Shown: one piece after another, positions 1 through 64,000 of the stretch
How the letters are laid out: each line of letters begins with the position of its first letter
How positions within the stretch are numbered: position 1 is the stretch's first letter
DNA from: Selaginella moellendorffii
Lineage: Eukaryota > Plantae > Lycopodiophyta
NCBI RefSeq assembly: GCF_000143415.4
Contig: NW_003314287.1
Location: 1,447,514 to 1,511,513 of the forward strand
Length of the DNA stretch: 64,000 nucleotides
Direction: 5' to 3'
Notes under the pieces: generated by a model
The model's database searches: none
The model's input: only the letters and a program-made list of their open reading frames with translations
What the model was told of the DNA's origin: nothing
Position numbers and translations under genes: made by a program

Positions 1-1024
1 ACCGCAACACTGCTAGGATAATCTAAGATTGGTCTAATCCTTTCACCAGTAAGAGTTGGACTGATAATGTGGGGCAAATTTCAGGCGGGCGACCGAGCAC
101 CACTACAGCTCACATCATCACCCCTGCTCCCACCTTGTGCTCTCAACAAAAACAATTTCGCACCTCTAAAATATTGAAGAGAAATGCGCAAAAGTCTTCT
201 TTGTAGGAACCAAACAAACTTCAATAACTCCGTCAGTTTTTCTGACCGTATTCATGATCATGTCCTCTACTGTTTCACTCATCTCCATTCATGTTCATGT
301 GAAGTCTAGCTCAATCCTGGCCATTCCATATCAATGTCATGCTGTACCAGGAAGGCAGACCATACGCCATGGCTGTGAAAATCATCCTCAAAACGAAAAC
401 GGCAGTCGAAACAAGAGTCTAATTAAGCCTTAGAGAAAGGGGAATGTTGTCTTTCTTTCTTTCTTGTTATACAATCGCACTACTGATCTGCAATCTGCCG
501 CAAGAACCGAGCAAGCAGCTCTCAGCTGGCCGGAAACCTCACAGAATCGCAAAGAGGAGTGCTCGCGTTATAGTTCTCTCAAAATAAACAGCAAAAGTGC
601 ACAAGATGAAGATGACTGTTTCTCGTACGTAATTACGAGGAGAAAGAAAGAAAAGAAAAAAGAGTACTCTTGGAATATTAATCAGGAAGCACAAGTGAAC
701 AAGGCGGCGATTGCCGGTGTACACCTGGAAATAGGCTGGGCCACATTGCCGGGTACACCTGGAAATAAGGAGTTGAATGGGTGTAGCTTACCAGCAATAT
801 AACCTGATCTACCGCAATCAACCACTAGCCACAGCAGGCTAGCAATTAGTAAGAAATACATGCTCCTCATCTCAACCACACCTTGGGTGAATTGTTCAAT
901 GTTTTATATAGAAGCCGAGTCATAGAGAAAGCTGTTGCCGTTTTAGTATATCCAGAGAATCTTTTGGCTTGATGCCAAAATGAATATGCCAGCCATACAA
1001 AGTGTGCACCATACTAGAGTTTTG

Positions 1025-4000
1025 CTAGCTTTTGTTTATGTTCTCGAGAGCTTTTGCCTCTCTAAGAACTTCCAGCGCTTCCTGCTGCCTTCCAGCTCGC
1101 TTGAGCTCCACAGCACGGACTTTTAGCTTTCGCACTCGATCTTGCAGCTCTTGCGATGGCGAGGAGCTGCTTTGCTTCTGTTGCTGCTGTTGCTGCTGAG
1201 GAGATCGAGAGGACGGCAGCTTCATCTCCTCATCCTGCCAGCCAAGACCTGAGAGAGCTGCCAGAAGCTGTGGATCCAAAAGATCTTCCACTCCGTCCAT
1301 AGCGCTCGCTTGCAAACCCGGAACTCGAGATGGAGGGTCCATCTCTTCCAGCTGCTTCTCCAGAGCCTTTGCTTTCTCAAACTCGGCCTCGGCCTCGTCC
1401 ATCTTGCCTTCTTTCCTCAGTGCCAAGGCTCTTCTTTTGTGAGCAAGAGATTCTTGCTGTATCTTCATCCTGTCCTTCGAGCGAGGTGCCTGACCTGTGG
1501 CTGGAGGAGAGATCCGGCTGCTATCTTTCGGTGGTGCTGCTCCACTTGGACGTGGAACTGGAACCTCCTCCACAGCCACTGCTTGCCTGTGGTTCTCCAA
1601 AAGTTTGGCTTGTCGGAGCTCCTCCTTGGCAGCAGCTACATTTCCAGATCTCTTGAACTGTAAAGCTCGTCTTTTGTGCTCCAGAATCTCCTGCTCGATG
1701 CTCGATGAAGGCACGTTCAAGTTCAAGTTCGTGCTTGGCACTGGAGGCTGTACTGCTGCTAGAACTGCCGGGGGCTCTATAGTCTTCTTCTCGGGAACTG
1801 ATGGTACGAATATATCGCCAGTGAGGAGGTCTTGGTGTTGGTTCACGGGAGCGACTGGCGGTGTGTGTGTAGCTCTCGAGAATAACGGAGGAACAATGTC
1901 TACCAGAAGGCCGATTTCTCCGTATTCGCCTTCGAAAGAACTCTCTCTCCGTGTTGCTTCTTCTTTCTTATCGTTCGCTTTTGTAGATACGTCCTCTTTG
2001 AATCCCATCTCGCTCAGAGCGGCCAGCATAGCAGGATCATTCATGTCCTCGTCGGTTACCTCGGCCTGCTCGGTGTTATCCTCGTCAACTTCTTCGTTCT
2101 CATGAACATGAACTGGAGGTCTCTCCGCATCTTCCAGAGCCTTGAGTTGTGCCTCTAGAACGCTGGCGTCCTTGAGTTCCTTCTCAGCCTCGTCCTCCTT
2201 CCCTTCACGCCTCAGAGCCAACGCCTTCCTCTTTCTACCAAGGAGTTCCTTCTGAATCTCACGCTTGCTTCTTTGCGGTAGTTCTTGCATGGAAGGTATA
2301 GCTCTCGGTTTCGGCCGTCTTTGAGGTGTTTCTACAGCTTCTGCGTGCGACGGTGGAAGTTCTCCAACCTCGCCATCCAGGTTCATCCCTTTCAAAGCAG
2401 CAGCAAGTTCTGGATCGGACTTTAAGCTTTGGATGGTGAGTGCCTCGCCAGTATCGTCAACGTCGTCGATAATGTAGGATGTTGTCGCTGGGATTTTCAT
2501 CGGTTTCAAGGCGGCCTGATCCGTCCGGTGTTTTGCTTGTTCTCGCGACTGCATTGCAGCTGCTGACCACTTAACAGCACTCACTTCTTCCTCCAGAGCG
2601 CGCTTTTCCTTCTTCATATCCGGCTCGCTGAATCCCAACGCTTGCAGCGCTGCTAGCATCTCTGGATCTTGCATATCTTGATAGCTGACCTCGACGTGCT
2701 CATCATCCTCCGTCATAGCTTCGGGCTTTGGAACTTGTGACGCCTCCAGCATCTGCTCCAAGGTCTTTGCTTGCTTCAGCTCGTCCCGAGCCTCCGCCAT
2801 CCTTCCAGCACGTTTGAGAGCCAAGGCCTCGCGTTTGTGACGTAGAATTTCGGCCTGGAGCTCCTGCTTATTGATGCGGTCAGTCCTCGGAGCGCTGAAA
2901 CTTTCCAGGACTCCGGCTTCCTCAGCCCAGCCCATGGCCCTTAACGCCGCGATCATATCTGGATCGGACATGTCCGTATCGCTTACGTGAACTTGTGCCT
3001 CGTCTTCCTCGGTGACGACTGGAAGACTAGCAGCAGAAAGTGGAACTTCCTTCCCAGAGCCTTTGTGCTTCGTATCCACTTCTTTCTCCAAGGCTTTCAA
3101 AACCGCGCTAACTTCGTCCCCGCCGTCCTCCTCTTCATCTAATACATCTTCACCTAGAGTTTGGATGTCTTCCAGCCGTCTCTCCAGAACTTTGGCCTTC
3201 TTGAGCTCCTCCTTCGCTTCTGCCATCTTTCCTTCCCGTTTGAGAGCTAATGCTTTTCTTTTGAGACCAAGAATTTCCATCTGTAGTGTTCCAGCTGCGG
3301 TGCCTGAAGTAGGCTCGCCTTCGCTCAGTATGTCTGCGTCAGAGGCCTTTTTCCTATCCAGGTCCTCCGACCAGCCAAGATCTCTGAGCTCCTTCATAAG
3401 ATCTTCGTCACCTGTGCTTCTTCTCGACGGCCTTTCGGAAGACATACCAACAGTCTTTCCAAAGTTCTCGGACTTCGTTGTCTGCAAAGTATTCTCTTCA
3501 GTGGCACTGCTAGCCTTTGAAGCCTTTTTAACGTTTCTACGAAGAAACAATGCTAACGCATCAGCCTGCCGTTCGAGTTCTTTGGCACGCCTGAAGGCCT
3601 TGGTTGCATCTTCGGCCTTCCCTTCCTTTTTCAAGGCAGAATATGTAGCTCTCGCCTCCTGCGCCTGCTGTCGCAAAGTTTCCGGCGAGACTGGTTCCGA
3701 GGTAGCAGGTTCCGATTCTTTGTTTACGAGAAGAGACTTTAGTAAGTCCTCTTCATCGCTGGTTTCCTCTACTGCTTAGAAGCAAAAAGTTTAGTTCTCG
3801 TCAGGAAGAACACGATGTTTGCCCACCTTTCTTTTTGCGTCCCTGGCGAGCTTCGAAGCGAGCGGCTTCTTCTAGCTTCTTGCAAGGCTCACAAATGCGC
3901 ACTGGAGCGTCTCCTTGGCCGCGGAGATACATTCTGGATTGGACACAGTTGCCACAGAAAAGGCCTCCACATCTCCGACAATGGTGCTGTGAAAAAAGAG

Positions 4001-4325
4001 ATGAGAAGATCATCGCAAATACCACCAAGAACCAAAGGAAAACAGTCGCCACGAAAAAAAATGCAAGGCATGCAAACCACAGGAGCAAAAGATCGCGATC
4101 GCTGGAATTCTAGCTCAGAGCTCGCAATGCTACACTAAGAAAGAAAAACTCGCGACTGATGCTAGAAGCCACAATGCGATGAGAAATAGTCGTCAAACTC
4201 TAGATCCATACCTTGCGATTGAAGATCGAGAAAGGCGAGGCGCAGTTCTGGCAGTGCGACGCATCCACCACCCAGGTCCGGCCACGCGCAGACGGCCTGG
4301 GCGGAAGTCCAATCTTCTCCAGCAT
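1025..4325 (-). CDS. FYVE zinc-finger protein with repeated helical (DM14-like) motifs, FYVE4-like; 3 exons (~4325-4212, ~3986-3827, ~3774-1025)
   Basis: Spliced N-terminus MLEKIGLPPRPSARGRTWVVDASHCQNCASPFSIFNRK|HHCRRCGGLFCGNCV...VRICEPC is a FYVE signature. The long last exon has about 7 KRKALALKREGKxxEAxxEL repeats. GT-AG introns. Confidence 0.85.
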
Positions 4326-4559
4326 CCTCAATCAAACCCTCTGTTCTAGGGCTTGACGATTTCTCCCCCAAAATATTTCCACTTCTCCTTGGGATGAAGA
4401 GAAGATCTGGCAGCGGCGGCGATAGAGCACCTCGCTCGCCTCATCCGATCCTGCGGGAATGCCAGAGATCTCCGCCAAGCTCAACGCCTGAATTGCGCGA
4501 TCCATGGGCGCGGGATCGATCGCCGACACGGTTCTTACCTATCCAATCTCCTCGTCGAG

Positions 4560-6473
4560 ATGTATGGCAAATGCGGCAGCGTGGCCGATTCATTCGCCGT
4601 GTTCCAGCGCGCCAGAGGTCGAAACCTCTACTCGTGGAACATGATGCTCCAGGCATTTGCCCTAAATGGGGATCTGTCCAGAGCCAAGAATCTCTTCGAT
4701 AGAATGCCGCAAAAAGACGTGGTTTCATGGACGGCTATCATGGCAGCTTTTGCCGCTAATGGTCGTTTAAACGAGGCCAGTTTGCTGTTCGATTCTCTGC
4801 CCTGCCCTAATCTTGTGTCGAGGAATGTAATGCTTGCAGCATATGCCAGGGCTGGGCATTTGGAGTCCGCGTGGAAAGCTTTCAACGCCATGGGTGAGAG
4901 AAGCGTTGCTTCTTGGACGTCGATGATCCAGCCACTGGCGGAATTAGGGAAAGTAGAGGTGGCCCAGCAGATTTACGATCGGATGCCAATGTGGAATGTA
5001 ATCACGTCGACTTCGATTTTAGCTGCATATACCCAAAGCGGGAATTTTGACATGGCCTTGGAGGCCTTTGATTCCATGCCGGAGATCAATGTGGTAACGT
5101 GTACGGTCATGATCAGCTGCTACGCGGCATGTTTCCAGATTGAAGAGGCTCTCAAAGTTTTCGACTCGATGCTGGAGAGAAACGTTGTGGCATGGACCGA
5201 AATGGTGCACGCATATGCGGATCTTGGGCATCTTGAAGAGGCAAAACTTCTTTTCTACAAGATGCCTTGTTGGACTCTTGTCCCTTGGAACGTGATGCTT
5301 TTGGCATATGCCGTGGCCGGGCATCTGGAGGACGCCAAGCTCATGTTTGAGACGAGCCCCTCACGCAGCGTTTTCTCCTGGACGGCCATGATCCAGGCAT
5401 ATTCCTGCCGTGGAGACTTTGCACAGGCGGAGGATATTCTCCTTTGCAAGATCCCAATGATGGACGTCGTGGCCGCGAACACAATGCTCGCGACGTACAC
5501 GCTCGCTGGGTGTACGGACAAGGCCGAGAGGCTCTTTGAGACAATGCCTGTGCGAGATGAGGTGACTTCGGATACAATGCTGGTGGGATATTCCCAGAAT
5601 GGTGAGCTGCTCAAGGCATTGTATTTCTTCAAGGAAATGAGACATCGAACCGCGTCTTCGTGGAGCATCGTGGTTTTGGAGTGCTGTAGAAATTTGGGGC
5701 TCGAGGAAGCCAAAGTTTTGTTTCAAAATATGCCTCTTGTGAGCTCGAGCTCCTGTGCTGCGCTCGTGGAGCTCTACACGCTGAGTGGTCTCTTAATGGA
5801 AGCGAGGCAGCTCATTGAAAGAATGCTCCAAGTTGATATCACATCGTGGAACATGTTGCTCGCGGGGTACTCGCTGAACGGCTACTGCGACGATGCCAAG
5901 AGAACTTTCGATGGGATCTCCAGCCGGAACGAGGTAACCTGGAACTCCATGGTCGGAGCTTACGTCCAGAACGGGCAGCTGAGTAGAGCCATCGAAATGC
6001 TTGAGAGAATGCCGCAGCTTGCTCTGGTTACCTGGAACACACTCCTGGGAGCTCTCCTCCAGAACGGCCGCGCTCGAGAATCCATCCATCTCTTCCACCA
6101 AATGCTGCTCGAAGCAGTGACCCCAAATGCGGTGGCTTTCGTAAGCGTTCTTGCTGCTTGCAGCCATGCAGGACTTGTAAGTTCCAGCTGCCACTACTTC
6201 ACGGCGATGCTCTCCGACTACGAGCTAGCACCTGTTGCGGAACACTTTTCCTGCGTGATCGATCTTCTGGGACGTGTTGGAAGGCTAGAAGATGCGGAGG
6301 TGTTGATTAATTTTTCGCCTTTCCCTCCAAGCATCGTGGTGTGGGGAGCACTGCTTGGATCTTGTAAGATTCACTCTGACTTTGAAAGAGGTGTACGTGT
6401 TGCTAAAAGTATTCTGGAGCTGGATCCCACGCACGATGGATCCTTGGTCTTTCTAAGCACTGTAATTACGTAA
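4560..6473 (+). CDS. PLS-class PPR protein with E domain, no DYW
   Basis: 637-aa ORF with repeated xxFDxMPxxNVVSWT motifs and a C-terminal EHFSCVIDLLGRVG...WGALLGSCKIH E domain. Confidence 0.9.
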   Translation: MYGKCGSVADSFAVFQRARGRNLYSWNMMLQAFALNGDLSRAKNLFDRMPQKDVVSWTAIMAAFAANGRLNEASLLFDSLPCPNLVSRNVMLAAYARAGHLESAWKAFNAMGERSVASWTSMIQPLAELGKVEVAQQIYDRMPMWNVITSTSILAAYTQSGNFDMALEAFDSMPEINVVTCTVMISCYAACFQIEEALKVFDSMLERNVVAWTEMVHAYADLGHLEEAKLLFYKMPCWTLVPWNVMLLAYAVAGHLEDAKLMFETSPSRSVFSWTAMIQAYSCRGDFAQAEDILLCKIPMMDVVAANTMLATYTLAGCTDKAERLFETMPVRDEVTSDTMLVGYSQNGELLKALYFFKEMRHRTASSWSIVVLECCRNLGLEEAKVLFQNMPLVSSSSCAALVELYTLSGLLMEARQLIERMLQVDITSWNMLLAGYSLNGYCDDAKRTFDGISSRNEVTWNSMVGAYVQNGQLSRAIEMLERMPQLALVTWNTLLGALLQNGRARESIHLFHQMLLEAVTPNAVAFVSVLAACSHAGLVSSSCHYFTAMLSDYELAPVAEHFSCVIDLLGRVGRLEDAEVLINFSPFPPSIVVWGALLGSCKIHSDFERGVRVAKSILELDPTHDGSLVFLSTVIT

Positions 6474-7149
6474 ACCCACAAAATCTTATAAGAATAAATT
6501 CTTTGATCGACCCACATTCACTGGCCACAACCACCTGCCACCAGCCACTGGCCACGGCAGCAGCCATAGCCATGCCACTGGAGTGAGTGGCCTTGCTCCA
6601 TGGAGACTATCAAAATCTTGGAGCTGATGTAAATGTAGCACCATTACCCACAGCCACAGCCAAGGCTAGTTTTAGTATTGTCTAAGGAAAGCAGGCCCAT
6701 ATATATATGTGAAATGTTCAGGACGTGCATGCAATGCAATTTAGTTCGTTTAAGAAGATATATATATTTTAACAAATTCCAATCTTCTTTCTCGTTTGTG
6801 TTCCGTAGCCTTGACGTTTCCACTTGCACAAGGACATCTACCACCACGCTCAGTTTTGATATAGATGTCATATAGTTCACCACACGTTCTACCATTCTTT
6901 AAATTTTCTCAGTTATTTACGTACCAAGTATGCAAGCAGAGATGGCTACTTGAAGAGTGATCCTGAAAGCGGTGTTGGAACTGTAACAATGCCAAATCCT
7001 TACTTTATGATGATGAATTACATAGTTTCACCAAGGCTATAAATTATAAGGTGCATGTTCTCCTCCCCACATTGCCTCAGTTCTCTTCTGGTTTTGCTTT
7101 TGTTCTGCCAAAATGTGTCAGAAGAGAACTGAGGCAGTGTGGAATCTCT

Positions 7150-7380
7150 CTTGCCAGGACCTGGGCCAGCTCCACTTTCCCTAATTCCAACGCTTCTCTC
7201 ACCCATCGCGTTGAAAGCTTTCCACGCGGACTCCAAATGCCCGGCAGAGACAATCTCGCGTTTAAACGACCATTAACGCCAAAAGCTGCCATGATAGCCG
7301 TTTGCGGCATTCTATGGAACAGATTCTTGGCACTGGACAGATCCCCATCGCATGGGGCATCATGTTCCACGAGTAGAGGT
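7150..7380 (-). pseudogene. Deleted inverted fragment of the adjacent PPR gene
   Basis: Reverse complement matches pieces of ~4620-4965 (LESAWKAFNAMGERSV; DGDLSSAKNLF). Confidence 0.8.
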
Positions 7381-7393
7381 TTCTCTCCTCTTG

Positions 7394-9069
7394 CGGCATC
7401 TTTGGTGAAGCATTTGGATTCCAGGCATGGGAAGGTCCTGGAGTCGTGGCTGCAAGCTGAGCCAGGAACGATACGCGGGGATCTTGCTGTTGCTGTTGGA
7501 AGGTAAGGTTCTGGTTTCTAAAGCTCTCCCTCGGGAATGAACTTTTCTTGCTCGGTTATGCCAGGAATGTCATCCATGGCAGTGACAGTGTTGCGAATGG
7601 AGAGTGGGAAATTGGTATGACTTTCTTTTTTCCAGCTTGCAAGAGTTTCTCAAGACAATGTTTATGTCTTATACAGGTCTTTCGTTTGGAGAGTCCGAGT
7701 TGTGTAAATGGCAGCCCGAGTTGACGCCCTGGCTACTCGAATAGAAAGAGTCTTGGCCATTTCTTAGGTGGAGGCACATTGAGTTCTTAAAATGCCAGGA
7801 CAAATTGTCCTCTTAGATTAAACCGTTACTAATCCTGATTTCTCGGTACAGGATGTTGGATTCGTAGTTAAGAATAGATACTCTTTTGTGTCTGTTCGTT
7901 GTCGAATCTTGCCAGAATCTTGACATCTTGATTCCACTGGCAAGACAATTCAAAACGAATGATCGCACTGAACGTTAGCCTTTAGTTGATGAAGCCCATG
8001 CTAAACGTATTTAACACCAGTTCACAGCTCCAGTGATCGCTAACTCTAACAGTAGAAAAGAACTGTAAGCTTGGACTTTCGTGAGTGGCTGCAAGGCCAG
8101 GATCTAGAAGATAACATATTTTAACATCATAATACCAATAGTACAGGAATAAGATCTAATAGCTAGTGATGCATCAGTGGAAGGCTTCCCTGATTTTCAT
8201 CGGAGCCTGGACTGTCACTGATGAAGCCTGTCACGCGCCCGGACCACTTTTGAGCTGAAATTGAGTTCAACTAAGAGGGATTCTGAGGAAGTCCGTAGGT
8301 CTGTTGAATCCGTTTTCGTTCATATGACTTTATATACGTGTAGGATTCGTTTTTTTGGCGCCATAGCCCGTCTGGGTAGCATCCCATCTTCCTTCTCCGC
8401 GATCTACAGCTGAGTTGACATGTCAATCTGGCCTTACCATTGAGGCATTGAAGTGGAGAATTATGCTAGCCTTAGAATATACAAAAACTAAGCGCGTGAA
8501 AACAAATCAAATTTTCTGCTCTTGCTTTTACCGCCATGCGCTAGGTTTTGTTTTTCATGATAGTGAAATTCATCAAAGGATTTGGAATTGCTACAGTTCC
8601 AACGCCACTTTCAGGAGCACTTGCTAGCGTGGACTTGGCTTCGAGTGGCTATGTCCGCATGTATCCTCTGGAGCATTCTGTATCTCTTGTGGTAATAAAA
8701 TTCAAAGGAAGGTACATATATATAAAAGCTAGGATATGGATATATATGAAATTGAAACATGTGGCCGATGTAATCACTTGAACAGACCATGCTGCGGCCT
8801 AATATGACACACACATACACGTCATGCCTGGCCATGGTCACAAATCACTTGCTTATTATGGACTAGTTGAAAGAGTATGTAAATGAAGTGCATTAATGTA
8901 AAGCATCAAGACATTAGTTAATATCCTCTACTTTATGAGTTGTCACAGTTTAAATTTCTTAAAACTTGAAAACAGTCAACAAGGTTTGACTACAAGAAAC
9001 AATGTTGGGGAAACATCCCATTCTTCATGATGAGAATTTTTTCCTTCTTTAGTAGTGATGGAGAGGAAT
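7394..9069 (+). repeat. Left arm of a long inverted repeat; includes an NDPK2 3' fragment at ~7394-7800
   Basis: Near-identical reverse complement of 10542-12210. Mirrored ORFs 8415..8627+/10985..11197- and 8611..8841-/10771..11001+. Confidence 0.95.
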
Positions 9070-9080
9070 ATACACCTCTT

Positions 9081-9454
9081 TACATATGGGCTGCTCTAAG
9101 AGGTACGTTGATACCTTGTGGAATCTAGAGAAAAAAAGCATATCCAAGGGTAAAGTAAGATCATATAAATATACACCTCTTTCAAAGAGTGAATCTTGCA
9201 AAATCAGAACCCTAAATTCTCTGCCACATGGCAGCATATTGTGCACATTTTGGCAGACGGTACATAAATAACAGTACTCCCAGATGCTGCCACGTGGCAG
9301 ATAATTTAGGGTTTTGATTTTGCAAGATTCACTCTTTGAAAGAGGTGTATAACTATATGATCTTACTTTACCCTTGGAAAGAAATATCTATGCTTTTTTT
9401 CTCTAGATTCCACAAGGTAGATATCAACAATCCTTTTAGAGCAGCCCATATATA
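9081..9454. repeat. Nested hairpin (arms ~9081-9237 and ~9284-9454)
   Basis: e.g. TACACCTCTTTCAAAGAGTGAATCTTGCAAAATCA pairs with TGATTTTGCAAGATTCACTCTTTGAAAGAGGTGTA; loop ~46 nt. Confidence 0.9.
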
Positions 9455-10541
9455 TATGAAGTGTTCATGATATGCATGCAATGCAATTTAGTTTGTTTAA
9501 GAAGATTTACATATTTTAACAAATTGAGATCTTCTTGTATTGGATGTGATATCTACCACCAGGCTCACTTTTGATATAGATGTCATATAGTTCACCACAT
9601 GTTATACCATCCTTTGAATTTTCTCAGTTATTTACATACCACAAGACAAAAGTAGGACCACTTGCTAACCTATCTTGGCTTTGTCCGCTTGCATGAATGC
9701 GGTGTTGGGAACTATTGCAAATGCCAAATCCTTACTTTGTGACAAAGCTTAGTTTCACCAAGACTATAAATTTCAAGGTGCATGTTCTCTTCCCTCAGTT
9801 CTCTCCTTGTTTTGCATATTTTTCTTTTGGTCTACCAAAATGTGTGGGAGTGGTGCACCATTTATTGTGGGAGCAAGCAAGGTTATTATTGTTGTGTTGA
9901 GCATAGGTGTTGGTGATGTTTTCCACTTCAATGAACTCTTGGCCTCAAAGGGTTATGATTTTTATCTGGTGGTCAAGCCAAAGACCATCACTGAACTAAC
10001 CAAGTTTGTTCTCTACAAAGGCTTCCCACTATATCCTCCATATATTCATCACAAGGATACCATGATGCTGACTGAAACTGGCCAAGTGAAGACAACTCCT
10101 TGTGGCCTACATGCCCCAAATCCTTATTGTTGCAGCTCCCCCAAGCCAAGTTGCTGTGAAGTTCTACCTTTTTATGAAAAGGTCTATGGGGAACCAAAGG
10201 ACCTCAATTCTCTATATCATTTGATAGTCAAAGGACAAGGCTGGGTTGTGGACGAGTTTTACAAGGAGATATAGAAAATTGAAGTTGAAAATTGCACACC
10301 AACACCACACCAAGAACATCCTCTGAAAGCCAAGAAGACCCTTGCCAATGGTCCTTAGGGATGAATAACATAAATGAAGAAGTGTGTGTGTATGTGTGTG
10401 GTTGGTCATGTATGTTGTGTGTACTATGCTAGAGTGCTGCACAGTAACTATAAAAGTTCCTTATACAATATCAAAATAGAAGCATTAGTGTTTGTGCCAA
10501 AAACTTGCATTTCATTTGTATCGTGTGCAAACTGCCCAAAA

Positions 10542-12210
10542 GATTCCTCTCCATCGCTACTAAAGAAGGAAAAAATTCTCATCATGAAGAACGGGATGTT
10601 TCCCCAACATTGTTTCTTGTAGTCAAACCTTGTTGGCTGTTTTCAAGTTTTAAGAAATTTAAACTGTGACAACTCATAAAGTAGAGGATATTAACTAATG
10701 TCTTGATGCTTTACATTAATGCACTTCATTTACATACTCTTTCAACTAGTCCATAATAAGCAAGTGATTTGTGACCATGGCCAGGCATGACGTGTACGTG
10801 TGTGTCATATTAGGCCGCAGCATGGTCTGTTCAAGTGATTACATCGGCCACATGTTTCAATTTCATATATATCCATATCCTAGCTTTTATATATATGTAC
10901 CTTCCTTTGAATTTTATTACCACAAGAGATACAGAATGCTCCAGAGGATACATGCGGACATAGCCACTCGAAGCCAAGTCCACGCTAGCAAGTGCTCCTG
11001 AAAGTGGCGTTGGAACTGTAGCAATTCCAAATCCTTTGATGAATTTCACTATCATGAAAAACAAAACCTAGCGCATGGCGGTAAAAGCAAGAGCAGAAAA
11101 TTTGATTTGTTTTCACGTGCTTAGTTTTTGTATATTCTAAGGCTAGCATAATTCTCCACTTCAATGCCTCAATGGTAAGGCCAGATTGACATGTCAACTC
11201 AGCTGTAGATTGCGGAGAAGGAAGATGGGATGTTTACCCAGACGGGCTATGGCGCCAAAAAAACAAATCCTACACGTATATAAAGTCTTATGAACGAAAA
11301 CGGATTCAACAAACCTACGGACTTCCTCAGAATCCCTCTTAGTTGAACTCAATTTCAGCTCAAAAGTGGTCCGGGCGCGTGACAGGCTTCATCAGTGACA
11401 GTCCGGGCTCCGATGAAAATCAGGGAAGCCTTCCACTGATGCATCACTAGCTATTAGATCTTATTCCTGTACTATTGGTATTATGATGTTAAAATATGTT
11501 ATCTTCTAGATCCTGGCCTTGCAGCCACTCACGAAAGTCCAAGCATACAGTTCTTTTCTACTCTTAGAGTTAGCGATCACTGGAGCTGTGAACTGGTGTT
11601 AAATACGTTTAGCATGGGCTTCATCAACTAAAGGCTAACGTTCAGTGCGATCATTCGTTTTGAATTGTCTTGCCAGTGGAATCAAGATGTCAAGATTCTG
11701 GCAAGATTCGACAACGAACAGACACAAAAGAGTATCTATTCTTAACTACGAATCCAACATCCTGTACCGAGAAATCAGGATTAGTAACGGTTTAATCTAA
11801 GAGGACAATTTGTCCTGGCATTTTAAGAACTCAATGTGCCTCCACCTAAGAAATGGCCAAGACTCTTTCTATTCGAGTAGCCAGGGCGTCAACTCGGGCT
11901 GTCATTTACACAACTCGGCCTTTCCAAACCAAAGACCTGTATAAGACATAAACATTGTCTTGAGAAACTCTTGCAAGCTGGAAAAAAGAAAGTCATACCA
12001 ATTTCCCACTCTCCATTCGTGACACTGTCATTGCCATGGATGACATTCCTGGCATAGAAAAGTTCATTCCCGAGGGAGAGCTTTAGAAACCAGAACCTTA
12101 CCTTCCAACAGCAACAGCAAGATCCCCACGTATCATTCTTGGCTCAGCTTGCAGCCACGACGCCAGGACCTTCCCATGCCTGGAATCCAAATGCTTCACC
12201 AAAGATGCCG
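10542..12210 (-). repeat. Right arm of the long inverted repeat
   Basis: Reverse complement of 7394-9069. Confidence 0.95.
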
Positions 12211-12990
12211 GCTATCATGGCAGCTTTTGGCGTTGATGGTCGTTTAAACGATGCGAGATTGTCTCTGCCCTGCCCTAATCTTGTGTCGAGGAAATGTCAT
12301 GCTTGCAAAATATGCCCGGGATGGGTATTTGGAGTCCTCGTGGAAAGATTTCAACGCGATGGGTGAGAGAAGCGTTGCATCTTGGACATCGATTATCCAG
12401 CCACTGGCGGAATTAGGGAAAGTGGAACTGGCCCAGAATATTTATGATCGGATGCCAATATGGAATGTAATCACGTCGACTTTGATGATAGCTGCATATG
12501 CCCAAAGAGGGCATTTTGACTTGGCATTGGGGGCCTTGATTCGATGCCGGAGATCAATGTGGTTACATCGATCCAATAAGATGGCTCTTGGGAGCTCGAG
12601 CTCCTGTGCTGCGCTCGTGGAGCTCTACACGCTGACTGGTCTCTTAATGGAAGCGAGGCAGCTCATTGAAAGAATGCTCCAAGTTGATATCGCATCGTGG
12701 AACATGTTGCTCGCGGGGTACTACTGCGACGACGCCAAGAGAACTTTCGATGGTATCTTCAGCCGGAACGAGGTAACCTGGAACTGGTCGGAGCTTACGT
12801 CCAGAACGGGCAGCTGAGATCGAAATGCTTGAGAGAATGCCGCAGCTTGCTCTGGTTGCGTTCTTGCTGCTTGCAGCCATGCAGGACTTGTAGTTCCAGC
12901 TGCCACTACTTCATGTCGATGCTCTCCGACTACGAGCTAGCACCTGTTGCGGAACACTTTTCCTGCGTGATCGATCCTCTGGGACGTGTT
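12210..12990 (+). pseudogene. Deleted and frameshifted copy of the PPR gene at 4560-6473
   Basis: Collinear near-identical blocks (SSSSCAALVELYTL; SDYELAPVAEHFSCVID) with large deletions and frameshifts. Confidence 0.9.
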
Positions 12991-13813
12991 GGACTCCGCA
13001 CAGTTCTCTTCTGGTTTTGCTTTTGGTCTGCCAAAATGTGTGGGAGTGGTCACAAGATGCTGCCACGTGGCAGAGAATGGAGGGTTCTGATATTGTAAGA
13101 TTCACACGATGGTATTGATCTTTACCTGTAATTACTGTAAACCCCCATATCCAATTGCTTTCGCGCGCTATGGTATATATGTCAAAGAGAAGATTTACAC
13201 AGGGCAATCTTTGATTCTGTCAATCTCAGCTGGGAGAGGCAGAGGGGCTGGTGGAACCAGCTGCAAACCTGGACATCAGATTTGGGCCTAGATCTGGAGC
13301 ACAGACCCGTTCCCAGAGGTGGAGCAATGGATGCCCACTGCGCTAGAGTTCTGTCATGCATCACAACATGCGGCAACTCCACGGATTCCATGGGCCACTA
13401 CATTGCTACAGTCCTGGGTTCTTCAAGCAAGTTGAGAATGGTTGAGGGACAGTTGAGAGGTAGTCTATAACCTATACTATCCGACTCCAAATCCTGCCGA
13501 CTGCTCTGATGTTTAAAGAGCAAGCAAAGAGCGAGATTGTGGTGTAATCCCATGATCCATGACCATAAAAAAAAAAAAAATGGGTGTGAATTCTTGCTGG
13601 GTTGGAGCACAGTAACTTTTAGTTCTCTTCTGTTTTCTGATCCAAACTTCTTGACCATTTGCGTTGGCGGGGTTGCGATCGATCCTGGATAAGCGCGAGA
13701 GTGAATATGCGATTCCACGATAAAATCCTTACCTGAAGGAAACGTGATTAGAAAACTCGGCCTTGGAACTCTCTGACGTACCTATGTTAAGATATTTACA
13801 TTCTGCTGTGATG

Positions 13814-15434
13814 TCATTGCTTTACTTGTTTCTTTCCTTTCTTTTGCTTCTCCGGCCTGTCATTTTTCCTGGAAGCGTTGAGCGAGACGTGTTCCCGTAG
13901 CTGCTCTATCCCTGGCCTCGACGGATGAAAACAGGGCCGTGGACTCGCATGCGGCCACCGGAAGAGCGTTTCTTTCAGTTTTCCCAAGAACCAGTAGGAG
14001 AATTTATCGCACAGTAGCTCGTGAGTCAGCCTGAACGCCTTGCAAACATGTTGAAGGCTGCCTTGATGCACGGATCTTGAACAGTTTTCAGATAAATCAA
14101 ACGGGTCTTCCACCTTAAAAGAAAAACGAAAATTGATTCATTTCGTCGAAAAACTTTTAGTAGATCTTGCTCACCAGCAGCGCATAATTCTTGCTTGCCC
14201 ATGCCGGATCGGTGGTCGTTTTGTCCCCCCACTGTCCACGGAAAGTACACACAGCTAGACCTTGAATCCACAACTCCTCAACAGCCGAAAACTACAGAAG
14301 GAAAATCCGGGATCAGAAAGTTCATAGGAAAATCCATAATACCTGGCCAAAAAATGACACGAACAACTCTGCAACTGAGCTCGTGTTTCCCTTCCCAAAA
14401 CCTCTTTCTGTGAACTCTGCGATCCTGTTTAGATAATGAAACCCATCAGCTGCAAGCAGCAATTGTCAGTAAGCAGAAAAAAACCAATGAATCATTGACC
14501 TGAGGCACCGCCTTGACCGATGATAGCGCTCAATGGTGGCAAAATAGGCGGATTTCGAGTCTAGAGGCTTTGGTTTATCAACATCACATACAAATGTTAT
14601 GGGCTTACTTGGAGATGAAATATAACGAGTAAAGACAGTGCATACGAGTTCAATGTCCCCATCTTTGGATCGTTAATGCACTGCGCTTTGGCCCAGCACT
14701 TAACCTGGGGGAAAAAAAACAGAGAGAGCATAAGAAAAAACCAAACACAAGAAAACTCATTACACTCACGAGGAAGATGAGCTGCCTGCACCTTAAATCC
14801 ATACCAACAATCAGGCCCAGGGCGTGTGACTTGAAAACAGCGTCGGTATTGCTCACGGAGATGTCACATGAGATTCTCCACCATGCATCCTCAAACATCA
14901 AGAGTGGCACGCGAGGCCGAAAGAGAACTTGGACACGAATCGCTCCACCTGAAAGCTCTAGTTAAGTAACAACAAATCGAAGGAGGTGGCACAAGAAAAA
15001 AAAAAGTGTACTATACCAGCTTGAAGTAGAGCATCATGGATAGACTTCAGAATTTTGGTCTTTTTGCTCCTGGAAAGCGGTGCCGGCTCAAGCGGCATCA
15101 AAGTAATATCTAAATCTCCCCAAGGCGTATACAAGTTTGACAGGAACGATCCAAAAGGTTTGATTGCCAAGCCTGAAAAGAAGGTAGTGTTTGACAAGAG
15201 TAAAATGGAAGAGCAACACATACCTTTGCAAACATCGATTTCTCTTATCAAAAACTCCAGCCGCCGCAAAATATCTACTCTGGCCTCGAAATCTTGCTGC
15301 GTCGGCTGGAGCTGATTCGCAGTAGCCATCAGCAAGCCCTCGAACAGCGCTGCCGCATTGGAGCGCTTAAAATCATCCACGCGCTGGTGCTCCAGCTGCC
15401 CGGCGATCGCAGCGATGTCAAGATCCAGCGCCAT
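13814..15434 (-). CDS. HESO1: HESO1-like terminal nucleotidyltransferase (multi-exon)
   Basis: PFGSFLSNLYTPWGDLDITL catalytic motif, VKCWAKAQCINDPKMGTLNSYALSLLVIFHLQ, and the PAP-associated EDPFDLSENCSRSV. Confidence 0.8.
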
Positions 15435-15639
15435 TTCAAGCAGCGATCGTCAAGCGCCCGGAAGAATCGAGCGGAGACGCACCTTAAAATCTCTCGTCGT
15501 CCCCGCCATGAGATGGACGAACCCTAAAGTAAAAAATCAGGTCCCACGTAAGACCTTCCTTTTAATCCATCTGCCACGTAGACCGGCCCAAGGATATAAG
15601 CTCTCCTCTCCTCTCTCTCTCTTGGTTCTCGCGAGAGTC

Positions 15640-16637
15640 ATGGCTTCTTCTTCTCTAGCTCAAATAGTCGCGCATTCTAGCCCTAGGGTGGATACCGGCG
15701 CGTCGAGGAGGAATCGCTCGGCGCTGGCATTTCACTGCCACCGGATCTCGTGGCGCCGCCCTAGCGCCATTCGATGGCGCATCGGATCCTCGCAAGCTGC
15801 TGTGGCGAGCGAGGAGAACATTGCGGTCGTCGCTCAGCCCAGAGCAGAGGTTTGTTTGTAGTTCTTGAATTTCCGCTGGATTTCTTTCCATCTTGGCAGG
15901 GAGGGCTAGAACAAACGTATGTGATGGTGAAACCCGATGGAGTCCAACGCGGACTGGTACATGTCTTTCGAGTTTTTGCGTTCTCTAGCTATGGAAAAAA
16001 ACGATTTTGTTCTTTTGTAAGGTTGGAGAAATCATCTCTCGCTTTGAGAGGAAGGGATTTCGTCTTGCGGGATTGAAAATGTTCCAGTGCCCCAAGGATC
16101 TTGCAAAGGTGATGTAAAGCTTAAAGACCTTGCTCAAAGTTTTTCTTCTTTTTCTCTCTTGCAGAAGCATTATGAGGAGCTCCAAGAGAAGCCATTCTTT
16201 CCCAAGCTTGTGAAGTACATAACCTCCGGTCCTGTTGTTTGCATGGTAAGTTTCTCTCCTGTTGGGGCATCTTCTTTGAAGCCTTTGGATTCCAGGCATG
16301 GGAAGGTCCTGGAGTCGTGGCTTCAGCACGAAAACTTATTGGATCCACAAACCCGCTACAAGCTGAGCCAGGAACGATACGTGGGGATCTTGCTGTTGCA
16401 GTTGGAAGGTAAAGTTTTGGTTTCTAAAGTTCTCAGGAATGAAATTTTGTGCTCGGTTATACCAGGAATGTCATCCATGGTAGTGACAGTGTCGCAAATG
16501 GAGAGCGGGAGATTGGTATGCCTTTGTTTTTCCAGCTTGAAAGAGTTTCCCAAGACAATATTTGCACAGGTCTTTGGTTTGGGGAGGCCGAGTTGTGTAA
16601 ATGGCACCTGGAGTTGACGCCTTGGCTACTCGAATAA
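15640..16637 (+). CDS. NDPK2: Nucleoside diphosphate kinase, plastid NDPK2-like (multi-exon)
   Basis: Ser/Arg-rich transit-like N-terminus; [36 protein letters not shown], and RNVIHGSDS with the catalytic His. Confidence 0.9.
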
Positions 16638-16639
16638 AA

Positions 16640-16883
16640 GAGTCAGAGCCACATTGAGTTTTTAAAATTGCCTCATATCTTGCAGAAAACAAAATAAAAG
16701 ACAAATTGTCTGAAACTTTGTTGGATTCGTAGGTACTTTGCATCACAAAAGGATGCTCTCTGTAGTGTGTTATATACAACAATAAGCCCATAAATGGCAT
16801 ATTCTACAAGTTTAATTATATGGCATAGAATTGAAAACAAAAATTTATTTTGTTGAAACAACCATTAGCAGCAATAGCTAGCT

Positions 16884-16928
<45 letters not shown>

Positions 16929-19900
16929 GAACAAGCAATTAGGAAGCTTGAAACTAGGCATAGGAGGCATGAAAAGGAAGCCCTTGAAAATAAAGCATTG
17001 ATTGAATCAATGTTAGATCATTATATATGAAATCGACAGAAGTTCAAACTAAAACAAAAGATGAAACAATTTAATGCTTTTATTTTGATATTGTAATAAC
17101 CCAAACATTTATATAATTACTATGCAACACTTTTGCACAATACAGACTATACACACACTAGAACAAAAGAGATTTACCCAAAGTACTAAATATCTTGTGT
17201 GCAATAGGCTCAAAGGTCTCATCTATGGTGATTTCTTATACTTTATTATAGTACTCATCCACAATCTAGACTTTCCCTTTGCCGCAGCCACAAGCTTCTC
17301 CTTTGATCATTAAATGATAAAGAGAACTTGGGGGCTATGGTTTCCCATAGGTCTTTTTAAAAAGAGGTAGAACCTCACAACAACTTGGTGTGGGGGAGTT
17401 GTAGCAATAAGGATTTAGGGTATATAGGTTGTAAAGAGTTGTCTTCACTTAGCTAGTTTCAGTCAGCATCATAGCATCCTTGTGATTCACATATAGAAGA
17501 TATAATAGGTGACCTTTGTAGAGAACAAGCTTTGTTGGCTTGGTGTTTGTATTCAACTTGACTACCAAATAAAAGTTATAACCCTTTAAACCCAAGAGTT
17601 GATTGCAGTGAAGAACATCACTAACACCTATGCTCAACACAACAATCATAACCTTGCTTGCTCCTACAAGAGGTGCACCACCTCTATACATTTTTGCAAA
17701 CTGAAGAGGAATATATAAAAACTAAAAGAACTATAAGTAAGAGGTGGTGGGGGAAGGAAAGCATGCATCCTGCAATTTATAGCCTTGGTGAAATTAAGAT
17801 TTGTGAAATTCATCTCTTCACAAAATAATGAGTTACCATTACTATAGTTTTAAGAGGACCACTTGGTAGCATTTATGACTGAGTGGCCTTGTATGCTCTT
17901 AAGCACTCTCTATCTCTTGTGGGACTAGATATACCAACTTGTGTACCATATACACAACTAACATTTATATCAAAGGATGGATGATCATCAAAGTGGTGGT
18001 AGATATCATGTGGATAAAACAAATATGGTTGAAAACCCATAAATGATATTTGTTAAAATGCATATAAAGGTTATTTTTATTTCTCTCTCTCTTTCTCTCT
18101 CTCTCTTACACACATACACACATACACACACAAATGCCAACTATTGTTGCTAATGGTTGTTTTAATGAAATAAGTTTTTTGTTCATTTCTATGCTTATCT
18201 GGTATTTACTACTACTTTTTATGATGCAAAATATCTACAAAGTTTCAGAAAATTTGTCCTTTCTTTCTTTTTTTTCTAGCTCCAAATCTTTTATTCAAGT
18301 AGTGAGGGCATCAACTTGGGTTACCATTTACACAACTCAACCTCCCCAAACCAAAGACCTGTGCAAATATTGTCTTGGGAAACTCTTTCAAATTGGAAAA
18401 ACAAAGGTATACCAATCTCCCACTCTCTATTTGTGACACTGTCATTACCATGGATGACATTCATGGCATAACTGAGGATGAAAGTTCATTCTTGAGAACT
18501 TTAGAAACCAAAACTTTACCTTCCAACCACAATAACAAGATCTCCACATATCGTTCCTGACTCAGTGTTCATGGGCCAAATAAGTTTTTGTCTGGAAGCC
18601 ATGACTCTAAGACTTTCTTATGCCTAGAATCCACATTGCTTTGGGGTCTTGAGGCACAAGGAGATTTCACCTATTGGTGCCAATTAGGTGGTCTATGGAC
18701 CTTCATCTGAAAAGCTTCACAAAAGATGCCCTAATAGGAGAGAAACTTAGAAGCTATACTTCACAAGCTTGGGAAAGAATGGCTTCTCTTGGAGTTCCTC
18801 CTTTGTAAGATCTTTAGGGCATTGAAACATTTTCAATCCCACAAGACAAAATCCCTCCAATCCAAAATTTATCATTGCGGCCAAGGAGATATGTGAATTT
18901 GTGAGCCTTGCTAGAAGCTGGAACAAGTTGCTCACTTTGAAGCTTGGCAATCATGGACGCAAAAAAAAGGTGGGTAAACATATTAAACAAAATATTGGAA
19001 CCTACTGCCTCGGAAATGGTGGGCAAATAGTGGCTACCTCTGCCTTGAAATGTTGATCGTGGAGGACAATAGTTGAAGAGGTGGAAGACATGGAAGCCAT
19101 TGGTGAGAGTTTGATGGCAACATTCATCCAGATAGACAACATTTACAAAAGTTCATTCTAAAACAAAAGATGAAATGATTTGGTGCAAACACCAATGCTT
19201 TTATTTTGATATTGTAAGAACCTAGGCATTTATATAGTTACTGTGCAGCACTTTGGCACAATACACACTATACACACACTTCCCCATTTATATTATTCAT
19301 GGCTTTTTAGGCTCATCCTGAGCATAAACCACAAGAGCACCCAGAGTAGTAGTTTCCTTGTATGCCTTAGGTGTAAGGTTCTCACCCACAGTGATTTCCT
19401 GTATCTCATTGTAGTACTCGTTGACAACCCAAACTTTCCCGTCGCCATGATAAACAAAACTTAGGGGCTTTGGTTCTCCATAGGTCTTTTCAAAAACAGG
19501 TAGAGCCTCACAACAACCTGGTATGGGAGAGTCATAACAACAAAGATTTGGGGCATGCATGCTGTAAGGAGCTGTCTTCACTTGGCCAATTTCAGTCAGT
19601 GTCATGGCATCATTGTGATTCATATATGAAGGATATAGTGGGTGACTTTTGTAGAAAAAAAACTTTGTTGGATGGGTGCTTGTTTTTGGCTTGACTCCCA
19701 AATAGAAGTCATAACCCTTTGAGCCCAGGAGCTGATTGGAGTGGAGAACATCACCAACACTTTTGGTCAATACAATAGTCATAGCCTTGCTTGCTCCCAG
19801 AAGTGGTGCACCACCCCCACACATTTTTGCAGACTAAAGAGGCATTACTTTAAGTTTTACAAATTTTAGTTTCACCAAGGCTATAAATTATAGGGTGCAT

Positions 19901-20570
19901 GTTCTCCTCCCCCATTGCCTTTTATTTGTAGTTCTCTTTGCCATTGCTACAGTTTCAAGAAGACCACTTGATAGCATTCATGATTAGGTGGCCTTGTATG
20001 CTCAAGCACTCTCTATTTCTTGTGGGACTAGATATGCCAGCTTCTGTACCATATGCAGGACCAATATTTATATCAAAGGATGGATGATTGTCAAAAGTGG
20101 TGGTAGATGGATAAACCAAACGTGACTATTTATAAGGCTGAGAACCCATAGCTAAAAGAATTTTGTTAACGTTTTTTTTCTTCAAGTTCAAGTTAAAACT
20201 TTATTCTTTGCAGATTGTTTCCTCTACAAGAAAAAAGATCACATAAGCAAGAATTGTCCATCTAGATTCTTTCAAAAGTTTGGAGTAAGCATTGTAATAC
20301 TTCATTTAAACTCTTTACTAACATTATTAAAATTTATGACTCAATTCTATAAAAGAATTAAACACACTTTTTGCAATTACCAACTTGCATACCTACGGTG
20401 AGTCCACATCCTTTGCCCTGCAAAAAGTGATAGCATAAAATTTCAAAAAGCCATTCTTGATATACTTAATTATTATGTTCCACAAATCCATAAAAAGAAC
20501 CTGTGTATCATTTTTCTCTCCTTATTGAAAGAATCCCCCACATTTGAAACCAAATTCTTCTTCTCCCTAA
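16640..20570. repeat. Mosaic repeat block: degenerate inverted NDPK2 copy (~18240-18860), FYVE fragment (~18860-19020) and two copies of an unknown coding-like module
   Basis: Direct sequence matches to 16050-16880 and 3700-3940. Module ORFs at 17449-17691 and 19297-19824 resemble 9807-10274. Confidence 0.8.
16887..16922. repeat. (CT)n microsatellite
   Basis: Uninterrupted CT run. Confidence 0.9.
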
Positions 20571-20946
20571 CAGTTTTCCACAATGCTAGATCCTTCTTCC
20601 ACATCCATGAAAAGAACATGATAGGTTTCCACTTTAGCATGGCACTTCACAAAACCAAGCTCACAAATCTCGATCCAAATGCCCATTCTTAGCATAAGCA
20701 GATTCGATCATACCATCGAAGACTGAGGGAGCATCTCCAATTTGGATGGGAAGAGTTGAGAGATAAGACCCACGAGTGGATCTGCTTGGCTTGAGGAAGA
20801 GCTTATCAGAGTGACGCATTCTTGCAGGCTCAGCACTGCCGAATGCGAGCGTTTTGCACCGACAAACAAATTTTCTGTTAGCATCCCAGGAACTAAAATG
20901 CCTCAACTTACATGGAGAGAAAAAAAGAAAGGCTTTTCCCTGGAGA

Positions 20947-21482
20947 CTATATCACGGCCGGATCTTGTGTCACGAAAGGGTTGGCGATTTCTTCGGTACC
21001 ATCAGTTGGAGCGACGAGCATCACCGCGGTACCTCTACAAACCTGAGAAAGAAGGAAGCCAAAACCATCAAAGTTTTCGCTCTCGAGTAAGAAAACTTAC
21101 CACTAGGCCGAGAGCTCTGGTTTGATCCGTTGTCTTCAATGGATCATCGTGATCTATTGACAGAAAAGTTTAGCTCCTTCCAGAGCAAATTCCAGACTCA
21201 TACCTCTCAAGTACTCGACTGCCTCATCCAGGACGAGATTGAGTAGCTGGTCATAGCCTTTCAAGGTCCCGATCACTGCTCCATTCCACGATTTCAAGCA
21301 AAATCCACCCCAGACTGCATTTCATACCTTGGCGCCCGCCGCTGAGCTTGACGCACACGCCCTTGTCGATGAACTTGGCCAAATCGAGCACAGTCTCCTT
21401 GCGATTCGACTGCAGGAACGAGAGAATCACACAGGGGTGAGTGGAAATCCGCGACGATCTTCCATGGAGTGGAGCTCACCAT
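20947..21482 (-). CDS. LSM7: Sm-like protein LSm7 (first coding exon is ATG only)
   Basis: M|SNRKETVLDLAKFIDKGVRVKLSGGRQ...GTLKGYDQLLNLVLDEAVEYL...DHDDPLKTTDQTRALGL|VCRGTAVMLVAPTDGTEEIANPF. Confidence 0.93.
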
Positions 21483-21715
21483 GTCTCTTCTAAAACCCTA
21501 TCTTGCCCTAAATTCCCCGATTTAAAAACTTTGCCCTAAAAGAGGGACGGGAGCTCGAATCCCGGGAACTCTCGCGCCTGTCTGTTGCAACTCCCGCGGC
21601 ATGCCGGCCGAGTTTCGCGCGAGAATTTCTTGGGCGAGGAGGAAGAAGAAGAGAAATGGGCGTTTCTGGAATTCTCAGCTATCTCGAATACGCGCTTCTC
21701 CACAAGATTTTCGTC

Positions 21716-22392
21716 ATGAAAATCTTTGGGTGAGTGCTTTTGATCGATACATTGATGAGAATCCATCGAAGGGAAACAATGCGCTGAGCGAGAGAAGGGA
21801 AATTCTTGCAGGAGGCACGTACGATCCGAGCAAGCCATGGCTGAGGCTTCGGATCTGTCGCCCATATCTCTCACGCTCAATGACTACCGCGTCACGCTCG
21901 ACAACGGGCAATGGACTTCGGGTAAGATCTAGAGAAAATCCTCTCTTTTCGATCGATTCTCCTCCTTGTTCTCTAGATTATCCCGACGATGGGAGGACCG
22001 ATCACGCGCCCCCATCGGGTGCCATGGAGAAAGAAGTCATTCGCTTGCGGAACGATAAGCGAAGATTGGTATGGCCTTCCCGCGAAAAGAAAGTGGTGTT
22101 TTTCACTCTCGATCTCCACTGAAAGATGCGAGACCTCGAGAAATTCAAGCGCCAAGCTCGCGAGATGGACGAGCTCAAGGAGCGATGGAGCAATCTGGAT
22201 TTCAAGTACCAGCTTCTCATGGACATGGTACAATCAAAACTTCCAGAATTCTCTCAAGAGCAAAGCTATGATTCTTCCCAAATCTCTCTCCAGTGGACGC
22301 TGAAGCAGCTCGATACCGAGAAGCAAGCATCCTCGCGAGCGCACAGCCCCACATCCAACAAGAACTCTCCTCGCGCTGGAACACCATCCTAG
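21716..22392 (+). CDS. Chibby-like coiled-coil protein (5 exons; alternative in-frame ATG at 21656)
   Basis: Spliced product MKIFG|RHVRSEQAMAEASDLSPISLTLNDYRVTLDNGQWTS|DY...EKEVIRLRNDKRRL|MRDLEK...NLDFKYQLLMDM|WTLKQLD; all junctions GT-AG and in frame. Confidence 0.65.
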
Positions 22393-22465
22393 AACTTGGC
22401 TCGAATTTAAAATTAGGCCAATGCTCTGTTTTTAGGGCAAGCCTAGGTTTGTGTGATTCTCGGCT

Positions 22466-23736
22466 ATGGCACCTCCAGCGCTGAGGCTGCCGCGCCATTC
22501 CTCCGGCGACGACACCAAATGCAGGCCCGCGCTGCTGCTCATCGCGGTCTCGGCATGCGCCGCCATCGCGACTTACTTCGCGCTGTCGCCACTCTTCCAA
22601 CCGGATCAGGGCGCGATCTCGTCGGATTCCAGCGACGGCCGCTCCGCCAGGCACCTCGTGGCGATCCGCGAGGAGAAGGCGGCGTGCTGCCGCGGGATCG
22701 AGCACCAGGAGCTGTGGGGATCGGTGGTCCAGTGGGGGACGAGCAACAAGGTGAATTCCTCCGCCGCGTGCTGCCAGGCTTGCAAGGCCGCGCAGTGTAA
22801 TTCCTGGGTGTATTGCGGGGATCGAGTGAAATGCGGGCCAAATTTTGGAGAGGTAGTATAAAGTTGACTCCTTCCTTGTCCGAGCGTGTTGTTTGTTTTC
22901 ATTCTCTTCACAGTGCTGGCTAAAGAATCAGGAGGATCCTCTCTCCCCCGACGTCCAGGATTCTAGCAAGGACGTCTACTGGACTTCTGGGCTTGTCTAT
23001 GCGAAGAATGTGGTAAGCTCTAGCTAGATTTCGATTTGGACACTGACAGTCTTGCTAAAGTAAGATCTTCTCCTTGTTTTTGACAGGGTCTCGTGCAGCT
23101 AGAGACCGAATATGGAGCGATCAGGCTCCAGGTAAGAAGAGAAGTTTAAGTTTGAGTTTGAGCTAAGTTGAGAAACAAAACACTTCCTTCACAGCTTCTT
23201 CCAGACTGCGCTCCACTTTCAGTCGCGTTTGTGATCGAGCTCTTGAAGTTGCGGCACTGCGCAGGTTGCAACATCTACCGAGCTGAGACCCGCGGGAATT
23301 CATGGGATGAGGAAGGAAATCCCACAGCAAAGGTAAGAGTTGCACATTCTTTTCAAATTTATGCTCTATGTTTCTCATGTTTTCTTGTTTTCTTTCTTAG
23401 AACTTGAGAGGACCTCCTCATGCTATTTTACAAGGCACTCTAGAGGCCGAGGGCCTCGGCTTCAAGGAACTCCCCAGAGAAGCTTGTCCGATGATCCGCA
23501 GGGGTATGGTAGGATGGATCGAAGGAGGCCCCGATTTTTTCATCAGCCTCGCAAACCATGACGATTGGTACCCGAAACACACAGTTTTTGCCAACGTTCT
23601 TCCAGACGACCTTCCTCTAGTTGAGAAGCTCGCGAGCTTGCCAACGTCAAAGACCATCTGGAGCGGGATTGATGTCGCTGTGCTGAAGAAGCCGATCAGC
23701 TTGAAATTGGCGAGGGCGAGCGTTGCATCGTCCTGA
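22466..23736 (+). CDS. Membrane-anchored PAN/apple-like plus cyclophilin-like domain protein
   Basis: N-terminal TM segment; WGTSNKVNSSAACCQACKAAQCNSWVYCG; LETEYGAIRLQLLPDCAP; GGPDFFISLANH..W...HTVFA. Confidence 0.8.
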
Positions 23737-23773
23737 CTCAGTTCTAATTTTTTTTCCTTGTTCTCCCATAACA

Positions 23774-25786
23774 TCACGCTGCTGCTTCCAGATTCACGGC
23801 AGAAGTCGCAGGTTTACTTCCAAACAGGCTGGTGAATAGTTTTGTAGCCATAGGTGGTAGTACCATCGGTTCAGGAACCATGAAATTTACCAGTGGCTCA
23901 TGGACAGTGTATCTACACAAAAAATCAAAGTTTGAGATGACCAAAGTGAGAAACCAAACTCTCTCGCTTGCCTTATCTTTCGGCCTTTAGAAGCGCGACG
24001 ATCTACGTTTTTCCTTTTCTTGCTCCGGAGCTTTCGAACTGCGTCATGGTCTACACAAGGTACAAGCACAATCAGAACATTCTCACTAGAGAAAAAGCTT
24101 CTTACCGAGGCCAGTGGGATTTGAAGACTCGAGAAATTCACGTAAAAGCTGCTGATAGAACTCGGAATCATCAAGCACCTTAATTTCATTAGTCTTTGTT
24201 TCCATATCGTTTGTGTCCGTCTGGAAAAAGTTGATAAGCCTAAAAGACTGTAAAGAACGAGCAAAGATGAAAAACCTGTGTTTTCGAAGGTTCGGAGCGC
24301 ATCATTCTTGCTATGAACCGCGGCGTGTCCTTCATTGCTGCTGCTACTTGTTGTGAAATACTCTGTAAAGACGTAAAAGGCCGTGTGAATTAAAAAAATA
24401 AAAAAAAAAAGCCAGAACGTTTAAACCTGGTTGAAAGCTTTTAACTTCGATCGCGATGCCGCAGCGCCTGAAGATATTTGAGTCTTTCTGTGCCATCTAT
24501 CGACCGTACGATCTCTATACGGAATAAGCCTGCAATACATGTCTAGTGTCATCAGCTCGTAAAGCAAGAGCTCAATTACCTTGAATACGAGTTGCTTAAT
24601 CTTTGCCAAGCTGAGTCCAGGCTATCTGAGACGCTATGGATTTCCTGTTCCACGTCCGAATCTGTAACAAGATAAGTTAATCTGCTCACCGTAAAAGAAA
24701 AATAATTCGAAACCTTTTCTGTAAGCATCGAGTGCCTCCCGGTTTTGTTCCAGCAATGCCTGCAGGACCACAATTTAAGCGCTAGAAAAGCATCAACCAT
24801 CACTATACGTTTTCTAGATCCAGAAGCGAATCAAGGGTCTGCAAGGCCGCCGCTTTCAGCGTTTGTTGTGCTTCGCTTGGGCTCGACGCTTCCTCCTGTC
24901 AAGCTTCCTTTCATACCATAAAAAGAAATACGGAAAAAGAAGCGTCACCTGTGGTAGCAGATTGGATCCTGCAACTATCTTCTGCAACGCAATTCGCATA
25001 TGCAAAGCGCTGCCCCACAATTCCTGCCAGGCCATTTCTCTTGAAATCATCCCATTGTCAAAATCATGACACATACCATCTGGTTTTTCACTGCTCGGCC
25101 TTTCCGTATATCCACATCATTCTGTCCTCTCAAGCTCTTCAACATCTCTCTGAAAGGACGTAAAAGAACACCAAACGTGGTTAAAGGACGAAGGATGACG
25201 ATACGACGCACTCACTGTTCTTCTTTATTAAGATCTTCGTATTCCTTGTTGACGGCTTCAAAATCGTCATCAAGAACCTGCTCCAACATCAAAGCTCAAA
25301 AAATTGGCGTTAGAGGTGCAAAAAAACTAAATCACATTCCTTACGTTCTTTTCTACTTGTTTTTCGTCGTCGTCCTCCTCCTCACTGAAAGCTGGTTGTA
25401 GATCATCCCGATCGTGAAAATCGTCGTCACTGATCCCATCAAAAGCATCCTTTCTGCTGCTCTTGCGACCGGAATACTCCTTCCCTTCAAGTGATATATC
25501 TGGCCTCAACCGGAGCCTTCCATCCCTGAAAACGAGAGAAAAAAAAAAATGATCGTCGGAAAAAAAACTCATTGTCCTATCACTCACGATTTCGAAAAGG
25601 TTTCCACTTCATCCGGGCCATCAGAGCTTTGCTCCTGGAGCAAATGCTGCGTCTCTTGCCCGAATCCCGCCTCCTCATCTACAAACTCCAGTCACAAACA
25701 CCGCATTCTTCCAAGAATCACGTACCGTCCCAGGAATCCTCGTCCGAATCCGATGCCACGGCCTTCGCCTTCGCCTTCGCAGGCAT
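23774..25786 (-). CDS. AATF: AATF/Bfr2 (TRAUB domain) rRNA-processing protein (multi-exon)
   Basis: Acidic N-terminus; LHMRIALQK; C-terminal KKRKNVDRRASKGRKIR|YTVHEPLVNFMVP TRAUB signature. Confidence 0.85.
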
Positions 25787-25839
25787 CGCGCGATAAACCC
25801 TAACCCTAATTTTTGCAAAACAAAAAACCTGTAAGTGAA

Positions 25840-25920
25840 AGCGATTCGAACCCGCGCAAAAATAAAAGCTTGTCAGATTTCCAGTCTGATGCTCTATCCA
25901 ATTCAACCTCAACGAGATCC
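25840..25920 (-). ncRNA. tRNA-like unit A (loop GGA), internal oligo-T
   Basis: TGGATAGAGC-ATCAGA CTGGAAA TCTGA-...TTTTATTTTT...GGTTCGAATC. Confidence 0.5.
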
Positions 25921-26002
25921 CTGACACACTATGCCAGAAATCTCTAATGGTTTTTCCCCCCTCCACCATATAATTTTAAAAGATTTGATCCATGGGACAG
26001 AG

Positions 26003-26089
26003 CCACTGCCGGGTTTCGAACCTGAGAAAAAGATATACCCGCCAGATTTTCAGTCTGGTGCTCTATCCAACTAAGCCTCGGTGTGATCC
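26003..26089 (-). ncRNA. tRNA-Phe-like unit B (loop GAA), internal oligo-T
   Basis: GGCTTAGTTGGATAGAGC-ACCAGA CTGAAAA TCTGG-...TTTTT...GGTTCGAAAC; TATA-like element ~25-30 nt upstream. Confidence 0.55.
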
Positions 26090-26134
26090 TTTGTTCCCAA
26101 TCCTCCACACGTTTATAATATGGTGTGTACTCGT

Positions 26135-26216
26135 AGCTGCGATTCGAACCTGGAAAAAAGAAATGCAGGTCAGATTTTCAGTCTGATGCTCTATCCAACT
26201 CCACTCCAATGTGGCC
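26135..26216 (-). ncRNA. tRNA-Phe-like unit C (loop GAA), internal oligo-T
   Basis: AGTTGGATAGAGC-ATCAGA CTGAAAA TCTGA-...TTTTTT CCAGGTTCGAATC. Confidence 0.55.
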
Positions 26217-26309
26217 GCTTGATATTATGTTTCTGTACTCCATGTATATGTTGAAATCATTCTTTTCTTTGTACCATACAATGATTTGAAATGCACAAAC
26301 TATTGACAT

Positions 26310-26387
26310 GGTTTGAGTGAGTGAAGCTTCGGCTGAGATGTCAGACTTAAAATCTGCCAGAACCTTTTGTTTCAGGTTCAAGTCCCT
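26310..26387 (+). ncRNA. Divergent tRNA-like unit D (loop TAA), internal oligo-T
   Basis: TCAGA CTTAAAA TCTG...TTTTGTTTCAGGTTCAAGTCC. Confidence 0.4.
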
Positions 26388-27439
26388 CTCTCTCTCTCTC
26401 TTTCTCTCTTTGTGTCAGGCCTCTTTTTGACTCGAGTTCGAAACTCTTTTACAGCTATACACCTGTAAAGAATTGTCACTACTACACCTTTTGTTTGGTT
26501 ACTACCAGTTAAAGGCTGGCCCCAAGGATGTGATTTTGAGTTTTGGTCCAAAATATTGAAACATTATTAAAAAAATAGAAATTGGATGTTGTTGAAACTT
26601 GGCACCAAGAAGCAATCGTTCTCACTATTACTTCGATCTCCAAACCAGAATATCATTTCCATCCCAAAATCATTCAAATATATGCCCGCTTAATTCTGCA
26701 TTTCCCTGAATCCTGAATAGCCACACAGGGATATTTTCTGGAGAAAACGATTGACCTCGACCCGACGTTTCGATATACCACCCCGATTTTTCGGTCCCAT
26801 ATCCGATTTACTGCTAAACAATGCCACTAGGCAAGATGACATAAGCCGACTCCGATATAAATTACAGACGTATATCAGGAGTATACGGGTGGCCAGCTTT
26901 TAGGAAATAAATTCTTTTAAAAAAAACAAGAAAATAACAGGTCGTTTGCTAAGAGGTGACAACCCAATAACTGGTACAAGAGATCCAACCAGGAAGAAGA
27001 AGGCAAAGCGGCACTCTAATAAGCAAGGGGATGGATTCCCCTAAACAAAAACTAAACATAAAGATCCAATGTTCAATGCGCAGCCCATTTACAAGTTGAT
27101 ACTTGACAGTAAACTTGTGTGAGTTTGTGGAGATCTTTCTGGCTTCTGTGTCACTTTGTTCTTGGTACGACCCGAGCAAGAACCAAAGCCAGGAGTCACT
27201 TATTGATGCCATAAGCAACAACAGCAAGGAGATATTCCTTAGATAGTGGATGGAGCGTCAAGTACCTTACTTATCAGCAATCCAATCAATCAATCAATTA
27301 AGCCCTTCATATATTCAACGGGACAAAAAAGGTTAAAAAAGAAAAACATATTGTATTTTCATATAAAACTGGTTCTCATAGCTTTAGAAATTTTCCTGGC
27401 TGCTGTACAACAATGAAAAATAATAAATTCTGGAAGAGG

Positions 27440-29644
<2,205 letters not shown>

Positions 29645-32600
29645 TGAAATTCCCTCTCTTTCCTCTTGTTTGGAGTGCAGATTATCCTCCCCAAAGAGAA
29701 AAGGATCCCACCCTCTTATAGGGAGACTTGTTCTTGCATGACAAACCTTTTGCTGGTAGGCTAAGGACTCACAACAAGAACACACAGCCCAATACCAACA
29801 CCAATAGCAACTTGCTAGCTTGTTGGTAGATGCTGCAGCAACATCAGTGGAAAAAAAAACAGAGAGAGAGAAATAAGGGAAAACAAAGGTAAAATTCCTC
29901 CTTGGGATCAATCCCCTGAAAAAAGAAAGGAAAGATCCCAATCCCAAACAGGAGGAGGAGGAGAGAAGAGAACACTCGGTGTTTGAAACAAGCAGTGTAT
30001 ATAGGTATATGCACATATATATATAAGTGAACACTCACACACCCTCCTCCATTACCATGGGGGAGGATACCAGTTGAATCAACTAACAACCTAACAAAAG
30101 CAGTTGAGTAACTCGTCCCTTGCTCTGGTAACAACAATTATCCCTTTAGTTGGATTTGGGTTGGAAAAAAAAAAGAGGAATTTAAAGAAAATGGATAAAA
30201 TAACCAAAAAAATATCATTTATGTAACGATAATGTAAAAACGTGAATTTCCCGGGTATTGGGACACAAAACAGCAACAAGGCAGCAGTGCTGCAGCAGTT
30301 ACAGCTGCCACTCTGCATTGGCAACGATAACAACAGAACAGGCTTTGCGAAAGAGACGAGATAACGATAATGTCAAGTGAGGATTTTTGTGGCGGATAGT
30401 GGGGCAGGATATAACCCCTCCCCTCTGCAGAGGAGGAATTATCAAAAACCTCCCCTGCAGCACGTGGATCTTGCACAAAGCTGCGAGGGTTTGCGAGAGG
30501 GTTAATTCATAGTACGTGGAAGAGGTGGTGAATGTATCGCCACACCTTTCAACCTGGGCGAAATCTTTCCCAGAAAAGTGTAGCATGGAATGCATTTCTC
30601 GTAATAAAATACGAACAGAATAAATTGTGGTGAATGTTTGGCGGGTGAATTCTTCTCTCGGAGCTTCTTTTGTCTTGGAGTGGGTCGTATTGTTTCCTTT
30701 TTCTTGTCTACCACCTTTCCCCCTTGTTCTTGTTCTCCTTCTGCTTCTCCCTTCTTGGTTTGCGGAGGAGAGAGCTTGATTGGATTGATTGGTGGGTGGC
30801 GGTGTGGTGGCAGTACGTCTACGCGCCGCCGAATGCCTTCCTTGCAGTGATCTCATCCCTGCAAACGTCACGAAACAACGCGATGCAAGCGATCAATTGC
30901 CCAAAAAGAGAAAGAAAAGATCCCACAGTTTCGAAAGCCCGAAAAACTAACTCTCTTTCTTTTCCTTTACATAGCAAACAACTTTGGCCCCGGGCGGCGG
31001 CGGAATTTCCACAACCTTTTCACGTGAAAGAAATCTCGCCTCATTGTAGAGCGCGTCCTGCGTAAACAAAGCGAAATATTTTATGCTCTGATTCGAATCC
31101 GTGGAGATAACGTAGATTATTGCTGGCTGTGCATGGCTAGGAATTACAGCTCTTCATGTCTCTCCGCTGTAGTTGACTGGGGTAACACAGCGGTGCATGC
31201 GCGACACAAGACCATCAAAGTCTAAACCAAATCAAATAAAAACTCCATCAAGCACCGAGGACAGGGATCGAACGAAATGCCGCAAAATTCCCTATGTGCC
31301 TGCCTCGAGCTGTGGATGATCATCGTTTTAACTTCTCGATGCTCTGCTCGATCGATGTTGCCGTGTCGTGTCCCTTGCCTGGAAACAGGAAGTGGAAAGC
31401 GGACAAATGCAGGATCCCAGCGCAGATCTCATTTGTTCAGACATGAGATCACCATATCCTCCTCATATCTTCCACGCAATTAGGAGGACAAAACGCAGAG
31501 GGGACCCAACCAATGACCATTTGCCAAGGCGGGCACGCAGACGACAAGGCGTGCTTCCACAATACCACCCCATACACACGCCAACGATCGTCCTTTTCCA
31601 TTATTTCTTTCTCATTCTTCCATCCTCTTATACGATGTTACGAACAAGACGCCTTTGCTTTTGTGGCATGGACAACGAATATAATGAGAGGAGAGGTCCG
31701 GGTTTATTTGACTTGCGTGCAAGGAACATTCCTGTGGGGTGTGTGTCACACTGGTCAAAGTCTAAGATCCCCTGTTCGAGCACTTACTCTTCCCTAAAGT
31801 TCCAGAGATTTTGCATGTAACCACAGCAAAAAGTTTTAAAAAACATGGTCTTATGTGTGTGGATGGCATTTATGCGCAGGAGGACGCAAGAAAAGCAGGC
31901 CATGCTTCTTTGTTCTTTGCTTTTTCCTATTCAAATATTTGTTCCTGGGAACATCTGCATACCTCACCTATTGATTGGATGAATGAATTGTTTGGGACTC
32001 AAGTTGGCCCCCCAGTGAATAATGTCCAAGGTCAATGTTTCGAAGATACCACCAGTCAACGAGAGAAAAAGAAAAAAGGAACTGTTATAGTTTACTAGTG
32101 CATAGTGAGGTGGCCTTTTTAGCAGCGAAGGCCAGGAGCCAGTCAATGGTCTCCACGTGAATGCCCTCTGTTGGTGCTGGTGGTACACACAATAAGGAAC
32201 AACCGGAAACTCGCCACCACCTTTCTTTTCTTCTTTCTTATCTCCGTAACTAGAATGATGAATATGCCCGTCTCCCAATTTTGAGAGAGATAGTTTGCTG
32301 TTGGCTGGCTCTGTGTGTTTGCCGAGAGACAGGACACGCAAACAAACGCCCAGCACACATACGCATGAACATGAGCGGATTTTCGTTTCTAGATTTCCTT
32401 TATCTCTTTGTTTTGTTTGGCTTTGTTTTTAGTCTCCGTTGTCTATGAGGTACTATCCCCAGGACGATTGCATGAAAAGGAGAGATTGGGGTGGCTCCAT
32501 CCAAGCCCAGAAGTTTGGACTAGTCCTACTACTACTACCTAGGACTTCTTTCAGGGGCATCGAGCAAATGTGTATGAGCTGTTTCGCCATGACTTGTTGG

Positions 32601-32934
32601 CTCCCAGTGAAGAATACGATGTCACCACTTTATATATTGTGTTGGGCAGCGCAGCGCAGAAGGCCAGAAGGCCAGCACAACAGTAACAGCAACAGCTTTT
32701 GCCCTCTCCTTCTTCCCCCGCCGCCACCCAAAAACCCAAAGGACAAAGGATACCAAGGGATCTGATATTGAGGTTTGCGCATTTTCATAGCTTGTCCATC
32801 AGACTCAAGTGCTTAAAATAACAAAACCAGTTAATTGGTACCCCTTAACGGTACTTGGTAATAATTGTGCTTTAATCGGAGCCCTAAAAGGTTAAAACCC
32901 TAGGTACCTTGCCTTAAACCCTAGCTACACAGCG

Positions 32935-33848
32935 ATGGTGGTCAAGTGGTGAGTGCTTGCGCAATGGCGCATGTGAATGGGCTCACAGAGCGTTTGCTTG
33001 GATTCTAGGGTTCTTCACTGGCAGCCGTCGGCGGGCGCTCAGGTGACGAGCCAGACGCTGGTGGATTTGTTCCGGAGCATCGAGAGCATGAATGGCGTGC
33101 GCACCGGGCGGTGGCAGATCACCGCCGCGCAGCACCGGCCTTTCACTCGAGGTATGTAGGTTCGTGGGACCGTGCGCTTGAGCGAGCAAGTCGGATTGAT
33201 TTGGAGCGCACTGCGCTGCGCTTGGCACAGACCAGGCCATGGCGATCGACTGCGCAAAGGAGCTCCTGGGTGTGGCGTTTAGCGAATTTGCAAGCAAGCA
33301 CTACTTCGTGCTACGCGCCGAGCGAATGGTCGTGGAGGCCGACTCGAGCATCCAGGCCATCATGGAAAAGCTCCAAGTTTACAGGAACAGGCTTTCCATG
33401 GTCTTCGAGGTGGAAAGACACTATTTTTTTTCTTGGATTTCCCGTTCACGATCGTTCTTTTCGTTTCCGTGGCAGGGATTTCAATACCAGCTCGGTGATT
33501 TCCAGCTCAAAGCCGGCCGAGCAGTGCTGTCACAGGCAGAAAATCTCCGAGGCATTGTCCTCGAGGTATATTTTCTTCTCCTCTCTGGAACTCGTACAGA
33601 TAGTTCTAAAGTTTGCACAGGTTGAGTACTCGCCGGTTTCGTCGATCGAGAAAACACGGCAGATGATGCAAGAGTTCGTGGATCTCTGGCAAGAGGCGAT
33701 CTCAGCACAGTCCATGAGTGGACGTATCTCGCTCCTAGAACCAAATTTTGCCGAGTACGCGCTCTCAGATACTTATACTTGGCAGCACACTGCACTGCAG
33801 TACATTTTTTTGTTTGCTTACTTCCTGTCACAATCCCAAAGAGCATGA
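32935..33848 (+). CDS. MED20: Mediator subunit 20 (multi-exon)
   Basis: MVVKW|VLHWQP...; ELLGVAFSE; MVVEADSSIQAIMEKL; GFQYQLGDFQLKAG; RGIVLEVEY; HTALQY. Confidence 0.88.
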
Positions 33849-34099
33849 TCGCAATCAACACATCTCTCTTCTAGTTCGAGGTGATTTTCTTTCCTGCTGT
33901 CCAAGTATTAACATATATCGCTCCAGAACATGTATGTTAGTTAGAGGTTAGACAAAGCAATGTAAGGGGTATCATCTGATAGACTAGCTAGACGCTACAT
34001 CCACACACAAAGAGAAAGAATTTGCAACTGGTTAATGTTCTCAATGCATCCTGGAATCCTGATCATCTTAAACAGGAGGTCAAATCATTTAAGGTTAGT

Positions 34100-37080
34100 G
34101 TTTGCAAAATTCTTGTTTCTGCTGATTATGACATTTTTTTAATACAATTATTGAAAATTTTATTATCAATGTCACATTTAATAGATTTTCAAATGTTAAA
34201 ATTTAACTTTGTGAGGGCCAAGTGTACGGCTACAATGCCGTATATTAATATTAGTGTAGTGGGATTTTGGTAGTCATCGGATTAATAACAATCCAGATTA
34301 TTCACTCCCGTATATAAGTTAGGGTTTTTGGGCTAATTGATATACACTTTTTCCGTATTCTCTTTCCATATTCCAAGCACTCATAACTTATACCTAAATA
34401 GTTTTATTATAAAATAAAAAAAATTAACTATAAAATATAATTTATTAAATCATAACACATATAAAAATGTAAAAAAAAAATTTTTTTAGTTAAATAGAGA
34501 ATGCTTTTTACCATATTGGCATTATAATCTCCTTTAAGAATCACTCATAGAAGCTACACACTATACAAACTCAAGCAAAAGTTGTGCTTGATATTAGGAA
34601 ACTAGCATGAGATAGGTTAAATGCTAAGGGCACTCACTAAACCCTAAGTACAAATTATATATATGTATCAAAAGAATATACTGATTTTCACATATAGTGC
34701 TCTCTATTGGGAAATTCATCTCAACACTAGTATGGAGAGATAGTATAGATAGTATATGTCCAAAGGATAATAGGATGACCACAAGGAAACACTAGTGGTA
34801 TAAGCATAGCCATAGTAAATTTATTTTCTAGCAATTTCAAGCACTCTAGAAAATAAATATTTAGCAAACAATTTTTAAATGGATCTAAGAATATATCATT
34901 GTGTTTTTTCTTGTGATATGTACTTTGTTTTCTATATTATAGAGCATTTTAGATAATGTGAAATTATACTAGGTATGTATTAGCAAAGTCTAATCATAGC
35001 TCATTTCTAGGATATCATGCTGCAACTTTCATATATCTATTCTAAAGATTGGATATGAGTAAGCAATTTTAAAAACACTTGAAATAATTAATGGATGCAA
35101 GATTTCTCAAAAAATTATGTACAAAACAAGAATAAGAAACATACATTTCCTTTTAACATTAACTAATGAACTATGTGATATTTAAATCTAAATATAACAT
35201 ATTTGATGATCATATAATTATCAATAGACACATGGGCTGATGAACTCAATACAGTGATGAAGCTCCATCCAAACTACTATCACCTTGAGCTTTAAAAAAA
35301 TTTTAAAATACAATAATATTAATAAAATAGAAAGGAAACCAATAAGGTTAGAGGCCTATTGATCTGATTTATGGCTACCTATATACCAATTAAAAATCCA
35401 TACCTTTTGTTATGAAATCACTTGCTCTTTTGTTTACTTCCAATTAAAGAATTGTCTATAGATCAATTGTTATTCAATTGTAACTACCATTTTTTTTTGT
35501 TATACAACTGTTTCACCAATATTAGCCTCAAATACACTACCAACTTTCATCTCTAGAAGATCAAACTTAGAGATACTATTGGTAAGGTATTGGAGATATG
35601 CTTCTCTTATATAAGACATTTGCAACTAAATATCCATAACACATTATAAATTTTAGGGTATTTGTTCTGAACTAGAGAATTATCTCCTTGTTCAGCATTT
35701 TTAACTCTAATCTTAGTCATTCTAAGCTCTTGCACCATTACAATAAATCCAGCTATAGTCCTTTGACAATATAGTTAATCATCTATAATTTCCTTTAGAT
35801 TGGCCCCTCCCTTTAAAAGAGCACATATGATGCAATTCATGTGCTGCAATGGGCCTCTCATCCTCTTAACTTGGGTGTGTTGCCCATGATTATGACTAAC
35901 TCGATTAATAGATTGTTTAATGAGTGTTAAATTTCTCCTTGCCAAGAGGTCTGACCAAATAGCAACAGTAGAAACATTGGAATCAAGAAGAGTCTATTTG
36001 TATCACAAGATCTTGATGTTACAAGAGATGAAATGGTTATTTGAGCATTTAATAAAACTTTAATAGAACTTTTGGTGGGATTCTAGCAATCTAAAAAGAT
36101 GTGGAGTAGAGGGGCTTATTAAATACTTTCAATATCATTCCTCCTTATTAACTTGTTAAAGAATAGATATGGCATGTTAAAAACAAATATAAACTCATTT
36201 TAAATTTTTTTTTCCCTTTTTTAGGATCTTGTGTTCCCATTCTGTTTCTTTTTCCATTTTTCAGTCAAATCCTTTATCATGGGAAAGTCAATCTAGAAAG
36301 CCCTAAAATAGCCTAGTAAATGGAAGTTTATTAAGGCTATTGCTAGAATGGTTTTCTATACATGATTTGGGCCTATAAGGATATCAAGAAAGCAATATTG
36401 ATAATTATGCCTTATTAAGCCTCCTCCCTAGGTATATGAGACAAAAGAGTAAAGGGACTAAGAGTGTAGATTAAGTTGTTCTATGTATAATAGTCTCATC
36501 AATTGGGTGCTAAACCCAAAAAATATATTATATTCAAGAGTTCTACATATTGACTTTAGACATGCAACTTACTTAATCTTTACTTCTTTAAAGATATTGT
36601 GATATTTGATATAGTTCTCACAACTTTATTAAAAAAAAGTTGGTAATCTTTATTATACTACAAAATCTAAAGGGTATGACACAGCTTTGTGAAATTAAAT
36701 GCATTAGTAAATTTATGCCTTAACCATTTGCATACTATCAAACATTGTGTAATATATTATGTATCATCCACTTTTAAAAAGATGAACTATATTTTTGCTT
36801 TTAAAAAAATTAAAAATTTAATTTAAATTGCAACTGAAATGTAGTTTTTGGAAAAGTAACTTTCAATAAATTTTTTTTATACCTTTTATATGAAATAAAA
36901 AAGTAAAATACATAATTTCATATATTATTTTATATAATACATGTATATATATTTTTATACATATAAAAGAATATTCCTGACTATTTTAAATGCTTAGTGG
37001 GGAAGGAGATTGGGGAAAAAAATGTTATTTTTGTCCATTATACTATTAGTAAAATAGTATTTTAGTGAAAGAGTTACTAT
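34100..37080. other. AT-rich, CpG-depleted DNA, probably decayed transposon sequence
   Basis: No ORFs and very few CpG; no family identified. Confidence 0.35.
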
Positions 37081-37089
37081 TGTACAAAA

Positions 37090-39664
37090 AAATAAAAAGG
37101 CTCCTATAAATAGTCATATTTGTTTATCCACAAGATATTTACCACTACTTTGATAATCATTAATTCTTTGATATAAATGTTTGTTATATATATGGTACAT
37201 AAATTGGTATATTTCATCCCACAAGAGATAAAGACTGCTTGAGATCATATAAGTCCACCAGTCATGAACACTAGCAAGTGGTCCTTTTAAAATTGTAGCA
37301 ATGGCAACTTATTACTTTGTGAAGAGATGAATTTCACAAATTTTAATTTCATCAAGATTTGGGGCATGCAAGCTATAAGGAGTTGTCTTCACTTGGTTAA
37401 TTTTGGTTAGTGTCATGGCATCTTTGTGATTCACATATGGAAGATACAGTGGGTGACATTTGTAGAGAACAAGCTTTGTTGGTTTGGTGCTTGTCTTTTG
37501 CTTGACTACCAGATAAATGTTATAACCCTTTAAGCCTAAAAGCTGATTGGAGTGGAGAATATCACTAACACCTATGCTCAATATAATAGTCATATCCTTG
37601 CTTGCTCCCACAAGTAGTGCACCACCCCCACATATTTTTGTAAACTGAAGAAGAATATACAAAAACTAAATGAACTATAAGCAAGAGGCAATGGAGGGAG
37701 GAGAGTATGCACCTTGTAATTTATAACTTTGTTGCTATGACTCCCCTATATTAAGTTGTTGTGAGGTTTTACTTCTTTTGAAAAGACCTATAGAGAACCA
37801 AAGCCCTTAAGTTCTCTTTATCATTTGATAATTAAAGGAAAAGCTTGTAGTTGCGGCAAAAGGAAAGTCTGGGTTGTGAATAAGTACTATAATGACATAT
37901 AGGAAATCACTATGGATGAGAAGTTTGAGCTTGATACACACAAGACATCACTACTCTAGGTAAATCTCTTGAAACTACTACTATTTCATGAATAATATAA
38001 ATAAGGAAGTGTGTGTATGGTGTCTATTGTGCTAGAGTGCTGCATAGTAACTATATAAATGTCTGAGTTCTTACAATATCAAAATAAAAGCATTGGTATT
38101 TGTGCTAAATTATTTCATCTTTTGTTTTAGTCTAAACTATTAACTGATGTTATGTTCACATATGATGGATTCAGTCAATGCTTCAAGGCTTTCCTTTCCT
38201 TTTTCTGCCTCCTATGCCTGGTTTTGAGCCTCTAGTACTTGTTCTTTTACTGATGGAGTTTCTTGTAAAGTTCATAAGAGAGAGAGAGAGAGAGAGCATC
38301 ACAAGTACACATAGCAGCTATTGTTGTTAATGGTTGTTTCAATGAAATAAGTTTTTTTTTTTCACTTCTATACCATGTAATTAGACTTGTAGCATATGCC
38401 ACTTACAGGCTTATCTCTTATATATAACCCACTACAAAGAGTATCCTTTTGTGATGCAAAGTATCTACAAATTCAATAAAGTTTCAAACAGTTTATCCTT
38501 TATTTTATTCCTGTGTGTAGGGAGAAGAAGAATTTGGTTTTAGGTGTAAGGGATTCTTTCAATAAGGAGATATAAATGGTGTATAAGTTTTTTTTATGGA
38601 TTCGTGGAATATAATGATTAGGCATATCAAGAATGGCTTCCTAAAGTTCTATACTATCACTATTTGCAAAGTTGACAATGCAAAGGTGTTTTTGAATGTG
38701 GACTCACATGATCACTGTATACAAGCTAGTAATCGTAAGAAGTGTGTCCAATCCTTTTATAGAATTTAGTCATAAATCTTAATAATGTCAGCAATATGCC
38801 TTAAGAGTTTAAATGAAGTACTAGAATGCATACTCCAAACTTAAGTAGGCAAAAATGAGGTTTGAAAAAATCTAAAAGAATAAAGTTTAAACTTGAAATT
38901 GAACTATGAAAACAAGAAAAAAAAATTAACAAATTCTTTTAGCTATAGGTTCTCAACCCTATAAATGGTCATATTTAATTATTCATGCACCACCCTCTGA
39001 TATAAATGTTGGTTGTGCATATTTATATTGGCATATCCATCCCACAAAAGATAGAGAGTGTGTGAAAGAATGCAAGGCCATTTGGTTATAAATGCAAGTA
39101 AATGGTCCTCTTGAAATTATAGTAATGGCAACTCATTGAAAATGAATTTTACAAATCTTAATTTCACCAAAGCTATAAATTGTAGAGTGCATGCTCTCCT
39201 CCCCCCACCACCTCTTACCTGTAGTTCTCTTGATTTTTATATATTCCTCTTCGGTCTGCAAAAATGTATGGGGTGGTGCACTGCATGTGAGAGTAAGCAA
39301 AGTTATAATTATTGTGTTGAGCATAAATGTTAGTAATGTTCTTAACTCTAATCAACTCCTGGGATCAAAAAGTTATGACTTTTATTTGGTGGTCAAGCTG
39401 AAGACAAGCACCAAGTCAACAAAGCTTGTTCTCTACAAATGTCACCCACCATATCCGCCATAAGTGAATCACAAGGATGCTATGACACTAATTGAAATTA
39501 GCCAAGTGAAGACAATTCCTTACGGCCTACATGCCCCAAATCTTTGTTGTTACAACTCCCATATTAGGTTGTTGTGAGGCTCTGCCTCTTTTTGAGATAA
39601 CTTATGGGGAACCAAAGCCCCCTAAGTTCTTTTTATCATTTGATAATCAAAGAAGAAGCTTGTG
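37090..39664. repeat. Older inverted copy of the 16.7-20.6 kb mosaic block; continues at 53050-53597
   Basis: 37730-38510 matches the reverse complement of ~16690-17400; 38510-38960 matches the reverse complement of ~20130-20570; module ORFs at 37312-37662 and 39191-39782. Confidence 0.8.
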
Positions 39665-42600
39665 TGTTTTGTGTCAGCTTGAGAAGCTCAAGGGTATATT
39701 AAGGCATGTTAAGGTAAGAAACTTAACCTACCTTAGGGCTCATAAAGAGACTAGATCTTTGTATTTTTGTACCAAATTATAATATTAGTATCAAAGGTGC
39801 AATGGCCAACCAAGCTAAACGCTAGAATTCTAATGTTGATGGTGGTGTGGATGATGGTGCTAATTGAGTTGTAGAGGTTTAGACTATTCATGATGCAAAA
39901 GGGACAAAGAAGTAGAAGTTTTTTGTGAAAAGTTATAGACAAGGTTGTCATCATTGCAATGAGCTTGGACATTATAAGGTTGATTGTGTACAGTTGAAAA
40001 ATAAATAATAGAGCAAAAAGATTGTCCAATCTTCTACTAATGGTAAGTCAGATATTAAATAGTTGCAAACTTTGCAGCGTGAGGATGATAGGGAAGACCA
40101 TTCAGATAAAAAAAAGAGGCTTTTGATCATTGTTTATCAACTTAATTATATGTGGAATAAGATGGAGCTCGAGGACACTCGTGCATCAATTTTAATGTTA
40201 GATGGCATGTTCTGTGGTGGTTTAGTGTCAATTTTACTAAATAATGGGAGTGATGACAAATTTTTTTCAGTAAAGTTTGTTGAGGAGTATGGCCTGGTGG
40301 TACGAGGTGTTCTTCCATACACAATGGAAGGTGCAACTAACTCTACTTAGCATTTCAATGCTTATGTAAAGGGGTTGGAAGTATTTGTTAGTAAAACCAC
40401 ACTTTTGGAGACTTTTTATCTCATAAATATCCATTGTGTGGATCTTATTCTTAGGATGCCATAGTTGGTGAAAGTGAATCCAGAGATAAAATGGAATATT
40501 AAGCATATCTCACTAAAGTACAATGGCATTAAAGATGTATAATTTGGAGAGGGAGCCTTTAGTTGTTATGCTCTCTACTATATTTTTTAAGTGGACTTGT
40601 CGTAATGGAAAAGCATTTTCAAGTTACTTGCTATTTATTCATGATTTAGGGGATTAAGACAGTTGTGGGGGAGAAGTAGTAATACAGGTTGTACTTGAAG
40701 AGTTTTCTAATGTTTTTCCATTTGAACTTCCTTATATGTTACCTTTATTAGGAGGTATGGAGCATAGGATTATGTTAAAGTTAGGGATATGGCCAATTTA
40801 CTAGCATCTATTTAAGTTGAGTATGAGGAGCAAAAATTTCAACAATAAGTTAAGAAGTTACTTAAGTTTAGATTTATTCAGTCAAGTAAGTTTTTATTTC
40901 GTGCTTCAATTTTGCTCATGAAAAAGAAGGACAGTTCAATATGGATATGTATTGATTATCATACCTTGAACAAAAAGACAATGAAGGATAAAATGTCGAT
41001 GTTGTATATGGATAGTATATTAGACAAGATTAGTGAAACACAAGTGTTTACCAAGATTTATTTGAGAGTGGATATCATCAAATTGCAATAAATGATGCAT
41101 CTATCTTCAAGATGGCATTCAACACAAGCTTCACGCGTTTTGAGTTTACAGTTATATTATTTGATTTGATGAAAGTACTAGCCACATTTACTCAATTGAT
41201 AATGGAGGTATTTAGGTGTTATTATCATGAGTTTGTGGAGATTTTCCTGAAGAATATTTTTGTTTTTAGCAAGAATATAGAGTATAAAATGCATTTGCAC
41301 AAGGTTCTTTTGTTAGTACGTGACAACAAACTTTATGCAAAGAAGAGCAAATGTAAGTTTGCAAAGTCAAAGGTGAAATATCTAGGCCATATTGTGATAT
41401 CTAAATGTGTCAAGACAGATCCAAAGAAGGTAGATATGGTGGAGAACTCACCTATACTGACTTTAATGATTAAGTTATACAGCTTCTTAGTTATTACTGA
41501 TGTTTCTAGCATAAATTTGCAAAGGTGGCTATTTCCTTTTACATGGTTGTTATGCAAGAATGTGCTATTTGAGTGGAAGAAGCCATATAAGGATAGTTTT
41601 GTGGCATTAAAATGGTTGTTGAGCAAGGCTTTTATATTGTTACCAGCCAGCAGAGGCTAGGAAGAATTTCCACGTACTACTAGTGGTCAGGCCAACAAAA
41701 TCTTTGTAAGGAACAGAAGTCAAGTTGTCGTTGTGCTTCCTACAACGGGTTCGCAGTATCCACAGCACCCGCTTCCATAGCACAAAACTTTACAAAGTGA
41801 TATGTGATGCGAATGGTTATGCATTGAGAAGAGTTTTCAAATGGTTGTTGAGTAAGGCTTTAGTGCTTTGTATTATTGATCTATCAAAACTTTACAAAGT
41901 GATATATAATGTGAGTGGTTATGCACCAAATGGAGTTTTCATACAAGAGGGATAACTTATTACATATGAGAGTTGAAATTTGAATCCTGTGAAACAACAC
42001 TATTCCATATATGAGTAAGAGTTACTTTCCATTGTTCATATTTTATGGATATAGCAACACTATCTTTATAGTGTTGACAGATCACAAACTTTTTGTGTAT
42101 CTTTTCATGTAGAAGGAGTTAACTACTAGGCAAGCTCGTTAGATGGTCAAACTCATGGAGTTTTGGGAGTTTTTTTATTAGGCTTTATTTGGGAAAATCA
42201 AGTATGGTGGTAAATACTTTATCTCATGTCCATTATATGACAACATTACAAACACAATCTTTTCATCATTTAAGTAAGGTGGTCAGCAAGTTTGGGAAAT
42301 TGGTTGAGCATGCTCAGGCTTGAAGTGGTTTCTTTGCAAACCTAGATAAAAGCCCCTTTCTCATTGGTGAATAGGATTCTTTTATAATAATTATATATAT
42401 TTGCCACGAGTGGATGTATTGATTACTCAAGTTTTATTCCACTACAGTTATTGTGGGGGGAAGAAGACATATAAGCTGATTAACTACAATTTTTATTAAA
42501 GGAATATAAAGGCTAATATCCTCAAGTATTATAAATCGTGCAAGCTCTGTCAATGAATAAAGGTGCTATAGGAGAAGCCTAAAGGACTTTTGCAACTTTT

Positions 42601-44356
42601 TGTGAGACATAAATCCCTAAGCCCTAAAGTGGAGCCGAAAAGGTGCCATATAGTAATGGTTGAAATGGAAGTCCAAGAAGCATAATATATTTGAACCAAA
42701 AGCTCTAACTTGGAAAGTCGAGAATATAAGTGGAACTCTGAATAAAGTGCTTAAAGAATGAGCACGAAGTAATCAATAAATGAGTCTTTAAAAAAGGATA
42801 TAAGAATGATTAACACATGGCAAGTGTTGTGATATACGGAAGTATCAAGAACGAGCCAAAAAAGAGTCTAAGATAGAGTCCAAGATGGACCCAAAATGGA
42901 GTCTGAGATAAATGTAAGCTTCTGAGTTTGGACTTCCCGGGACACTCAGCCCAGTACTATTCAAACCCAAGGACGCTTAACCCCAAATATCCCAAGACCC
43001 TTAACCATTTGGAAAAGGGGGTGCACTCTTGTTCATGGGCCCTTTCCCTCTATATTTGAACCCCATGGATTGTCTCTCGAGTCGTTCCCTTTGGTTGCTT
43101 ACAATAAAGTCCAAGATGGACCCTAGATAAAGTCTGATATGGACCCGAGATAAACTCAAGATGGAGTTTGAGATGGACACGAGATAGACCTGAGATGGAG
43201 TCCGAAGTCATGTCTAAGGTTGAGGTGGAGACCAAGTTTAAGGCTGAGACCAAAACCAAGACCGAGATCGAGACTGAAACCAAAACCAAGACCAAAATTG
43301 AGACCAAGATCGAGACTGAGTCTGAGTCCGAGTTTAAGTCCTAGTGTAAGTCCAAGTCCAAGTTTGAGTCTGAGGGTGAAAGCCCAAAGTGATTGTCTCT
43401 CAAACCTTAAGGGGTTTGGTGAGCTCCAAAAGTATAGTAGGGGGAGGATTCTAGTGGAGCCAATTTGGTCAGAAAAGGTTAGTATGACCAAGGAAGGCTA
43501 TACCCATGTGTTAGGTGATGATATATCCATTGAAAAGTCCAAGGCTAGAGTGGATATAGATATATAAGTGAGGTAGCTTGGTGAAGTGTTCAAAAACCGA
43601 CTCTAGCTCATTCGGGAGATCAAATAGTCGATGTTCCCAATCTAAGTATGGGTGGCATTATTTACTTGGATACTTAACATGGCTCATCGAAATCTCGCTC
43701 TAGCCACATGGTTAAGGCACCTAAATGTAGAAGGTGGGGAGAGTACCCACGAGGCTCGCATAAGGCCACGGTGTTTCAAATGTTATCCCAAACTCCTAGA
43801 TTATAGAAAGGAAAAGGATTCATCCTCTAGTGTAGTGACCAAGGATATGGTCACATGGTGAGGAAGTCCTAGAAGTTAATGGGACTTAGTGGTTGGGCCT
43901 TCTTAGTGGTGGTGTTAGCGAGTATGGCTATAGATGGAAAAGGACTTGGTGGGAATGAAAGAAGGGACATTGAGGAAAGGTGTTCCCCATGTCTCCAGCC
44001 ATTATAAGGGTGCTAAGGTGTGGTCAAAGGATGACCACTCATAGATGAATGGCCCAATCTTTGAAAAATGGGATTGTGATGAAGGTGGTCTTAGAGTACT
44101 AATGTGACAAAAGGGTGAATAGGCATGGCATTAGCATAATGGGTTGATATGTTAGTGGTACTTTTAGGTGTCAGTCATGGGGTTGGAGATGTGGAGCACT
44201 TGGACCAAGTGCAAAGGTTAAGTGGCATAAATGCCATTCATAAGGCTGTCCCCAAGTCAAAAATAAAGATTATGGAGTTCATAAGCAAGGCTGCTCTAAA
44301 TGGTTAAAAGTGTGGTTAAGTGAATAAAGTAGAATGGAAAAATTAGTTTCTTACAC
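42601..44356 (+). mobile_element. Degenerate solo-LTR-like insertion related to the young element's LTR
   Basis: TGT...TTACA ends; GAGTCC/GAGACC-type repeats at 43100-43370; shared GTGAAAGCCCAAAG; interrupts the old integrase motif GLLQ|PLPI. Confidence 0.65.
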
Positions 44357-45049
44357 CTTTACCTATTCTTCAAAGCTATTAATGTAGTATTTTTATGGAC
44401 TTCATCTCTTATTTGGCACAAACATAAGGTCAAAAGGAGTAAATATGGATTATTTAACGAAGTATGTGTGGTTGTTGGCTTTTCAAAAGACTATTATTGT
44501 CTCAGACTTGGCTATGATCTACTTGAAGAAGGTTTTTCTTAATTTTGGTTTGCTGAAAGATATTGTTAATAATCAAGACTCAAAGTTCACTAATGGAATT
44601 TGGAAGAGCTTTACAAAGGTTATGCAAGTGATATTTGAAACTCTTGAATGGAGATCATCTTCAGACAAATGGGCAAATTGAGCATGTGAATCATGTGGTG
44701 GAGGATATGCTATATTGTAGCATTGGTCAAAGGTAGTTTGTTGATGCAATTTTCTTAAACATAGTGGAACCAAACTAAATCCTTACTTTACCATATTTGG
44801 AAGGCATGTGGAGTTATGATTGTATTTGAGTAAGGATTTTCAAGATAAGCTTGATTTCAAGGCAATTGATCTAGCCACAAAACTTGATGAGATTTTGGTG
44901 GTGTGCAAATGAAATTTGCAAGTGCTCAGGATAGAGTAGAGAAGATTGTTAATGAGCATTGCAAATTCCAAGAATATAAAGTGGGTGATCTTATATTTGT
45001 GTAAGTGATCTTTCTGTCAAATGAGTGGTAAAATACCTTGGTACCTTTA

Positions 45050-46197
45050 TGTAAGGAACCGACTCCCCGAGATGTCGTAGGCTAAAGGATCCTCAAAAGC
45101 TTGACCGAAATGACAAAGAGTTCATCAGATGGGACCAAGTCGAGGATCGAGTCCAAAACCGACTCTAGGACCGAGTTCGAGATAGGGTCCGGAATCGAGT
45201 CCAAGACCGACTCGGGGACCGAGTTCAAGTCCGAGTTCGAGACCGAGTTCGAGACGGAGTCCGAGATCCGAAATCGGGTCCGAGACCGAGTCCGAGGTCG
45301 AGTCCGAGGTCGGATCCGAGATCGGGTCCGAGATCGAGTCCGAGATCGAGTCCAAAACCAAATCCGAAGTCGGATCCGAAATCGAGTCCGAGATCGAGCC
45401 AGAGACTAAGTCCAAATACTAATACGGGTCAAGGGGTGAAAGCCCAAAGCGTGCGTCTCCCAGGGGGGGGGGGCTGCAGGGGGTTCCAAAAGTATAGTAG
45501 GGATAGTGAGGTCCAGGAACCAGTTTAGAAGGGACTCTCCAGTTGGGCTTCCAAACCGACTTGAGGTTGGGACTGGGACCGAGGGGCCTTGGGTGGGAGT
45601 GAGCATGGACTTGGCTGGTGCCGGAGGGGCCATCCAAGGAAGTGCTCAAGAGCAGCTCCCACTCCCGAAAGGGAAACCGACTGCGGTGCTGCCGGCTCAG
45701 GTGGAGTGGTGCCCCACTTGAGTACCTTGTGGCTCATTGGTCCTCGCCCTTCCGGGGGCTTGGGCCTTCCCTTCGGGATGGAAGTGGGGGGGTAGAGGTA
45801 CCCATACCGGGCCGTTAAGTCACGGTGTTTCGCCCCGACGTCCCGAAGCAAGTGCTGCACCCAAGGCTTGGGATTTAGAGGGTCCCATGATCAAGCCTTG
45901 TGGTACCTTGGGGTGTTAGGAATCTGGAGGCTTGGTGTGCTTGGCTGCTTGTGCCTGCGGGGAGTGTAGCCGAACCTTAAGTCCAGTCTAACCCGGGGAG
46001 GGGGATTGGGAGAGATTTGGGAATCCGTAGATGGATGGCTAACACTCCGTTGCTCGTGCAGTAAGTAGCTGAAACCAAGTAGGAGCTGGCACCATAGGCG
46101 AGAACCTTGGCGAGGGAACTTAGCACAAGCCAAGGCGGAGTTGGTCGGATAGGCGAGGTAAGCTGGCAAATTGAAAAGGAAAAATTTGTGGCTTACA
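45050..46197 (+). repeat. 5' LTR, with internal GAGTCC/GAGATC tandem array ~45140-45410
   Basis: Direct repeat of 51433-52582. Confidence 0.97.
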
Positions 46198-46256
46198 ATT
46201 TGGTATCGGAGCCTCTTCCTCAGTTCTAGCGAAGGATAGAGGTGGATTGCTGGGAG

Positions 46257-49200
46257 ATGGCAAGGGCAGGACGTAAGCGAACCCAGGCAGAGACGGAACC
46301 TCCTCCAGAGCTGGAGCCTCCGGTCGAACAGGAGGCGATGGATGAGGAATCCTTGCATGAGGAGGACTCCAGTGAGGCAACTTCCAAACAGGAGTCCGGT
46401 GGTGAGGTTCGGTCGTCCAAGGCTCGATTGGATGTTCTAGAAGGACAATTGGCACAGACCAATGCCTTGCTAGAGACTCTCGTACGCAAGCTAAAGCGTG
46501 ACGAGAAGCGGAAGAAAAAGCGAAAGACTGCGGATGCTGGCAGCGCAGAAGGTGCGGACCCTTCGGCAAGGACTGAGGCAAAACCAGACAAGGTCGAACA
46601 GACCGAAGTGGAATCAGTCCCTCAGGCAGTTCCCAAGTACAAACCAAAGCCCCCACCGGTCTTCAAGGGAGTGAACGACTATAAGGTGGTGGAGGATTGG
46701 TTTTACGATATGGAGGACTACTTCCGAGCGTTGCGATTACCGAGCTCGGAAAAGGTCCCATGTGCAAAACCATACTTGGCAGATAATGCCAAGTCTTGGT
46801 GGAGAACAACGGAGGCCAACGAAGGACCGGTGGCCACTTGGGAAATGATGAAGGCGAGGATCCGCGCAACTTACGTTCCTCCGAATGCTACTCTGCACCT
46901 AAGGGACGAGCTGAGTAGGCTGAAGCAGACCGGAACCATTCAGGAGTATGTGAATGGGTTTATGGCAAAGAGGATACTTGTCACGGACATGGGGGATATG
47001 GATGCGTTCTATGCCTTCATATCAGGTTTGCAAACCTGGGCTCGCGGCGAAGTAATGCGGTGGAACCCGACCAACTACAAGGAAGCGTTGGATGCAGCCA
47101 TCAAGGTGCATTTCAATGATAACTTGCGAAAGGGGAACACGACGGGGTCGGGATCCACGTTCAGCAAAGGGGCCAAACCAAGGGGAACATTTAGCAGAGG
47201 GAAATTCAAGAGGAGTTTCTCTAAGAATGAGTCCTCGGGGTTCCGGAAAGGCAAATCCGGGGGCCAGCGAGCGAGTACGTGGGGGAGTCAAGCAAAAAGA
47301 GACAAACCCACGGATAAGAAGGTCAAGTCATATAGCAGCGTGGGAAACAACGTATGCTACAACTGCGGTGAAGCGGGACACTTCTCGAGGGAATGTCCCT
47401 ACCCGAAGAAGGCCAGAGCCAATATGGCCATCAAGTCGGGTGAAGTCCAAAATGAGGTATGTGATCCAGTCCCTAACTCAAAGTTACTCATTACACGAGC
47501 AACTTTGGTAGAGAGTCGTTCGCGACATCTACTAGCCCTCCGAGGGAAGCTCGGAGGTAGCTTTGTTAAGATCCTTATTGACACGGGTGCTTCGGATAAT
47601 TTTGTGGCTGCAGACATAGTTCGGCAAGCCGGACTAACGGTGCAGCGGCTAGGCGAACCAAGGACTATAGAGTTTGTTCAAGGTAGCCAAAGCACCGATG
47701 AGGTACTTCGACAAGCGAGAGTCGAAGTGGGGACTTGGAAGGTGGACATGGATTTCACCGTGTTGGACATGGCGGGATTTGACGTGATCTTCGGAATGGA
47801 CTGGTTCAATCGATTCGTGGTAGCCCTGCATGGTCAAGGTAGAAACCTTGTGGTACTGGCGAATGCCCAAGGAAGAAGATCTAGGGTAGAGGCCCAAGAT
47901 CTAAAGGTAGGGCAAAGCAAGGCCAAAGAATCCTGCTTAAACCTGGTGTCCACGAGAGGACAACTCACTAAAGGAACTAAGGCGGCCTTTTTGTGCTTAC
48001 TCTCGGTGAAGAGTGACAAAAAGACAGGAATGGAAGAAGTACCTTTAGTGATCCAGCGGGTGTTGGACCAATTCCAGGATACCATGCCGGAAGAGCTACC
48101 GGTGGGGCTACCCCCAGCACGACCGATAGAACATAAGATTGAGCTGGTCGAGGGTGCTGAGGCAGTGGTTCGTCCCCCTTATCGTTTGAACGAAAAAGAA
48201 CTCAAGGAGCTCAAGTGCCAACTAAAGGAGTTGGTGGACAAAGGGTATGTTAGGTTGAGCAAGTCGCCGTATGGGGCGCCGGTGTTATTTGTGAAAAAGA
48301 AAGATGGATCTATGCGCATGTGCATAGACTACCGGTTGCTCAACAAGTATACAAAGAAGAACAAGTACCCTTTGCCAAGGATTGAGGACCTGTTCGATAG
48401 GTTGGGAAAGGCAAAATACTTCTCGAGGATTGACCTAAGGTCAGGATACTACCAGATCAGGGTAGCCGAGGAAGATGTCGAGAAGACAACCTGTCGAACG
48501 AGGTATGGGAGCTTTGAGTTTCTGGTGATGCCCTTCGGGCTATGTAATGCGCCGGCAACGTTTTCGGCGCTAATGAACCACATCTTTGTACCCTATCTGG
48601 ATCACTTCGTGGTCGTCTATATCGACGACATCCTGATCTATAGCGAAACGCTAGAGGAGCATGCCGAACACTTGGCGAAGGTGTTTGAGAAACTAAGGGA
48701 ACACAAGCTGTATGCTAAAGAGAGCAAATGTGACTTTGCTCAACAAGAGGTAAAGTTTCTCGGGCATGTGGTGGGCCAGGATGGGCTCAAGGTGGACCCG
48801 GAGAAGGTCCAAGCGATCCAGGAATGGGAGCGACCAGCCAATGTACATGAGTTGAGGGCATTCCTGGGGCTATGCAACTACTATCGAAAGTTTATCAGAC
48901 ACTATTCGAGAGTAGCCCTGCCCTTAACGGACCAAACAGGAAAAGGGAAGATGGTGTGGACAGCGGAATGCGAGGTGGCATTCGTCCACCTCAAAGGGAA
49001 GTTGAGGAAGGCTCCCGTATTGGCATTACCAGACTTTGGTAAGAACTTTGAGGTAGAAACGGATGCTTCGGACTTTGCGTTGGGCGCCGTTTTGAAGCAA
49101 GACAACCATCCGGTAGCGTTCTTCTCGAAGAAGCTGGACAAGGCTCAACGGAAGTGGCCTGCCCATGAGAAGGAATTGTTTGCGGTGGTCAAGGCGCTCA

Positions 49201-51028
49201 AGGAGTGGCGACACTACCTTGGGAGACACTTCAAGGTTTACACGGACAATGTGGCAACGAAACACTTCTTGTCACAGCCCGACCTAAGAGGGAAACAAGG
49301 TCGGTGGGCCAATGCCTTGGCCGAGTTTGATTGCGAAATTCTGTATAAGCCTGGGAAGAGCAACATCATGGCAGATGCGCTAAGTCGAAAAGCGAGCTTG
49401 AAGTTGGCAATATCCAGCGCAACAGCAACCTTCTGGGACGATGTGCGGACAGCATATGAGAACGATGGTCTAGCACAAGAAGTGTTGCTGAGGAATCTAG
49501 AGGCGCGGGAAGCTCACCAGAGAGGTGAGCTGCCAACGGAAGAGAAAACGGGCTATGCGGAACGCAATGGACTCATTTATTACAAGCAAACGAGGGTGTA
49601 TGTTCCAGAAGGGGAACTAAGGAAGGTGGCCTTAGAAGAGTGTCATGACGGACCTCTTGCGGGACACGGCGGAGTGCCCAAGACAATGGGCTTACTCAAA
49701 AGGAAGTACCATTGGCCAGATATGGCTAAGGACATCCAAGACTATATAAAGACATGCCCAACATGTCAGCAGGTAAAAGCCGTGACTAAGGCTAGTGGGG
49801 GCTTGTTGCAAAGCATCCCCATTCCAGATCGCCCGTGGAAATGTCTTACGATGGACTTCATCACGGGACTCCCCCCAAGCGAGGGGTTTGATGCGATATT
49901 CGTGGTGGTGGACCGATTTTTGAAAATGGCACATTTCATACCCACCACAACGGAAGTGGATGCGGAAGGTGTGGCGAAGCTGTTCTTCGAACAAGTGGTT
50001 CGAGTGCGGGGAAGACCAGAAGAGATCATCTCAGATCGAGATAAGATCTTCACCAGTAGGTTCTGGAGGACTCTCCTGGAACAGTATCGCACCAAGTTGA
50101 AATTCAGCACAGCCTATCACCCACAGACAGGTATGAGGTATTAAGTCAAGTTGTTGGCACTAACACTTCTTGACAGACGGACAAACGGAAAGGGTGAATA
50201 GGCAGCTGGAGGATTATTTGCGATGCTATGTCTCGGGAGACCAGACCGATTGGGTAAGTCATTTGGGACTTGCGGAGATGTGTTATAACAACTCACCACA
50301 TTCGAGTATCGGGGTGAGTCCATGGGAAGTCATCAATGGGCGAGCTATTGAAGGTCCTGTGGAACTCGGCGTGGCCGAGTATCATGGAGAGTTGCCCGCA
50401 ATGGAGGCATTCACGGCGGAAAGACTCAGCATTTGGAATCTAGTGAGGGATTCCTTGGAACGGGCTCAACAAAGGCAAACCAAATACGCGAACCAGAAAC
50501 GTCGGGATGTAGAGTTCCAAGCTGGGGAGAAGGTGTGGCTGAACACCAAGAACCTCAGACTACCAAGTGGGATCAGCCGAAAGTTGACCCAAAGGTAAAG
50601 ATGCATGTATTCCTATAAATGAATTGATCTTGAGTTCCTTAAGCAGGTTTGCGGGGCCTTACGAGATTGAGGCACGAATCGGTAAAGTGGCTTACCGACT
50701 CCGACTTCCTCGAGAGATGGGGAAGATGCACCCAGTGTTCCACGTGAACTTACTCAAGCCATACTTTGAGGATCCGCTTCGCAAGGACCAAGTGAGACCT
50801 TTACCTGAGGTTATCCAAGGGGAAGAGGAATACGAAGTCGAGGCCATCCTTAATGCGCGCAAGAGCAAGCGACAAGGACGCGAGGTGAGAGAGTTCCATG
50901 TGAAGTGGAGAGGATTTCCACACTGCGAAGCAACATGGGAACCGGAGGAGAACCTAGCGAACGCTCAAGATCTAGTGGAGGAATTTCTGCAAGGCAGAAC
51001 TCTATGTACTTATGCAAAATTCAATTAA
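46257..51028 (+). CDS. Gag-Pol polyprotein (gag, CCHC knuckle, PR, RT, RH, IN, chromodomain); exons 46257-50130, 50177-50594, 50647-51028
   Basis: [14 protein letters not shown]; LIDTGAS; YIDD; TDASD; HHCC; after intron removal, [13 protein letters not shown] and KLTQRFAGPY; chromodomain YEVEAIL...VKWRGF...TWEP. Confidence 0.9.
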
Positions 51029-51432
51029 AAATATCAGTTTGCAAAGTTGAGCTAGTGGCATAATGTTGGGACCCGAAGGCGCGCCAAAGGTAAGCTAATT
51101 AGCATGGGTTGGATAGGTCGACCAGGCGTAGGGCACTACGCCCGACTCCCCGCGGGGATGTCGAATCCATAGACGTATTCTACGGAGGTTGGGTTCGAGT
51201 CCCAACCCCCTAGTAAAGCAAGGCTGGGTTCAAGTCCCGACCCCATACTAGGGCGTGGTGAGGTGAGGAGTATAGGGACACCTATATTCCGTTGTCATGG
51301 GCTCTTGGCCGGGGAGGCTAACTTAGGCACACCGCTAAGTGGGGGGATGCCCCCGGAGACATGGTCAACAAGTCGTAGGATAAAACGAGACGTTCGATGT
51401 GGGCATCGAACTTCTTCTATGGGTGGTGGAGT

Positions 51433-52582
51433 TGTAAGGAACCGACTCCCCGAGATGTCGTAGGCTAAAGGATCCCCAAAAGCTTGACCGAAATGACAAA
51501 GAGTTCATCGGATGGGACCAAGTCGAGGATCGAGTCCAAGACCGACTCTAGGACCGAGTTCGAGATAGGGTCCGGAATCGAGTCCAAGACCGACTCGGGG
51601 ACCGAGTTCGAGTCCGAGTTCGAGACCGAGTTCGAGACGGAGTCCGAGATCCGAAATCAGGTCCGAGACCGAGTCCGAGGTCGAGTCCGAGGTCGGATCC
51701 GAGATCGGGTCCGAGATCGAGTCCGAGATCGAGTCCGAAACCAAATCCGAAGTCGGATCCGAAATCGGGTCCGAGATCGAGCCAGAGACTAAGTCCAAAT
51801 ACTAATACGGGTCAAGGGGTGAAAGCCCAAAGCGTGCGTCTCCCAGGGGGGGGGGGCGCTGCAGGGGGTTCCAAAAGTATAGTAGGGATAGTGAGGTCCA
51901 GGAACCAGTTTAGAAGGGACTCTCCAGTTGGGCTTCCAAACCGACTTGAGGTTGGGACTGGGACCGAGGGGCCTTGGGTGGGAGTGAGCATGGACTTGGC
52001 TGGTGCCGGAGGGGCCATCCAAGGAAGTGCTCAAGAGCAGCTCCCACTCCCGAAAGGGAAACCGACTGCGGTGCTGCCGGCTCAGGTGGAGTGGTGCCCC
52101 ACTTGAGTACCTTGTGGCTCATTGGTCCTCGCCCTTCCGGGGGCTTGGGCCTTCCCTTCGGGATGGAAGTGGGGGGGTAGAGGTACCCATACCGAGCCGT
52201 TAGGCCACGGTGTTTCGCCCCGACGTCCCGAAGCAAGTGCTGCACCCAAGGCTTGGGATTTAGAGGGTCCCATGATCAAGCCTTGTGGTACCTTGGGGTG
52301 TTAGGAATCTGGAGGCTTGGTGTGCTTGGCTGCTTGTGCCTGCGGGGAGTGTAGCCGAACCTTAAGTCCAGTCTAACCCGGGGAGGGGGATTGGGAGAGA
52401 TTTGGGAATCCGTAGATGGATGGCTAACACTCCGTTGCTCATGCAGTAAGTAGCTGAAACCAAGTAGGAGCTGGCACCATAGGCGAGAACCTTGGCGAGG
52501 GAACTTAGCACAAGCCAAGGCAGAGTTGGTCGGATAGGCGAGGTAAGCTGGCAAATTGAAAAGGAAAAATTTGTGGCTTACA
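51433..52582 (+). repeat. 3' LTR
   Basis: Direct repeat of 45050-46197. Confidence 0.97.
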
Positions 52583-53049
52583 ATTTATAGAATGAGAAGA
52601 GTGATAAACTTTTTCATTAATATGTTGGTCCATATGAAATGCTAGAGTGCATTGGTAAAATAACTTATCAAGTGTAACTGCCAGTTGGGGTGAAAATTCA
52701 TCTAATATCTTATGTCAACCAGTTGAATCTCAAAGTGAAAGGCCTCCTTAATATACACAACTATAGAAGATGGACCAAAAGCTTAAGCAAGGTTCCCTAG
52801 AAAGGGTGATCACTAGTACAATTTGTTTATGGGATAAAGACTTTGTTGGGGGGGAAGAATTGTTAGATGCCAATTTAACCATGTGGTCATTGTGGGTCAA
52901 AAAGAATATTAAGGCATATTAGGGTAAGGAATTTAACTGCAGCAGCTTTTGAGGTATATTAAGGGTGATTAGGTGGTAAGGAACCTTAAAAGGAAGCATA
53001 GCATAGTATAGGGAGACTAGATCTTTATCTTTTTAGCTGGATCATAAGA

Positions 53050-53597
53050 TTATGGTTGCAGCAAAGGAAAGTCTAAGTTGTGGATAAGTACTACAATAAG
53101 GTATAGAAAATCACCATGGATGAAAAATTTAAGCCTAATGCATAGAAAAAATTTACTACTTTGGGTAAATCTCTTGACACTACTACTATTCCATGAATAA
53201 TATAAATGAGGAAGTGTGTGTATAGAATGAAGTTTTGTAAATATGGTCTGCCTGGATGAGTGTTGCCACCAGACTCTCACCAATGGCTTCCACCTCTTCC
53301 ACCTCTTTGACTACTGTCCTTTGCAATCAACATTTCAAGGCAGAGGTAGCAAATTCCTTGTCTCAAAGACCTCATGGTTTGCCCATTATTTTTGAGGTAG
53401 TAGGTTCCAATCTTTTGTTTGATAAGTCCTCTTCATGCTGGTGATGTTTGCCCACCTTTTTTTTGCATCCAAGCTTCAAAGCGAGTGGCTTGTTCCAGCT
53501 TCTGGCAAGGCTCACAAATTCACATGTCTCCTTGGCCACAGTGATAAATTCTAGATTAAAGGGATTTCATCTTGTGGGATTGAAAATGTTCCAGGCT
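53050..53597 (+). repeat. Continuation of the mosaic repeat: FYVE exon fragments fused to an NDPK2 fragment
   Basis: 53390-53556 matches ~3697-3940; 53558-53594 matches ~16051-16087; inverted counterpart at ~18820-19130. Confidence 0.8.
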
Positions 53598-53819
53598 CTA
53601 GGTGGTGCTGAACCCCCAAGTTGAGATGGAAGCTATGGGCTACTAGCTTGTACATGCCGGTCCTCTCACACTTCTGTATCTAGCACAGCAATTTGGTGAG
53701 GACCAATGGTGTGGGGTTTTGCATAGTGCTTTAAAACACTCCAGATATATGGGAGCTTTCACAGCAGCAAGATCTTCAAGGAGCCTTTTAATAAATTATC
53801 TCCAATCAGGAGCCTGCAA

Positions 53820-54420
53820 AGTCGCTTTTATTTTGCCCACGGTGTCTCCACTGCATTGCTCGAGGCACTTCTAGCAGCATGCCCAAGGCTGGAGATTCTC
53901 ATCACCAAATGCGCCCATGGTATGCCTGTTCTTAGAGTCTCGCAGAGTGCAAGCCTCACAGTATTCGCGTTTGTTGGGAAGCATATGTCTGAAGTGATTG
54001 TGGATGCTCCAAACCTCATTGTGGGACATTGGCCGATAACCAGCAGGTTGAGCACGCTCGTAGAACTTGCGTGCCCTCGTCTTATATGGTCCATGCCGTC
54101 TAAACAAATGTTGTGACAAAGCTATATGTGGACAATGGAGCCCAGATGAGCTGATTAAGTGTGCAAGCTCACACAAGCAATCACAAAACTACACCTTTAT
54201 GCTAGAACCAACGAGGATATGAGCCTAGCATGCTAGCACCACTAGTCAACGCTAGAATTGGGTCAGTTTTCCTTGAAATGAAATTGTATGTAACATCTTA
54301 TAATCTTTTTGCACCTTAACCGTGCCATGCACACGTCAAGGATGAGGGACTTACCATCTATTTAAGAGCAAACACGTCTGAGGCACCTTATACTCCGGTC
54401 AAAAGTTTACTTCAAGATCG
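53820..54420 (+). pseudogene. Degenerate LRR (F-box/FBD-type) coding fragment
   Basis: LEALLAACPRLEIL...VIVDAPNL motif, followed by stops. Confidence 0.4.
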
Positions 54421-56151
54421 TCAAGCTTGTGGTGAACTTAAATGATTTTTTACAAGATTTACAGATGTTTGAAATCTTGGAGGCTCGTGGTTTGGCCATT
54501 AAATTTTTCTATAAAGGTTGAAAATTTTTCTTTTATATTACATCTTTCTTCACTGTTTTGTCCGAGACAAACTTCGTCGCGAATTTCGTCAACATCTTCG
54601 CTACAGAACTGACGTAAGCCGCCGAGTCTCAGCTGGAGCGCGCTTCTTATCCAAGGCTTCCAGGGCGCAAACTCTTGCCTCGAGGAATGTCATCTCTTGC
54701 GGAGTCAGAAGTACGGCTGGGCTTCGAAGCGGGGGTGCAACAGGTGATCGTGCTGGGGATGGGGATGGGAATGGCAAGCCGGGTGGTATGCAGGAATGAT
54801 TTATTCTGTGCATGGAACGGAGGATCGGGTGTTAAACCGCGCAATTGGTGAGGATTGCTCCAAGTGCTGGGATTGTGGGCCACACGCTAGAGGATCTGGG
54901 CCCTGGACATGCTCGCCTGGAGTTTTGACATTCGAGCATGGGTTAGGGTTCTTATCACAGGGCGGGATCTCGACCGGCCGGAGAGAATGGTAGTAAACCA
55001 GGAACTAGTCCAAATTCCGCGGGCATTTTTCTTCTTTATGAGCAATTCCACATGATGAGCAATTTGCAAAACTCAGCAGCAGTTCTGGAGTGTGTAGCTC
55101 CATGATCAAAGTCCAACGTTGCCAATGGAGACTAAAGCAGTTGCACGGCTCTAGCAAGCACATTTGTTCATAGCTTTTCTGTATCCAATTTGAGTGGAGA
55201 TGGCCCAACGAGATTAAAAGCAAGGGTGGGAATCATGTGGCTATGGGTTTTGTAAACACTTAGCTATAGATGGCTGTTGTGATACCACTTGTCAATGCGT
55301 ACTTCTGCTTCTGGACGTTATAACTCAAGAGTGCTAAGCCAATCATCAATAGAGGTTTAACGTAAGCTTACATGTGCCACTGCACAAGCCCAATCCACAG
55401 AGTCGATGAAAAGTCGACAAGCTCAGCGCTCCTTGCTTCTGCTGCAGTTTTTGATCCAGCCAAGAACGATCTGGGGTGGAATATATGCAATATTAAGCTA
55501 ACAAATGATGTTTGCTAGCAAATGATGTTTACAAAAGGGAATTAATAGTAGTTTGTATTATTTGAGTAAAAAATAATTCTAAACGTGGGTCTCATGAGGA
55601 TGCCAGGAATGTCATTTTGGAGCAACCCACGAATTCACAAAGGTTTAGGCGAAGCCACTTAAGGATCTTCCTTTCGATCTCTATGTGTCTGCTAGGAAGT
55701 AAGCTTTGCACTTAGTGTTTATGCTATATGATGTTCTGCTGCGGCCTGTGCATGACAGGGTCCAAATACAAACCCTGTAAGGAAAAAGAGAAGAAATTCT
55801 ATACAAACAACAAAAACAACCAATTGCTCACCAAGTCGTCCAAGGAAGAAAGAGTGGCAAGCAATAGAAACACGCTGGGAATGGTCATGGGGAACTTTGA
55901 GCATGGTGAGGCGCTGGATGCTTCCTTTGAATTTTTTGGTCTTGCCTAACGTAGCCAGATTTAAACTTTGCGAACTTCTATTAAGCCTGCCAGCATTTTC
56001 CTTGGCAATTTCTCATTAAGTATGATAAAAAACATTTTTTGCAAGCAAGAAAAAGTAGAGAGTGTTTTGTGAGGTAAGCATTCTGTTCCATCACGTCTCC
56101 TCTAGTCCATGTCTTTATAAGAGAAACACGTATGCACCGAAGAATCGCAAA

Positions 56152-56838
56152 ATGGCAGCAGTCGTGGGAGATCAGTTTCGCTCTGCTCAAGAACAGCTAC
56201 AGCTCGTGTATGAAAGAAATACTTGGAGCAGTGATACTGTGACAGATCTCAATGGGAGGCTTTTGCTCAAAGTGAAGCGCCCGACCTTCAGTGCAACGGA
56301 TGTGCTCATCACAGATCCGAGCTCTCGTCCCATCGTTGTAATCTATCATGAGGTACTTTGGCTTCTCTAGAATTGTGATCAATATCTTTCGCCATTCTCA
56401 CAGTTAAAGAACTTTCGCACTAACTGGAAAGTTTTCCGCGAGCAAAGCAGGGACACTCCTTTGCTTTGCACAGTCAGGAAATCATCTCGGATTCAATTCA
56501 GCCTTTCTTTGGATGTATTTCTGGCCTCCAACAATCCAGATTCCGATTCGAGTGAGCCTGATTTTCAGGTAAAGAAGGAAGTGCTTGGCAGTAGCATTGA
56601 GGTTTCTCGTGGACGAGGAGGAGCAGTGGTTGCCAGGGTAAGTCTATCAGATCATAAGAAATTATATGTATACATATATATTTCTTACCAGGCTGAGGCG
56701 ATATCTCTCCTTTCCAACACAAGGTACCAGATCAGCGTGGCTCCTGGAATTGATTATGTGTTTGTGCTGTCGCTGATTCTGATCGTAAAAGAGAAAGAAG
56801 AAGCTAGACAAACAGCCCCTTCATCCAATCTACGATGA
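56152..56838 (+). CDS. LURP1-like (Tubby C-terminal/LOR) protein, 3 exons
   Basis: VTDLNGRLLLKVK; LCTVRKSS; PDFQVK; YQISVAPGIDYVFVLSLILI. Confidence 0.85.
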
Positions 56839-57296
56839 AAGAAGTTCCTATGACACAATTATATTAATATTTAAGAAGATGAAATGTCTGGACTTGCTAA
56901 CTTGTTAATTAAAGACAAAGCTCTTCTCCTTGAGATCTTGGGTTCAATTCTATGCTTCCAGGTGGTCGTCAGAAGATTTAAAACATGCCATAATATGGCA
57001 CTGTTGAGAGTGGCGATTTCTGCAGAATTTTTGTGTATGTTTTTTTGTTACAATATAATAAACGAGAAACCTTTTTATTTTTTCTTATTATTATTTATTT
57101 TTATTCAAATAATTATTTATTAAACTGGCTGTTAAGTTAACCAGCATTCTATGATGTGAAATGTTTTTTGAAGTGGTGAAATTCTTGTTGAATATTTGCA
57201 TAATTTTCTGGTATAGCATTGTTACTTGCGTTGTATAAACTTGGACAGTAAAGTGATCTTCTATACGTTTTTGTTTCAAAGTCAAGGAAGGCAGGC

Positions 57297-57999
57297 ATGG
57301 CGCAAGAGGTTGTAGGCGGCCAGTTTTGCAGGGCGGAGCGAGATCAGCATCTGGTGTACGCAGAGCATTGTTTGAGCAGCCACAATGTGAAGGATGTCTC
57401 CACGGGCAATCTCGTATTCAAGGTGAAACACCCCACTTTCGGCAAAGCGGACATTCTTGTCAAGGATCGAAACTCCACCACGGTTCTCCGCCTCTGCCAG
57501 AAGGTAACTGATGCTTGATTCACAAAACTTTCTCTCGAGGCCATCTTACCAATTTCCACTCAAGATATGGCACCTCCACGCGACCTGGCAAGTCTTTCCG
57601 GGAGGCAAATCCAGCGAGATGCTCTTCCTCGTCAAGGAGTCATCGCTGCTCGAATTCAATCTTTCCATGCATGTTTTCCTCGGCCCAAACAAGTCCCCGA
57701 AGGAGCATCCAGATTTCAAGGTGAGGAGGAAGGCAAGCAGCAGCAGCATCAAGATTTACAACAGAAACGATCAGATAATTGCCAAAGTATGCACGCTCTC
57801 ATTGAGATCATTTGAGTAACTTTAACGTTTTTTTTCCTAGATCAAGCCAAGCTGTGGCTGCTGCTTATTGGGAGGACATGACATACATGTCAACGCAGGG
57901 ACAGACTCCGCGTTTGTGCTGTCCTTGTTTTTGATTGTCCATGCCAAAGATCAAGAAATCGCGGACACCATGGAGCAGGTAATGGCGACTGTAAGATGA
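57297..57999 (+). CDS. LURP1-like protein, tandem paralog, 3 exons
   Basis: VKDVSTGNLVFKVK; HATWQVFPG; PDFKV; HVNAGTDSAFVLSLFLIV. Same exon layout as the upstream copy. Confidence 0.85.
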
Positions 58000-58132
58000 C
58001 GATACATTGTAAAACCGTGAAAGCATCCATGAACATCTAAAGTAGGACGCTATCAAGTTCAAAGTAGCAATTTGTGCGAAAGACTCGATTAGCTTCCATC
58101 TATACAAAGCGAAAGAATTCTCTATATCATTC

Positions 58133-59835
58133 TCACTGTCTGTAAGCCTCCTTCTCCAAAGTCGCTGAAACAGCGGCCAAGGAGAAGGCAGTGGAGGCCC
58201 CTTTGGCAGCCTTGACTTTGGCAACCAAGAGGTTCCACCGTGACTCCTCTTTCTTCGTTTGCTGGCCGATCCGGTCCTTGAAATGCCTGTCGAAGAAAGA
58301 GCTGAAGAAACTAGCAGCGAAAAACTACAAACTCTTACCTGCAAAGTGGGACTTTGCATCGCTCGGCATCGCCACACATTCTCGAGTGTAGCTCCAGGAG
58401 CTCCCACATCCGCTTGCAATGAAGGCAGCCACCCGAGACCTTGGTCCGGCACCCGGCAAAGTGTCGGACCAGAGACTCGAGTCCCTTGCACGCTGGAAAG
58501 CCGCACGAAGAAGAAGACGAGGAAGAAGAAGAGAAAGAACTCTGCCTGTTGATACCGTCGGGCGGCCTTTCGTGCGGCCCGATGGTGCGGCATCCGTCGC
58601 GGCATATGTGAACCAGCGCCTCCATCGCGTCGTGGAGCTGCTTGTACACCTTGTCTTCCTCGGATTTTCTCAGCTTCTCTTGCTTTCTCTGCGAACAAAG
58701 AACGTAAGTTCAATGAAGATATGGAAAGAATGCTTGGGAGAACTAGAACTTACGGCGTCGGCCTCGATGACGTGACCAACGAGCTCCTGCTCGAGCGTTT
58801 GATCGGACTCGCGCATCACTCGCCAGCCTTCGGACTTTACCACCGTCTTGAAGCTGGCGACGATGAGACGCAGGCACAAGAGGTTTAGCCGGCTCGCATC
58901 GCACAGTCGTGCGAGCTGGAGCACGTCCACGACGTTTTCGGTCGTGAGCAGGCCCCGCTCCAGCGCCTCGGTGCATTTCTTCTTGAGGAGCGGGATCGAG
59001 TACGAGTGGGAGAGCGCGAGCAAATGTAGCACGTACTTCTCCATCTCTTTTTCCTCGTATCTAGAGCAATGGTGACGATCAAGGAAAGAGAAAACATCCT
59101 TGGCTTACCGCGACGAATACACAAACCGAGTGAAAACTCTCGCAGCATCGTATGGAACTCCCAAAATGTGGATGGATCGCCGGTGGTGCTTTCCGGACGG
59201 TTGCTGCTCTTGGAGCAAGCGTAAGAAAACCGGAGAGCTTGCGGCCTGTTCGAGAAAAAAGAAAACTTTGCTTGCGTATACTAGATTTTCAAGCTTACCA
59301 GCACGAACGAGTGAGCAGCAGTCATCCCTCCATCCTCGGTGACGATGCAAACGTCCGTATGGAGGCCCTCGCAAAACAACTTGTCCCAATTGTCGACGAT
59401 CTCTCTCGGCACCAGAACTCCCCCAGTGCTCGCCCTGCTGCTGGAAGAACTCGCCGACAATTTCGCCCTTCTAACATTCCACGATGGAAGCGGAGGTGGT
59501 GGCGGTGCTGAAGAACTTGTCGTAGAACTCGTGAGCTCGGAGGAGTCGTGGAAAGGAGAAGAATTGATGGAGCCGCTACTACTGCTACTGTCCTGTGGTG
59601 TGGAGTTAAGACTAATCTCCTGCGAGCTCGTCCGGCTGTGCAAAATGCCGGCTGTGTCTAGCGACGCCGATCTGTGGATGAGTGAATGGTTGTCTACCAG
59701 ACCTGGCTTGTTTGACGAGGCATTACTGTCCTGTGATGATATTGATCGCTGGAGCGGAGGCCTGTACAGTGGTGGCTTCATCGCTCGGAAAGATGTTCGC
59801 TCTTCATTGACTTGCTGATGGATTGTCAATGCCAT
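58133..59835 (-). CDS. BTB/POZ and TAZ domain protein (BT family)
   Basis: DVCIVTEDGG..AAHSFVL; ILGVPYDA...FVYSS; LLALSHSYSIP; HICRDGCRTIGP; CKRMWELLELHSRMC...CKVPLC. Confidence 0.92.
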
Positions 59836-61315
59836 CTCTTCTCGACCATTTTCCAAGCAGGAAAGCAAACAGAACAGAGTCGAGAGAGAAAACTCTTGAC
59901 GAGACCTCGAAAGGGGAATTCTATGGAACGCAAGCAAGAAAAAGAGAAACTTACAATGAAAGAGGGCCTCCTTGAAAGTTCTCTCCTTTTTGCTTTACCG
60001 AGCAAGATCCCAAGACCCACTAAGAATTCGATCGGTGCTCCGGTCTCGCAGCGTCAATCCAGGGTAGAATCGACCCCAGCAGCTCAAAGTCTTCGCAGAG
60101 ATCGAGGGAGACAGCTCCGAAAAGTCCCGACTCTGGTCGCTGCTCGACACCATTATCGATCCTAGAGCTAAAGCCAGTAGAATCGCCACAGCCACCAAGA
60201 CGAAAACAGTACTACTTTCGCTCGCCCTCCACACAAACGCTCACACGCGCTCGCGAGAGGAAAAAACGCTGCCTGGGACATAAGAGAATATGCCACGCGG
60301 GTGCAAGAATATGCCTGTCTCGTCTGCTGGACGAACAGAGCCCGTTGCGTGCAGCCAATGTAAATGCATAACGTATATGTTCTAAGCTCGCGATTTATCA
60401 TCCATTTAACGAACAAACACTGCTTCATTAGTGTGGCTGGACATGCAGCCTACGTACCTCCCCCAAGATTTGCCATGCAACGCACATTTCTACGACGCAG
60501 CCTTTGGAAAGTTGGTGGTTGCAACTTCGTTGTTTTTGGGAAGATCGTGACTTGAAAGCTCCGGAAGAAAAATTTCACCAACAAAACAAAAATAAAAGTC
60601 GAAAAAAAAAGTGAGAGAGAAACGATGCCCAGCATGAAACTTCTTATGTGTTTGTCTTGTTATATGACACAAGAAAACACCAAGTCCAAAAAACCATCCA
60701 TCCAAACCGGCGCTGATGAATGAATGAATGGCCATCTCGAATCGCTATAGAACTTGTCCTTGAGCAAACAGAGATGTCGATAAGGCGCAGGCGCAAGTGG
60801 ATTCCCAAACTCCATACCTTGACATTGTCTTCAAATCTTTCTTTGATAGAATAGAAAATCCATACATTCCCATGGTTGGGAAGTGATCTCTTCCCTGACA
60901 AGGCAAAGTTGACCATAAATGCCCAATTGGGCCCAGCGCGTAGCTTGCATGGACACGACCTCTCCTCCCAAATTTTCCCTGGCACACATTAATTCATACA
61001 CAAGGAAACTTCGCTCGCGAGCTGGAAAGAAATTCGTTTTAAATGCCCTGGAGTTTGATCTGATCATCGCAGAGCTCGCTGCTAGCGCGATCTTCCAAAA
61101 TCCGAGCTCGCCACAGTCCAAACTGTGCGTCGCCACCACAGATAGGATTGAAAGAGAACACCAAGAATAAGATCGAGAGAAACAAAAACAAAGTGAGCTT
61201 ATCATTGATGATCTTGGTTCTTACTTTCTTATTCTCGGACCAAATTCCTCCTCCTTGTCGATCCAAAATGCGGAGAGAAAACTTCCACCCCCAAAAAACC
61301 CTGTTCGTTCTGTCT

Positions 61316-61561
61316 CTAATCTGCTCGGCCCAACAATCCCAGCGATGAATTGGAGTCTTTGAGGATCCTGGAGCAATCTGTGTAGCCGGAGCCCAATCCC
61401 ACGCCCGCGCCAAATGCCATGGTCGCCCATCGCGCCGATGGCGAGCGGAAGAACAGCAGCCCCGCGAACACTCCCACCGCCGACGAATACACGAACCTGC
61501 GCAGCATCACGTCGTAGCAGGCATCCATCTTCTCATCGTGCACTCGATCCGAGCCCGGCAT
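61316..61561 (-). CDS. MIC10: MICOS complex subunit MIC10
   Basis: EKMDACYD...RRFVYSS..G..AGLLFFRS...W...FGAGVGLGSGYTDC with the GxGxGxG motif. Confidence 0.85.
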   Translation of the reverse strand: MPGSDRVHDEKMDACYDVMLRRFVYSSAVGVFAGLLFFRSPSARWATMAFGAGVGLGSGYTDCSRILKDSNSSLGLLGRAD

Positions 61562-61786
61562 AGCTCCGATTCCTGCCTTCTCTCCTCCGCGTCCTCAAAC
61601 CCTAGCTCCCTCTCAAACCCCAGCCCTAAAATTCCACGTGGCTCTCTTTTTCTTTTTTAAAAATAAAACAGTACATCTTATCGCACGGCCTAGTTTCGAC
61701 GCGCCACATCAGACGGTCCAGTTCAAATATCTAATCGGACGGCCGATATTCAAATAGCCCCATCGGACGGTCCAGGGCCATCGTCC

Positions 61787-64000
61787 TCACCAGTAATCCC
61801 CGCAAGAGCACGCCCCATCCTTGAAATGGTGGAACCTCCTCACGTCTCTCACCACGATCTCCCTGCCAAACACCTTGGAGATGAATTTCGAGGCGTTGTG
61901 GCAATCCACGCACACCCGCAAGTTCTTGATCACGCGTAGCGTGGATCCCTGCGGTGTGCTCATCATCCCAAACGCGATGGCGAGCTTCTCGCTGTGGAAT
62001 CGCAGGAGCTGCTCCTTCTGCTCCTCCTCCACGTCGTGGAGCACCTCGCCCGTCACCGCCCGGTACCCCGCGCGCTCGATCGCGCCCATGACGCGCTCCA
62101 GCTCCGCGTAGATTGCCTCCGACTGCGGGTGCGAGCGATCGCGCACCACGAACTCGTGCACCTTGCTCCGGATCTCGATCGAGCTCACGCCCGGGATCTT
62201 CCGGAGCCCCAGATCGGCCATGATCTTCCTCACCGCCGCAGCATCCTCCCACCGCCCGGCCGCCGAGTAGATGTTGCAAAGCGCGACATAGGCCGCGGTG
62301 TGATTCGCCCTGAGCTCCAAGACCCTCTCGGCGGCAAATCTCCCGCGCTCGGTATCGCCGTAGATCCGGCACGCGCCCATCAGGGCCATCCACGTGGCGG
62401 CATCGGGCGGCACAGGCATCGCCTGGACGATTCCGTGCGCATCCGCGAGCCGGCCCTTCCGCCCCAGAAGATCCACCATGCATCCGTAGTGCTCGGTCGC
62501 GGGAACCACGCCATGGTCCCCCGTCATCGCCGAGAAGTGCTCGCATCCGGCTTCCACGAGCCCGGCGTGGGCGCACGCCGAGAGGAGATTCAAGAAGGCG
62601 ACCCTCTCGGCATCGAATCCCTCCTGTAACATCGCCCGGAAGAGATCGCAGCAATCCTCGACGCGGCCGTGCTGCGCGCTCGCGGAGAGCATCGCGTTCC
62701 AGGAGATCTCGTCCCTGGCGGGCATTCCATCGAAAGCGTCCCTGGCGTCGCGCAGGCTGCCGCATTGCCCATACATGCTCACGATCGCGTTCCCGAGCGT
62801 GACATCGCGATCGAGGCGCCGATCCGCGGCGACGCAGGCGTGGATTTGCCTACCCTCGCTCAGCGCCGCCAGGCTTGCGCACGCATCCAGCGCGGTGATG
62901 TAGAGGATCCTGTCGGGCGAGATCCCGCGCTCGATGGCTGCGCCCCAGAGCTTGAACGTCGATCGGCGATCCCGGCACTGCGCGTATACTGCGATCATCG
63001 CAGTGACGAGCGCGGCATCCCATTCGCCCTCCTCGCGCGCCGAGAAGACCCTGATCGCATCCTCTTGGCCATCGCATCTCGCGTAGGCCATCACAAGATC
63101 CGTGACGATGGCTACGTCCGTGGCGACGCCGATCTCTTGGGCGATGGCCTCGACGAGCCGCGCGGTGTGAAGATCCTCGCATCCTTCCAGCGCCGCGAAG
63201 AGAGTGGATCGCGTTGGAACCACGCCCTCGAGCAGCATCGCGTGGAACGTCTCCACGGCTAGCAGATGCCCGATCTGGGCAAATGCTGCGATCATCGATG
63301 TCCACGACACGGCATTCCTCTCGGGCATCGCCGCAAAGAATTCCCTCGCACAATCGATCTCTCCGCAGCGCGCATACGCATTCACCAGAGCAGTAGCCAC
63401 GACGACGTCAGATCCAAGCCCTGTTTCATCGAGGCAGGTGTGGAATCCCTTCACCTGGGAAGCGCGAAGTGATGGCGACGAAGAACACGCCTTGAAGACC
63501 GAGACAAATGTGACGAGATCTGGCGGGATCCCGAGCTGGAGCATCCGATAGAAGATCTCCAGCGCCTCTCTCGGCGATCCATTCTGCGAATTCGCGGTGA
63601 TCATCGCGTTCCACAGCACCACATCCAGATGCCTCTCCAGATGCCCAAACAGGGCATTTGCGTCACGCAGGCTCCCACACCGGCCATACATGCTCACCAG
63701 CGCGCTCGCAACGATCTCCTGGAGTCCCAATCCAGCCTCGACCGCGCAGCGATGGATCAATCGTCCCGCCGCGAGGAATTCCTCGCTCGAGCACGCGCTA
63801 AGCACCGACACAAACACAATAGCATCTAGCGCGATGCCCTCTTGCAAGATTCGATGGAACAGAGCTATGGCGGCCGCCGAATGGCCGCGTGACACGTAAG
63901 CGGATATCAGGACCGTCCAAAGCACGATGCTCTTGTGGGCGATCTTGTGGAAGACGTCTATCGCGCTCTCGAGGCTGCCACACCTGAGATACATGTAAAC
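61787..64000 (-). CDS. PLS-class PPR-DYW RNA editing factor; frame open to the window edge
   Basis: PPR repeats, E/E+ domains, HSEKLA...CVDCH...CSCGDYW. Confidence 0.95.
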   Translation of the reverse strand, partial: VYMYLRCGSLESAIDVFHKIAHKSIVLWTVLISAYVSRGHSAAAIALFHRILQEGIALDAIVFVSVLSACSSEEFLAAGRLIHRCAVEAGLGLQEIVASALVSMYGRCGSLRDANALFGHLERHLDVVLWNAMITANSQNGSPREALEIFYRMLQLGIPPDLVTFVSVFKACSSSPSLRASQVKGFHTCLDETGLGSDVVVATALVNAYARCGEIDCAREFFAAMPERNAVSWTSMIAAFAQIGHLLAVETFHAMLLEGVVPTRSTLFAALEGCEDLHTARLVEAIAQEIGVATDVAIVTDLVMAYARCDGQEDAIRVFSAREEGEWDAALVTAMIAVYAQCRDRRSTFKLWGAAIERGISPDRILYITALDACASLAALSEGRQIHACVAADRRLDRDVTLGNAIVSMYGQCGSLRDARDAFDGMPARDEISWNAMLSASAQHGRVEDCCDLFRAMLQEGFDAERVAFLNLLSACAHAGLVEAGCEHFSAMTGDHGVVPATEHYGCMVDLLGRKGRLADAHGIVQAMPVPPDAATWMALMGACRIYGDTERGRFAAERVLELRANHTAAYVALCNIYSAAGRWEDAAAVRKIMADLGLRKIPGVSSIEIRSKVHEFVVRDRSHPQSEAIYAELERVMGAIERAGYRAVTGEVLHDVEEEQKEQLLRFHSEKLAIAFGMMSTPQGSTLRVIKNLRVCVDCHNASKFISKVFGREIVVRDVRRFHHFKDGACSCGDYW

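Follow-up and report, generated by a model that had tools for sequence, protein, structure and literature searches.

The spacer between a cytokinin dehydrogenase (CKX) gene and an AATF/Che-1 homologue in Selaginella moellendorffii contains a cluster of short tRNA-like units, each with a run of T residues ahead of its B box. This raises the question of whether the units are the remains of tRNA genes or are kept for a product of their own. We analysed the cluster within a window of 64,000 nucleotides (the whole stretch of DNA under study). The anatomy and conservation pattern of the units suggest that they may be maintained Pol III units making ~65-nt U-ended RNAs, a reading to which we assign a probability of roughly 0.4.

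The gene starting at 25786 on the minus strand was identified as the AATF/Che-1 homologue by Pfam AATF-Che1 and TRAUB matches on its exon ORFs, in keeping with the neighbour named in an earlier note on this DNA. A word search with the AATF exon ORF for orthologous loci returned no candidates. The telobox next to this gene is of the plant type, and with the CKX gene it marks the window as plant rather than human DNA. The cluster occupies most of the 1.2-kb spacer that runs from the CKX 3' end to the AATF start, with units A-C oriented like both flanking genes (Table 1).

Table 1 Features of the tRNA-like cluster and its surroundings, with positions counted from the first letter of the window.
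Feature	Position	Strand	Details
AATF start codon	25786-25784	minus	
Double telobox	25795-25809		AAACCCTAA / TTAGGGTTAGGGTT; directly upstream of the AATF start codon
T6-G-T4	25817-25827	minus	16 nt downstream of the B box of unit A
Unit A	25831-25912	minus	tRNA-Phe-like core; triplet GGA at anticodon position; 88.8 bits with model R1
Unit A, B box	25843-25852	minus	GGTTCGAATC
Unit A, T runs	25858-25867	minus	T4+T5
Unit A, core motif	25882-25899	minus	GGATAGAGCNNCAGACTG
T4	25978-25981		downstream of unit B
Unit B	26001-26081	minus	triplet GAA; most tRNA-like of all units
Unit B, B box	26013-26022	minus	GGTTCGAAAC
Unit B, T run	26027-26031	minus	T5
Unit B, core motif	26051-26068	minus	GGATAGAGCNNCAGACTG
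TATAAA	26112-26117	minus	25 nt upstream of CAA 26091-26093, ahead of unit B
Unit C	26129-26209	minus	triplet GAA; 91.1 bits with model R1
Unit C, B box	26141-26150	minus	GGTTCGAATC
Unit C, T run	26154-26159	minus	T6
Unit C, core motif	26179-26196	minus	GGATAGAGCNNCAGACTG
TATACA	26243-26248	minus	28 nt upstream of CAA 26219-26221, ahead of unit C
Unit D	26318-26396	plus	inverted, more diverged copy; triplet TAA; 70.2 bits
Unit D, T run	26365-26368	plus	T4
Unit D, B box	26375-26384	plus	GGTTCAAGTC
(CT)8 microsatellite	26386-26401		end of unit D merges into it
Unit E	26410-26456	plus	internally deleted fifth copy (D arm and anticodon arm deleted); 18 bits, E 0.008, with model built from A-D
Unit E, T run	26424-26428	plus	T5; retained
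Unit E, B box	26435-26444	plus	AGTTCGAAAC; only other part retained
CKX gene	~27.4-29.4 kb	minus	

Units A, B and C lie in tandem, head to tail, while D diverges from C and E is located beyond the microsatellite. The three tandem minus-strand units and one divergent plus-strand unit described in the earlier note were thus found in place, and a repeat search returned one 65-nt family, its three copies spaced 169 and 128 nt apart. The shared tRNA-Phe-like D-arm/A-box segment corresponds to the core motif GGATAGAGCNNCAGACTG, present three times with 0 mismatches; the chance expectation for this motif is 0.54, even with 3 mismatches allowed. A full unit consists, in order, of a variable 5' part, AGTTGGATAGAGCA, a 5-bp stem with the 7-nt loop CTGRAAA (CTTAAAA in D), a T-rich stretch of 17-20 nt that includes a T4-T6 run, GGTTCRANNC and finally unrelated sequence. 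The anticodon loops read CTGGAAA in A, CTGAAAA in both B and C, and CTTAAAA in D, which agrees with the CTnnnAA loops and the triplets GGA, GAA, GAA and TAA noted previously. The compensatory change reported for the stem is likewise seen: the anticodon stem is perfect over 5 bp in A-C (4 bp in D), and a double compensatory change separates CCAGA/TCTGG in B from TCAGA/TCTGA in A and C. In every copy the same alignment columns hold four or more consecutive T, 3-6 nt ahead of the B box in each of units A-E, so the GGTTCRA box with a T4-T6 run before it holds as a common feature. The further fragment suspected at ~26424-26445 is real and corresponds to unit E, which at its 5' edge (TGTGTCAGG) forms inverted repeat I2 with sequence lying upstream of unit A. 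A model search of the 64-kb window with filters off detected no copy outside the cluster.

The units are tRNA-derived, and they are not tRNA genes. ARAGORN reported 0 tRNA genes and Rfam 0 matches at the gathering threshold, the outcome (pseudo or no call) that had been expected of such a check. Aligned to the Rfam tRNA model with 14 nt inserted ahead of the T arm, unit B scores 28.3 bits, where the gathering score is 29. The match of unit A (14.9 bits) covers the D and anticodon arms of the 5' half only, and unit C has no Rfam match at E up to 10. Unit D scores 31.2 bits with the tRNA-Sec model against a gathering score of 47, and its apparent acceptor stem is an artefact of the (CT)n microsatellite. 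Acceptor stems do not form, in line with the earlier observation, the best case being 4/7 pairs in B; the T stem has 4/5 pairs in B and is poor in A and C. A functional tRNA gene is ruled out by the missing cloverleaf and by the fact that no detector accepts any of the units.

Cytosolic tRNA-Phe of yeast and plants has the anticodon stems CCAGA/UCUGG and UCAGA/UCUGA, and a G at position 37. The units resemble tRNA-Phe(GAA) genes and pseudogenes in their D loop and anticodon arm, with the stem YCAGA/TCTGR, in the anticodon GAA of B and C, and in the presence of both A and B boxes. They differ from tRNA-Phe(GAA) genes in lacking an acceptor stem and a complete T stem and in carrying a 14-15-nt T-rich insert before the T loop. 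Furthermore, position 37 is A in the units, in contrast to the G generally known for cytosolic tRNA-Phe.

Conservation among A, B and C is patchy, with near-random sequence in the T-rich spacer, at the acceptor positions and in all flanks. A 29-nt block (TTGGATAGAGCA-YCAGACTGRAAATCTGR), which runs from TTGG in the D loop through the last position of the anticodon stem, is 90-97% identical among the three (1-3 differences), and the 10-nt B box is 90-100% identical (0-1 difference). The T-rich spacer of ~19 nt between both blocks shows 53-68% identity. Positions 5' of the D loop are matched at about half, and only 1/12 to 4/10 of the aligned positions match 3' of the B box. Over 60 nt upstream and 40 nt downstream, the flanks show similarity at shuffle level (z -0.5 to 2.2), as the earlier description of diverged flanks implied, and local alignment of the inter-unit spacers gave p values of 0.08-0.14. 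The block limits were drawn after seeing the alignment, so that Fisher p values are optimistic, although the limits match predefined tRNA anatomy; the signal comes from n=3 informative copies. Units D and E, which lack parts of the A-box or anticodon-arm sequence, are far more diverged, and suggest what unconstrained copies at this locus may turn into.

Two conserved blocks split by a diverged spacer are a misfit with either recent duplication or a long conversion tract. Recent duplication would leave alike flanks, and conversion would not skip the insert; purifying selection is hence the simplest reading. The pattern fits neither neutral decay nor long-tract gene conversion. The targets of such selection would have been the A-box/anticodon block, the B box and the T run, over at least a large part of the period that followed duplication.

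The rival that best survives these data is that the units are non-functional relics, in which a tRNA-Phe gene was killed by a T-rich insertion and then amplified locally. The block pattern, seen in no more than three copies, would in this case stem from short-tract conversion seeded in alike stretches, or from fast indel turnover in the flanks. Several observations are consistent with inert relics: none of the units is accepted by a tRNA caller, neither acceptor nor T stems are left, D and E are decaying, and the units have no excess folding stability. Clustered, silent or degenerate tRNA genes are also described as common in plants. Against this stands the contrast between insert (53-68%) and blocks (90-100%), as conversion tracts would not jump 19 nt, together with flanks at shuffle level, the compensatory double change in the anticodon stem and the retention of the T run in all copies. 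We consider relics an unlikely, if serious, alternative. The earlier suggestion that these are not random pseudogenes is supported in so far as conservation limited to the A-box/anticodon block and the B box argues against random pseudogenes.

The promoter signals are consistent with Pol III units. Exact GGTTCGAANC occurs only three times on both strands of the 64 kb, as the B boxes of A-C, and the fit to the consensus GGTTCGANNCC is 11/11 for unit B and 10/11 for units A and C. The A-box 3' half AGTTGG is conserved, while the A-box 5' half differs between units. The A and B boxes of the units fit the consensus and thereby have the sequence of a Pol III type-2 promoter, with a start-to-start distance of ~58-59 nt as read from the sequence. 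Upstream elements of plant tRNA genes consist of AT-rich/TATA and CAA motifs (PMC13578239). The TATA-like elements claimed upstream of B and C could be located (Table 1), and the associated CAA motifs precede the tRNA-like +1 by 7-9 nt; in unit A, TATA/CAA is missing at the corresponding distance. Past unit A, the T6-G-T4 tract would form a conventional Pol III terminator for any read-through transcript. The T run is followed by CT in unit B (T5) and by CC in unit C (T6), and C or CT in this position weakens termination and favours read-through in yeast (PMC4758252).

We propose a working model in which a tRNA-Phe(GAA) gene would have gained a ~15-nt T-rich insert between anticodon arm and T loop, followed by local duplication, so that the CKX-AATF spacer now has three copies in tandem, a fourth that is inverted and a truncated fifth. 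Units A-C would have selectively kept the A-box 3' half with the D loop, the full anticodon hairpin, the T5-T6 run and the B box. TFIIIC is predicted to bind the A and B boxes and to place TFIIIB over the upstream TATA/CAA elements of B and C. Transcription by Pol III would then begin ~7-9 nt ahead of the tRNA-like +1 and end for the most part at the oligo-T, with the B box acting from just behind the terminator, as in yeast SNR6. The predicted product is ~62-67 nt long with an oligo-U end, and its sole stable element would be the tRNA-Phe anticodon hairpin. Either this RNA or the bound factors may have a role at the AATF promoter.

More specifically, A-C, or at least B and C, might be dedicated Pol III genes with the terminator between A and B boxes, a tentative assignment that we hold to be rather improbable. 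A ~65-nt RNA resembling a tRNA-Phe 5' half, and consisting of a 5' leader, the D-loop region, the anticodon hairpin and oligo-U, would in that case be encoded directly, with no tRNA cleavage, and the B box would serve as a downstream promoter element. Acceptor strands and T stem are not needed for a 5'-half-like RNA, which agrees with the conservation pattern. By analogy, such a gene, as already envisaged in the earlier note, would be mechanically sound, since yeast SNR6 offers a precedent that makes the proposed B box behind a terminator plausible (PMC13475603). We count against the maintained Pol III units the weak T-run contexts of B and C, the covarying helix discussed below and the lack of excess RNA stability. 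The absence of TATA/CAA from unit A and the fact that only three copies are informative weigh in the same direction.

A different function for the same boxes would be to separate the CKX 3' end from the AATF promoter, as a boundary of the TFIIIC-only (ETC-like) or tDNA-like kind for which any RNA is irrelevant. Work by Simms et al. is said to have established TFIIIC sites as barriers and insulators in yeast. A boundary would be in keeping with the conserved A-box and B-box sequences, and with the presence, 40-430 nt ahead of the AATF start codon with its teloboxes, of several copies in a 1.2-kb spacer whose two flanking genes point the same way. However, the best conserved part is the anticodon hairpin, in both its loop and its compensatory stem change, and this is not required for TFIIIC binding; the A-box 5' half moreover varies between units. 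We give the boundary low odds.

Equally slim is the chance that the cluster represents a dispersed tRNA-derived repeat family, such as a SINE head or TRIM, several copies of which landed together by chance. Alike cores in unrelated flanks would be expected of independent insertions. In contrast, no further copies are present in the window, homology breaks off directly behind the B box, where a body or tail is missing, and some form of targeting would have to explain three insertions on one strand at distances of 128-169 nt. Intact B boxes with a T run on their 5' side are likewise a misfit with insertion inside the TTCGA motif. The repeat search found no flanking direct repeats, although short target-site duplications could escape it. 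Like tRNA-derived SINEs, the units have a tRNA-related head with A and B boxes and have lost the cloverleaf; unlike SINEs, they carry oligo-T between the boxes. Retro-copies could not propagate, since the B box would be missing from any Pol III transcript that ended at the T run. A SINE head is a misfit on these grounds (missing body and tail, no other copy in 64 kb, and loss of its own B box from a T-run-terminated transcript).

A specific candidate for such a family is Helenus-1_SMo, a tRNA-carrying TRIM retrotransposon of S. moellendorffii with a 120-bp LTR and an 85-bp internal part (Kojima 2024, PMC10886601). Like the units, it belongs to this genome and has a short tRNA-like Pol III cassette that may be found in repeated form. 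The published LTR does not match, having another tRNA-like sequence and another anticodon-arm region, and the 24-nt Helenus core gave no match within 3 mismatches in the window. The period would be 205 bp, compared to unit spacings of 128-169 nt, and the surroundings of the units show no evident sign of shared flanks, TG...CA ends or a PBS-like spacer. Helenus-1_SMo solo LTRs, or a tandem LTR-internal-LTR array, are ruled out by the LTR sequence and the period.

The covarying helix bears on whether Pol III would stop at the T run at all. In A (AAGC/GCTT), B (CGGG/CCCG) and C (CTGC/GCAG), a helix of 4 bp surrounds the T run together with the B box; it was found post hoc, and one in all three units arises in shuffles at a rate of ~1e-4 to 1e-3. 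If real, it implies an RNA that extends past the T run, as it is of no use if transcription stops there. Read-through of T5-CT and T6-CC could thus yield a longer structured tRNA-like RNA of ~90-115 nt, in which a 4-5-bp T-stem-like helix closes a 24-nt loop with the U-rich tract and the T-loop sequence in it. The differing helix sequences, rare in shuffles, the weakening of yeast termination by C or CT (PMC4758252) and the conventional T runs past A and B would all suit a longer transcript. The helix is shifted in register by one nt on each side in B, is absent from unit D and is not recovered in minimum-free-energy folds of A or B. No acceptor stem is available, and the folding stability of the predicted RNAs does not exceed that of dinucleotide shuffles (z -0.05 to +1.1). 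We regard a read-through RNA as improbable.

The remaining candidates can be dealt with briefly. Circularly permuted tRNA genes are rejected: when the 3' half of C is set against the 5' half of B, or that of B against the 5' half of A, no stems form, and the sole T-stem-like pairing is within a unit. Excision of a non-canonical T-arm intron would give 5-bp T stems in A (AAGCG/CGCTT) and C (CTGCG/CGCAG), but no bulge-helix-bulge motif was seen and the acceptor stem is missing. Spliceosomal 3' splice sites are resembled by B, C and D, which read as a pyrimidine tract followed by CAG|G, but not by A, and an intron of ~17 nt would be far too short. A nuclear copy of plastid trnL-trnF is rejected as the units are mutual paralogues with anticodon stems that we take to be of the cytosolic tRNA-Phe rather than the plastid type.

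The readings differ in what they would mean. If transcribed as predicted, the maintained Pol III units would show that a eukaryotic genome can encode a tRNA-half-like small RNA in a gene of its own, and would be a plant example of a Pol III gene with a B box working from behind the terminator. They would also provide a genetically separable source of a tRNA fragment, open to knock-out. Our literature searches returned no case of a genome-encoded tRNA-half-like RNA gene or of a plant Pol III B box behind a terminator. A TFIIIC-only cluster would instead be a candidate plant insulator at the promoter of a ribosome-biogenesis gene, and inert units would be one more decayed tRNA cluster, of weight mainly for annotation.

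Among the metagenome contigs scanned, those with exact GGATAGAGCNYCAGACTNNAAATCTG contain ordinary bacterial/phage tRNAs only, without the insert. These tRNAs share this D-loop/anticodon-arm string with the units; they differ in being 69-76 nt long (Cys, Ser, Trp and one Phe-like), in lying within tRNA arrays and in having an 11-12-column gap where the units have the T-rich insert. The resemblance is one of generic tRNA sequence and does not reflect membership of the spikemoss unit family.

The closest architectural parallel that we considered is yeast SNR6. The SNR6 B box is located >100 bp downstream of the terminator, much further than the 3-6 nt past the T run seen here. The part predicted to be transcribed is tRNA-derived here, not U6. 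In SNR6 the B box lies behind the terminator and a TATA element is found at -30 (PMC13475603). By sequence, units B and C have an SNR6-like architecture, with the same order of TATA-like element, start region, A box, oligo-T and B box, while unit A lacks the TATA.

Metagenome contig L005 contains a sequence resembling tRNA-Phe(GAA) that shares a 26-nt identity, in its D loop and anticodon arm, with unit B (one of the minus-strand tRNA-Phe-derived copies A-C). This sequence was not called by ARAGORN, although the adjoining tRNAs were.

In the Rfam tRNA-Sec alignment, the inverted plus-strand copy, unit D, shows an apparent acceptor stem in which GAGTGAG pairs with a (CT)8 microsatellite. This pairing is spurious, a product of the microsatellite, which arises directly from the 3' side of the unit D T-arm (GTCCCTCTCTC...).

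One ORF, 83 codons long, begins upstream of unit A, spans the whole unit and reads on into the AATF start codon without a change of frame, an arrangement we take for chance. At its 3' end, AATF is met by a convergent gene whose N-terminal exon encodes a PAN domain and whose C-terminal exon is cyclophilin-like by a weak Pfam match. Elsewhere in the window, an AT-rich island is followed by strong positive GC skew.

Features and their positions (window coordinates unless stated)
Feature	Position	Strand	Detail
PAN/cyclophilin-like gene	22466-23736	+	
83-codon ORF	25718-25969	-	
Splice-site-like stretch, unit B	26021-26040		
Splice-site-like stretch, unit C	26150-26165		
Splice-site-like stretch, unit D	26361-26376		
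(CT)8 microsatellite	26386-26401		
AT-rich island	34000-42000		GC 0.29-0.34
Positive GC skew	40-54 kb		
tRNA-Phe(GAA)-like sequence	L005:394-462		

The T-rich insert between anticodon arm and B box opens with G/GTATAT in unit B, and its end in unit A is without AG. In units B, C and D it is closed by a pyrimidine tract followed by CAG/G, and judged by sequence these ends bear a perhaps coincidental resemblance to a spliceosomal 3' splice site.
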